The position numbers were made by a program, and so were the translations under genes. From positions 1 through 31,663 of the forward strand of contig JAQVDI010000001.1 of assembly GCA_028698375.1 (NCBI GenBank): a stretch of DNA of 31,663 nt. The letters are read 5' to 3'. This document shows, piece after piece, positions 1 through 31,663 of the stretch (positions within the stretch are counted from its first letter, which is position 1; the number at the start of each line of letters is the position of its first letter). Origin of the DNA: Patescibacteria group bacterium (GTDB taxonomy: Bacteria > Patescibacteriota > UBA1384 > JAGGWG01). A model generated the notes under the pieces. The model made no database searches. It worked only from the letters and a program-made list of their open reading frames with translations, and was not told the DNA's origin.

Positions 1-396
1 ATCATTCAGGCGATCATACATCTATTTCAAGGTCGCGATAGCCTCTTTATTGTTTGAATTGTGAGGAAAACTTGTTGTCATGCAGATAATCATGTCGAAT
101 TTTTCATTCCAAGACTTTGAAAGAGTTCTAAAGTTTTCATTTTTCAAAGCTATCGACAGACCTTTGAGATTTTTACCTGCACTTTTTAGCATTCCGTCCG
201 ACAAATCAGAGCCAGCACATTTAAGCCCAAGTTTATTCAACATGAACAAATGCCAGCCAGTGCCACAAGCACAGTCAAGACAGGTTTTTATTGAATATTT
301 CTCGATCAGCTTTTTGAAGAAAGATTCTTGTTTGAAAATTTCTTCTTTAGGTTGTAGTGCGTCGTAATCGACGGACAGATTTTGATAGTTATCCAT
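1..396 (-). pseudogene. Class I SAM-dependent methyltransferase interrupted by an in-frame TAG; runs off the left edge
   Basis: Motif I LDCACGTGWH, then GSDLS and FDMIICM. The frame stops at TAG 22-24 after 124 aa but continues in frame as ATG TAT GAT CGC CTG AAT GAT (MYDRLND) to position 1. Confidence 0.75.
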
Positions 397-420
397 AGTT
401 ATTTAGTAATTGCATAAAAG

Positions 421-450
421 ATTATATAAATTTTTTGATATGTCGCACAA
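421..450 (-). promoter_or_regulatory. Putative sigma70 promoter for the methyltransferase
   Basis: Minus strand TTGTGC (450-445), 18-nt spacer, TATAAT (426-421), about 25 nt upstream of the ATG at 396. Confidence 0.5.
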
Positions 451-519
451 CTCATTTCTATACGAATTAAATGTACAATATCGATCATTTTTTGTATATT
501 ATACGAATTTAATGTATAG
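445..519. other. attC-like imperfect hairpin / candidate recombination site
   Basis: CTATAC 458-463 pairs with GTATAG 514-519, ATTAAAT 466-472 with ATTTAAT 507-513, and GTACAATAT 473-481 with ATATTATAC 496-504 (one mismatch). GA bulges sit at 464-465 and 505-506. GCACAAC at 445-451 reads GTTGTGC on the minus strand. Confidence 0.55.
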
Positions 520-573
520 TTATTAATACAAATATTCATTTGCTAATTTGAGTTTACTAATTTTTACAAAATT

Positions 574-1389
574 ATGCAACAAAAATATTTAGACCAAACA
601 AATCAGGAATTAAAATTAAGAAATTACAGTTTCAAAACTGTAAAGATTTATCTTGCTTGTTTAAATGAATATTTTGATTTCAAAAAATTTAATTTAGGAA
701 AAATAGACGAAGAAAAAATAAAACAATTTTTGCTAAACAAACAAAACAAAAAATATGCCCCGCAAACAATTAATCTTTATTTAAACGCAATAAAATTTTT
801 CTACCGCGAAGTGCTAAAAAATACCCAAAAGATTAATTTGAAATTTGCCAAACGAAATAAAAAACTGCCGATTGTTTTATCAAGAAAAGAAATCAAAAAT
901 ATTATTGACACAATTAAAAATCCAAAACATAAATTAATAATTTCTTTAACTTACGGTGCCGGACTCCGAATCAACGAAGTGATAAATTTAAAAGTAAAAG
1001 ATATTGATGTGGATGAGCTGGTAATACATTTGAAAAATGCAAAAGGTAAAAAAGACAGAATCACAATTTTTCCTGAAAAATTAAAAAATAGTATATTAAA
1101 TTTAATAATGGGGAAAGATTTTGATGATTATATTTTTGAAAGCGAAAGAGGAGGAAAACTATCAGAAAGAACAGCTCAAAAAGTTTTTAAAAAGGCGCTC
1201 AAAGAAACTAGCATTAAAAAAGATGCCACCTTTCATTCGCTTAGACATTCTTTTGCCACTCATTTATTAGAAAATGGGGTAGATGTTCGTTATGTCCAAG
1301 AACTTCTTGGCCATCAAAATATTAGAACTACTCAAATATATACACAAGTAACTAATCCGAAGCTAAAAAATATTAAAAGTCCCTTATAA
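574..1389 (+). CDS. Tyrosine recombinase, integron-integrase-like but without the IntI insertion
   Basis: N-terminal LKLRNYSFKTVKIY. Catalytic set GLRINE, KGKKDR, HSLRHSFATH, LLGH and TQIY. Ends in SPL. Confidence 0.92.
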   Translation: MQQKYLDQTNQELKLRNYSFKTVKIYLACLNEYFDFKKFNLGKIDEEKIKQFLLNKQNKKYAPQTINLYLNAIKFFYREVLKNTQKINLKFAKRNKKLPIVLSRKEIKNIIDTIKNPKHKLIISLTYGAGLRINEVINLKVKDIDVDELVIHLKNAKGKKDRITIFPEKLKNSILNLIMGKDFDDYIFESERGGKLSERTAQKVFKKALKETSIKKDATFHSLRHSFATHLLENGVDVRYVQELLGHQNIRTTQIYTQVTNPKLKNIKSPL

Positions 1390-1421
1390 CAAAAAAGCGG
1401 GTAATTTGTCTATTTTATAAT

Positions 1422-1510
1422 CGGTGGGGGTGGGATTCGAACCCACGATCATCTTGCGATGATTCCGCTTTTCGAGAGCGGCCCGATCAACCAAACTCCG
1501 GCACCCCACC
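1422..1510 (-). tRNA. tRNA-Ser(CGA)
   Basis: Acceptor GGTGGGG/CCCCACC, anticodon arm CCGCT-CTCGAAA-AGCGG, long variable arm, GGTTCGAATCC T-loop. CCA is not encoded. Confidence 0.95.
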
Positions 1511-1554
1511 AACTATTTATAATTCCATAAAAAAAGAGTAAAATCAATTTAAAA

Positions 1555-1573
1555 GCCCCGTTTATAACGGGGC
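1555..1573 (-). terminator. Intrinsic terminator after the C39-like gene
   Basis: GCCCCGTT/AACGGGGC 8-bp stem followed by a T-run on the minus strand. Confidence 0.7.
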
Positions 1574-1581
1574 CATAATCT

Positions 1582-2703
1582 TTAATTAAAAAACCATTTT
1601 CTCATTGCTTTAAGCAAAATATTCCCAGTTATTTCTTCTGGCAAATAATCTTTTTCAGACTCAACTGATAAATTTATTTTTAAAGTTTTTTGATCTTGTT
1701 CTGTAATTGCTTCATACAGAAAATATTTTTTATGAAGATCAAGATAAATCGTTGATTCAGTCAATTTAACTGCTGGTTGTTCCACCAAAACATCCAAGCA
1801 ATCTTCCATCTCTAAAGCCAAACAATTTTTTCCTATCGGTGTGTTTTCGCGATCGCGCAAAAAACAATTTTGGATATCAACTACTCGCTTAGAGTCTCCG
1901 CCAAAAAGAGGAAGAACTGTTTTTTCCTCAACAATTAATATGTGATTACCAATTTGTTCAACCACCCAAACTTTATAAATAAAATGACTCGTGACAAAAC
2001 CACCAATTCTGCCTTTCAAAAAAGCTCTTTTTAATTTGCATAATGGCTCTTCAAATTCTTCTTTTGGTCGTCTTTTGAATCCAACAATCATTTTGTATCC
2101 GCCAATAGAGTCATTTATTTCTTGCCAAGAATAATTAATATTTTGTTTTTGGCAATCAGGATCTTGACAGATAACACCGTTATCATTATAACCATTGATA
2201 ACCATGATGTGTCCGCCATCATAACCCTTATCTTCACGATTACTTAATGCACCATAATTTGCCAAGGTAAAAATCACCGGAGACTGCTTGTCAATTTCTT
2301 CTTTTATTTTTTCTGCTGAATAATCAACTGCTTCTAATTTTTTAATCTGATAAATATGCTCCGCAGCAGTAATTAGCTCATCCCAACCAGTAGGCCGACC
2401 ATGCGACAAATAATATTCGTCATCAGCTTTTTCTGGTTCTAAAAAAGCATTAATTTTTTTTACATTCTCAAAATCAGCTTTGCGATATTGCATATAAGCC
2501 GCACACATTTCAAGCGAACAAGGTCCACAAGTTTGCGCTCCGCTGATAACTCCAATATCTTCGCCATATTCCAATAGATGTGGAACTGGTAAAATATTTT
2601 CTCCAAATACCGTCGAAAAACAAATCGTCTGTAAAATAATCACAAACCACAAAATAATGGAACATCGAGTTATTTTTCTGATCACTGCTCCCCTTTTTGT
2701 CAA
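1582..2703 (-). CDS. Exported C39-like (papain-fold) cysteine peptidase with an uncharacterised C-terminal domain
   Basis: Hydrophobic N-terminus, QTCGPCSL (Cys), GGHIMVINGY (His), QDP (Asp). Start is uncertain (TTG in the track). Confidence 0.7.
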   Translation of the reverse strand: MTKRGAVIRKITRCSIILWFVIILQTICFSTVFGENILPVPHLLEYGEDIGVISGAQTCGPCSLEMCAAYMQYRKADFENVKKINAFLEPEKADDEYYLSHGRPTGWDELITAAEHIYQIKKLEAVDYSAEKIKEEIDKQSPVIFTLANYGALSNREDKGYDGGHIMVINGYNDNGVICQDPDCQKQNINYSWQEINDSIGGYKMIVGFKRRPKEEFEEPLCKLKRAFLKGRIGGFVTSHFIYKVWVVEQIGNHILIVEEKTVLPLFGGDSKRVVDIQNCFLRDRENTPIGKNCLALEMEDCLDVLVEQPAVKLTESTIYLDLHKKYFLYEAITEQDQKTLKINLSVESEKDYLPEEITGNILLKAMRKWFFN

Positions 2704-2748
2704 AGAACTTCAACAAGATTATTATAAAACAAAAAATCCAGCCATCAA
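2688..2748 (-). promoter_or_regulatory. Promoter + boxA-like motif + SD
   Basis: TTGATG (2748-2743), N16, TATAAT (2726-2721); GTTCTTTGACAA (2708-2697); AAAGGGGAG. Confidence 0.45.
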
Positions 2749-2765
2749 ATATTAAGACAACTGGA

Positions 2766-3062
2766 TTAGATTTTTCTTTTCAATTTTTCAACTAAATTAA
2801 AAATCAACTCCATTAATGCAATTCCTGCAAATAAAAAAGCAAAAATATTAGCAATCACAACCGCCCGACATAATTCTTGAGTTAACGGCGTTCTACCAAA
2901 AGGAGAAATAACAAAACAAAATAAACTAAATGAAACAAAAGCAACAATAAACCATTTGGACAAACAAGGGATGTGAGCTTGATCTGTTTTAAGAAAATAA
3001 ATAACTATAGAAATAACAGTGGCAATTACCAAAAAAATTCCAGCCCAATAGGTAGGTTGCAT
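2766..3062 (-). CDS. Hypothetical small membrane protein (about 3 TM segments)
   Basis: 98 aa, three hydrophobic stretches, AAGGAG 8 nt before the ATG. Confidence 0.7.
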   Translation of the reverse strand: MQPTYWAGIFLVIATVISIVIYFLKTDQAHIPCLSKWFIVAFVSFSLFCFVISPFGRTPLTQELCRAVVIANIFAFLFAGIALMELIFNLVEKLKRKI

Positions 3063-3070
3063 TTTTCTTT

Positions 3071-3126
3071 CTCCTTTTCAAAGATCTTGTACAATTTAAA
3101 TATATTACAAAATTAAAAAAAGTCAA
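3071..3126 (-). promoter_or_regulatory. Promoter + boxA-like motif + SD
   Basis: TTGACT (3126-3121), N16, TATATT (3104-3099); GATCTTTGAAAA (3086-3075) running into AAGGAG. Confidence 0.6.
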
Positions 3127-3134
3127 CAAAAAAA

Positions 3135-3208
3135 TATCCTGGGCAGGGATCGAACCTGCAACCTACAGCTTAGAAGGCTGTCGCTCTAGCCAATTGAGCT
3201 ACCAGGAC
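3135..3208 (-). tRNA. tRNA-Arg(TCT)
   Basis: Acceptor GTCCTGG/CCAGGAT, anticodon arm ACAGC-CTTCTAA-GCTGT, GGTTCGATCC. Confidence 0.95.
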
Positions 3209-3229
3209 ATAATTTGGTTTGTTGACGAA

Positions 3230-3250
3230 AATTTTCAATTCACAATTTTC
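3230..3250. repeat. Heptamer tandem repeat (AATTTTC-type, 3 copies)
   Basis: AATTTTC AATTCAC AATTTTC between tRNA-Arg and tRNA-Lys. Confidence 0.5.
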
Positions 3251-3277
3251 AATAAATATGAAAAAACTAGGGCAAAA

Positions 3278-3350
3278 AGGGCCCAGTGGGATTCGAACCC
3301 ACGACACGAGGATTAAGAGTCCTCTGCTCTACCAACTGAGCTATGGGCCC
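3278..3350 (-). tRNA. tRNA-Lys(CTT)
   Basis: Acceptor GGGCCCA/TGGGCCC, anticodon arm GAGGA-CTCTTAA-TCCTC, GGTTCGAATCC. The discriminator reads T and CCA is not encoded. Confidence 0.95.
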
Positions 3351-3400
3351 CTCACCTAGTCCGCCAAATTTTGACGAGTTAGGTGAGGGACTATGGGCCC
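3341..3400. repeat. 40-bp hairpin flanked by a 10-bp duplication of the tRNA-Lys 5' end
   Basis: CTATGGGCCC at 3341-3350 and 3391-3400. Inverted repeat CCCTCACCTA 3349-3358 / TAGGTGAGGG 3380-3389. Confidence 0.8.
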
Positions 3401-3497
3401 AAATACAATTTTGAAATAATTTTCAAAAAGTTATATATAAATAATTTTATTAAATAAATAACAAATTTAACTAAAAAATCTGGATTAGTAATTTGCT

Positions 3498-3572
3498 TGG
3501 TGCGCGTGGGAGGTATCGAACCTCCGACCTCGTCTTTATCAGAGACGCGCTCTACCACTGAGCTACACGCGC
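3498..3572 (-). tRNA. tRNA-Ile(GAT)
   Basis: Acceptor GCGCGTG/CACGCGC, anticodon arm CGTCT-CTGATAA-AGACG, encoded CCA. Confidence 0.96.
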
Positions 3573-3665
3573 ATATCTATACTTAAATTATTATGCAAAA
3601 ATTAATCCTAAAAATCAATATCTTAATAAAAAAGTCCGCAATCACCTTTAAGCGCTTAACGGACT

Positions 3666-4652
3666 TTATTGATAGAATAAATTTTTAGAACGCTCTCGCG
3701 AGTTCCCCCAACCAAAGCCACCCTTGTTTCTTTGGTGAGACCCACCAGCTCTTTGAACGCAATAATCATGAAAAGGACAAAGCGTTAAACAATGACAAGC
3801 TGCTTTTTGTTCTAATTTTGAGACTTTAAAACAGATATTAGCTCCAGTGTGCCAAAGAGACTGTAAAGCTTCAAACCAAGACAAATTATAGCGATTAAAC
3901 ATATAAACTAAAAAGTCGCTAACAATATAAGAAGCAGTATTCTTTTTATCAGTACTCCATTCAATCAAAATATTAAAATTACGCATTTCACGAGCAATCC
4001 ACAAATCAACTGGTGCTACTGCAATTTGTTTTAAATCCTTCCAATCGTTTAAGTGATCTTGCCATTCCACATCCTGGAAATAAAGAGCCACTAATTGAGC
4101 TACTTTTTGACCATATCCATAAAAACGTGATAACTCTTTAATCAACCCTGCACGATTCCTAGAAGACTGGTAAAAAATATTACGAGCATCACTATCATAA
4201 TCTTTGCGTAATAAATCTAAATTAAACTTCCAACCAATCAATTTTTCATTTTTTTCTTTTTTGCCCCCTTCTGTTTTAGCAGAAGTAAAAGCCAAAACAG
4301 GTCCAAGCTTTTGTCCAGCTAAATCTTCATTATATTTTAATAAGGGATCAATTAACCACGGGTGTTGATTAAATATATTGCTACCTTCACCTATGGCAAC
4401 ATTTGTTTTTTCACCATAACGATTCAATGATCCGTAAGAAAAAAGATATAACCCATGCATCCTTGAACCATATTCAAAACCTGCAGGCAAATGAACTAAT
4501 TCTGGCTGATCGCAGTTAATTAGATGTTTATATTTTCCATGCCAAGCACTCACAGCCAAATTGAGAACTTCCAAAGCCCTATTCTCATCAAAAATAATCC
4601 AATTTTTACCACGTCTTACTGTGACCAATCCATCTTTTACTGAGATATCCAT
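3666..4652 (-). CDS. HhH-GPD superfamily DNA glycosylase-like protein with C-terminal Cys cluster (paralogue 1)
   Basis: HhH LSRFYGYGQKVAQL, APVDLWIAR, C-x13-C-x3-C-x5-C. Confidence 0.65.
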   Translation of the reverse strand: MDISVKDGLVTVRRGKNWIIFDENRALEVLNLAVSAWHGKYKHLINCDQPELVHLPAGFEYGSRMHGLYLFSYGSLNRYGEKTNVAIGEGSNIFNQHPWLIDPLLKYNEDLAGQKLGPVLAFTSAKTEGGKKEKNEKLIGWKFNLDLLRKDYDSDARNIFYQSSRNRAGLIKELSRFYGYGQKVAQLVALYFQDVEWQDHLNDWKDLKQIAVAPVDLWIAREMRNFNILIEWSTDKKNTASYIVSDFLVYMFNRYNLSWFEALQSLWHTGANICFKVSKLEQKAACHCLTLCPFHDYCVQRAGGSHQRNKGGFGWGNSRERSKNLFYQ

Positions 4653-4658
4653 TTTAGA

Positions 4659-4716
4659 CCTTTTTGTTAAAGGGCGTTAACTTAAAAATTATATAGTTAA
4701 AAATTAATATGTGCAA
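4659..4716 (-). promoter_or_regulatory. Promoter + boxA-like motif
   Basis: TTGCAC (4716-4711), N17, TATAAT (4693-4688); CGCCCTTTAACAA (4676-4664); weak SD AAAAGG. Confidence 0.6.
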
Positions 4717-4727
4717 ATAAACAAAAA

Positions 4728-4751
4728 AACCCGCCAAGATCATGACGGGTT
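4728..4751 (-). terminator. Intrinsic terminator overlapping the stop of glycosylase paralogue 2
   Basis: Minus strand AACCCGTCA/TGGCGGGTT stem followed by a T-run. Confidence 0.6.
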
Positions 4752-5681
4752 GGAAGAAAATAAAGTTAATCGTGGAAAAGCATAATTCCAATTCATAGTA
4801 CCATCAACTTTATACATTGAACCAGTACAAATGCGTTTACAATATCTGTTAAATGGACATTCAACATAACAATAGCTACCAACCGAATAAGGATCCATCG
4901 GACGTTTAACACAAATCTGTCCAGCATGCCAGAAAGCATTTGATAACCGACTATGATTAATATTATAATCATGGCAAATTTTTGCAATAAATTCACTTGT
5001 CGGCAAACGAACAGCATCATGTTGATCAGTATCCCAATTTATAACAATATCCCATTGTCTCATAAATCGTAAAATCCAAAGATCCACCGGCATCATCTCA
5101 ATCTCACGAATTTCTTTCCAATCTTTTTCACAATATTGCCAAGCGACATCTTGATACCAAATTGCAGCTAATTGAGCCACTTTAGAAGCAATACCATAAA
5201 AATTCGATAAAGCGGAGATAACGCCTTCGCGAGAACGTTCTGCTCTTAAAATAATTTCGCCCGGATCTCCATCATATTGATCACGTAAAATCTTCAAATT
5301 ATGTCGCCAACCATCAATTCGCAATTTTCCTTCTCGACCTAATTCTGAATTAATGGAAACAAAACCCATAACTCCAGATAACAACTGATGATAATCCAAA
5401 TTCTCAAAATCAGACATAGGGTCAATTAATCGTGGATCTAATACAATTGATTTTGAGAACTTAGGCATGGCACGATTTGACGCTTGGCCATAACGATTAA
5501 TTGCTGCTCCAAAAAAAATCCAACGCCTATGATCAACTGAACCATATTTAATAAAATCAGGCATATAGACAACTTCCGGTTGCTTCATCTTACCGTAACC
5601 AAGAATTTTATTTTCCCAAGCCCAAACTGCATATTTAAAAATTTCAATGGCCCTTTCATTATCAAACTCAAGATTTGCCAT
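4740..5681 (-). CDS. HhH-GPD superfamily DNA glycosylase-like protein with C-terminal Cys cluster (paralogue 2)
   Basis: HhH LSNFYGIASKVAQL, MPVDLWILR, C-x13-C-x3-C-x5-C. The ATG at 5681 is preferred over the TTG at 5687 because AAGGAG lies 6 nt upstream. Confidence 0.65.
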   Translation of the reverse strand: MANLEFDNERAIEIFKYAVWAWENKILGYGKMKQPEVVYMPDFIKYGSVDHRRWIFFGAAINRYGQASNRAMPKFSKSIVLDPRLIDPMSDFENLDYHQLLSGVMGFVSINSELGREGKLRIDGWRHNLKILRDQYDGDPGEIILRAERSREGVISALSNFYGIASKVAQLAAIWYQDVAWQYCEKDWKEIREIEMMPVDLWILRFMRQWDIVINWDTDQHDAVRLPTSEFIAKICHDYNINHSRLSNAFWHAGQICVKRPMDPYSVGSYCYVECPFNRYCKRICTGSMYKVDGTMNWNYAFPRLTLFSSNPS

Positions 5682-5686
5682 TTGCA

Positions 5687-5744
5687 ACTCCTTTTCAAAG
5701 AGCGTTAGCTTTAAAATTTTAGAACTAAAAAATAGTTAGGTCAA
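5687..5744 (-). promoter_or_regulatory. Promoter + boxA-like motif + SD
   Basis: TTGACC (5744-5739), N17, TAAAAT (5721-5716); CGCTCTTTGAAAA (5704-5692) running into AAGGAG. Confidence 0.65.
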
Positions 5745-5795
5745 GTTCGATAAAAATCAGCGCATACCCAAGAGGTGTGCTTTTAAAGTTACTAT

Positions 5796-5993
5796 TTATT
5801 TTTTCTTACCAAAAATGAATAAATATAAAATTGGCAGGATGCCAGCTGTATTAAAAATCATTATCACCACAAACCACGGCACCGAATCATTTTTAGCTGC
5901 ACGCCACAAGGCGAACGCCTTCCAAACTGATTCCCAAAGAACTAAAAAACCAATTAGCCATAACATTCCAACAGAATAACCTAAAGTTTCCAT
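5796..5993 (-). CDS. DUF5652-like small membrane protein
   Basis: WESVWKAFALWRAAKND..WF....FNTAGILPILY pattern, two TM segments. Confidence 0.75.
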   Translation of the reverse strand: METLGYSVGMLWLIGFLVLWESVWKAFALWRAAKNDSVPWFVVIMIFNTAGILPILYLFIFGKKK

Positions 5994-6013
5994 AAATTTC
6001 CTTTTTCAATTTT

Positions 6014-6325
6014 TTATTGTCTGTTACTGTATTTTAATCGATTGTTCAACTCTACCAACCTTTTTGCCTTTGCATTATCAAAATTGCCCGAATCAATTTG
6101 CTCTTTCCGAAGCTGTTTTAATTCTTCTTGCTCTTCTTGCGTTAAAGGATCACAACGATATTCTTCTTTATGTGTTTCTCGTTCATATTTCTTTTGTTCT
6201 GCAAGTAAACGCTGCATTTCTGCATTTTCTTCATTAGTTTTTTGATTAAGACTAATTAACTCAGTAATTCTTGCTAATCTTCTTTGTTTACCATCATCAA
6301 CATTTTGTGGCTCTGATTCATTCAT
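6014..6325 (-). CDS. Hypothetical helical / coiled-coil protein
   Basis: 103 aa, E/Q/K/R/L-rich, in line with the ABC operon. Confidence 0.65.
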   Translation of the reverse strand: MNESEPQNVDDGKQRRLARITELISLNQKTNEENAEMQRLLAEQKKYERETHKEEYRCDPLTQEEQEELKQLRKEQIDSGNFDNAKAKRLVELNNRLKYSNRQ

Positions 6326-6356
6326 AAATTTTTTATTAATTTCTTAAATTTTACCA

Positions 6357-7166
6357 TTAAGATACAGAAATGTCTCGTCGCTTGAAAATTATTAAACCTA
6401 ATAAAAAAAACAAAATGATAGCACCCAAAAAAACGACTAAAGTGAGCCACTCAATTTTGCCATCACCTAAAATTAAATTTGGATTAAAATAATGAAAAAA
6501 TGACAAAAACTTTAAATCTTCGACGCTTTTTTTCAAACTAGATAAAATATTAAAAGCATACATCAAAACAACTAAACCAACAGTAAAAAAAATTACTTTT
6601 CCTCGATCAGAAAAAACGGCAGATAAAAAACTAGCTAAGCTAAAAATCGCCCCTGAAAACAAAATGCCAACTAACCAAATAGCCAAAAAGTGAGCTAATT
6701 GAAAATTAATTCCATAAACTAAAATTAATAGAATAATACTTAAAACGGAAATTGTCGTAAAAACAAAAAGGTTAAAAAAACCAGCTAAGTATTTTGCGAA
6801 AAATATTTTTGCACGAGAAATTGGTTGTGCCAAAATTGTTTCCATTGTGCCTTTCTCAATTTCTCCTGCCACCGAAAAGGCGCCCATACCCACGACTAAA
6901 CTAATAATTAAAATAGGCCAAATAAAACTAAACATTTCCATCGCTAAATAATTTTCTACATGAGAAAAAGAAAGCTGGACATTCCCTCCAAAAACTTCTA
7001 AAAAACCTTGTGGATAAGTTTCAATTAATTTTTGCAATTCTTCGGCTTGACTCTGGATATAGGGGAATAAACCAATATACATCCAAGCAAAACCAAAATT
7101 AGCTGCTAAAAAAATAATCAAAGACAAATAACGATCTTTAATAACCCTTAGAAATATAGTTTTCAT
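6357..7166 (-). CDS. ABC-2-type exporter permease
   Basis: About 6 TM segments, AGEIEKGTMETILAQPISR motif, ends KRRDISVS. Confidence 0.9.
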   Translation of the reverse strand: MKTIFLRVIKDRYLSLIIFLAANFGFAWMYIGLFPYIQSQAEELQKLIETYPQGFLEVFGGNVQLSFSHVENYLAMEMFSFIWPILIISLVVGMGAFSVAGEIEKGTMETILAQPISRAKIFFAKYLAGFFNLFVFTTISVLSIILLILVYGINFQLAHFLAIWLVGILFSGAIFSLASFLSAVFSDRGKVIFFTVGLVVLMYAFNILSSLKKSVEDLKFLSFFHYFNPNLILGDGKIEWLTLVVFLGAIILFFLLGLIIFKRRDISVS

Positions 7167-7173
7167 AAAACGA

Positions 7174-8046
7174 TTAATTCTTATAAAATTCTAAGAAAAT
7201 ATCTTCTAGGCCACCATGATTAATTTCCAAATCCCTTAATTTATACTTGGCCAAAATCTTTAATAAATTATTAATATCACCTTTTACAATTAATTTTAAA
7301 TTACCATCAATTTGTTCTTTAATTTCAACTCCACTAATTTTAAAATCATTAAGCTCATAATCACTTTCAAAAAAAACTCGCACATCATAAATATGTTTTT
7401 TCTTTAATTCTTTTATATCTTCAACAGCCATTAATTTACCTGCTTTAATAATTGCCGCTCGGTCACAAATACGTTGTACCTCAGGCAAATTATGCGAAGA
7501 CAAAAAAATCGTTACGCCTTTATCCTTATAATCTTCTAAAGTTTTATAAACCGCATTTTGCAAAAGAGGATCAAGACCAGTGGTAAGCTCATCTAAAATT
7601 AAAACTTTAGGTTCACTCATCAAAGCTAAAATTAATGATAATTTTTGCCGATTGCCACTAGATAAATTGCGTATTTTAACTTTCGGATTAAAATCAAATT
7701 TTTCTATTAATCTTTTTGCTTCATCCATACCTCCCCGAATACGCGCGATAAATTGCAGATGATCGTCGCCAGTCCAATTTTCATAAAGCCTTGGTTGAGG
7801 CGCCAAATAACCTAATTCTTGTTTGATATCAATTGAATCAAACCGAGAATCTTTATCTAAAATTTTTATTTCACCTCCATCAGCTCTAATAAAATCCATC
7901 ATCATTCTAATTGTTGTGGTTTTACCCGCGCCATTAGGACCCAAAAAGCCAAAAATTTCACCTTTCTTAACTTTAAAGCTAATTTTATCTACGGCTTTAA
8001 CCACACCAAAATGTTTAATTAAATTTTTGACTTCAATTGCTATCAT
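7174..8046 (-). CDS. ABC exporter ATP-binding subunit
   Basis: Walker A GPNGAGKT, signature LSSGNRQ, Walker B LILDE, H-loop SSH. Confidence 0.95.
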   Translation of the reverse strand: MIAIEVKNLIKHFGVVKAVDKISFKVKKGEIFGFLGPNGAGKTTTIRMMMDFIRADGGEIKILDKDSRFDSIDIKQELGYLAPQPRLYENWTGDDHLQFIARIRGGMDEAKRLIEKFDFNPKVKIRNLSSGNRQKLSLILALMSEPKVLILDELTTGLDPLLQNAVYKTLEDYKDKGVTIFLSSHNLPEVQRICDRAAIIKAGKLMAVEDIKELKKKHIYDVRVFFESDYELNDFKISGVEIKEQIDGNLKLIVKGDINNLLKILAKYKLRDLEINHGGLEDIFLEFYKN

Positions 8047-8089
8047 AAAATTATTATAAACTAAAATCTAAAAACACAAAACAAAAATC

Positions 8090-8142
8090 TTGACTTAGAC
8101 CTAAAATTTATTTATATTTGAACAAGCATCTTAAAAAGGAGA
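8090..8142 (+). promoter_or_regulatory. Promoter + boxA-like motif + SD
   Basis: TTGACT (8090-8095), N17, TATATT (8113-8118); GCATCTTAAAA from 8126 running into AAGGAG. Confidence 0.55.
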
Positions 8143-8148
8143 AAGTAA

Positions 8149-8421
8149 ATGGAAAATCATAATGGAAAATGGAGATTAGCCGGTTATGATGTTATTAGTG
8201 ATGAACTTTATAATATTAGAGGCGACAATGCGAATATTACTGAATATGATACAGAAGAGGCAGCTCAAGCTGCTGCTATTATACAAATTCAAAGAATAGA
8301 AGAATTACAACCAATTGAAGAAGCTGGTGAGATACAAGACAAAATTTGTATTATTGATCCTAACGGAAAACCAAAACTTTTTGAACCTAAAATTAAAATC
8401 CCAAACCCTAATAAAAATTAA
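8149..8421 (+). CDS. Hypothetical acidic protein
   Basis: 90 aa with its own promoter, strong SD and downstream terminator. Confidence 0.75.
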   Translation: MENHNGKWRLAGYDVISDELYNIRGDNANITEYDTEEAAQAAAIIQIQRIEELQPIEEAGEIQDKICIIDPNGKPKLFEPKIKIPNPNKN

Positions 8422-8432
8422 TCATAAATTTT

Positions 8433-8458
8433 AAATCTACCTCTACTTAGGTAGATTT
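8433..8458 (+). terminator. Intrinsic terminator
   Basis: AAATCTACCT/AGGTAGATTT 10-bp stem followed by a T-run. Confidence 0.75.
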
Positions 8459-8674
8459 TTTATTGTCGAAATCATTTTTATTAAAATTTTCTTTAATTAT
8501 ATCAGGCATATTACTCGCGATTGCGTTAAATTTTCCTGATATAAAAGTAAGTTTTTATCTAAAATTATAAATTATATCCTTTATTTTTTATATATCGCAC
8601 AATTCATAAATAATATAAATTAGAATTATTGGCAAAAGATATTTTTTATGGTAATCTGTAGCAATATAAAATTC

Positions 8675-8740
8675 TGTCATCCTGAGGCAACAGCCGAAGA
8701 ATCTCAGACCCTGAGATTCTTCACTTTGTTCAAAATGACA
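8675..8740. repeat. REP/MITE-like palindromic element
   Basis: Termini TGTCAT/ATGACA. Perfect internal 12-bp stem GAAGAATCTCAG 8696-8707 / CTGAGATTCTTC 8711-8722. Confidence 0.7.
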
Positions 8741-8750
8741 AAAAACAAAA

Positions 8751-9881
8751 ATGAAAAATATTAAAAAAAACTTCTCGACAAGCTCGCAGAATAAAAAATT
8801 GCCACTCTCCGACAAGCTCAGAATAAACTCTCCTCAGAATGACCAAGTGGTGGCAGTGGGCATGAGCGGCGGGATTGATTCCACTATAACGGCTTATCTT
8901 TTAAAAAAACAAGGCTACAAAGTAGTTGGATTAACAATGATGTTAAAAAATGACAAGCAAAAACAACAGGAAATTAAAAAGATAACTGAAAAATTAAAAA
9001 TAAAAAATTATTTTATTGATTTATCAAAAGATTTCAAAAAAATCGTTCTTGATTATTATCGTCAAGAATATTTGAATGGACGCACGCCTAACCCTTGTAT
9101 TATCTGCAACCAAAAAATTAAGTTTGATTTGTTGCTAAAGACCGCTAAAAAAAGTGGAATTCAGTTTGATTTTTTTGCTACTGGCCACTATGTCCGTCTT
9201 GCTAAAGATCCAAAAACTAGATGTTTTTTCTTAAAAAAAGGCAAAGATACTAAAAAAGATCAATCATATTTTTTATATCGGCTTAACCAGATACAATTAA
9301 AAAATTTAATTTTCCCCTTAGGTAATTTAACTAAAAATAAAGTCAAAAAAATGGCTTTACAATTAGGATTTAAGGAATTGCTGGCTAAACCAGAAAGCCA
9401 AGATTTTTTTAACTGTGCTGATCAAAATAATTTATTCGACAAAACAAAGATTAAAACTGGCGACATTATTAATCACCATAAAAAAATTGTCGGAAAACAT
9501 AACGGAATTATTAATTATACAATTGGTCAAAGAAAAGGCCTTTCTGGTGGTGGAACAAAAATTCCCATGTATGTAATAAAAATTAATACGACAAAAAATC
9601 AAATTATGATCGGGCCTCGCAAAAAACTCTTAGCTAAAAAATTAATAGCAATTTCACCAAACTGGATTTCAATTAAACAACCAGAAAAAAAATTATTAGC
9701 GTACGCAAAAATTCGTTTTGGAGCCAAATCTGCAAAATGCCAAATCAAATTAATAGAAAACAACCAATTAAAAGTAGAATTTAAAAACCCCCAATTTGCA
9801 ATTACCCCCGGACAATCAATTGTTTTTTATCAAAAAAATTTGCTTTTAGGTGGAGCAATTATTTCTCAAATTTTAATATAA
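8751..9881 (+). CDS. mnmA: tRNA 2-thiouridine(34) synthase MnmA
   Basis: SGGIDS PP-loop, GRTPNPCIICN, ATGHYVR, KDQSYFL, YTIGQRKG, AITPGQS. The start may instead be GTG 8847. Confidence 0.93.
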   Translation: MKNIKKNFSTSSQNKKLPLSDKLRINSPQNDQVVAVGMSGGIDSTITAYLLKKQGYKVVGLTMMLKNDKQKQQEIKKITEKLKIKNYFIDLSKDFKKIVLDYYRQEYLNGRTPNPCIICNQKIKFDLLLKTAKKSGIQFDFFATGHYVRLAKDPKTRCFFLKKGKDTKKDQSYFLYRLNQIQLKNLIFPLGNLTKNKVKKMALQLGFKELLAKPESQDFFNCADQNNLFDKTKIKTGDIINHHKKIVGKHNGIINYTIGQRKGLSGGGTKIPMYVIKINTTKNQIMIGPRKKLLAKKLIAISPNWISIKQPEKKLLAYAKIRFGAKSAKCQIKLIENNQLKVEFKNPQFAITPGQSIVFYQKNLLLGGAIISQILI

Positions 9882-9958
9882 TCTTAAAGTAATTGCTATT
9901 AACAAACAACTTAACGCGAAAATAATTTAGATCTAAAATTAATTCCAAAAGATAAATG

Positions 9959-10639
9959 TTATAAATTCACTCCGGTTTCTGGCAAAATTTCTGCTACTGA
10001 TTCAGCTACATTAACCACAATTCTCACTGCTGAATCACGACCTGTACCAAGAGCATAAGCTTCACGAGTCAAATCATCAAATAAAAAGTTAAGAACCCTA
10101 GTTTGGTAAGAGGCAATTTCCATTTTTGCGATTATTACGGTTTCTCCAACAGGAAAATTATTTTCTAACACAAAATTAAAATCAGCACATTCGCTGCCAT
10201 TTAGGGGATTACATTCTTCAATGGTAGTATTTGACACTTGAGATATCTGAGCATTTTCCATCCCCTCACCTAAAGTATAACTACGCCCGTTACCATCGAC
10301 ATCAGCATCATCTAGATTAATTGCGCTAACATAACCAAAATTAGTTAATGTCCCTTCAGCTATAGCTCCATACGCGTCACCAGTACCAGTATTCCACATT
10401 TTACCTCTAACCAAAACTGTGTCGCCGGGATCGGCAACAACGCTTTCACCGTCAGAAAATTCAGTACCGGAATAATTTTTCCAAGTAACACCGTTGTCTA
10501 AACTTGCTTCTAACTTAATATGCAAATTAACATCATCTTCTTGCGCCTTAACTGGCTGGATCAAACTTAAAGAATAACAGGTTACACCTAGAGCTAAAGC
10601 AACACCAAAACCTAAGATAACCTTTTTAAATTTTGTCAT
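9959..10639 (-). CDS. Secreted beta-rich (DUF11/Ig-like) surface protein ending in LPETG
   Basis: Signal peptide ending PVKA, ADPGDTVLVRGKMWNTG Ig-like pattern, C-terminus ILPETGVNL. Confidence 0.7.
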   Translation of the reverse strand: MTKFKKVILGFGVALALGVTCYSLSLIQPVKAQEDDVNLHIKLEASLDNGVTWKNYSGTEFSDGESVVADPGDTVLVRGKMWNTGTGDAYGAIAEGTLTNFGYVSAINLDDADVDGNGRSYTLGEGMENAQISQVSNTTIEECNPLNGSECADFNFVLENNFPVGETVIIAKMEIASYQTRVLNFLFDDLTREAYALGTGRDSAVRIVVNVAESVAEILPETGVNL

Positions 10640-10813
10640 TTTTCCTCACAATTTATTTTTTTTATTATACCACATAATTAAAACAAAAAAATCTACTTAG
10701 AAGTAGATTATATCATTGCACTATGGATTCATTATCTATCAGGCTATCAAAACATATTTATTATGTAATTTGGAGTTTATAAATATTCCAAATTTATTGT
10801 CAAAATAAAAAAA

Positions 10814-10835
10814 CCTAGAAAATATTATTTCTAGG
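10814..10835 (-). terminator. Intrinsic terminator after the G/S/N-rich gene
   Basis: CCTAGAAA/TTTCTAGG stem followed by a T-run on the minus strand. Confidence 0.6.
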
Positions 10836-10856
10836 ATAAAATATAAATCAAATTAT

Positions 10857-11660
10857 TTAATGCCCCCTAAGATTTCGACCTTTCCAATAACCTTGAGAAT
10901 ACCCAGAATAATAAGGGCTATAACAACCCTTTTTAGCATTACCGGGAGGAGGATCCCAAACACCATTATAACCATCAATATATCCAACTTCTACACCTTG
11001 GCTATGAACATTTTGATTATATTTACCTCGAACCTTATGAGGTGCCTTAATCAAATGTTGCGGATGCTTCGCTTGGGGTACAGATCTTTCTCTAGCTTGG
11101 TTATTTGAATTGTGACGATAACCAAAACCAGTTCTTTCATCGCTAGAGTAATTACCGCTATTATTTTGGTATGCAACCTGATCAGAGTTAACTGTAACTC
11201 GATCAGAATAAGACAAGGGATCTGTCCTGCCAATGCAATTACCCCGATCATCATAATGATAAATAGAACCATTATCCTGCTGAATTGATTGGCCAATCAA
11301 TTGGCCTTGTTGACCATAATGAACAGTTTGACTCCCATTATGAACTGACTGCCCAACTTGATTTGAACCAAAAATGCCATCAATCCAACCCATATAACCA
11401 CCAGCATAATGATAATCTCTATCTCCTACAGAAATTGTATGCCCAGATGATCGGCCGCTAGAATCAAAATGATTAGTACCTAAGCCACCTGATTCAGAAT
11501 GACCAGCCGAAGAGCCATCACCAGAATAATGAGATCCATTACCGCTAAAGTTATTACCGCTAGAATTAGAATTAGAACCATTAAATATATCTACTTCATT
11601 TGCAAAACCAGCAGCCAATTCTCCAAGTGCTCCAAGTATGCCACCATCATTTTTACCCAT
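10857..11660 (-). CDS. Hypothetical G/S/N/Q/Y/H-rich low-complexity repeat protein
   Basis: Long open frame with its own promoter, SD and terminator. The ATG at 11660 is preferred over the GTG at 11669 (AAGGAG 8 nt upstream). Confidence 0.7.
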   Translation of the reverse strand: MGKNDGGILGALGELAAGFANEVDIFNGSNSNSSGNNFSGNGSHYSGDGSSAGHSESGGLGTNHFDSSGRSSGHTISVGDRDYHYAGGYMGWIDGIFGSNQVGQSVHNGSQTVHYGQQGQLIGQSIQQDNGSIYHYDDRGNCIGRTDPLSYSDRVTVNSDQVAYQNNSGNYSSDERTGFGYRHNSNNQARERSVPQAKHPQHLIKAPHKVRGKYNQNVHSQGVEVGYIDGYNGVWDPPPGNAKKGCYSPYYSGYSQGYWKGRNLRGH

Positions 11661-11667
11661 TTCACTC

Positions 11668-11727
11668 ACTCCTTTTCAAAGAGCGTTAGCTACTTTAAAA
11701 TATACCATTTAAATATTGGTTTGTAAA
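11668..11727 (-). promoter_or_regulatory. Promoter + boxA-like motif + SD
   Basis: TTTACA (11727-11722), N17, TGn-TATATT (11704-11699); CGCTCTTTGAAAA (11685-11673) running into AAGGAG. Confidence 0.65.
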
Positions 11728-11812
11728 TAAAAAAATAGCTAACAGATAAGAGGTTCTAATTTCCTATGATATCTAATATGTAGATTTAAAATTAACAGAG
11801 GAAAATTTCAAG

Positions 11813-11885
11813 GGTGGATGAAGGGATTTGAACCCTCAACCGCCAGAGCCACAATCTGGTGCGCTACCATTGCGCCACATCCACC
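11813..11885 (-). tRNA. tRNA-His(GTG)
   Basis: Encoded G-1 opposite C73, acceptor GTGGATG/CATCCAC, anticodon arm CCAGA-TTGTGGC-TCTGG. Confidence 0.95.
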
Positions 11886-11968
11886 ATTAAAAACCCTAAA
11901 ACAACAATAATAAGATAGCAAAAAATAAACACTTTTGCAATCTATGATTTATTTGTATAATAGACTTA

Positions 11969-12868
11969 ATGAATAAAAAAGCACTTTTTTGGGTCATAAT
12001 TAGTTTTTTAGTTTTAATTGATGCTGGTCTTATTTTATATCAATTTGTTTACAAAAAACCAAAAGCCGATATCAATTTAACCCCTAATGCTGCTAATATC
12101 AAAAATTTTAATCTTACCCCACAAATTAATCCTAACCCGACACCAATTAATCTTAGCTTTCAAGAAAATCAAAAAATATATACTCCTGAAAGTAATTATT
12201 TTTACAAACACCCTGTTCTTTTGGAAAGAGAAGAAGATAATTTGCTTTTTTTAGCTCGGGGCAAATCAAGTGTTAAGTTAGATGAAATTATTTATACCAA
12301 AACTTTTGATCTTGCAGATTGGGCTGCTCCAACGAGTATAAAAAATTTTACAGACAAAAAAATTGTAGATCTTTTCGCCACAAAAAACCAACAAGGTTAT
12401 TATCTTTTATATATTACTCAAGATAATGATCAAAAATATGAAACCAATTATTTATATTCCATTAATGGCACTGATTGGGGTGAAAAAACAATTAACTTGC
12501 CTACAGCTGGATTAAAAAAGGTTTCAGCAACAGCCGATAAAAATAGTTTAAGAACAATTTTTTTAGATGCTAACAATCGCACAATCAAACAAAACTTTCT
12601 TTTGCAAAATAGAACTTGGACCAGTATCAAAACTGTAATTAATCTAAATTTAGAAATCAGCGACATGGACCTAATCGCTACTCCGGATTTTTATTATTTA
12701 TTATTTTCAAGCTCCAATATTCTTTATGAGACTCACTCCGTTGATTTTCATACTTTTAGCGCGCCACAAGCTATTGTTAACCTCAAAGATAATGATTTTT
12801 ATTTAAGCGACATTGGTTTGATAACCTTAAACGCAGAGGGTGTTTTCTTGGCAAAAAATGATTTTTAA
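11969..12868 (+). CDS. Membrane-anchored extracytoplasmic beta-rich protein, possibly an Asp-box/propeller fold
   Basis: N-terminal TM, N/P-rich linker, Asp-box-like YSINGTDW and HSVDFHTF. Confidence 0.55.
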   Translation: MNKKALFWVIISFLVLIDAGLILYQFVYKKPKADINLTPNAANIKNFNLTPQINPNPTPINLSFQENQKIYTPESNYFYKHPVLLEREEDNLLFLARGKSSVKLDEIIYTKTFDLADWAAPTSIKNFTDKKIVDLFATKNQQGYYLLYITQDNDQKYETNYLYSINGTDWGEKTINLPTAGLKKVSATADKNSLRTIFLDANNRTIKQNFLLQNRTWTSIKTVINLNLEISDMDLIATPDFYYLLFSSSNILYETHSVDFHTFSAPQAIVNLKDNDFYLSDIGLITLNAEGVFLAKNDF

Positions 12869-12951
12869 CTTGTATTTTAATGATATTTGTGTTATTATTT
12901 TATACGTCTCTGTAGGCCGAAAGGGATGGAAAAATAAGTAAAAGGAACTTT

Positions 12952-13209
12952 ATGAGAATTTTTGTAGGAAACTTACCTTGGGTAGTTAAGAAAGAAGACC
13001 TAATTGCAAAATTCAGCGAATTTGGTCAAGTCGAAGAGGAAAACACTCTTATTATTGTCGACGCCAATGGCCGAAGCAAAGGTTTTGGTTTTGCTGAAAT
13101 GCCCAATGAAGAAGAAGCTAAAAAAGCTATGGAAGCACTCAATGGTCAAGATTGGGAAGGTAGAGCCGTTGTTGTTAACGAAGCTCGCCCCATGAAAAAC
13201 AAAGAGTAA
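12952..13209 (+). CDS. Single-RRM RNA-binding protein
   Basis: RNP2 IFVGNL, RNP1 RSKGFGFAEM, VVNEARP. Confidence 0.95.
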   Translation: MRIFVGNLPWVVKKEDLIAKFSEFGQVEEENTLIIVDANGRSKGFGFAEMPNEEEAKKAMEALNGQDWEGRAVVVNEARPMKNKE

Positions 13210-13228
13210 TTTAAGCTTTAAAAAATAA

Positions 13229-13256
13229 AAAGCCCGCCCTAAAAAGGCGGGTTTTT
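13229..13256. terminator. Bidirectional intrinsic terminator between convergent genes
   Basis: A-run, CCCGCC/GGCGGG stem, T-run. Confidence 0.8.
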
Positions 13257-13269
13257 TGTTACCTAAATT

Positions 13270-13989
13270 TTAGTATTTATGGCTAATTAAATTCCACTTA
13301 ATTTTAAACAAATCTTTGATGGTCCGCCACGCCACCTTTAAACCACCTGGTAATTTAGAACCAGCTGCGTTTTCCCACGTAATAGGAATTTCTTTAATTT
13401 TATATCCTAGACGTTTAGCAATAGACAAAATTTCCATATCAAAACTCCAACGCATAAAAGTTTGTTTAGGAAAAATCTTTTCGCAAGCGCGTGCAGAAAA
13501 TAATTTAAAACCGCACTGGGTGTCGGCAATACCAGGCAAAATTAATATACGAGTAAGCGTATTACCAGCTCGAGAAATAAAACGACGTAAAAATGATTGT
13601 TTTTCTGTGATCACACTACCTGTGGTATAACGTGAACCAATTAAAATTTCAAATTCATCAGTATGTGGCCAGAATTTAGCAATATCTTTAATCCGAGTTG
13701 AGTTATCAGCATCCATAAACAATCGCCAGGCACCAGAAGCTTCTAACATCCCCTGCTTAACCACACCACCTTTACCTTGATTGTTTTTATTATCAATTAA
13801 GCGCACATTATCATGACTTTGTTTAAAGTCATTAACTACTTTTGCGGTATTATCTGTCGAACCGTCATTAACTACTAAAATTTCCCATGCATAATTCTGA
13901 TTTTTTAAATAATTAAAAACGTCTTCAAGCGTTGGCGGCAATCGCTTTTCCTCATTATAAGCTGGGATAACTACAGATAATTTAATCAT
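13270..13989 (-). CDS. GT2 polyprenol-phosphate glycosyltransferase (DPM1/ALG5/GtrB-like)
   Basis: SVVIPAYNEE, VNDGSTD, NQGKGG, FMDAD, DTQCGFKLF, FDMEIL. Confidence 0.92.
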   Translation of the reverse strand: MIKLSVVIPAYNEEKRLPPTLEDVFNYLKNQNYAWEILVVNDGSTDNTAKVVNDFKQSHDNVRLIDNKNNQGKGGVVKQGMLEASGAWRLFMDADNSTRIKDIAKFWPHTDEFEILIGSRYTTGSVITEKQSFLRRFISRAGNTLTRILILPGIADTQCGFKLFSARACEKIFPKQTFMRWSFDMEILSIAKRLGYKIKEIPITWENAAGSKLPGGLKVAWRTIKDLFKIKWNLISHKY

Positions 13990-13994
13990 TTTTA

Positions 13995-15920
13995 TTATGA
14001 ATTAGAAAATTTTGCTGATCCACTTGTTGGCTCAGGAAGAGGCAATAAATGGGGAAATGTTTTTAAAACATCAGGATATTCCACACCTTGGACTTTACCT
14101 TTTTGCCTTTTGGCTTCTGCTTCTTGCGGTGAAATTAAAATATTAGGTGCCAAAGCTTTAGGCGGATATTTTTTTAAATCTTCTTCAGTAATATTATACA
14201 CTAAAATTGAGTTTCCAATAATAGTAATGGGGTCAAATTTTTCTAACCAGGAATAATCCCACTTTCCTTCTTGGACACCAGCTAATTTTGAAAATTGAAA
14301 ATAAGTTGCAGAAATAGCAAACCACCCGGTTGATGGCCCTTGATCCGAATGCCAATCAATAATTTTGTCATTATCAATATAATAATTAGGTATACTACCA
14401 CCGAAATAATCAATTCTAATTTTTTCAATTTGATTATCGTCAATAAATGTAGCTAGTCGTTTTAAATCTTGTCCCCAGTCTAAATTAGAGTCAACCAAAA
14501 AATTATGTTTTGCTTTACCCCAAGTAAGCTCATTAAAATAAGCTAAATAGAAAGGATAAACTAAAATTGAGGTTAAAATATACCAACCCAAAAAAATCAA
14601 ACTCAAAAATTTGAAAACAACCCTTGTTGGTAAATTAATTTTTCCAAAATCAAAATTAAACAAAGGATAAACAGAACGACCGATAAACAAGAAAAGGAAA
14701 GGAATTGTGGGAATTAAATGACGAACACCGATATTCAAAGAACCAGCCAAAGTAACCAACCAATAAACAGCAAAAGGCACGAAAATATAATAGAGTTGCC
14801 ACTTATCTTGCTTGCCCCAAAAACCAAAACGCAGCAGTAAAACAAGCCCCAAGATTACCAAACCATGAAGTACCAAAGGTGTTTTAAGCAACCAAGCAAC
14901 TGGAAAATACCACTTAATTCCTTTATCGGAAAAATGATCTAAAATATAAGTATTATTACCACCACCAGCTCTACCAAAAACTAAGAATAGCCCTAAAGTA
15001 TAATGGCCAAGAGGACGCGTAATTTTATTTCCTTCTAATTTATAAAGAAAATTACGAAAAGGCGCTGTACGATTATCTGTGGTCAAATTTTTATCAATCA
15101 CTTGATGCTCGACTTCTTTACTCATATTCCAAGTAAAAGGAAGGTAAATAAGCCAGATTGTGAACAAGCCAATTAAAAGAATCCAAAAAGATTTACCAAA
15201 ACGAGGCCAAAAAGTTTGAAAAAAACCTTGGTTTTCTCGCCATGTTATTACCCAACCAACTAAAATTAAAAATAAAATCGGAATTAATAAAAAACAAGAA
15301 AATTTAAGTGTTTGCGCCACTCCAAATAAAACTCCGGCTAAAACCAAATTGGCCCAACTTGATTTTTGTAAAAAACGGACATAACTCCAAATCGCGATCA
15401 CAAAACCTAAAGCAGCCGCTACATCTGTAGTAACTAAATGACCGTGGGCCAAGAATTCAGGTGAAAAAGCGAAAAGAGCTAAAACAAATAAAGCAACTTT
15501 ACGACCATATAAAGATTTAGCCCAGAAAAATAAAAATAAAGCTAAAACAATAGTTAAAAAAATAATAGGCAAACGCGACCAAAATAAAACTTGATCCGCA
15601 TTATTACCTAATTTATAAATAAAATTCCAACCCGCTTCCCACTGATTAATTTGCTGCCAACTCCAATTATCATAAAAATTATTTAGACTCATGAATTGCA
15701 AAGGAACGCCAGAAAGCGCTTTTGCTAATGGCGGGTGTTCAGGATTAAGCCGAAAATCTAAAGCATTATTATAAGAGTAACCGGCCGGAATATGAGCCAC
15801 TTCATCGGTCGTGCCACTGTCACCCAGTGCAAGATTGACCATAATAAAGGTCATAACCCCCAATAACAATATCACTAGAATCGCCGTAATCGCTTTTTTA
15901 TATTTTTGTAAAAAATTCAT
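13995..15920 (-). CDS. GT-C membrane glycosyltransferase (ArnT/PMT-like, GT39/83-type)
   Basis: TTDEVAH, NPEHPPLAK, multiple TM segments, DSNLDWGQDL. The ATG at 15920 avoids overlap with gtrA. Confidence 0.85.
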   Translation of the reverse strand: MNFLQKYKKAITAILVILLLGVMTFIMVNLALGDSGTTDEVAHIPAGYSYNNALDFRLNPEHPPLAKALSGVPLQFMSLNNFYDNWSWQQINQWEAGWNFIYKLGNNADQVLFWSRLPIIFLTIVLALFLFFWAKSLYGRKVALFVLALFAFSPEFLAHGHLVTTDVAAALGFVIAIWSYVRFLQKSSWANLVLAGVLFGVAQTLKFSCFLLIPILFLILVGWVITWRENQGFFQTFWPRFGKSFWILLIGLFTIWLIYLPFTWNMSKEVEHQVIDKNLTTDNRTAPFRNFLYKLEGNKITRPLGHYTLGLFLVFGRAGGGNNTYILDHFSDKGIKWYFPVAWLLKTPLVLHGLVILGLVLLLRFGFWGKQDKWQLYYIFVPFAVYWLVTLAGSLNIGVRHLIPTIPFLFLFIGRSVYPLFNFDFGKINLPTRVVFKFLSLIFLGWYILTSILVYPFYLAYFNELTWGKAKHNFLVDSNLDWGQDLKRLATFIDDNQIEKIRIDYFGGSIPNYYIDNDKIIDWHSDQGPSTGWFAISATYFQFSKLAGVQEGKWDYSWLEKFDPITIIGNSILVYNITEEDLKKYPPKALAPNILISPQEAEAKRQKGKVQGVEYPDVLKTFPHLLPLPEPTSGSAKFSNS

Positions 15921-15927
15921 ATAATAT

Positions 15928-16377
15928 TTATTTTTTATCCTGACGATAAGTCCAAAGTTTGTTAATCGCAAAATTCCAGACCATCACAATGGCGCTGGCT
16001 AAAGCTAAAGCAAAAAGTTGTTGTAGACGATTAGTGCCAGCAAATAGATATGAACGCGCCAAAGTAAATGCCCAAAGGTTTAAACCAAAACCAATTAAAC
16101 TTACAACCATAAATTTCACATAAAATTCACTGCCAGCGGCAACTTTGTTTTCACTCTGGTTCATACCACTTTTAAATTCGCGGCGGAAAGTCCACAAAGA
16201 ATTCCAAATAAAACTATTAGTGGCTGCTAGCACAAAAGAGATCGCTTTGGCCCATGATTCAAAAGTCTGGAAAAAAGGCGCCAAGGTTAACAAAAAAAAG
16301 ACGACCCAATCAACCCCTGTATTAATTACTCCGACCGTAGCAAATTTCGCAAATTGCACTATAATTTTTTTATACAT
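15928..16377 (-). CDS. GtrA-family lipid-linked sugar flippase
   Basis: KFATVGVINTGVD, NSFIWNSLWTF, WNFAINKLWTY. Confidence 0.9.
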   Translation of the reverse strand: MYKKIIVQFAKFATVGVINTGVDWVVFFLLTLAPFFQTFESWAKAISFVLAATNSFIWNSLWTFRREFKSGMNQSENKVAAGSEFYVKFMVVSLIGFGLNLWAFTLARSYLFAGTNRLQQLFALALASAIVMVWNFAINKLWTYRQDKK

Positions 16378-17992
16378 TTTCTCCTTTTGTTAGTTTTTTT
16401 GGCGTCACCCAAAACCCCATGTATCTGCCCGTCAATAAATGCATTTGAGCATCAAGGGCTGGAATCGCTCCAAATATTATACCAGAAATTGGTGTTAAAA
16501 CCCAAGAAATAAAAACCACTACTGTTTGCAGCCGACTCATTTTGGGTGGTCGATTGGGCAAAAGAGAAATCGAAGCCCATCCAGAAATAATCAAACCGAT
16601 CCAAGTCATTGATAACAAAATCTGCGCCAAATAAGGCAAAGAGAAAGATAAAATCGTAGTCTTAAAATACGGACTTAACAAAAAAGGCCACCAAATACCC
16701 AAAGCTAAAATAAGTGCAGCCGAAGCCCAAGAAACTTGACTTTCCAAAAGACGCAAAACCAAACCCCATTTTTTGATAAACGGGATTGTTTTATTCTTTA
16801 AAGACTCTGTTACCAAATAAGGAAAATGCTCCACACCCCAGGCCCAACGCCTTTTTTGCAAATATTGATTTTTAAGTGTTTGCCAAGAATTATCATCATA
16901 AACTGCATCCATATAAACCGGTGTAAACAATGGGATAACCGTATGCTGACCATGATGTTTGAAAAAAACCCGATAATAAGTCCGCGAATCTTCGCTCACA
17001 ATATGCTGATCCCAAAAATCAATTAACACTGCTGTTTTAAAACTCATAGATTGAGAAGAAAAATTAATTAACCGATAAGGCCGAGTTGATTCCATTAATT
17101 GCCAAAAGCTAGAACCAAAAGCCACAACTCTAACAATTGCCGGAACTTGCCAAATATTATTACTATATAAAGGAATTGGCTGATAAGAGTGCCAAATACG
17201 ATCAGGGTGTAATAAATATTTATAAGCAAGAGCAGAAAAATAGCTATGGCTCGGACGAGTGTCTGCGTCAAATATAGAAACAACAACTCGCTCATAATCA
17301 ATTTTGCGGTTGTCAAAATATTTTTTCATTTGAAGACCTGCAAAATGAGCATTAGCACCCTTACCTTTTAGCTCACCCACAATTCCATCAGGATGAGTTG
17401 TAATCAAAAAATCATTAAACACACCAGCAAATTCTTTTTTTAATTTTTTAGCAATAACTTGCGCTTCTTCTCCAGCCCGATCTTCTGTAGCTAACACTAA
17501 AATAATTTGATCATTAGGATAATCAGAATCCGCCACTGCAGCAATTGATTTGTACAAAACGTCAAATGGTTCTTTATACGTAGTGTACAAAACAGCTTGA
17601 TACAAATCTTTAGGTTTGATAATTTTTTTGGGATTTTTTATTAAATCGTCTAAAGTTGCTAATTCATCCTTGAGTATATTTCTTCTAAATGATTTTAATC
17701 TTCTAGTTAAACGAAAAAGCAAATCTTTTTTTAATCTTTTTAAATCATTCAAAGACTCCAACTTATCAACCCAATTCACATGTTTTTCATAATTCATATA
17801 AAAATGAGCGCTGATTAAATGACCACCCATCATAATACTTTTGCTTAACCAATAAAAATCATAAAGAATAATAAAAACTACTAAAGCCGCTGGCCAAACT
17901 AAAGACAGAACAATCGGCATAGAAATAACAACTAAGCTCAAAGTGCCCGGAATAATTTCTAAAAATCTTTCAAACCGAGTTCGTTTCCACAT
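16370..17992 (-). CDS. Membrane GT2 glycosyltransferase (processive-type, QxxRW)
   Basis: GKGAN, FDAD, VSED, QKRRW, N- and C-terminal TM segments. Confidence 0.85.
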   Translation of the reverse strand: MWKRTRFERFLEIIPGTLSLVVISMPIVLSLVWPAALVVFIILYDFYWLSKSIMMGGHLISAHFYMNYEKHVNWVDKLESLNDLKRLKKDLLFRLTRRLKSFRRNILKDELATLDDLIKNPKKIIKPKDLYQAVLYTTYKEPFDVLYKSIAAVADSDYPNDQIILVLATEDRAGEEAQVIAKKLKKEFAGVFNDFLITTHPDGIVGELKGKGANAHFAGLQMKKYFDNRKIDYERVVVSIFDADTRPSHSYFSALAYKYLLHPDRIWHSYQPIPLYSNNIWQVPAIVRVVAFGSSFWQLMESTRPYRLINFSSQSMSFKTAVLIDFWDQHIVSEDSRTYYRVFFKHHGQHTVIPLFTPVYMDAVYDDNSWQTLKNQYLQKRRWAWGVEHFPYLVTESLKNKTIPFIKKWGLVLRLLESQVSWASAALILALGIWWPFLLSPYFKTTILSFSLPYLAQILLSMTWIGLIISGWASISLLPNRPPKMSRLQTVVVFISWVLTPISGIIFGAIPALDAQMHLLTGRYMGFWVTPKKLTKGENV

Positions 17993-17993
17993 T

Positions 17994-18299
17994 TTAGACT
18001 GTTATTAAATAATAACCAACTATAATTAGCTCTAAAAGCACGAGGAAAAAATTAAAAAGAAATAAAAAAGTTTTTAAAAAATAATTTTTAGCAAAAAACC
18101 AAAGTGCCAATAACAAATTCGTCAGGATAAAAATTAAAACAGCAATTGGTAAAATCCAACCGTTATTAGCCCCTAAAAGATTAAAAATAGTAATTCCGCC
18201 TTCAATAATTGAAGTTTGCCAAAAATAAAAAATAAAAAACTGCAAAATTAAAATAACCGCAATTTTTAATTTATCGTAAAAATTGATATTCTTTAACAT
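17994..18299 (-). CDS. Hypothetical membrane protein (3 TM segments)
   Basis: 101 aa, hydrophobic, 1 nt from the next start codon. Confidence 0.65.
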   Translation of the reverse strand: MLKNINFYDKLKIAVILILQFFIFYFWQTSIIEGGITIFNLLGANNGWILPIAVLIFILTNLLLALWFFAKNYFLKTFLFLFNFFLVLLELIIVGYYLITV

Positions 18300-18327
18300 T
18301 ATTTATTAGAATAGCAAATAACTACTA

Positions 18328-18355
18328 AATTTTCAATTATCAATTTACAATTTTC
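18328..18355. repeat. Heptamer tandem repeat (AATTTTC-type, 4 copies)
   Basis: AATTTTC AATTATC AATTTAC AATTTTC in the intergenic gap. Confidence 0.6.
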
Positions 18356-18361
18356 AGAAAA

Positions 18362-19288
18362 TTAGCTTTTTTGTATTTCCTGATAAATTGCATCAATGGC
18401 AATAGCTCCTTCGCTGGCTGCAGTGAGCATTTGATGAAAATGGTTACTGCCGCTACTTGCATCACCAGCACCATAAACCCGATTGTGAGAACTTTTTTGG
18501 TCACAACCCACTTGTAAAAAATCGCGTTTATCTAATTTTAAATTTAAACTTTTGGCTAAATCTGTGTTCGGATCAGCTCCGATTTCTACAAAAACACCAT
18601 CCACAATCAATTCATTTTTACCATTATGAGATTTTTCTAAAATCACTTTTTCTAAAAAATCTTTGCCCACAAATTTCTTTACATTATTATTCAAAATAAT
18701 CTCAACATTTTTTTTAGTTTTTAATTTTTCTTGCCAAAAAGGCATTGCTGTTAATTTGTCCAAATTGTTTAAAAGATAAACTTTTTTCGCCAAATTAGTA
18801 ATAGACAAAGCAGCAGTCACACCAGCATCGCCGCCACCGACAATTAAAACATTTTTATCTTTATAAAAATAACCATCACAAGTAACACAAGAATGCACGC
18901 CTTTTCCAATGAGCTCTTTTTCACCAGACACTCCTAATTTTCTTCTTTTCGTGCCTGTGGCTAAAATTAAAAAATGAGCTTTAAATTCTTTTTGATTTTT
19001 AGTACTAATAACAAAATTGTTTTTCTCTTCCTTAATTTTAACAGCTGAATCGTACTCCCAAGTTGGCTTATAGCTTAAAACTTGCTCTTTTAAACGTTTT
19101 GCCAGATCTAAACCGGTTATTGATTTGAAACCAGGAAAATTCTCCACCACGACAGATTCGGACATAATCCCACCAGGGATTTCTCCAATAATTAGATGCT
19201 CAATTTGATAACGTGAAGCATAAATAGAAGCTGTCAAACCAGCAATACCCGAACCAATAATAGCAATGGGGTATATTTTTTCAACCAT
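18362..19288 (-). CDS. trxB: Thioredoxin-disulfide reductase
   Basis: GSGIAG FAD motif, ENFPGF, CVTCDG redox pair, VGGGD, YGAGD. The ATG at 19288 is preferred over the TTG at 19303. Confidence 0.85.
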   Translation of the reverse strand: MVEKIYPIAIIGSGIAGLTASIYASRYQIEHLIIGEIPGGIMSESVVVENFPGFKSITGLDLAKRLKEQVLSYKPTWEYDSAVKIKEEKNNFVISTKNQKEFKAHFLILATGTKRRKLGVSGEKELIGKGVHSCVTCDGYFYKDKNVLIVGGGDAGVTAALSITNLAKKVYLLNNLDKLTAMPFWQEKLKTKKNVEIILNNNVKKFVGKDFLEKVILEKSHNGKNELIVDGVFVEIGADPNTDLAKSLNLKLDKRDFLQVGCDQKSSHNRVYGAGDASSGSNHFHQMLTAASEGAIAIDAIYQEIQKS

Positions 19289-19303
19289 ACTTACTGTTAT
19301 CAA

Positions 19304-20293
19304 TTAAATAAATTTTAAAATAAAACCTTTGGTTGTTTTTTCTTGCAACCATTCATCAAAACCGCGCTCTTCACTACCTTTAAAATTATCTACCTTAATG
19401 ATTTGCCAACCTAAATCGGTTTTGAACAAAAATAAATCATTCTTTTTAGCGGCCCAAATTTTTTTCTGGAAATCAGCCAAAAGTGTTTTATCTACAGTTT
19501 CTCCCTTTATAATCACTTTATACAAATCATCTTTTTTAAAATAACCCAGATCTCCTGCTTTATCTTTGGTTTTTTTATCAAGAGAATTATCTTTAACAAG
19601 CTTAGCAAAATCATCACCTTTTTTGGCTTGAGCTAAAACTTTATTCGCTTTGTCTTCGCTATCTAATAAAATTTGCGACAACTGCACCTGTTTCACAAGC
19701 TCTTTATCAAAATGATCATTTAATTTTTGCTGCATTAAAGATAAATAAACCAATCGATAAATATCTTTTGGTGTATAGCCATAGTACTGATTTAAAATCT
19801 GTTCAAAGCTTTGCTTGCCACCATTTTCTTCATAAAGCTTGTTAAGGGCATCATTAATATCTTTTACGGGAACAGAAACTCGGTATAAGCCAGCATATTC
19901 TTGAACAATTTTCACTCGGACTAAAAATTCCATTGCCTGCTTTTCTAATAAACCTTCTGCTGGAATAGGCGAACCAGTCTGTTTATAAAACTTCTTTGCT
20001 GGTTGTTCCTCATTAAAAACCTCACCAAATCTAATCGGAAATACATTAACCCAACCAGCAGGATAAGGTACAATTGCAGCAGTTTTTTTAACAAAATCAT
20101 AACGCCAATTAAAAGCATATAAACCAACTCCAACAACAATAATGTAAAGCATTATAACTGCTAAAATTAGCGTAAAACCGACAAAAACAGGAAAATTAAA
20201 GCGACTTTTTTCTTTGGCTTTTTCCATTAAGGCACTACCAATTGTGCTAAAATTAATTTTTCTTTTTGACTCTTGATCAGTTGATTCTTCCAT
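19304..20293 (-). CDS. PrsA/SurA-like foldase (SurA_N + parvulin domain), membrane anchored
   Basis: TM anchor, helical N-domain, GDDFAKLVKDNSLD, GDLGYF, LGWQIIKV. Confidence 0.8.
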   Translation of the reverse strand: MEESTDQESKRKINFSTIGSALMEKAKEKSRFNFPVFVGFTLILAVIMLYIIVVGVGLYAFNWRYDFVKKTAAIVPYPAGWVNVFPIRFGEVFNEEQPAKKFYKQTGSPIPAEGLLEKQAMEFLVRVKIVQEYAGLYRVSVPVKDINDALNKLYEENGGKQSFEQILNQYYGYTPKDIYRLVYLSLMQQKLNDHFDKELVKQVQLSQILLDSEDKANKVLAQAKKGDDFAKLVKDNSLDKKTKDKAGDLGYFKKDDLYKVIIKGETVDKTLLADFQKKIWAAKKNDLFLFKTDLGWQIIKVDNFKGSEERGFDEWLQEKTTKGFILKFI

Positions 20294-20298
20294 TATAA

Positions 20299-21129
20299 TT
20301 ATTTAATTAGTAAAAAAGGCTTAAAAATTAATAAAATCACCACCAATAATACTAACATGATAATAACCAAACGTACAATATCAACTCGACGAATAAATTG
20401 ATAGCGAAAAAATAAATTTAACATTTCTAAAAAGAAATATTGTGCTAAAAGATATATTAAAGCTCCTCCAAAAGGAGGCATACGGTAAAACCCAAAGATA
20501 AACACAAATTGCAATACAACAAACCCAAAAAATAAGCCATAGAAAATTATCTCTTGCAAATGACGGTTACGTGCCCAAAGGCTAAAAGCAATTAAATAAA
20601 AACTAATTAAAAATAAAAAAGAAGAAAAAATTAGATAACGAGTCAAGTCAGTGCCGAAATTAGAAAGATAAAAAATAAAATAATAAGAAACAACAAAAAA
20701 GAGAAAACCAACCCAAAAAATAACAATATCTAGCCAATAATAGGTTACCTCTTCACGCACCTTATAGGGCAACGGGAGCTTAAGACGCGAAGCGAAAAAA
20801 TAATAACTAATGCTTGATAAAAGACCGATACCAAACGAAATAAAATTGAGTGAAAAAATCATACCATAGCCACCAGTGACTAAGATCAGAATAAAAGGTA
20901 AAGAATATTTTGCTAACCTTTTACGCCAACTCTCTTTCTTTTCCAGCCATAGAAAAGAAAAAATCGTAAGCGCTGTCATCACTCCGAAAATAATTGTTTT
21001 AACAAGACTAGAATTAAGAGAAGTTTCCAAAATAAATAAAACGAAAATCAAAAAACTAACTAAGAGCGCTTTGTGCCAGCGCCTTAAATTAAACTTAAAT
21101 CTGGTTCGAGATAAAGTTGTTGTAGTCAA
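20299..21129 (-). CDS. Hypothetical multi-pass membrane protein
   Basis: 276 aa, about 9 hydrophobic segments. TTG start is uncertain. Confidence 0.7.
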   Translation of the reverse strand: MTTTTLSRTRFKFNLRRWHKALLVSFLIFVLFILETSLNSSLVKTIIFGVMTALTIFSFLWLEKKESWRKRLAKYSLPFILILVTGGYGMIFSLNFISFGIGLLSSISYYFFASRLKLPLPYKVREEVTYYWLDIVIFWVGFLFFVVSYYFIFYLSNFGTDLTRYLIFSSFLFLISFYLIAFSLWARNRHLQEIIFYGLFFGFVVLQFVFIFGFYRMPPFGGALIYLLAQYFFLEMLNLFFRYQFIRRVDIVRLVIIMLVLLVVILLIFKPFLLIK

Positions 21130-22465
21130 AATCTTGGCCTAAGATTATCACAAAATCAGCACTTTTGTCCACTCCACAAGACTCATCTGGAACGTTCAAA
21201 AAACGTTTTTTCAAAAGTTGTAAAGTATAAGGCTTCTCACCATCAGAACAATCTAAAATTTTAGTATTCTCTTCTAAATTTTCCGCCCCTTCATAGGTCA
21301 CCTCTTGATAACCACGACCAGTTAATAAATCCGCCACGTCTTTAGCATTACCCGATACTCCACTGGCATTGCTGATTAGAATAGTCGCATTTTCTTTTTC
21401 AATAAATGGTTCAACAAAAATAGAATGAGCTAAAGCTCTTATTGCTTCCCAAGTCTCATCAATTGGTCTTAAAATATATTGACCATCACTGGTATTATCA
21501 TCAACCAACAAGCCAGTAGCTGAATTGTCTAACACTTTTTGGGCAATCTCATTTTCTTTAACATCTTTAGCCAATTCAAAAGTTTTTACTAATTCTTGAG
21601 GGGTTAAATCAGTGCCAAAATTATTTTGTAAATTAGACAATAAAGATGAAACTTTAACAGGGTTAGACCAAAAGCCCAAGCTTAAAATTTTAGCTTTCAG
21701 AGCGGTTAAAACTTTTTGCTGACGTTTGGCACGAGCGAAATCACTGCCTTCCCCATTGCTACCATAACGCGAACGCGAATATTGTAAAGCGCGTTCTCCG
21801 CCCATATGCTCCCAACCAGCATCAAAACTTAAAAATTGATAACCATAATTATTATCTGGATATTGGCTATCAGTAAAACTCTGATCCACATAAATATCAA
21901 CACCACCTACAGAATCAATCAGCTGTCTGAAACCATCAAAATTAATTGTAATATAATAATGAATCGGCAAATCTAAAATTTCGCTCACTGTATTTTTAGC
22001 CAACTCTGGTCCACTATTACCTTCTTCTTTATTATTCTCACCAACTGAATAAGCTGCGTTAATTTTGCTATAGCCATAATCCGGAATTTCTACATAAAGA
22101 TCACGAGGAATTGAAAGCATGGCCACTTTTTTATTGTAAGGGTCAACACTAACAACCATAATTGTATCAGTTAACAAGCCACCCTGATGGCCATTGCCGC
22201 CATAACCCATAACAAGATAATTGATTCTACCATCACCTTCACCGCGCAAACTGTTAGGGTTAACTTTTTTGGCAAAAAATAAAGACTTAAACTTATTAGT
22301 ATTTTTAAAAATGCCTGAAAAAGCATAAGCCGCATAACCAACGCCTCCCAAAAAACAAACAATTAGTAGCGCCGCCACCCATTTAACCACTTTTTGACGG
22401 CGGGTAATATTTTTTTGGATCTTCTTACTTTCATGAGAAGAAAGATGAATTTCTTTTTTGTTCAT
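21095..22465 (-). CDS. LCP (LytR-CpsA-Psr) family protein with LytR_C domain
   Basis: N-terminal TM, LTDTIM, SIPRDLY, KINAAY, YSRSRY, SDFARAKRQQ, C-terminal SNASGVSGNA and VIILGQD. Confidence 0.92.
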   Translation of the reverse strand: MNKKEIHLSSHESKKIQKNITRRQKVVKWVAALLIVCFLGGVGYAAYAFSGIFKNTNKFKSLFFAKKVNPNSLRGEGDGRINYLVMGYGGNGHQGGLLTDTIMVVSVDPYNKKVAMLSIPRDLYVEIPDYGYSKINAAYSVGENNKEEGNSGPELAKNTVSEILDLPIHYYITINFDGFRQLIDSVGGVDIYVDQSFTDSQYPDNNYGYQFLSFDAGWEHMGGERALQYSRSRYGSNGEGSDFARAKRQQKVLTALKAKILSLGFWSNPVKVSSLLSNLQNNFGTDLTPQELVKTFELAKDVKENEIAQKVLDNSATGLLVDDNTSDGQYILRPIDETWEAIRALAHSIFVEPFIEKENATILISNASGVSGNAKDVADLLTGRGYQEVTYEGAENLEENTKILDCSDGEKPYTLQLLKKRFLNVPDESCGVDKSADFVIILGQDFDYNNFISNQI

Positions 22466-22531
22466 AAATCTTTAATAAAATAAAAGGAATAAATAATTAT
22501 ACACAAAACCTAAACATAATAAAACAAAAAA

Positions 22532-22933
22532 TTATTTATGAATAGAGGCTTGACCGGGATACTCGGGGAAAATAAAATCAACAACTGAAATTAAATCTTT
22601 ATTTTTAATAATTTTTGTTTTTAAATCTTGAATGTTATCAGCTTTTACACTAAAAAGCTGCAAATTATTGTTTTTAATTTTTAAGCTATTGGCAATAGCC
22701 GCTTCTAGACGCAAACCAGAAAAACTACCACAACCCTGTTCTATAACTACAGCTTTTAAATTTAAAAGTTGTTTTTGAGAAACAAATTTTTTGAAAATAG
22801 GAAAAAATTCTTCGCTGCCACAAGCAGAAAATTCTAATTGTTTTTTCCAAATATTTAAACCCTGGTCAAATAAACCTAAAAAATTATGGTCGCGATCTAA
22901 AGTAGAAATAATTAAAATTAATTTTGTAGCCAT
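22532..22933 (-). CDS. tsaB: Short TsaB-like protein (t6A pathway)
   Basis: GCGSFSGLR..AAIANSL matches the TsaB GPGSFTGLR motif. Overlaps tsaE. Only 133 aa. Confidence 0.65.
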   Translation of the reverse strand: MATKLILIISTLDRDHNFLGLFDQGLNIWKKQLEFSACGSEEFFPIFKKFVSQKQLLNLKAVVIEQGCGSFSGLRLEAAIANSLKIKNNNLQLFSVKADNIQDLKTKIIKNKDLISVVDFIFPEYPGQASIHK

Positions 22934-23352
22934 TTTCGTAGATTAGAAGACAAACAAACTTTTCTTTTATTCTTATTTTTGGCAGAATCAATTTTGATCT
23001 CGAAATAATTAAGTTTTTCTAAGCGTGGTTTAATTTTTTCGCCCCACTCAACAATACTAACATAATCAGAATTGCCCAAATAATCAGACCATTCAAAGAA
23101 ATCAATTTCTTGGTTTAAAAGCCGATAAAAATCAAAGTGAGCAATTTGAAATAATTTTTTAGTTTTATAAATTTCTAAAATTACAAAAGTTGGACTTTTT
23201 ATCGATTTAGCTCCCAATTTTTCTCCGATAGCCTGAGCCAAAAACGTTTTCCCTGCCGCTAAATCACCGACTAAAATAATAATTTCCCCACCTTCTAATT
23301 TATCAGCAATTTTAATGGCTAAATCACGCATGCCTTTTTTATCTAAAATCAT
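22918..23352 (-). CDS. tsaE: t6A biosynthesis ATPase TsaE
   Basis: GDLAAGKT, SPTF, HFDFYRL, VEWGE. Confidence 0.93.
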   Translation of the reverse strand: MILDKKGMRDLAIKIADKLEGGEIIILVGDLAAGKTFLAQAIGEKLGAKSIKSPTFVILEIYKTKKLFQIAHFDFYRLLNQEIDFFEWSDYLGNSDYVSIVEWGEKIKPRLEKLNYFEIKIDSAKNKNKRKVCLSSNLRKWLQN

Positions 23353-23361
23353 AAAAACAAT

Positions 23362-25350
23362 TTAACTAAAAATGAGAAATTTCGCAAGCGCGAAAAAAGT
23401 TATAACTGATAAATAATAAAAAATTAGAAAAAAATAATTAATCCTAACATCTTCTTTCTCATTTAATCTGTAATCATTTAAGGCGTCATAACTAACACCC
23501 TTGACGCTTGTTGCTCCAGCTAAAACTGGCTTAGTAGAATCAGGTTTGTCAGTTTGTTTTTTGGGTGGACTATTTATTTGAGGTGCGACTTTGAACCAAT
23601 CCTTATCAATCAAAAATAATTGATAATAAGTAGTACCAAAACTTAGAATCCCCCTGATATCGCCGCTTCCTTTGTGCATTTTAAATAAACTCCGCAATTT
23701 AATTTTTTGATTATTATAATTAATAAAATAACTACTCTTTTCCGTATAAACTAAACCATAAATTTTAATCATCCGGCCAACAAGAGTATCAATTGGTTCA
23801 TCAACTGGTGTGATAAAAACAGCTGGCAGAATCAAGTTACAATTTTCTAAAACAGAATAATAATCTAATTTTAAATATTTTTCTTTACTATTTTTTATTT
23901 GACCAAAAAATTGTAAACATTGATTACGATTAAGATTTAATTTTTTATTAGTCTTAATTTTTAGAACAAAGCTACCATCATTAAGATAAAAATAACTATT
24001 AGCAAAATCCCCTGGAGCCATAATAATTTTTCCTTGAGTTTGAACTTGTTCTGGTTGATTTCTTATCTCTTCTATTTTTTGTTTTAAATATTGAGGAATT
24101 AAAATATTTTTTTTATTAGGAGTATTTTTTCGTGACCACGAAAACTTATTATTAAAACGAGAATAAGAAAATCTCTTTAATGCTTTGTTATATTTTACTT
24201 TGTGATGCAAATCTAAATTCGGATCAAACAAACTAATTATTTCATTATTATTATTTAAAGATAATTTTGAGCCAGGATAAATCACAAAAAAACCATAAGC
24301 ATTAATTTTCCCCGATAAATTTAATGTATGGCCGCTTAAGTCTTTTATGAACCATCCATTTAAATCTATTTCTTTATTGTTTGGGTTGTAAATTTCTAAC
24401 CATTCTGATTCTTTTCTTTTTGCATCAGGAGCAGGATATAATTCATTAATCAACAGTGGCAAATAATTTTGTTTGGTAGTAAAAAATATTTTTCTTAAAA
24501 AGCAAAAATCTGTCCCTACCTCACAAGCATTAATTCGAACTTCGTATTCTTGATTAGGGCTAAGATTTTTAAATATTAATTTATTCAAAATAACTTCTTG
24601 TTCAATAAACAATTGATTATTTTGCCACAAACTAAAATTTTCAACAATATTTTTGCTAGAACTATTAATTTTTATAACGTCAAAACTTACTTGATCTGTC
24701 CCAAGATTTTCAGTTAAAAGATCAATATACTCTGGTAAAATTTGGAACGGAGTCGGGGGAGAAGCAACAAAAGAAAAGTTGGCGTCATAAACTGGTCGTT
24801 GCCATGAGTTGTAAATGCCCTGATCGCTAACCCAACTTATTTCATCAATGATTTCACCAGTTGTTTTAACATAAATAATTAGTTGACCATCAGTTATATT
24901 TAAAAAACTAGTTTTATAAGGTGCTATTAAATTAGGAATTAGCGGATTGTCGCTAAAACTTGAACCATAACCACCAAGCTCCAATAGCAAACCATTAATT
25001 TCATTAAAGTCTAAATTATTATCAGCCAAAAAAGCATCTCCGGAATATGCCACAATTAGACTTTGACCAAAATTTAAATCTATATCAGAAAAACAATTTT
25101 TAGGTTGATCTAAATTAATTTTATCAACACTTGAAGCAAAACAAATATCATTTAAATTGACACTGCTATTTGAGATATTGGCAATTTCAAACCATTTAGC
25201 TGCAGAGGAAGCAATTGTTAAACCACGCGTTTTTATTTCTTGAATTTTTAAAGCACTTTGTGGTTGATTATAAATACTAGACGAAAAACAATAATTAGGT
25301 GATAGGGTTAAAAAAACAAAAAACAGCAACAACAAAAATTGTTTAACCAT
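23362..25350 (-). CDS. Secreted, membrane-anchored lamin-tail-domain protein (2 LTD, FN3-like, OB-like)
   Basis: Signal peptide; KIQEI..WFEIAN and LINELYP..EWLEIYNP LTD motifs; NLSPNQEYEVRI FN3-like; C-terminal TM. Confidence 0.75.
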   Translation of the reverse strand: MVKQFLLLLFFVFLTLSPNYCFSSSIYNQPQSALKIQEIKTRGLTIASSAAKWFEIANISNSSVNLNDICFASSVDKINLDQPKNCFSDIDLNFGQSLIVAYSGDAFLADNNLDFNEINGLLLELGGYGSSFSDNPLIPNLIAPYKTSFLNITDGQLIIYVKTTGEIIDEISWVSDQGIYNSWQRPVYDANFSFVASPPTPFQILPEYIDLLTENLGTDQVSFDVIKINSSSKNIVENFSLWQNNQLFIEQEVILNKLIFKNLSPNQEYEVRINACEVGTDFCFLRKIFFTTKQNYLPLLINELYPAPDAKRKESEWLEIYNPNNKEIDLNGWFIKDLSGHTLNLSGKINAYGFFVIYPGSKLSLNNNNEIISLFDPNLDLHHKVKYNKALKRFSYSRFNNKFSWSRKNTPNKKNILIPQYLKQKIEEIRNQPEQVQTQGKIIMAPGDFANSYFYLNDGSFVLKIKTNKKLNLNRNQCLQFFGQIKNSKEKYLKLDYYSVLENCNLILPAVFITPVDEPIDTLVGRMIKIYGLVYTEKSSYFINYNNQKIKLRSLFKMHKGSGDIRGILSFGTTYYQLFLIDKDWFKVAPQINSPPKKQTDKPDSTKPVLAGATSVKGVSYDALNDYRLNEKEDVRINYFFLIFYYLSVITFFALAKFLIFS

Positions 25351-25617
25351 TTATATAATTATATCAAAAATCACGTTTTAAACCATTAAACCTAAAATTT
25401 AGGTTTATGAATAGGGGACTGCTAGGCAACAAATTTCACTATTTAAATCTTTACCTCTTTTATTATTCCACGCTTGATGCGGGATCTATTTATTGGTCAT
25501 CCCGAAACCAAAAAAAGTATATTCTTTCCCATAATTTCAATAGGGTCAACAAAAATCAAACCCTTCCCTTGCTTAATCTGTTTAACCCTATCATCTAAAA
25601 ATTTAAAAAACTAAAAT

Positions 25618-26670
25618 CTATTTTATTAGCATACAATCGCCGAAACTAAAAAAACGATATTTCTTTTTAACAGCTTCACGATATGCTTTGAATATTTTGT
25701 CACGGCCGGCAAAAGCGCTCTTGTCCGCCGAAGTTTTAGCAAAAGCGGAAACCAAAAATAATAATGAACTTTTTGGCAAATGAAAGTTAGTAAGCATAGC
25801 ATCAACAAATTTAAATTTATATGGTGGATAAATATAAATTGAAGTTTCTTTATTATGTTCATGCAAAATGCCCTTTCCGTCCGTAGCGGTTTCTAAAGCA
25901 CGAGCCACAGTCGTACCAATAGCCAAAATTTTTTTACCTTCTTTTTTCTTTTGATTCAAAAAGTCTGCAGTTTTTTGAGTAATCACCATTTTCTCATTAT
26001 GAATCTTGTGATCTTCAATTTTTTTAGATTTTACTGGGGCAAATGTCCCCCACCCCACTTCAAGCGTTAAAAAAGCAAATTTAATTTTTTTATTTTTCAA
26101 TCTATTTAAAATACGAGGCGTAAAATGCAAAGATGCTGTTGGCGCCGCTACAGAGCCGTCAATTTTAGCAAAAATACTTTGATATTTTTTTCTTGCCTCA
26201 TTTTCTTTCATTTGACTTTTAATATAAGGAGGTAAAGGCATCTGCCCTTTTTTTCTTAAAAATTCTCTTAAAATACAATCACCTTTTAAAATTTTGATCC
26301 GAAAAATTTGATCTTTAAAATTAATTACTTGCAACTGGATTTGTCGGCTTAAAGTAATTTTAGTGCCAATAGTTATTTTACCTTTGATCAAAACTTCCCA
26401 AACTTTTTGGGTCAATTTTTTAACAAATAGCACTTCTACTTTTCCTCCTGTTTCTTTATAACCAAAAACACGAGCTGGCATAACCTGAGTGTTGTTAAAA
26501 ACTAACACATATTTTTCATCCAAAATCTTTGGCAAATCAAAAAAATTAGAATGAAAAATTGCTCCATTCAAACGATCCAAAATCATCATCCGGCTATGAT
26601 CTCGGGGATTATTTGGTTCTTGAGCGATTAAACCTACTGGCAATTTATAATTAAAATTTTCTTTTTCCAT
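25618..26670 (-). CDS. queA: S-adenosylmethionine:tRNA ribosyltransferase-isomerase QueA
   Basis: LIAQEP, VFNNTQV, GQMPLPPYI, AAPTASLHF, TNFHLPKS, RFFSFGD. Confidence 0.96.
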   Translation of the reverse strand: MEKENFNYKLPVGLIAQEPNNPRDHSRMMILDRLNGAIFHSNFFDLPKILDEKYVLVFNNTQVMPARVFGYKETGGKVEVLFVKKLTQKVWEVLIKGKITIGTKITLSRQIQLQVINFKDQIFRIKILKGDCILREFLRKKGQMPLPPYIKSQMKENEARKKYQSIFAKIDGSVAAPTASLHFTPRILNRLKNKKIKFAFLTLEVGWGTFAPVKSKKIEDHKIHNEKMVITQKTADFLNQKKKEGKKILAIGTTVARALETATDGKGILHEHNKETSIYIYPPYKFKFVDAMLTNFHLPKSSLLFLVSAFAKTSADKSAFAGRDKIFKAYREAVKKKYRFFSFGDCMLIK

Positions 26671-26702
26671 CAGTTTTAAATTAAGAGATTAAAAATTAAA
26701 AA

Positions 26703-27485
26703 CTAAAAATTAATTTCACCCTTATGCTTATGGTTAGTGCTTTTTGCGGCTTGTTGCTGCTTTTTATGGTCTTGATTTTGACGTAAGTTTTTTTTATTTG
26801 TTTTTGGGACAATTTTCTCATCTGGATTATTATTTTTATTCTCCGCCAACTCCTCTACAAATTCATTTTCATGTTTTTTTAAATCTTCTTCATTATGCTT
26901 TATTTGTTTAGACTCTTGGCTAGGATTAAAATCTTCTGCCGCAGCTGTTGAAATCCGGCTCACGACCTTAGACGGATTTGGCAAATCACGTAAAGTAAAA
27001 TTAGGCGACTCCCCCGCAGTTTGAATTAGGACAGTCCCGAAATCAAGAGTTGACTGGAAAAAACCCCTCACTTCACTCCGAACATCTTGAATACTAATAA
27101 GTTCAGTTGCAACAATTTTTCTACGGAATAAATTCAATTGTTCGATATCAATAACGCGACGATTAGTCACAATAGTAATATCCAAATAATATTCCATCCA
27201 AGATAAATATAAAAACAATATCAAACTTAGAAATAACATAAAAACAATTAGCCAAAAAATTCTCCCTGGGCTAACGACTAAATCTAAACTGCTCAAAAAT
27301 TGGTTAAATCCTAAAAAATAAAAAAGAAAAATAAAAATTATAATAATGGCAACCATCAAAAAAACTGCAAGATAGGCTGGCCACAAAGCAAACCAATGCC
27401 GACGCACAAACAATAAAATCTGCTCATCCTTTTCCCAGATTGTGCCATATTTACCTTTAATTAGTTGAATTGGTTTTTTGAACAT
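26703..27485 (-). CDS. Membrane protein with bacterial PH domain and charged tail
   Basis: VRRHW, two TM segments, IVTNRRVIDIEQ, DFGTVLIQTAG. Confidence 0.8.
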   Translation of the reverse strand: MFKKPIQLIKGKYGTIWEKDEQILLFVRRHWFALWPAYLAVFLMVAIIIIFIFLFYFLGFNQFLSSLDLVVSPGRIFWLIVFMLFLSLILFLYLSWMEYYLDITIVTNRRVIDIEQLNLFRRKIVATELISIQDVRSEVRGFFQSTLDFGTVLIQTAGESPNFTLRDLPNPSKVVSRISTAAAEDFNPSQESKQIKHNEEDLKKHENEFVEELAENKNNNPDEKIVPKTNKKNLRQNQDHKKQQQAAKSTNHKHKGEINF

Positions 27486-27488
27486 AAC

Positions 27489-27674
27489 CTAAATAATAAT
27501 TAATACAATCAAACTAATAACAATAATTATCCCAGAAATAAAAAAATAAAATTTAGTCATTGTTTTCGTAGCATCACCGACAAAACCATACATCATTAAT
27601 TGCTTAGCTACAAAATAACTAATAATGAACCAGACTATCAAAAATAAAAAGTAAATTGAAAAAAGATAAATCAT
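27489..27674 (-). CDS. Small membrane protein (2 TM segments)
   Basis: 61 aa, ATGA overlap with the queH stop. Confidence 0.65.
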   Translation of the reverse strand: MIYLFSIYFLFLIVWFIISYFVAKQLMMYGFVGDATKTMTKFYFFISGIIIVISLIVLIII

Positions 27675-28255
27675 AATTTCTTCTCTTGTCTTTCCTTAAT
27701 ACTATAAACACAACCACAATATTTTGGTACTGTCAAGCCCATATTTCTTGCTTGATGCATAGAACGAAAATAACCCTTGCGCCAATCACGAAAATAAAAC
27801 GGCACAGAATATTTATTGCCCGCTTCAGCACCAATTTGCCAAATTAAACTCTGTTGTTGATAAGGAGAAATTAACAATGAAGTCGTAAACATATCAGCAC
27901 CATTTTTTTTGGCATAACGCGCCACATAATTTAAACGTAATTTATAACATTCAGCACAACGCAATTTAGGCAAATTTTCAATACTCCGATAATGTCTTTT
28001 TTCATAATTATACAAACGATTAAAATAAGCCTTAACATCATAAGGCGGAACAATTAGATGCACACCCGTTTTTTGACACAAAATTTCTACGTCACGCAAT
28101 CTATTTTTATATTCTTGTTCACCATGAATATTTGGATTATAAAAAATCGCTTCAACTTTTAAACCCTCTTTTTGCAAAAATTCAATCACATAAGCAGCAC
28201 AACTAGCACAACAAATATGCAATAAAATCTTTTTATTTTTAAGCATCCTCCCCAT
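27671..28255 (-). CDS. queH: Epoxyqueuosine reductase QueH
   Basis: LLHICCASC, YNPNIH, CAECY..RL, FTTSLLISP, KYCGC. The ATG at 28255 lies just past the ruvB stop. Confidence 0.9.
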   Translation of the reverse strand: MGRMLKNKKILLHICCASCAAYVIEFLQKEGLKVEAIFYNPNIHGEQEYKNRLRDVEILCQKTGVHLIVPPYDVKAYFNRLYNYEKRHYRSIENLPKLRCAECYKLRLNYVARYAKKNGADMFTTSLLISPYQQQSLIWQIGAEAGNKYSVPFYFRDWRKGYFRSMHQARNMGLTVPKYCGCVYSIKERQEKKL

Positions 28256-28256
28256 A

Positions 28257-29246
28257 TTAAAAATTAAGTCTATTATTTTTAAGGTGCTCAATTGCTTTAT
28301 GGCTCACTTTTCTACCGGTTGGCGTACGTTCTAAAAAACCCAATTGCATCAGATATGGTTCATAAACTTCTTCAAGAGTAACCCGATCTTCGCCAATAGC
28401 GCTAGCGAGGGCATTAATGCCAACTGGGCCACCGCTAAATTTTTCTAAAATTACCCCAAGAATTTTACGATCTAAATCATCCAAACCATATTCATCAATT
28501 TCTAGTGTGTCCAAAGAGTTTTTAGCTAATTCTTCATCTATTTTATTTTGATTTTCAATTTGCGCAAAATCTCTCAATCTTTTCAATAAACGATTAGCAA
28601 TTCTAGGAGTAAAACGAGAACGACAAGCTAATTCGTTTATCGCTTTTTGATTAATTTCAATACCTAAAATTTCCGCACTTCTTTGAATAATTTTTTTGAT
28701 ATCACTTTCTTCATAAAAATTAAGTCGATAGATAATTCCAAAACGATCACGTAAAGGCGAAGATAAGGAAGCAAATTTTGTAGTTGCTCCGATTAACGTA
28801 AAATTAGGTAAATCTAAACGTAAAACTTGGGCACTAGGACCTTTACCTACCACTAAATCAATTTTTCCCTCTTCCATCGCCGGATATAAAATTTCTTCAA
28901 TATGATGATTAAGTCGATGAATTTCATCAATAAAAAGAACATCTCTATCTTCCAAACTAGTCAAAATCGCGGCTAAATCCGCCACTCTTTCAATTGCCGG
29001 GCCGCTAGTTACTTTAACAGTTGACTCCATTTCGCCTCCAATAATATGAGCCAGTGTTGTTTTACCAATCCCCGGCGGACCGTGGAATAGAACATGCTCA
29101 AGTGGTTCTTGACGCTCTTTAGTCGCTTTTAAAAATATATTTAAACTTTTTTTAATGCGGTCTTGACCAATAAAATCATCTATTTTTTTAGGCCTTAAAT
29201 TTCTGTCAAAAGCCGAGTCTTTATCTTTAAAAATTTCATCTGACAT
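28257..29246 (-). CDS. ruvB: Holliday junction branch migration helicase RuvB
   Basis: LRP..DFIGQ, GPPGIGKTT, FIDEIHR, LRDRFG, TPRIANRLL, YEPYL. Confidence 0.98.
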   Translation of the reverse strand: MSDEIFKDKDSAFDRNLRPKKIDDFIGQDRIKKSLNIFLKATKERQEPLEHVLFHGPPGIGKTTLAHIIGGEMESTVKVTSGPAIERVADLAAILTSLEDRDVLFIDEIHRLNHHIEEILYPAMEEGKIDLVVGKGPSAQVLRLDLPNFTLIGATTKFASLSSPLRDRFGIIYRLNFYEESDIKKIIQRSAEILGIEINQKAINELACRSRFTPRIANRLLKRLRDFAQIENQNKIDEELAKNSLDTLEIDEYGLDDLDRKILGVILEKFSGGPVGINALASAIGEDRVTLEEVYEPYLMQLGFLERTPTGRKVSHKAIEHLKNNRLNF

Positions 29247-29273
29247 TTTTCTTTTTTATTTTTAAATTAATCA

Positions 29274-29828
29274 CTATTTTCTAACGGATCCTACCTCTTT
29301 TAAAATTTTGGTAATTTTTTCTTGCAAAGTTTTTTCATCACCATTTAAATAACCCAAAGCATTCTGCGCTTCACGCGCACTATAACCTAAGCTTTTTAAT
29401 GCTTCAACAAGCTGTTCATCGCGTGGCTCTTTTTCTTCAAATTGGAAAACATCAATTAATTCCGCCATAATTTTACGAGCTGTTTTTTTGCCAATGCCTG
29501 GCGCTGCTTCTAATTTGGAAACGTCATTATCTTCAATAATTTTTAGCAAATCGTGGGAATGATAAATTGATAAAAGCGCTAAAGCTCCTTTAGGACCAAG
29601 ACCAGAAATTTTAATTAAACGTTCAAATAATTCCCTTTCTTTAAAATCGCTAAATCCATAAAGCGCATCACTTTTTTCAGTTTGATAATGATAAACAAAA
29701 AGCGCCAATTTATCGCCTTTAATCAAACGAGGTGGTAAATAGACAAAATAACCAACTCCGCAATTAGTATTTAAAATCACAAAATTAGAACCTTGAGCTC
29801 CTATTTTTCCCTCGATATAAGCTATCAT
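29274..29828 (-). CDS. ruvA: Holliday junction branch migration protein RuvA
   Basis: MIAYIEG, GVGY, LYGF, ISGLGPK, APGIGKKTA, EALKSLGY. Confidence 0.96.
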   Translation of the reverse strand: MIAYIEGKIGAQGSNFVILNTNCGVGYFVYLPPRLIKGDKLALFVYHYQTEKSDALYGFSDFKERELFERLIKISGLGPKGALALLSIYHSHDLLKIIEDNDVSKLEAAPGIGKKTARKIMAELIDVFQFEEKEPRDEQLVEALKSLGYSAREAQNALGYLNGDEKTLQEKITKILKEVGSVRK

Positions 29829-29926
29829 TAGCTTTAATCATAACCCGAGAGCTTAGGTTTGGCAACTTTATCCCTAAACCAAATTATTTTCTAAGAGTTA
29901 ATCCAGTGTTAAATTATAAAATTTAT

Positions 29927-31126
29927 TTATTTAGAAATTTGGTGCGGGGATATATTTTTTTTAGATTTATTTTCAATTTGTCCAAGCGTTTGTTTCTTAA
30001 ATTTTGGCAACGGTTTTACTTTTGATTCTTTAACTGGCTGAATTTTTTTCTTAGTGAATTTGACTGGCTTAGAAATAGTTTTTAATGATTTTTTCTTTTT
30101 CATAATTTCCTTTTTCTCAAGATTTATTTCCTCTGATGTTGAAGATGACGGTTCAATCTCGACCCTTCTTGTTGCTGCTTTAGGTGCAAATTTTATTTCT
30201 GTTTTACGGAACAAATTGCTTAAACCATTTTTCTTTTGACGCGAAATAGCAAATTTAATAATTTCTTCAGGAACATTAATTCTAAAAGTCTTTGTGAAAC
30301 CACGAAATTGTGGAGTTCGATTAACTTCTAAAACATAAGGCTTATTTTTACGAAACATTATATCAACACCACAAATTTCATAGCCCATAGCACGAGCGGC
30401 TTTAAGCGCTAATTTTTCTAATTCTGGTGTTAGCTCATATTTCTCCGTTGTCGCCCCAACAGCAACATTAGAACGAAAATCCCCTTCGGGCGCCATTCTT
30501 TTCATCGCCCCTAGACATCTATTACCAACTACAAAAATACGTAAATCATAACGAATATCTAAATCTCTTTGAATCAAAAGACCATGAATATCTTTTTTGC
30601 CAACAAGTTTTAACGCTCCAGATTTTGATTTAGCCTTAAAAACACCTTGCCCCATAGTACCAGAAATAGGTTTAATAATAATTGGATAACTTGAAATTTG
30701 ATTTAATAACTTTTTTGCATTACGCGGACGAAGCGCCTGCCAAGTTAAGGGATGAGGCAAACCAGCATCAAATAGACGAATCGCTTGAGACACTTTATCT
30801 AAAATCATTTCTAATTTAGAATTTAAAACCACTTTACCCAGACGTTTCATATACCAACCCAAAACTAATGATTGAATATAAAATTTACTTACCCATCGAC
30901 GAATCAAAATATCATAATCTTTAAAATCTTGGACTTTAACTTTTTTTTCTTTACGATCATAAACCCAAAATTGGGCTCGCACACCTTTCTTTTGATCAAT
31001 TTTTAAAATCACATCCTTCATTGGGATTAAAGATACCTTAGCACCTAATTTTTTAGCTGCTTTTTTCCATTCTTTTCGATACCAAGGATTATGTGCATCT
31101 GCACCGATAACTGCAATTTTTAACAT
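29927..31126 (-). CDS. RimK-family ATP-grasp amino-acid ligase with Lys-rich C-terminal tail
   Basis: DKVSQ, IIKP..GTMGQGV, DLRIFVVG, FRSNVAVG, GVDI, LEVNRTP.F.G. Confidence 0.85.
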   Translation of the reverse strand: MLKIAVIGADAHNPWYRKEWKKAAKKLGAKVSLIPMKDVILKIDQKKGVRAQFWVYDRKEKKVKVQDFKDYDILIRRWVSKFYIQSLVLGWYMKRLGKVVLNSKLEMILDKVSQAIRLFDAGLPHPLTWQALRPRNAKKLLNQISSYPIIIKPISGTMGQGVFKAKSKSGALKLVGKKDIHGLLIQRDLDIRYDLRIFVVGNRCLGAMKRMAPEGDFRSNVAVGATTEKYELTPELEKLALKAARAMGYEICGVDIMFRKNKPYVLEVNRTPQFRGFTKTFRINVPEEIIKFAISRQKKNGLSNLFRKTEIKFAPKAATRRVEIEPSSSTSEEINLEKKEIMKKKKSLKTISKPVKFTKKKIQPVKESKVKPLPKFKKQTLGQIENKSKKNISPHQISK

Positions 31127-31318
31127 ACAAAATTATTTAATTTCACCTTATTAGTTTACATAAAAATATCTTTGAAAACAAATTAGTATAACAGTAAAAT
31201 CAAACTGCGCTAGGATAAGACTAATTACGCTACACGATCCAACAAATCCCAGACATTTGTATATTCTTTCAACTCTAGAAATTACTGACCAAGATTTGGA
31301 TAATTTAGAAAAATAAAA

Positions 31319-31594
31319 TTACTCTTTAAGTTTATCTAATTTTTCCATAAGATATAAAACATTGGTGTGTTCGGCATCAATTATATTATCTTGCCACGGC
31401 ATTTCTCGGTCTAAAAGTAAATCAATTAAATAATTGCCCAAAGTAGATAATGACCTTTCTGCTTCATTATTAATAATTGTTTCTAACCTACTTTTATAAC
31501 CGATCAATTTGGCACAAACTAAAAACTCAATTCTCATATCTAAAATTGTTTCAAAAAAGTTATTTATAATGGTTTCTTCTATTTTTTTAATCAT
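31319..31594 (-). CDS. Hypothetical protein
   Basis: 91-aa helical-looking ORF with no recognised motif. Confidence 0.55.
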   Translation of the reverse strand: MIKKIEETIINNFFETILDMRIEFLVCAKLIGYKSRLETIINNEAERSLSTLGNYLIDLLLDREMPWQDNIIDAEHTNVLYLMEKLDKLKE

Positions 31595-31663
31595 TCTAAG
31601 ATAAACATCCTTATTTTCTAAAACAGGCTGAGAATAAAATTTAGTAGCGTTAATAATGCAATG

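Follow-up and report, generated by a model that had tools for sequence, protein, structure and literature searches.

A probable integron-like gene-cassette platform in a Patescibacteria genome, headed by an IntI/XerA-like recombinase without the IntI-specific insertion

We propose, at a probability of roughly 0.8, that positions 1-1389 of a contig from an ultra-small Patescibacteria group bacterium form the head of an integron-like gene-cassette platform, a reading that draws on sequence comparison with orthologous loci. The window, by which we mean the whole 31.7-kb contig analysed here, belongs to a genome of 631 kb (33% GC, 75 contigs, 92.5% complete). Contig base 1 is its left limit, with no sequence further left on the contig, and of the putative platform it holds only the recombinase gene, its docking site and, from the start of the first cassette, 451 bp; we infer the array that would follow in the source genome from its relatives and from one foreign contig. 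These relatives are Patescibacteria/CPR MAGs, and the orthologous loci were taken from related genomes and a species-level genome collection (80 loci, proteins 57-84% identical). The genomes of origin being largely MAGs, some of the taxonomic labels and bin memberships are unreliable.

The gene at 574-1389 (plus strand) encodes a tyrosine recombinase of 271 aa that resembles both IntI and XerA, with a PF00589 match of 1e-43 and an IntI-type N-terminal SAM-like domain (PF13495, Pfam), in agreement with the IntI-style N-terminus described in the initial annotation. The full R-K-H-R-H-Y set described there is likewise present as R132, K157, H221, R224, H247 and Y256, all of which are invariant across the family alignment, and we recovered the same terminal SPL and the same 58 residues between KGKKDR (157-162) and HSLRH (221-225). 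Integron integrases are defined by an extra domain, and this IntI-specific domain around patch III, the I2 helix, is missing from the recombinase. The solved structure that it matches best is that of V. cholerae IntIA (VchIntIA, 2a3v, 6e-46). The alignment is broken, pairing residues 5-185 of the recombinase with 5-189 of VchIntIA and 194-271 with 240-317, and leaves VchIntIA residues 190-239 without counterpart, so that about 42 residues of the IntI insertion (I2 region) are absent. The match to the integron-integrase model TIGR02249 is also split in two stretches, with model positions 176-235 unmatched, and its 219.6 bits fall under the cut-off of 265; together, these two broken alignments bear out the earlier claim of an integrase without the IntI insertion. 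In addition, the recombinase exceeds the cut-off of the NCBIfam XerA model NF040815 (230.3 bits against 220) and aligns end to end with the archaeal XerA structures 4a8e (3e-43) and 5hxy (4e-41), while XerD gives 3.5e-21 only.

In a quickly built maximum-likelihood tree with E. coli XerC/D as its root and IntI1, on a long branch, as the sole true IntI, the recombinase fell with IntI1 and apart from XerC/D and the CPR core Xer. One long branch (SH-aLRT 100) unites IntI1 with all short members of the family and a few longer variants, and the universal CPR Xer of 300-350 aa forms a separate clade (SH-aLRT 99). In one relative of 324 aa and 50% identity, P0140, about 40 extra residues sit exactly where IntI has its additional domain, and this protein aligns in one piece with both TIGR02249 and IntI1, with a TIGR02249 score of 231.8 bits that is still below the cut-off. 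Judging from these proteins, either a secondary loss or a later gain of the IntI insertion is possible.

The docking site spans 440-509, directly upstream of the recombinase gene and divergent from it in the manner of an attI-type site, with an architecture unlike that of attI1. Its attI-like core consists of a cassette-side 11-bp arm that forms part of the first cassette (440-450; family consensus ATTTCnnATAA), a 7-bp centre, CTCATTT (451-457; family consensus C^TCGTTT, the caret marking the junction), and a recombinase-side 11-bp arm, CTATACGAATT (458-468; family consensus TTATnCGAAnT), which is followed 41 nt from its start by an accessory direct copy, TTATACGAATT (499-509). The left and right 11-mers of the consensus are inverted complements and thus make up an 11-7-11 dyad core; the second copy of the right arm recurs about 41 nt further on across the family, and the block tTGtAtgTTATaCgAA is conserved at that distance. 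Arms of dif sites end in ATAA and TTAT, and on this sequence pattern the docking core resembles them. Of the 74 related loci whose upstream DNA is long enough, 71 keep the site, at a distance of 62-207 nt from the recombinase ATG, and across loci its left arm is variable and its right arm conserved, as would be expected if the left arm comes with each inserted cassette.

The initial annotation had interpreted 458-519 differently, namely as a bulged hairpin that may serve as a folded attC-like or hybrid site. This hairpin does occur in the minimum-energy fold, yet it is no stabler than that of shuffled sequences (z -0.15): as ssDNA, 438-530 folds with -6.1 kcal/mol against a shuffle mean of -5.79, and 84 of 200 shuffles fold as well. 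Instead, the region contains a direct repeat of 17 nt, with copies at 459-475 and 500-516 that lie 41 nt apart, and the hairpin with its "GA bulges" appears because each copy of the repeat is partly palindromic. We therefore dropped the hairpin reading; its left half corresponds to the recombinase-side arm of the dif-like core and its right half to the accessory direct copy. Apart from these two copies, the window contains only a chance-level match to the 17-nt motif with 3 mismatches, and matches elsewhere in the genome are weak, the one on contig C26 being no better than chance. The initial annotation had expected further copies between genes; as the motif proved unique to the docking site, their absence does not refute the platform. 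The GCACAAC that it had reported beside the hairpin was confirmed at 445-451, most of it inside the cassette-side arm, and its role as a marker of the recombination junction gains comparative support, given that cassettes are replaced exactly at TAAC^. Similarity between alternative cassettes ends between 451 and 452, or between 450 and 451, as C451 is invariant.

Elements that do look like folded cassette sites are found left of the docking site, where many related loci carry GC-rich structured elements whose sequence differs from that of 458-519 in the window. These attC-like sites follow the layout R''-L''-variable part-L'-R' over about 90-150 nt. Their R and L stems are set apart by an asymmetric 1x4 internal loop that is conserved, as is the branched inner part, and their outer stems reach 30-80 nt into the cassette ends. 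Among ten of them, 88.7% of cells are paired compared with 24-45% when the partners are slid, and 6 of the 11 L''/L' pairs show compensatory changes. The covariance model R1, built from those ten sites, gave 122 matches at E<=1 in 1.09 Mb. At E<=0.01 there were 101 matches in the 80 loci, all of them upstream of the recombinase gene and on one strand, and model R1 had no match downstream of it, though downstream DNA is 1.66 times more abundant in these loci. When the 121 distinct matches are taken together, the paired share of cells is 86.8% (34-39% with slid partners), and compensatory changes occur in 10 of the 11 L''/L' pairs, values that lean towards the structure, the alignment having been fitted to the model. 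At least one site is present in 46 of the 54 loci with more than 1 kb upstream, at least two in 24 and at least three in 10, with up to seven sites within 10 kb and a median spacing of 873 bp. By comparison, the density of self-BLAST repeats (0.33 per kb upstream versus 0.26 downstream) was not discriminating, whereas the covariance model was. An Rfam search of five related loci returned tRNAs only, and model R1 found no attC-like site in the window, nor elsewhere in the assembly, which is 92.5% complete. The stems that covary after each ORF could in part be RNA structures or terminators.

We also observed two further arrangements of structured DNA in this region. At L066:6540-6750, two attC-like sites follow one another head to tail without an intervening gene, an arrangement suggestive of an empty cassette or a tandem site. 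A second type of GC-rich element, outside model R1, lies against the docking site or between cassettes in ten loci (L004, L009, L039, L045, L068, L072, L074, L080, L095 and L097); it comprises two hairpins whose arms carry cores of the GTTGTG../..CACAAC type and whose loops carry GCGNAGC, a motif about 5-fold enriched in the 500 nt upstream of the recombinase gene. Locus L068 has three near-identical copies of this element, each of about 170 nt.

As read from the aligned loci, the cassette layout in the relatives is the integron cassette rule. On leaving the recombinase, one meets the docking site, G^TTA.., the start of a cassette and one gene, then the complement of the cassette start ending in ..TAAC (R'') and an 11-bp stem half (L''), and finally the branched inner part with a conserved unpaired run, L', AAAC and the G^TTA.. 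of the next cassette. An inverted copy of the sequence left of the junction is found 0.3-5.6 kb upstream in at least 13 loci, with similarity ending exactly at AAC^. In these loci the structured element comes after the distal inverted copy, and the first cassette starts with the inverted complement of the sequence that precedes its own R''. In 89 of the 94 cassette intervals, the longest ORF faces away from the recombinase; it takes up about 75% of an interval. These loci thus contain what integrons contain, single-ORF, outward-facing cassettes that obey the circular-cassette rule. The cassette products are mutually unrelated and include a methyltransferase, a NUDIX protein, a histidine phosphatase, an SDR, a deaminase, an isochorismatase, an SRPBCC protein, a deformylase and an LD-carboxypeptidase.

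Comparison of close relatives shows that these arrays turn over at the junction. Three loci from different samples (L117, L118 and L119) have identical recombinases and DNA that is 100% identical rightwards from TAAC and wholly different leftwards. For the window itself, a Logan contig of run X2, from another landfill sample, matches 449-910 without mismatch and has 32 first nucleotides unlike those of the window, which places the divergence at 448/449. Homologous cassettes occupy differing positions among arrays, with similarity ending in the R' region of the neighbouring site, and 17 of the 80 contigs end no more than 250 nt upstream of the recombinase gene, as expected for a heterogeneous population or for repeated sites. 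The closest relative with context, L113 (recombinase 85% identical), has three attC-like sites at E<=1e-8 and a weak fourth (E 0.023). Another pair of loci with identical recombinases, L114 and L116, differs inside the first cassette, where a 223-nt stretch (L114:5386-5608) is replaced by 100 nt (L116:1177-1276) with 99.9% identity on both sides.

In the window, the first cassette (1-451, minus strand) is cut by the contig end and carries a SAM-dependent methyltransferase gene (PF13649, PF08241). Its ORF at 22-396, with an ATG at 396, faces away from the recombinase, as the initial annotation had stated for the passenger gene. The ORF closes at an in-frame TAG (24-22) after codon 124, and the frame runs on (MYDRLND) to contig base 1, which would mean that the cassette gene has either suffered a nonsense mutation or been altered by an artefact at the end of the assembly; in contigs of run X1, positions 31, 37, 46 and 51 vary but the TAG does not. 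We found neither a continuation of the left end of the window nor a second methyltransferase fragment in the assembly. If the platform reading is correct, as we consider probable, the methyltransferase would be the most recently inserted cassette and the remaining array would be unassembled. Methyltransferase cassettes also occur in L104 and L113, in the latter as the second cassette, and we rejected the notion that the window and L113 share the same cassette, the two proteins being only 26% identical. The promoter that the passenger gene had been thought to possess failed a consensus scan, and the scan of the region gave no more sites than in shuffles. A promoter-like site with 10 of 12 matches, read on the minus strand from 526 to 498, lies across the accessory arm and is directed into the cassette, but as a Pc-like promoter that drives the cassettes it is only a lead.

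From this architecture, a mechanism can be sketched in which the recombinase would bind, as double-stranded DNA, the dif-like docking site that immediately precedes its own gene, and its partners would be the folded attC-like sites on circular single-gene cassettes. Recombinase dimers would engage the double-stranded 11-7-11 site and a folded cassette site, the R''/R' stem of which would mimic the cassette-side arm and the L''/L' stem the second arm, and one strand exchange beside the invariant AAC (450-451) would insert or excise a cassette. We infer that this recombinase would perform the cassette reaction and that the attC-like sites would act as folded single strands. The full proposal, that an IntI/XerA-like recombinase without I2 recombines attC-type sites, folded as single strands, with a double-stranded docking site resembling dif, is advanced tentatively and at somewhat less than even odds. 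In a published account, the acquisition of I2 was linked to single-strand attC recombination and treated as what enabled an Xer-like enzyme to use folded single-stranded sites (PMC7790495); with I2 absent, the chemistry may differ from that of single-strand attC recombination in integrons. Of the non-canonical cassette system put forward in the initial annotation, the insertion-less integrase therefore stands, along with arrays, a docking site and cassette swaps in relatives, and the bulged hairpin as its site does not.

Three other explanations of the locus deserve consideration, of which the first concerns the tRNA genes beside it. In the window, a tRNA-Ser(CGA) (1421-1511, minus strand, ARAGORN) is convergent with the recombinase gene and lies 31 nt from its stop codon, and in 19 of 74 loci there are tRNAs within 600 nt after the recombinase stop, all 22 of them (10 Ser, 5 Ala, 3 Leu, 2 Thr, 1 Trp and 1 Ile) on the minus strand and convergent. 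The recombinase might thus be the integrase of a genomic island that enters the 3' end of a tRNA gene as a whole block, with the upstream site being regulatory or derived from attP. Such an island would fit L068, where a 64-nt exact direct repeat (L068:5275-5338 and L068:10821-10884) brackets the cassette array and the recombinase gene; the repeat begins with the 3'-terminal 14 nt of the adjacent tRNA-Leu, the intact tRNA at 10972-11055 contains these bases a third time, and from its sequence the locus looks like tandem tRNA-integrated islands that carry the platform. However, the other 18 loci have no flanking repeat within 10 kb, 55 of the 74 loci have no nearby tRNA, and the docking site, the internal attC-like sites and the swaps at TAAC^ are left unexplained by integration into tRNA genes. 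In the source assembly, we found no second copy of the tRNA-Ser 3' end. We therefore regard a tRNA-targeting island as an unlikely account of the locus as a whole; tRNA targeting may be an additional property rather than an alternative, and the sequences suggest that in some genomes the whole platform may sit on a tRNA-integrated island.

Equally deserving of attention is a housekeeping single-recombinase Xer/dif module, in which the site would serve chromosome-dimer resolution and the adjoining DNA would consist of IMEX-like or pdif-type elements that exploit Xer. The score against the XerA model, the end-to-end alignment with XerA structures and a dif-like site with 11-bp inverted arms ending in ATAA and TTAT, a short centre and an adjoining gene, as in XerS, all speak for this interpretation. 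Yet an orthologue is present in only 7 of 41 related genomes, whereas a different Xer of 300-350 aa, which falls in its own clade, is present in 41 of 41, and fragments of this other Xer were found in the source genome; the patchy occurrence of the one beside the universal presence of the other argues against a housekeeping dif role. Proteins from distant CPR lineages and from some archaeal bins are 60-85% identical, which further points to horizontal spread, and the partner sites are long, folded, in a single orientation and tied to single ORFs, so that we hold a housekeeping module to be improbable. A phase-variation switch, in which a DNA invertase would act on an invertible segment, is very improbable and was dropped: the inverted repeat pairs between the site region and DNA 0.3-5.6 kb upstream that, with weak NCBIfam matches to tyrosine-type invertases, had made it attractive proved to be the two ends of single cassettes, as the circular-cassette rule demands, the folded sites all have the same orientation with genes in one direction, and the alternative forms observed are replacements rather than inversions.

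The cassette platform that we favour shares with the integrons of the V. cholerae chromosome and of class 1 a recombinase gene divergent from the adjoining docking site, arrays of single-ORF cassettes reading away from the recombinase, and cassettes closed by an imperfect palindrome (R''-L''-variable part-L'-R') whose cores read ..YAAC and GTTR... It further shares with them a junction beside AAC/GTT, first bases of the cassette that are complementary to its own R'', and a recombinase that is most similar to VchIntIA and groups with IntI1. Unlike in integrons, the recombinase is without the I2 insertion of about 42 residues and stays below the TIGR02249 cut-off, the docking site combines a symmetric, dif-like 11-7-11 core and a single accessory arm in place of L and R boxes with DR1 and DR2, the inner part of the attC-like sites is branched and conserved and their outer stems reach into the cassettes, and the hosts are Patescibacteria and some DPANN-labelled bins. 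From the single-recombinase Xer systems (XerA/dif of Archaea, XerS/difSL and XerH/difH), with which it has in common a protein of about 270 aa that passes NF040815 and aligns fully with 4a8e and 5hxy, 11-bp inverted arms ending in ATAA and TTAT and, as in XerS, a site by the gene, it differs in the patchy occurrence of its gene beside a universal second Xer, in folded, cassette-borne partner sites and in arrays of accessory genes. The pdif modules of Acinetobacter and IMEX are likewise mobile gene modules that have Xer-type sites at their ends and rely on Xer-like recombinases, but they use host XerC/D and plain 28-bp double-stranded sites in alternating orientation, and they have no dedicated recombinase, docking site or folded sites. 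CALINs, that is, attC clusters without an integron integrase, resemble the present arrays as attC-type arrays without canonical IntI and include most of the archaeal attC arrays that have been reported (PMC9668308), whereas the present arrays are headed by a specific non-canonical recombinase and a docking site. Our literature search, which was incomplete, returned no description of an insertion-less integrase heading CPR cassette arrays, and an earlier publication is possible.

As a large family, cassette arrays headed by a close relative of IntI that lacks the additional domain, at a dif-like site, represent a natural test of the I2 idea. If our reading is true, the I2 insertion is not required for integron-type cassette capture, and a system widespread in CPR and DPANN would be either a living analogue of the transition from Xer to integron or a case of secondary loss of the insertion. 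In 75 archaeal genomes, 539 attC sites but only six IntIs have been reported (PMC9668308), and an enzyme of the present kind could be the one missing behind many attC clusters without integrase; integron surveys keyed to the IntI domain would undercount systems of this type. The absence of the integron-defining domain from the recombinase of a probable cassette platform bears on the origins of integrons, and for host-dependent bacteria with minimal genomes, the platform would provide a dedicated means of trading accessory genes.

Follow-up and report, generated by a model that had tools for sequence, protein, structure and literature searches.

A boxA-like element in the leaders of six genes

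The stretch of DNA analysed here (the window, 31,663 nucleotides) belongs to a small genome of the CPR type and contains six genes in whose leader a boxA-like 12-mer lies between a promoter and a Shine-Dalgarno (SD) sequence. All six copies reported in the initial annotation are present where it had placed them. On the minus strand, the gene of a C39-like peptidase (GTG start at 2685; SD GGGGAG at 2693-2688) is preceded by GTTCTTTGACAA (2697..2708), which begins 12 nt past the -10 box of the σ70-like promoter TTGATG-16-TATAAT (2721..2748). Its neighbour on the same strand, a gene for 98 amino acids (ATG at 3062), has GATCTTTGAAAA (3075..3086) followed at once by GGAG, again 12 nt from the -10 end of a σ70-like promoter (TTGACT-16-TATATT, 3099..3126). 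A 328-amino-acid protein is encoded further along the minus strand (ATG at 4652) behind GCCCTTTAACAA (4664..4675; (C)GCCCTTTAACAA with the preceding C, 4676-4664) and AAAGG; here too the distance to the σ70-like promoter TTTGCA-18-TATAAT (4688..4717) is 12 nt, and a terminator-like hairpin (4751-4728, minus strand) stands immediately before this promoter. The gene is paralogous, at 36% identity, to a 313-amino-acid gene (ATG at 5681, minus strand), whose leader also carries the motif: GCTCTTTGAAAA (5692..5703), directly joined to GGAG and placed 12 nt from the -10 end of the σ70-like promoter TTGACC-17-TAAAAT (5716..5744). The same 12-mer, GCTCTTTGAAAA, recurs at 11673..11684 on the minus strand, with GGAG at once behind it, in the leader of a 267-amino-acid gene (ATG at 11660) that has a σ70-like promoter with an extended TG (TTTACA-17-TATATT, 11699..11727) ending 14 nt from the motif; with the preceding C these two copies read (C)GCTCTTTGAAAA (5704-5692 and 11685-11673). 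The plus strand contains a degenerate copy, GCATCTTAAAAA (8126..8137), which has one T fewer and an A at position 8 and scores 11/12 on a loose matrix; it is followed by GGAG, belongs to a 90-amino-acid gene (ATG at 8149) and lies 7 nt past the σ70-like promoter TTGACT-17-TATATT (8090..8118).

The initial annotation had described a -35/-10 promoter close upstream of each copy and a motif that runs into the ribosome-binding site, and both descriptions hold. Every copy is preceded by a σ70-like promoter with a 10/12 match, whose -10 box ends 7-14 nt before G1, and is followed 0-3 nt downstream by AAGGAG, AAAGG or GGGGAG, with the ATG or GTG 6-8 nt past the SD. A scan of positions 1-13000 of the window with Rfam 15 (E <= 5) placed no family on the leaders, with tRNAs and sub-threshold matches elsewhere only, and the strain variants listed from two DNA runs include no change within the motifs, at positions where coverage is not certain. 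Metatranscriptome contigs from two anaerobic-digester RNA runs, in which DNA carry-over is possible, span several motif genes; some of them stop within 2-8 nt of a start codon (at 2693, 3066 and 8151), and one bridges 1992-2802. As these contigs give neither starts, strand nor level, they were excluded from the evidence.

Distribution of the motif in the genome

Most genes of this genome lack a classical ribosome-binding site, and about 25, mostly lineage-specific, have the boxA-like 12-mer between promoter and strong SD. The scanned genome comprises 0.63 Mb, in an assembly that is 92.5% complete. GYTCTTTRAMA, the pattern put forward in the initial annotation, has 14 matches, 7 of which show the layout of promoter, motif, SD and start. 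The shorter CTTTGAMAA matches 49 times, and 11 of these matches lie directly before an SD, a start codon and an open reading frame, where 0.3 would be expected from the 0.66% of genome positions that have this context; this corresponds to a 34-fold enrichment before SDs. By comparison, 150 permuted 9-mers occurred in the context of SD plus start 0.09 times on average and 3 times at most, and among all 6-mers CTTTGA is second in enrichment upstream of SDs. With a looser 12-position boxA matrix (>= 11/12), the motif is found at 26 of the 211 SD-led starts, as against 2 for reversed windows, 1 for reverse-complemented windows, 1.1 for shuffled windows (maximum 4) and 1.1 for random genome windows. 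The enrichment over background on which the initial annotation had made its proposal depend is thus far above chance in the permutation and shuffle controls. The gene caller used is crude and covers 66% of the genome, for which reason context-based counts and permutation controls were used instead. In all copies of this genome, the spacing between motif and SD is 0-3 nt.

The description of the motif genes as accessory is borne out by homology, as a homologue in the sister genus exists for 4 of 16 motif genes vs 65% of all genes. Likewise, the absence of the motif before the housekeeping genes at 13-31 kb stands, because most genes there are without any SD and most lie within operons. The contrast between core and accessory genes is really one between SD-less and SD-led genes. 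Motif genes frequently adjoin tRNA genes, and the motif family is larger here (about 25 copies) than in the sister genus G001 (about 4).

These last features are those expected of a passive expression cassette, in which promoter, leader and strong SD would form an efficient or stable 5' end for separately transcribed, often recently acquired genes, acting as a translation enhancer or RNase-resistant end that is spread by duplication or recombination and is not a switch. The layout, which resembles that of the T7 gene 10 leader AACTTTAAGAAGGAG, fits such a cassette, as does a 24-nt stretch of the 267-amino-acid gene's leader that is identical to the stretch at 5692-5708, the two proteins being unrelated. 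However, the promoters differ between copies and identity begins at about +1, which shows that whole cassettes were not copied, and the 12-mer is still kept in paralogues at 36% and in orthologues at 35% protein identity. Moreover, epsilon-type pairing with 16S rRNA was considered and rejected, since the complementarity (-11.7 vs -9.7 +/- 1.5 kcal/mol) is no better than that of shuffled motifs. A passive cassette is therefore a very unlikely account of the motif.

Conservation at orthologous leaders

Orthologous leaders, picked by protein homology alone, keep the motif, purine half included, down to 35% protein identity. The leaders of C39-peptidase genes contain GTTCTTTGACAA, GTTCTTGAACAA, GCTCATTGACAA, GCTCTTTAACAA, GCTCTTTGAAAA or GCTCCTTGAAAA at 35-62% protein identity; those orthologous to the 98-amino-acid gene, which has GATCTTTGAAAA here, contain GTTCTTTGAGAA and GTTCTTTGAAAA; and a 73%-identical orthologue of the 313-amino-acid gene has GTCCTTTGAAAAGGAG. 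In all orthologues the motif lies 0-1 nt from the SD; the interval between it and the -10 box, by contrast, ranges over 6-34 nt. Some copies are altered at position 5 or are one T short (GCTCATTG in L214; GTTCTTGA), and in L216, one of the orthologues, the copy is identical to the E. coli boxA core and follows a stem-loop. A scan of metagenome contigs with the C39-peptidase protein found no relatives. The 16-mer GCTCTTTGAAAAGGAG has at least 119 matches across genome contigs (596 Gb), about as many as chance predicts; many of these are coding (peptide LFEKE), and few look like true leaders, namely in Clostridia, Saccharibacteria, Uhrbacteria and one bin labelled gamma-proteobacterial.

The same leaders bear on a hairpin that would need no protein reader. 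In this explanation CUCUUU pairs with AAGGAG and hides the SD or stabilises the 5' end of the mRNA, the likeness to boxA being coincidental. Indeed, 4-6 bp are possible in CUCUUU-GAA-AAGGAG and its variants, the pairing appears in 11 of 16 leaders when these are folded to minimum free energy, and some orthologues are even more complementary (e.g., CTCCTT/AAGGAG in G001 and TCCTT/AAGGA in L093). The hairpins are nevertheless weak, at -0.4 to -7.2 kcal/mol, and not more stable than shuffled sequences (z -1.5 to +0.8), and exchanging the arms between leaders gives no covariation support (own arms -3.2 vs swapped -3.4 kcal/mol, permutation p = 0.70). In addition, the would-be loop (G8 A9 M10 A11 A12), which a hairpin does not require, is kept in orthologues, and the variant GCTCATTG of L214 breaks the stem. 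With neither significant stability nor covariation, the hairpin was rejected as a sufficient explanation, and we consider it distinctly unlikely.

Likeness to boxA and the machinery that would read it

The resemblance to boxA noted in the initial annotation is strengthened by closer comparison, as the motif agrees with the consensus and with the E. coli and B. subtilis elements at every conserved position. The published consensus is GYTCTTTAANA (PMC5725501), and the boxA of E. coli is UGCUCUUUAACA and that of B. subtilis AUGAUCUUUGAAA, which BsNusB binds in NMR experiments (PMC13753749). Conserved in the motif are G1, Y2, C4, T6, T7, R8, A9, A11 and A12, with position 10 free, as in the boxA consensus, and the motif varies at the same positions at which the E. 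coli and B. subtilis elements differ. The copy GATCTTTGAAAA at 3075..3086 is the same sequence as the B. subtilis rrn boxA core (PMC13753749). Because the 16S and 23S genes of this genome and their leaders are absent from the assembly, comparison with rrn elements rests on the leaders of relatives, which have boxA-like elements at the canonical places: GCACTTTGAAAA in the 23S leader and GCTCTCTAAATAA in the 16S leader of G001, and GTACTTTAACAA, GTATTTTAACAA, GTAATTTAACAA, ATACTTTAACAA and GTAYTTTAACAA-type elements in rRNA leaders of other families. Across the class, several such rrn elements depart from the mRNA motif, with an A at position 3 and T, A or C at position 4.

Regarding the Nus factors, the initial annotation had asked for nusB, nusE and suhB, and the answer is mixed. 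This genome encodes S10 (NusE), NusG and NusA, and has no SuhB homologue; the assembly, which is 92.5% complete, does not contain nusB. The gene is found in 38 of 40 relatives, and its neighbours in G001 map to the ends of contigs C45 and C53 of this genome, a synteny that would place nusB in an assembly gap. Only 11 of 41 genomes have an Inositol_P/SuhB homologue, this genome, G001 and G002 not being among them, and Rho was found in 0 of the 41 genomes of the class. Of the Nus-factor regulon that had been proposed, the boxA match stands; since Rho was not found in the class, neither antitermination of the classical anti-Rho kind nor an output through Rho as at suhB applies, and anti-Rho antitermination by the leader motif is unlikely.

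The reader could also be something other than NusB-S10, i.e., another RNA-binding protein, a small RNA, a DNA-binding repressor, or σ region 4 on TTGACA or TTGAAA at about +10. Such readers are conceivable, given that the motif contains a -35-like TTGACA/TTGAAA and a pyrimidine-rich tract complementary to the SD, and its high information content and conservation in orthologues imply a trans-acting reader without naming which. They would also fit the absence of nusB from the assembly and of a Nus autoregulation signal; the latter was looked for and rejected, there being no motif before rpsJ here, nor ahead of nusB in five relatives, G001 included. Against them, the agreement with boxA covers all 12 positions, those outside the -35-like hexamer (G1, Y2, C4) included, the motif is specific to the sense strand (26 copies vs 1 on the reverse complement), and its variable promoter distance (6-34 nt) and fixed SD distance are a poor fit to a promoter-anchored operator. 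A different reader is in all rather unlikely. A second promoter with the TTGACA of the motif as its -35 box was rejected as well, as inspection by eye found no -10 box 16-18 nt downstream in the copies checked.

A candidate translational operator

Our preferred explanation, to which we assign a probability of somewhat less than one half (about 0.45), is that NusB-S10 binds beside the SD and gates translation of the SD-led, mostly accessory genes of an SD-poor genome. The enrichment, the position next to the SD, the conservation at orthologous leaders, the boxA match and the presence of S10, NusG and NusA point to one common RNA-level switch for the motif genes, with NusB-S10 probably as its reader, as judged from sequence. 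The motif would be a cis-acting RNA element of boxA sequence in very short 5' leaders (~25-35 nt): the predicted promoters end 6-34 nt upstream, which would place it in the transcript, and transcription would start ~5 nt upstream of it. The NusB-S10 heterodimer, alone or held by RNA polymerase via NusG and NusA, may then bind the nascent GYYCUUUGAMAA. As the motif ends 0-3 nt from the SD, and thus within the 30S footprint, a bound factor would compete with the ribosome. Through this competition, translation initiation on about 25 SD-led, mostly lineage-specific genes would depend on the free NusB-S10 pool, itself a putative readout of ribosome assembly and rRNA synthesis. The direction is taken to be repression, by analogy with suhB. 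Because Rho was not found in the class, Rho-dependent termination cannot be the output; pausing or intrinsic terminators may be affected in addition.

The wider scenario is tentative and perhaps doubtful: the Rho-less, mostly SuhB-less CPR may have turned the boxA/NusB-S10 module of rRNA into a genome-wide translational operator, fused to the SD at nearly every strongly SD-led, separately transcribed and mostly accessory (possibly host-interaction) gene, with core genes remaining SD-less. If so, a single sensor of ribosome biogenesis would gate a whole gene class, in the largest known Nus-factor mRNA regulon relative to genome size.

No paper describing a boxA-like element fused to the SD in CPR bacteria was found in the literature. 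To our knowledge, boxA/Nus control outside rRNA and lambdoid phages is limited to a few gamma-proteobacterial mRNAs (suhB, CRISPR arrays and a ParE-type toxin), and its rationale there is tied to Rho. Here, about 25 genes have a boxA 12-mer abutting their SD, in a minimal-genome lineage that lacks Rho and mostly also SuhB. Should NusB-S10 be the reader, Nus factors would have a role without Rho, uncultured episymbionts would possess a simple global link from ribosome synthesis to accessory-gene expression, and it would be explained why strong SDs persist in SD-poor CPR genomes at a minority of genes; if another factor reads the motif, this factor would be a new global regulator of CPR bacteria. 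For annotation, the motif is of practical use: it marks separately transcribed, SD-led genes and can aid the annotation of start codons and promoters in CPR genomes.

Comparison with known systems

In SD-sequestering leader hairpins and the T7 gene 10 'epsilon' enhancer, a pyrimidine-rich stretch lies immediately upstream of AAGGAG. The leaders described here have such a stretch in common with them, without significant stability, covariation or 16S complementarity. The boxA of the lambda nut site, CGCUCUUA, works against terminators and depends on boxB and protein N. It shares the core CGCUCUU with the window copies at 5704 and 11685 and loads Nus factors on an mRNA, as is proposed for the motif here, whereas the leaders of this genome have no analogue of boxB or N.

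The antitermination complex of rrn operons consists of NusB-S10, NusG, NusA, S4 and SuhB. Its boxA has the 12-nt consensus in common with the motif, two window copies being equal to the B. subtilis core, and lies near the 5' end of the transcript, as predicted for the leaders here; in contrast to rrn, the targets in this genome are protein-coding, the element is fused to the SD, and neither boxC nor a processing stem accompanies it.

The closest precedent is the boxA in the 5' UTR of E. coli and Salmonella suhB, likewise a consensus element that precedes the SD of an mRNA by a few nucleotides. It lies 6 nt from the SD and represses translation; in E. coli, the mechanism acts through Rho and requires the complete Nus complex, SuhB among its components (PMC5725501). 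A scan for the boxA consensus within 50 bp of start codons yields further gamma-proteobacterial targets (Baniulyte et al. 2017, PMC5725501). The present motif differs in that it stands 0-3 nt from the SD, in the absence from this genome of the Rho and SuhB required or used in that mechanism, and in its targets, which are mostly orphan or accessory genes rather than Nus factors. Its position 8 is mostly G, as in the Gram-positive form GAUCUUUGAAA (PMC13753749) and unlike suhB-type boxA, and it occurs in about 25 copies in 0.63 Mb, as against 0-7 per gamma-proteobacterial genome (PMC5725501).

A boxA-like element in accessory-gene leaders

All six copies of the boxA-like 12-mer that the initial annotation had reported are present: GTTCTTTGACAA at 2708-2697, GATCTTTGAAAA at 3086-3075, GCCCTTTAACAA at 4675-4664 and GCTCTTTGAAAA at both 5703-5692 and 11684-11673 on the minus strand, and a degenerate copy, GCATCTTAAAAA, from 8126 on the plus strand. 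The promoter and ribosome binding site described around them are likewise there: a predicted 10/12 σ70-like promoter precedes every copy, the end of its -10 box lying 12, 12, 12, 12, 14 and 7 nt from the motif, and AAGGAG, AAAGG or GGGGAG follows 0-3 nt downstream of all six as Shine-Dalgarno (SD) sequence, with an ATG or GTG start 6-8 nt past it. The ORF listing gave both the 5681 and 2685 genes a TTG start, to which the ATG/GTG at SD distance is preferable. The genes so equipped encode a C39-like peptidase, a 98-aa protein without Pfam match, two tandem paralogues (36% identical, no Pfam hits), a 90-aa protein and a 267-aa protein. The paralogues (3666-4652 and 4740-5681, minus strand) have Cys-rich C-termini and no Pfam family was found for them; among 5.8 billion proteins searched, the gene at 4740-5681 has a single homologue, 73% identical. 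Two window copies share a 24-nt leader identity, while the proteins behind them are unrelated and their promoters different. As to the surroundings (tRNA regions at 1421-1511, 3134-3572 and 11812-11884), tRNA-Arg adjoins the 98-aa gene on its upstream side, tRNA-His immediately precedes the 267-aa gene and tRNA-Ser immediately follows the peptidase gene, consistent with accessory DNA forming islands at tRNA loci. In a metatranscriptome run, one contig covers 1992-2802, including a terminator-like hairpin and a promoter between the 98-aa and peptidase genes, and could reflect read-through transcription or DNA carry-over.

Enrichment in a genome poor in Shine-Dalgarno sequences

The window is contig C33 of an assembly of 630,756 bp (75 contigs, 33% GC, 92.5% complete, standard genetic code). 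The organism is treated here as a CPR/Patescibacteria-type bacterium because genome sizes among its 40 closest species representatives are 0.5-1.1 Mb, Atlas look-alikes of one window protein come from Parcubacteria-type phyla (a lead only), and DNA runs containing the window derive from landfill, sludge and groundwater metagenomes. The genome scan that had been proposed, with GYTCTTTRAMA, returned 14 matches, seven of them in the promoter-motif-SD-start layout. CTTTGAMAA has 49 genome copies, 11 of which stand directly ahead of an SD, a start and an ORF, a context that makes up 0.66% of genome positions and on that basis predicts 0.3; among 150 permuted 9-mers of matched composition, the mean count was 0.09 and the highest 3. 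Several non-leader CTTTGAAAA matches are explained by a second repeat family, TTGAAAAT-like units (e.g., TTCTTTGAAAATTGAGAACTGAAAATTGAAAATTC) at about nine intergenic sites, in the window at 3227-3252 (minus strand, between tRNA-Lys and tRNA-Arg) and elsewhere on contigs C4, C17, C28, C32, C36, C49, C52 and C72. GC-rich hairpins follow some of these copies, and the family, absent from the sister genus genome (G001), may be a type of promoter since some copies lie directly upstream of SD-less genes.

When no motif was assumed, CTTTGA ranked second among the 6-mers enriched in the 22 nt ahead of SDs, and the overlapping words TTGACA, TTTGAA, GCTCTT and TGACAA were also among the top ones. Among promoter-proximal leaders picked by promoter and SD alone, the strict motif occurs in 10 of the 22 with 30-41 nt from -10 box to start (about 16 when degenerate copies are included), and leaders of at least 44 nt in this set do not carry it. 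A looser 12-position matrix (cut-off at least 11/12) scored 26 of 211 SD-led starts as positive; the counts in controls were 2 for reversed windows, 1 for the reverse complement, 1.1 for shuffled windows (at most 4) and 1.1 for windows drawn at random from the genome. By these matrix, permutation and strand controls, the family numbers about 25 in this genome and keeps strictly to the sense strand. Such strand specificity makes a motif read at the DNA level less likely, as do its anchoring to the SD and not to the promoter and its agreement with boxA outside the -35-like hexamer.

The motif had been described as missing before the genes at 13-31 kb, and inspection of the window bears this out. 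These genes encode glycosyltransferases, thioredoxin reductase, PPIase, LytR, QueA, RuvB and a RimK-like protein, and most have plain A/T-rich sequence and no SD ahead of their starts. A TATAAT box lies only 7 nt ahead of the ATG of the 662-aa lamin-tail-like gene (start 25350), which may thus be leaderless. Over the whole genome, no more than 100 of 431 long ORFs (23%) show even a 4-mer SD close to any potential start. A study of CPR ribosomes reports reduced anti-SD detection in part of the Parcubacteria (PMC9297842), and CCTCCT is present at the 16S 3' end of the sister genus. The proposed contrast between core and accessory genes is thus kept in part: motif genes are mostly lineage-specific, with a tblastn match in the sister genus for 4/16 of them versus 65% of all called genes, but the actual divide, given the lack of SDs at 13-31 kb and across the genome, separates SD-led, separately transcribed genes from SD-less ones.

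Conservation and spread

Orthologous leaders fetched through protein homology alone retain the element. For the tandem pair, the leaders of orthologues at 73% identity carry GTCCTTTGAAAAGGAG and GTCCCTTGAAAAGGAG, and those of peptidase orthologues carry GTTCTTGAACAA (62% identity), GCTCATTGACAA (54%), GCTCTTTGAAAA (53%), GCTCCTTGAAAA (51%) and GCTCTTTAACAA (35%), the last being the E. coli rrn boxA core. At this last locus (L216, 960-1000) a stem-loop lies ahead of the element, in the same order as boxB-boxA. For the small gene neighbouring the peptidase, orthologous leaders keep GTTCTTTGAGAA or GTTCTTTGAAAA. Retention at 35-36% protein identity is hard to reconcile with a passive 'expression cassette'. 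In all homology-fetched leaders the motif stands 0-1 nt from the SD, whereas its spacing to the -10 box varies between about 6 and 34 nt; conservation of the purine half (R8 A9 M10 A11 A12) equals that of the pyrimidine half. This conservation bears on another explanation, an anti-SD hairpin in which CUCUUU pairs with AAGGAG: the pairing appears in many minimum-free-energy folds, but its energies are weak and no better than those of shuffled sequences, arms swapped between leaders pair equally well (p = 0.70), the supposed loop is conserved and the stem is broken in one orthologue. Pairing of the motif with 16S rRNA was at chance level.

Across 40 relatives, the strict motif-SD-ATG pattern has about 40 matches versus about 8 for a reversed control pattern, and good promoter-motif-SD cases are found in several families. 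The sister genus has only about four leader copies, and the motif family is therefore expanded in the lineage studied here. In the sister genus a tandem duplicate (GTTCTTTGAAAGTTCTTTGAAAA; G001:C8, L029, minus strand, ~10567-10590) sits downstream of a consensus promoter and ahead of the SD of a gene for a small membrane protein. Combinations of a hairpin or promoter with GCTCTTTGAAAAGGAG and a start codon also occur in a few contigs of Clostridia/Oscillospiraceae and in a bin with a gamma-proteobacterial label (L101, L117, L120, L150), so the fused boxA-SD layout may not be confined to CPR.

Resemblance to boxA of rRNA leaders

The likeness to boxA that had been pointed out is borne out by the consensus, G-Y-Y-C-T-T-T-G/A-A-A/C-A-A, which agrees with published forms: GYTCTTTAANA, applied to gamma-proteobacteria (PMC5725501), and the boxA sequences UGCUCUUUAACA of E. 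coli and AUGAUCUUUGAAA of B. subtilis, the latter binding B. subtilis NusB by NMR (PMC13753749). The 16S and 23S rRNA genes of the genome itself are absent from the assembly and the rrn comparison is with leaders of relatives. These hold boxA-like elements where such sites would be anticipated. In the sister genus, GCACTTTGAAAA occurs in the 23S leader ~50 nt ahead of the mature end and GCTCTCTAAATAA in the 16S leader directly past the promoter; other relatives have GTACTTTAACAA (G002) and GTATTTTAACAA (G004) in 16S leaders and GTAATTTAACAA (G019) and ATACTTTAACAA (G036) in 23S leaders. An A at position 3, found in mRNA copies of G004, G014, G024 and G036 and in rrn elements of G002, G004, G019 and G036, is suggestive of co-variation, on small numbers. 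Two 16S genes carry insertions: that of the sister genus has a ~110-nt GC-rich, hairpin-forming insertion at its 5' end (L005, G001:C2:28900-29700, ~575-745), bordered by a repeat of the initial ~37 nt of 16S (ctatttgagaagagtttgatcctggctcagggtgagc), and in G002 large insertions interrupt the gene (G002:C4:39405-42634, L011, L012; model positions 9-873 over 1.9 kb), L012 (G002:C4:38700-39450) seeming to contain an ORF, possibly for an intron-encoded protein.

Nus factors and a putative mechanism

The check for the Nus factors gave a mixed result: S10 (NusE), NusG and NusA are present, NusB was not found in the 92.5% complete assembly, and SuhB is missing. NusB occurs in 38/40 relatives, and in this genome the orthologues of the genes flanking nusB in the sister genus run up to position 41 (contig C45) and position 48 (contig C53), the signature of an assembly gap, which probably accounts for the absence better than gene loss. 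This genome, G001 and G002 lack a SuhB-type inositol monophosphatase, which only 11/41 genomes encode; Rho is found in 0/41. No motif precedes rpsJ in this genome, or nusB in G001 and four other relatives.

The data show the element with its enrichment, conservation and layout; where transcription starts, what reads the motif and in which direction it acts are inferred. The preferred reading, put tentatively at slightly below even odds (about 0.45), is that NusB-S10 binds the element as an RNA boxA. Since the element falls within the 30S footprint, such binding would compete with translation initiation, and the free Nus/S10 pool would thereby gate SD-led, mostly accessory genes. An additional effect on pausing or intrinsic terminators is possible but unsupported. 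No paper tying boxA to CPR mRNA leaders was found in the literature. The closest precedent for boxA in an mRNA is E. coli suhB, from which the downstream consequence would differ here, since Rho is lacking.

Follow-up and report, generated by a model that had tools for sequence, protein, structure and literature searches.

What is the role of two related genes that stand side by side in the genome of a Patescibacteria group bacterium and look, from their motifs, like divergent DNA glycosylases? The locus lies on contig C33, a stretch of 31,663 nucleotides (hereafter the window) that belongs to a genome of 630,756 bp in 75 contigs (92.5% complete, 33.5% GC). A preliminary description of the two genes, here called A and B, had proposed a tandem pair of HhH-GPD glycosylase-like paralogues, transcribed separately in an accessory tRNA hotspot, and had favoured a function in defence or modified-base processing over ordinary repair.

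The relationship of the two proteins was readily reproduced. In a BLASTP alignment A and B are 36% identical over 301 residues (E 2e-68), and every motif that had been listed for the pair is found in it (FD..RA.E, QPE.V..P, YGS..H, NRYG, LIDP, GW..NL..LR..YD, FYG...KVAQL, QDV.W and PVDLWI), as is the common C-x13-C-x3-C-x5-C motif near the C-termini (residues 274-298 of A and 257-281 of B). The open reading frame of B spans positions 4740-5687 on the minus strand, and an in-frame ATG at 5681 gives the product of 313 residues used here. Since a terminator-like hairpin and a promoter-like site lie between the genes, their separate transcription is plausible (Table 1). Both are preceded by the same leader motif, which ends in a Shine-Dalgarno sequence. 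A further hairpin, just past the stop codon of A, was not called by the pattern scan owing to its long loop; as read from the sequence, it is a probable terminator.

Table 1. Position of the two genes, their motifs and their putative expression signals in the window
Feature	Position	Strand	Remarks
Hairpin with T-run, just past the stop of A	3626..3665	-	AGTCCG ... CGGACT; read from sequence; probable terminator
Gene A (P0001), A-type paralogue	3666..4652	-	328 aa, ATG start; ORF and translation
A, predicted [4Fe-4S] loop	3759..3833	-	C274-x13-C288-x3-C292-x5-C298; MutY alignment and family conservation
A, HhH motif to PVD	3999..4124	-	FYGYGQKVAQL, 15-residue insertion, PVD
A, D216 codon	4005-4007	-	W218 follows PVD
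A, K183 codon	4104-4106	-	
Region before A	4659..4717	-	
A, leader	4659-4682	-	boxA-like motif and Shine-Dalgarno
A, promoter-like site	4688-4717	-	TTTGCA-18-TATAAT
Terminator-like hairpin with T-run	4728..4751	-	over the stop codon of B
Gene B (P0002), B-type paralogue	4740..5681	-	313 aa from its ATG; without the N-terminal extension of A
B, predicted [4Fe-4S] loop	4839..4913	-	C257-x13-C271-x3-C275-x5-C281
B, HhH motif to PVD	5076..5201	-	FYGIASKVAQL, insertion, PVD
B, D200 codon	5082-5084	-	
B, K167 codon	5181-5183	-	
Region before B	5687..5744	-	
B, leader	5687-5710	-	same motif as in the leader of A
B, promoter-like site	5716-5744	-	TTGACC-17-TAAAAT

To which family the proteins belong was less obvious. 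No Pfam model matched A or B at E<=10, none of the PADLOC and PHROG models did so, and a sequence search found no PDB chain. P0001 was touched by a single library model, TIGR03252 of NCBIfam, which describes an "HhH-GPD-type base excision DNA repair protein" and is itself uncharacterised. The contact covers residues 147-189, in the Y.GD...F.G.G.K region, and with an E of 0.084 and a score of 12.5 bits, where the cut-off is 136.5, it does not amount to membership. Homologues were likewise scarce in a word-indexed search (one to three relatives), and an exhaustive profile search was needed, which yielded, among 1.84 billion cluster representatives, 144 at E<=1e-3, of which 55 reached E<=1e-30. 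When ten members were looked up, a single cluster carried a source name, "hypothetical protein", from Candidatus Berkelbacteria.

Eighty members, 19-60% identical to P0001, were aligned. D216 is invariant among them (80/80), K183 and G179 are each kept in 77 and P214 in 50, and cysteines 274, 288, 292 and 298 are kept in 71, 72, 79 and 79 members, respectively, a degree of conservation indicating that the paired motifs of A and B are not due to chance. A C-terminal tail is also conserved (G311, W315, R321, L325 and F326); together with the N-terminal beta extension of the A type it forms part of about 100 residues that the family has in excess of EndoIII and MutY. PF00730 was matched by only one of the 80 (E 0.008), and PF10343 was not among the four families matched by any of them at E<=0.01. 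Clusterless relatives of about 250 residues exist in other Patescibacteria.

The fold of A was modelled with AlphaFold2 from the 80-member alignment, giving a mean pLDDT of 95.3 and a pTM of 0.92 (a run with only three sequences reached a pLDDT of 38 and was discarded). The model is two-lobed and mostly helical, with a central helix-hairpin-helix, as in the HhH-GPD structural class. It further predicts an N-terminal extension of three strands in residues 1-22, one of which pairs with a strand 13 residues past the Asp, and DSSP assigns no strand between residues 23 and 228. Its best structural match was human QNG1 (score 15.4, 257 residues aligned), followed by E. coli EndoIII (14.9, with 209 of 211 residues aligned at an rmsd of 3.0), NTHL1 (14.6), MIG (13.8), MutY (13.7), and MagIII and AGOG (12.6 each); matches to the OGG and AlkA types scored lower. 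The HhH-GPD fold claimed for these proteins is thus borne out by the model and by its structural matches. An A-B heterodimer was also predicted, and its score of 0.00 carries no weight either way.

Are the residues expected of a glycosylase in place? Aligned by hhalign to nine Nth sequences of this phylum (94% probability, E 1.3e-7), the family places K183 on the Lys of the GVGRK motif and D216 on the Asp of VD, with an explicit insertion of 15 residues between them; GYGQK of A and GIASK of B both fall on GVGRK of the Patescibacteria Nth. The Lys and Asp that had been proposed as a catalytic pair therefore occupy the EndoIII catalytic positions, the Lys, in a canonical G-x-G-x-K hairpin, being at the site of the EndoIII/OGG1 nucleophile. 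A second profile alignment, to Geobacillus MutY, sets PVD (D216) on the catalytic Asp of the AVD motif; it is on this alignment that the MutY link rests, as hhalign against a small and heterogeneous MutY/Mig alignment gave a probability of 4.5%. The preliminary description had also likened PVDxW to Ogg and AlkA rather than to EndoIII, a view that did not hold across the family, in which the position two after the Asp is W in 46 of the 80 members and H in 31, so that an EndoIII-type VDxH is common, and in which the profile leads to Nth.

The four cysteines gave a similar picture. The [4Fe-4S] ligands of EndoIII and MutY are spaced C-x6-C-x2-C-x5-C, and all four cysteines of the family align one-to-one with those of the MutY cluster, at the cost of insertions of 7 and 1 residues. 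The motif, suspected from the outset to be a non-canonical iron-sulfur one, is therefore a more widely spaced homologue of the EndoIII/MutY loop. Among the 80 members the first spacing runs from 4 to 39 (mode 13-15); the second equals 3 in 62 of them and the third equals 5 in 79. The loop opens with a basic C-x-K/R-K/R-P-K/R and bears a mean net charge of +2.6, and the family has a median pI of 8.7. In EndoIII and MutY the iron-sulfur loop binds the DNA backbone, and by analogy the basic, predicted cluster loop of A and B fits such a function.

The likeness to Nth and MutY thus lies in the Lys of G-x-G-x-K and the Asp of V-D at homologous positions, in the cluster ligands and in the basic loop; unlike Nth and MutY, A and B do not match PF00730 at E<=10, and they separate Lys and Asp by 33 residues (the mode of the family as well) rather than the approximately 18 of EndoIII. 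Such a long linker is found in AGOG, the archaeal 8-oxoguanine glycosylase of PF09171, between the catalytic Lys140 and Asp172 (PMC3397491), and in the ESM Atlas cluster nearest to the family 10% of the proteins carry PF09171. AGOG differs, however, in that its hairpin is non-canonical and an Fe-S cluster is lacking, and PF09171 was not matched by A or B. The spacing of 33, together with the extra strand pair, is nearer to QNG1 and AGOG than to EndoIII, an observation that we counted against the repair reading favoured below. As judged from sequence, the family would unite traits so far assigned to distinct branches, namely an EndoIII/MutY-type cluster loop of longer spacing and a Lys-Asp linker of the AGOG/QNG1 type.

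Put together, no library names this family, and its fold, chemistry and cluster are all of known kind. The alignments and the model suggest that it forms an unannotated branch of the HhH-GPD superfamily, predicted to be of the [4Fe-4S] type and occurring mainly in lineages with ultra-small genomes. The reading that we favour, and consider probable, is that A and B are bifunctional DNA glycosylase/AP lyases of this new branch, working in base excision repair beside Fpg and Xth. In the mechanism that we propose, the DNA backbone would be gripped by the HhH hairpin together with the basic iron-sulfur loop, and a damaged or unusual base would flip into the cleft that separates the two lobes. Cleavage of the glycosidic bond would be promoted by the Asp, and the Lys would form a Schiff base at C1' and nick the strand by beta-elimination, making the enzyme a bifunctional glycosylase/lyase and leaving a 3' end that the Xth-type nuclease of the genome could clean.

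We examined what other repair genes the genome holds and how the family is distributed. PF00730, UDG and Nfo were without a match in the genome (92.5% complete), which does carry an Fpg/Nei gene (contig C60) and an Xth-type nuclease gene (contig C27). The search for nth, mutY or fpg elsewhere, suggested at the outset, thus returned Fpg and no canonical HhH-GPD gene, and with PF00730 unmatched A and B are the only HhH-GPD-type genes found there. Judged from these searches, the genome would have no HhH-GPD glycosylases but these two, which would work beside Fpg. The opposing possibility named in the preliminary description, namely that the two are the genome's only EndoIII/Ogg orthologues and have ordinary specificity, is hence borne out as regards its first half, the uniqueness of the genes.

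In the phylum, the family was found in 35 of 401 sampled genomes (about 9%; 31 with strong matches), a patchiness that we counted against the repair reading. PF00730 was found in 207 of the 401 (52%). We had expected the family to alternate with canonical Nth and rejected this idea, as 17 of the 31 strongly positive genomes also carry PF00730, compared with the 52% overall; the family is therefore not a simple replacement of Nth, and this lack of alternation with canonical HhH-GPD genes was likewise counted against the repair reading. Within the class to which the window belongs, none of the three family-positive genomes has PF00730, and 15 other genomes have neither. The sampled genome of the same family, G338, yielded no member. 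A comparison with its gene order was uninformative, since only the ABC transporter is common to the two (48-53% identity) and nothing else of the synteny is left.

More was learned from two further lineages that hold the pair. In a metagenomic relative (L023) the order is the same as in the window, namely ABC transporter, DUF5652, B, A, tRNA-Ile, tRNA-Lys and tRNA-Arg, and there, too, A and B are each equipped with a terminator, a promoter and a leader; identity to the window is 59.5% for A and 53.8% for B. What lies between tRNA-Arg and tRNA-Ser is not the same in the two, which places a variable slot beside the pair and not around it. The "accessory tRNA hotspot" assigned to the genes thus finds no support: the place of the pair itself has been kept at 54-60% identity, and the slot that varies is beyond tRNA-Arg. 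In the third lineage (L025) A is followed by B. In a maximum-likelihood tree the A copies of all three lineages group together (support 99), as do their B copies in a separate clade (support 100), indicating that the duplication is older than these lineages and that both copies have been kept. The two copies evolve at different rates: when the window is compared with L025, identity is 40% for A and 73% for B, and this fast divergence of A, too, was counted against the repair reading. Fixed differences set the A type apart from the B type at just 13 positions, which include changes of B in the DPRNIF motif of the family (DPGEII); B also has GIASK for G-x-G-x-K. dN lay well below dS, in a comparison whose dN/dS is unreliable, dS being saturated (above 1). 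The two copies, which have stayed neighbours in three lineages, probably act on different substrates.

Of the alternatives, defence fares best, though we hold it to be unlikely. It would make A and B anti-phage glycosylases of the Dag1/Dag2 kind, A and B excising modified bases (7-deazaguanines or hypermodified pyrimidines, for example) from the DNA of invading phages and nicking it, with the paralogues serving to widen the range of modifications. Slightly less likely again is its more specific form, in which the pair would be a two-specificity module against non-canonical foreign bases, with A tracking phage modifications, and so a Dag-like immunity that arose independently in Patescibacteria. 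A precedent is given by Dag1 and Dag2 themselves, which are HhH-superfamily proteins, integron-encoded and dependent on Lys, Asp and Trp (10.1101/2025.10.29.685425); compared by description only, the family shares with them the fold, the Lys/Asp/Trp residues and a patchy occurrence. The absence of a member from the same-family genome G338, the aromatic residue or His conserved two positions past the Asp, and the unusually fast divergence of A are all in line with defence, as is a tyrosine recombinase that lies 2.3 kb from the pair in the window and adjoins the variable slot.

The genomic context, however, argues the other way. Dag genes are located in integrons or near mobile or defence genes, in AT-shifted DNA (10.1101/2025.10.29.685425), and it is by these context criteria, mobile or defence neighbours and AT-shifted DNA, with which the preprint tells defence enzymes from housekeeping ones, that a defensive A and B fail throughout. 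When we compared what surrounds 20 other members within 8 kb on either side, no conserved partner gene emerged, defence genes included: the three genes on each side are mostly housekeeping (DnaX, ArgRS, GluRS, MreB, DnaB, RNR, ClpP and NUDIX), and the PADLOC matches among the neighbours are scattered and of generic domains. Co-location with defence islands, which had been put forward as a check, was thus seen in none of these 20 genomes, and no recombinase similar to that of the window lies within 8 kb at 21 other loci. A tblastn search of 50,697 phage and 72,556 plasmid records found no copy; a scan of viral contigs confirmed nothing, and says little as its N-terminal patterns were uninformative. 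The GC content of the pair is typical, at 34.7% against 33.5% for the genome (sd 4% per kb). Added to the lack of PADLOC and PHROG matches for A and B, to the place that the pair has kept in L023 while the neighbouring slot varies, and to the iron-sulfur loop, a feature for which no Fe-S counterpart is mentioned in the description of the Dag proteins (10.1101/2025.10.29.685425), these results turn the evidence away from the defence function first proposed.

The possibility that A and B are integron-type cassettes of the nearby recombinase was rejected as well. The genes converge on the recombinase instead of diverging from it, and each comes with a promoter-like site and a terminator of its own. 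Their order is kept in L023, and what is repeated before them is no attC-like site but a leader that contains a Shine-Dalgarno sequence.

A second alternative, which we regard as improbable, is that the proteins are QNG1-like N-glycosylases that act not on DNA but on a free nucleotide or nucleoside, for instance to supply a 7-deazaguanine precursor for Tgt and QueA. QNG1 (DUF2419), a queuosine-5'-monophosphate N-glycosylase that acts on the free nucleotide and has no iron-sulfur cluster (PMC9881137), is the top structural match of A, and the likeness extends to the Lys-Asp spacing (33 here and 32 in QNG1, between K199 and D231; PMC9881137) and, in the model, to the two-strand sheet that joins the N-terminus to the strand past the Asp, as beta1 and beta6 do in QNG1 (PMC9881137). 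The genome, moreover, has Tgt and QueA and no QueC, and must therefore obtain a 7-deazaguanine precursor. Yet in QNG1 the DNA cleft is closed by beta-hairpin insertions (PMC9881137), one of them within the HhH motif, whereas the hairpin of A looks canonical and, to judge from the strands assigned to its model, would have no such insertion, and the basic, predicted iron-sulfur loop, which QNG1 lacks, resembles the DNA-contacting loop of EndoIII and MutY. PF10343 was matched by neither A nor B at E<=10. Nor is there a link to Tgt: it is missing from 4 of 30 family-positive genomes (one of them a single contig) and from 1 of 32 family-negative ones, so that queuosine salvage, with Tgt in 26/30 against 31/32, was rejected.

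Finally, that A and B are catalytically silent, DNA-binding or structural proteins which merely keep the glycosylase fold is very improbable: no activity is known for any member and B has DPGEII for DPRNIF and G-I-A-S-K for G-x-G-x-K, but neither copy has lost the Lys, the Asp or any of the four Cys, and these residues persist across the 80 members at 19-60% identity to P0001, which is the pattern expected from selection on catalysis.

Should A and B be defensive after all, glycosylase-based immunity would extend to episymbiotic bacteria. On the repair function that we favour, the finding bears on how Patescibacteria, whose repair inventories are very small, maintain their DNA: about half of the sampled genomes are without a recognisable HhH-GPD glycosylase, and the genome studied here is also without UDG. 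A glycosylase family that has gone unrecognised would mean that claims of missing base excision repair, made from annotation, are partly wrong in these lineages, and the family, with its clusterless relatives, would offer a useful natural series on the role of the cluster in glycosylases.

Some members of the A/B family, the unannotated HhH-GPD branch with a predicted [4Fe-4S] Cys loop, are extended C-terminally by 100-150 residues, namely P0044 (404 aa) and P0052, P0053 and P0062 (456-467 aa), and these extensions returned no Pfam match. Two extended members carry the automatic UniProt name 'PD-(D/E)XK endonuclease-like domain-containing protein', which was possibly set off by the Cys motif. 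A short subfamily (244-259 aa) lacking the Cys cluster belongs to the same family; its proteins retain the motifs Y.GDPR.IF, F.G.GPKIG and PPVD.HD and stop upstream of the Cys loop (..ALWLLGSEGKPK..), and its gene occurs together with a canonical PF00730 (HhH-GPD) gene in all six sampled genomes of taxonomic family f57. The C-x6-C-x2-C-x5-C motif is missing from several Patescibacteria homologues of endonuclease III (Nth; ~200 aa, GVGRKTA present), which appear to be EndoIII-type proteins without the cluster.

Within the window, one 24-nt leader, AGCTAACGCTCTTTGAAAAGGAGT, precedes both B and ORF 10857-11669 with no differences, and variants of it precede A and ORF 2766-3062. The leader resembles boxA (CGCTCTTT) and continues into the Shine-Dalgarno sequence, and CCTTGAAAAGGAG is retained upstream of the A and B genes in two relatives carrying the pair (L023 and L025). 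The element looks like a common translation or antitermination leader rather than a recombination site.

Coordinates of genes and leader copies
Feature	Source	Position	Strand
QueA	window	25618-26670	
Tgt	G000:C24	2733-3872	
Leader, identical, before B	window	5687-5710	minus
Leader, identical, before ORF 10857-11669	window	11668-11691	minus
Leader variant, before A	window	4659-4682	minus
Leader variant, before ORF 2766-3062	window	3070-3093	minus
Nth homologue without Cys motif	L054	726-1328	
Nth homologue without Cys motif	L058	729-1334	
Nth homologue without Cys motif	L060	679-1338	
Nth homologue without Cys motif	L063	688-1299	
Short clusterless member	L039	7991-8743	
Short clusterless member	L040	7994-8773	
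Short clusterless member	L045	8021-8755	
ParB_N-domain protein	L034	3257-4249	
ParB_N-domain protein	L042	9259-10260	

ORF 10857-11669 (270 aa, minus strand) matched no Pfam family, contains internal direct repeats (11130-11165 and 11532-11567, 75% identity) and gave only weak matches, to a tail-assembly PHROG (E 0.002) and a PADLOC JAB model (E 0.014). Elsewhere, a ParB_N-domain protein of ~330 aa immediately adjoins the A/B-family gene in two genomes of family f24, and a relative lies within ~3 kb in a third (L033), a pattern that may be no more than a local association. The interval between tRNA-Arg and tRNA-Ser varies in content: the window version (1421-3209) carries two genes, one a 98-aa ORF and the other encoding a C39-like peptidase that weakly matches an endolysin PHROG, whereas that of L023 (5856-7702) holds three unrelated genes, with tRNA-Ser inverted. 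The window's tyrosine recombinase (574-1389) directly adjoins tRNA-Ser.

The genome lacks QueC, although Tgt and QueA are present, and the sole PF06508 match there is the PP-loop of MnmA (window 8751-9881); the organism therefore probably has to import a precursor of the 7-deazaguanine type, for example preQ1 or preQ0.
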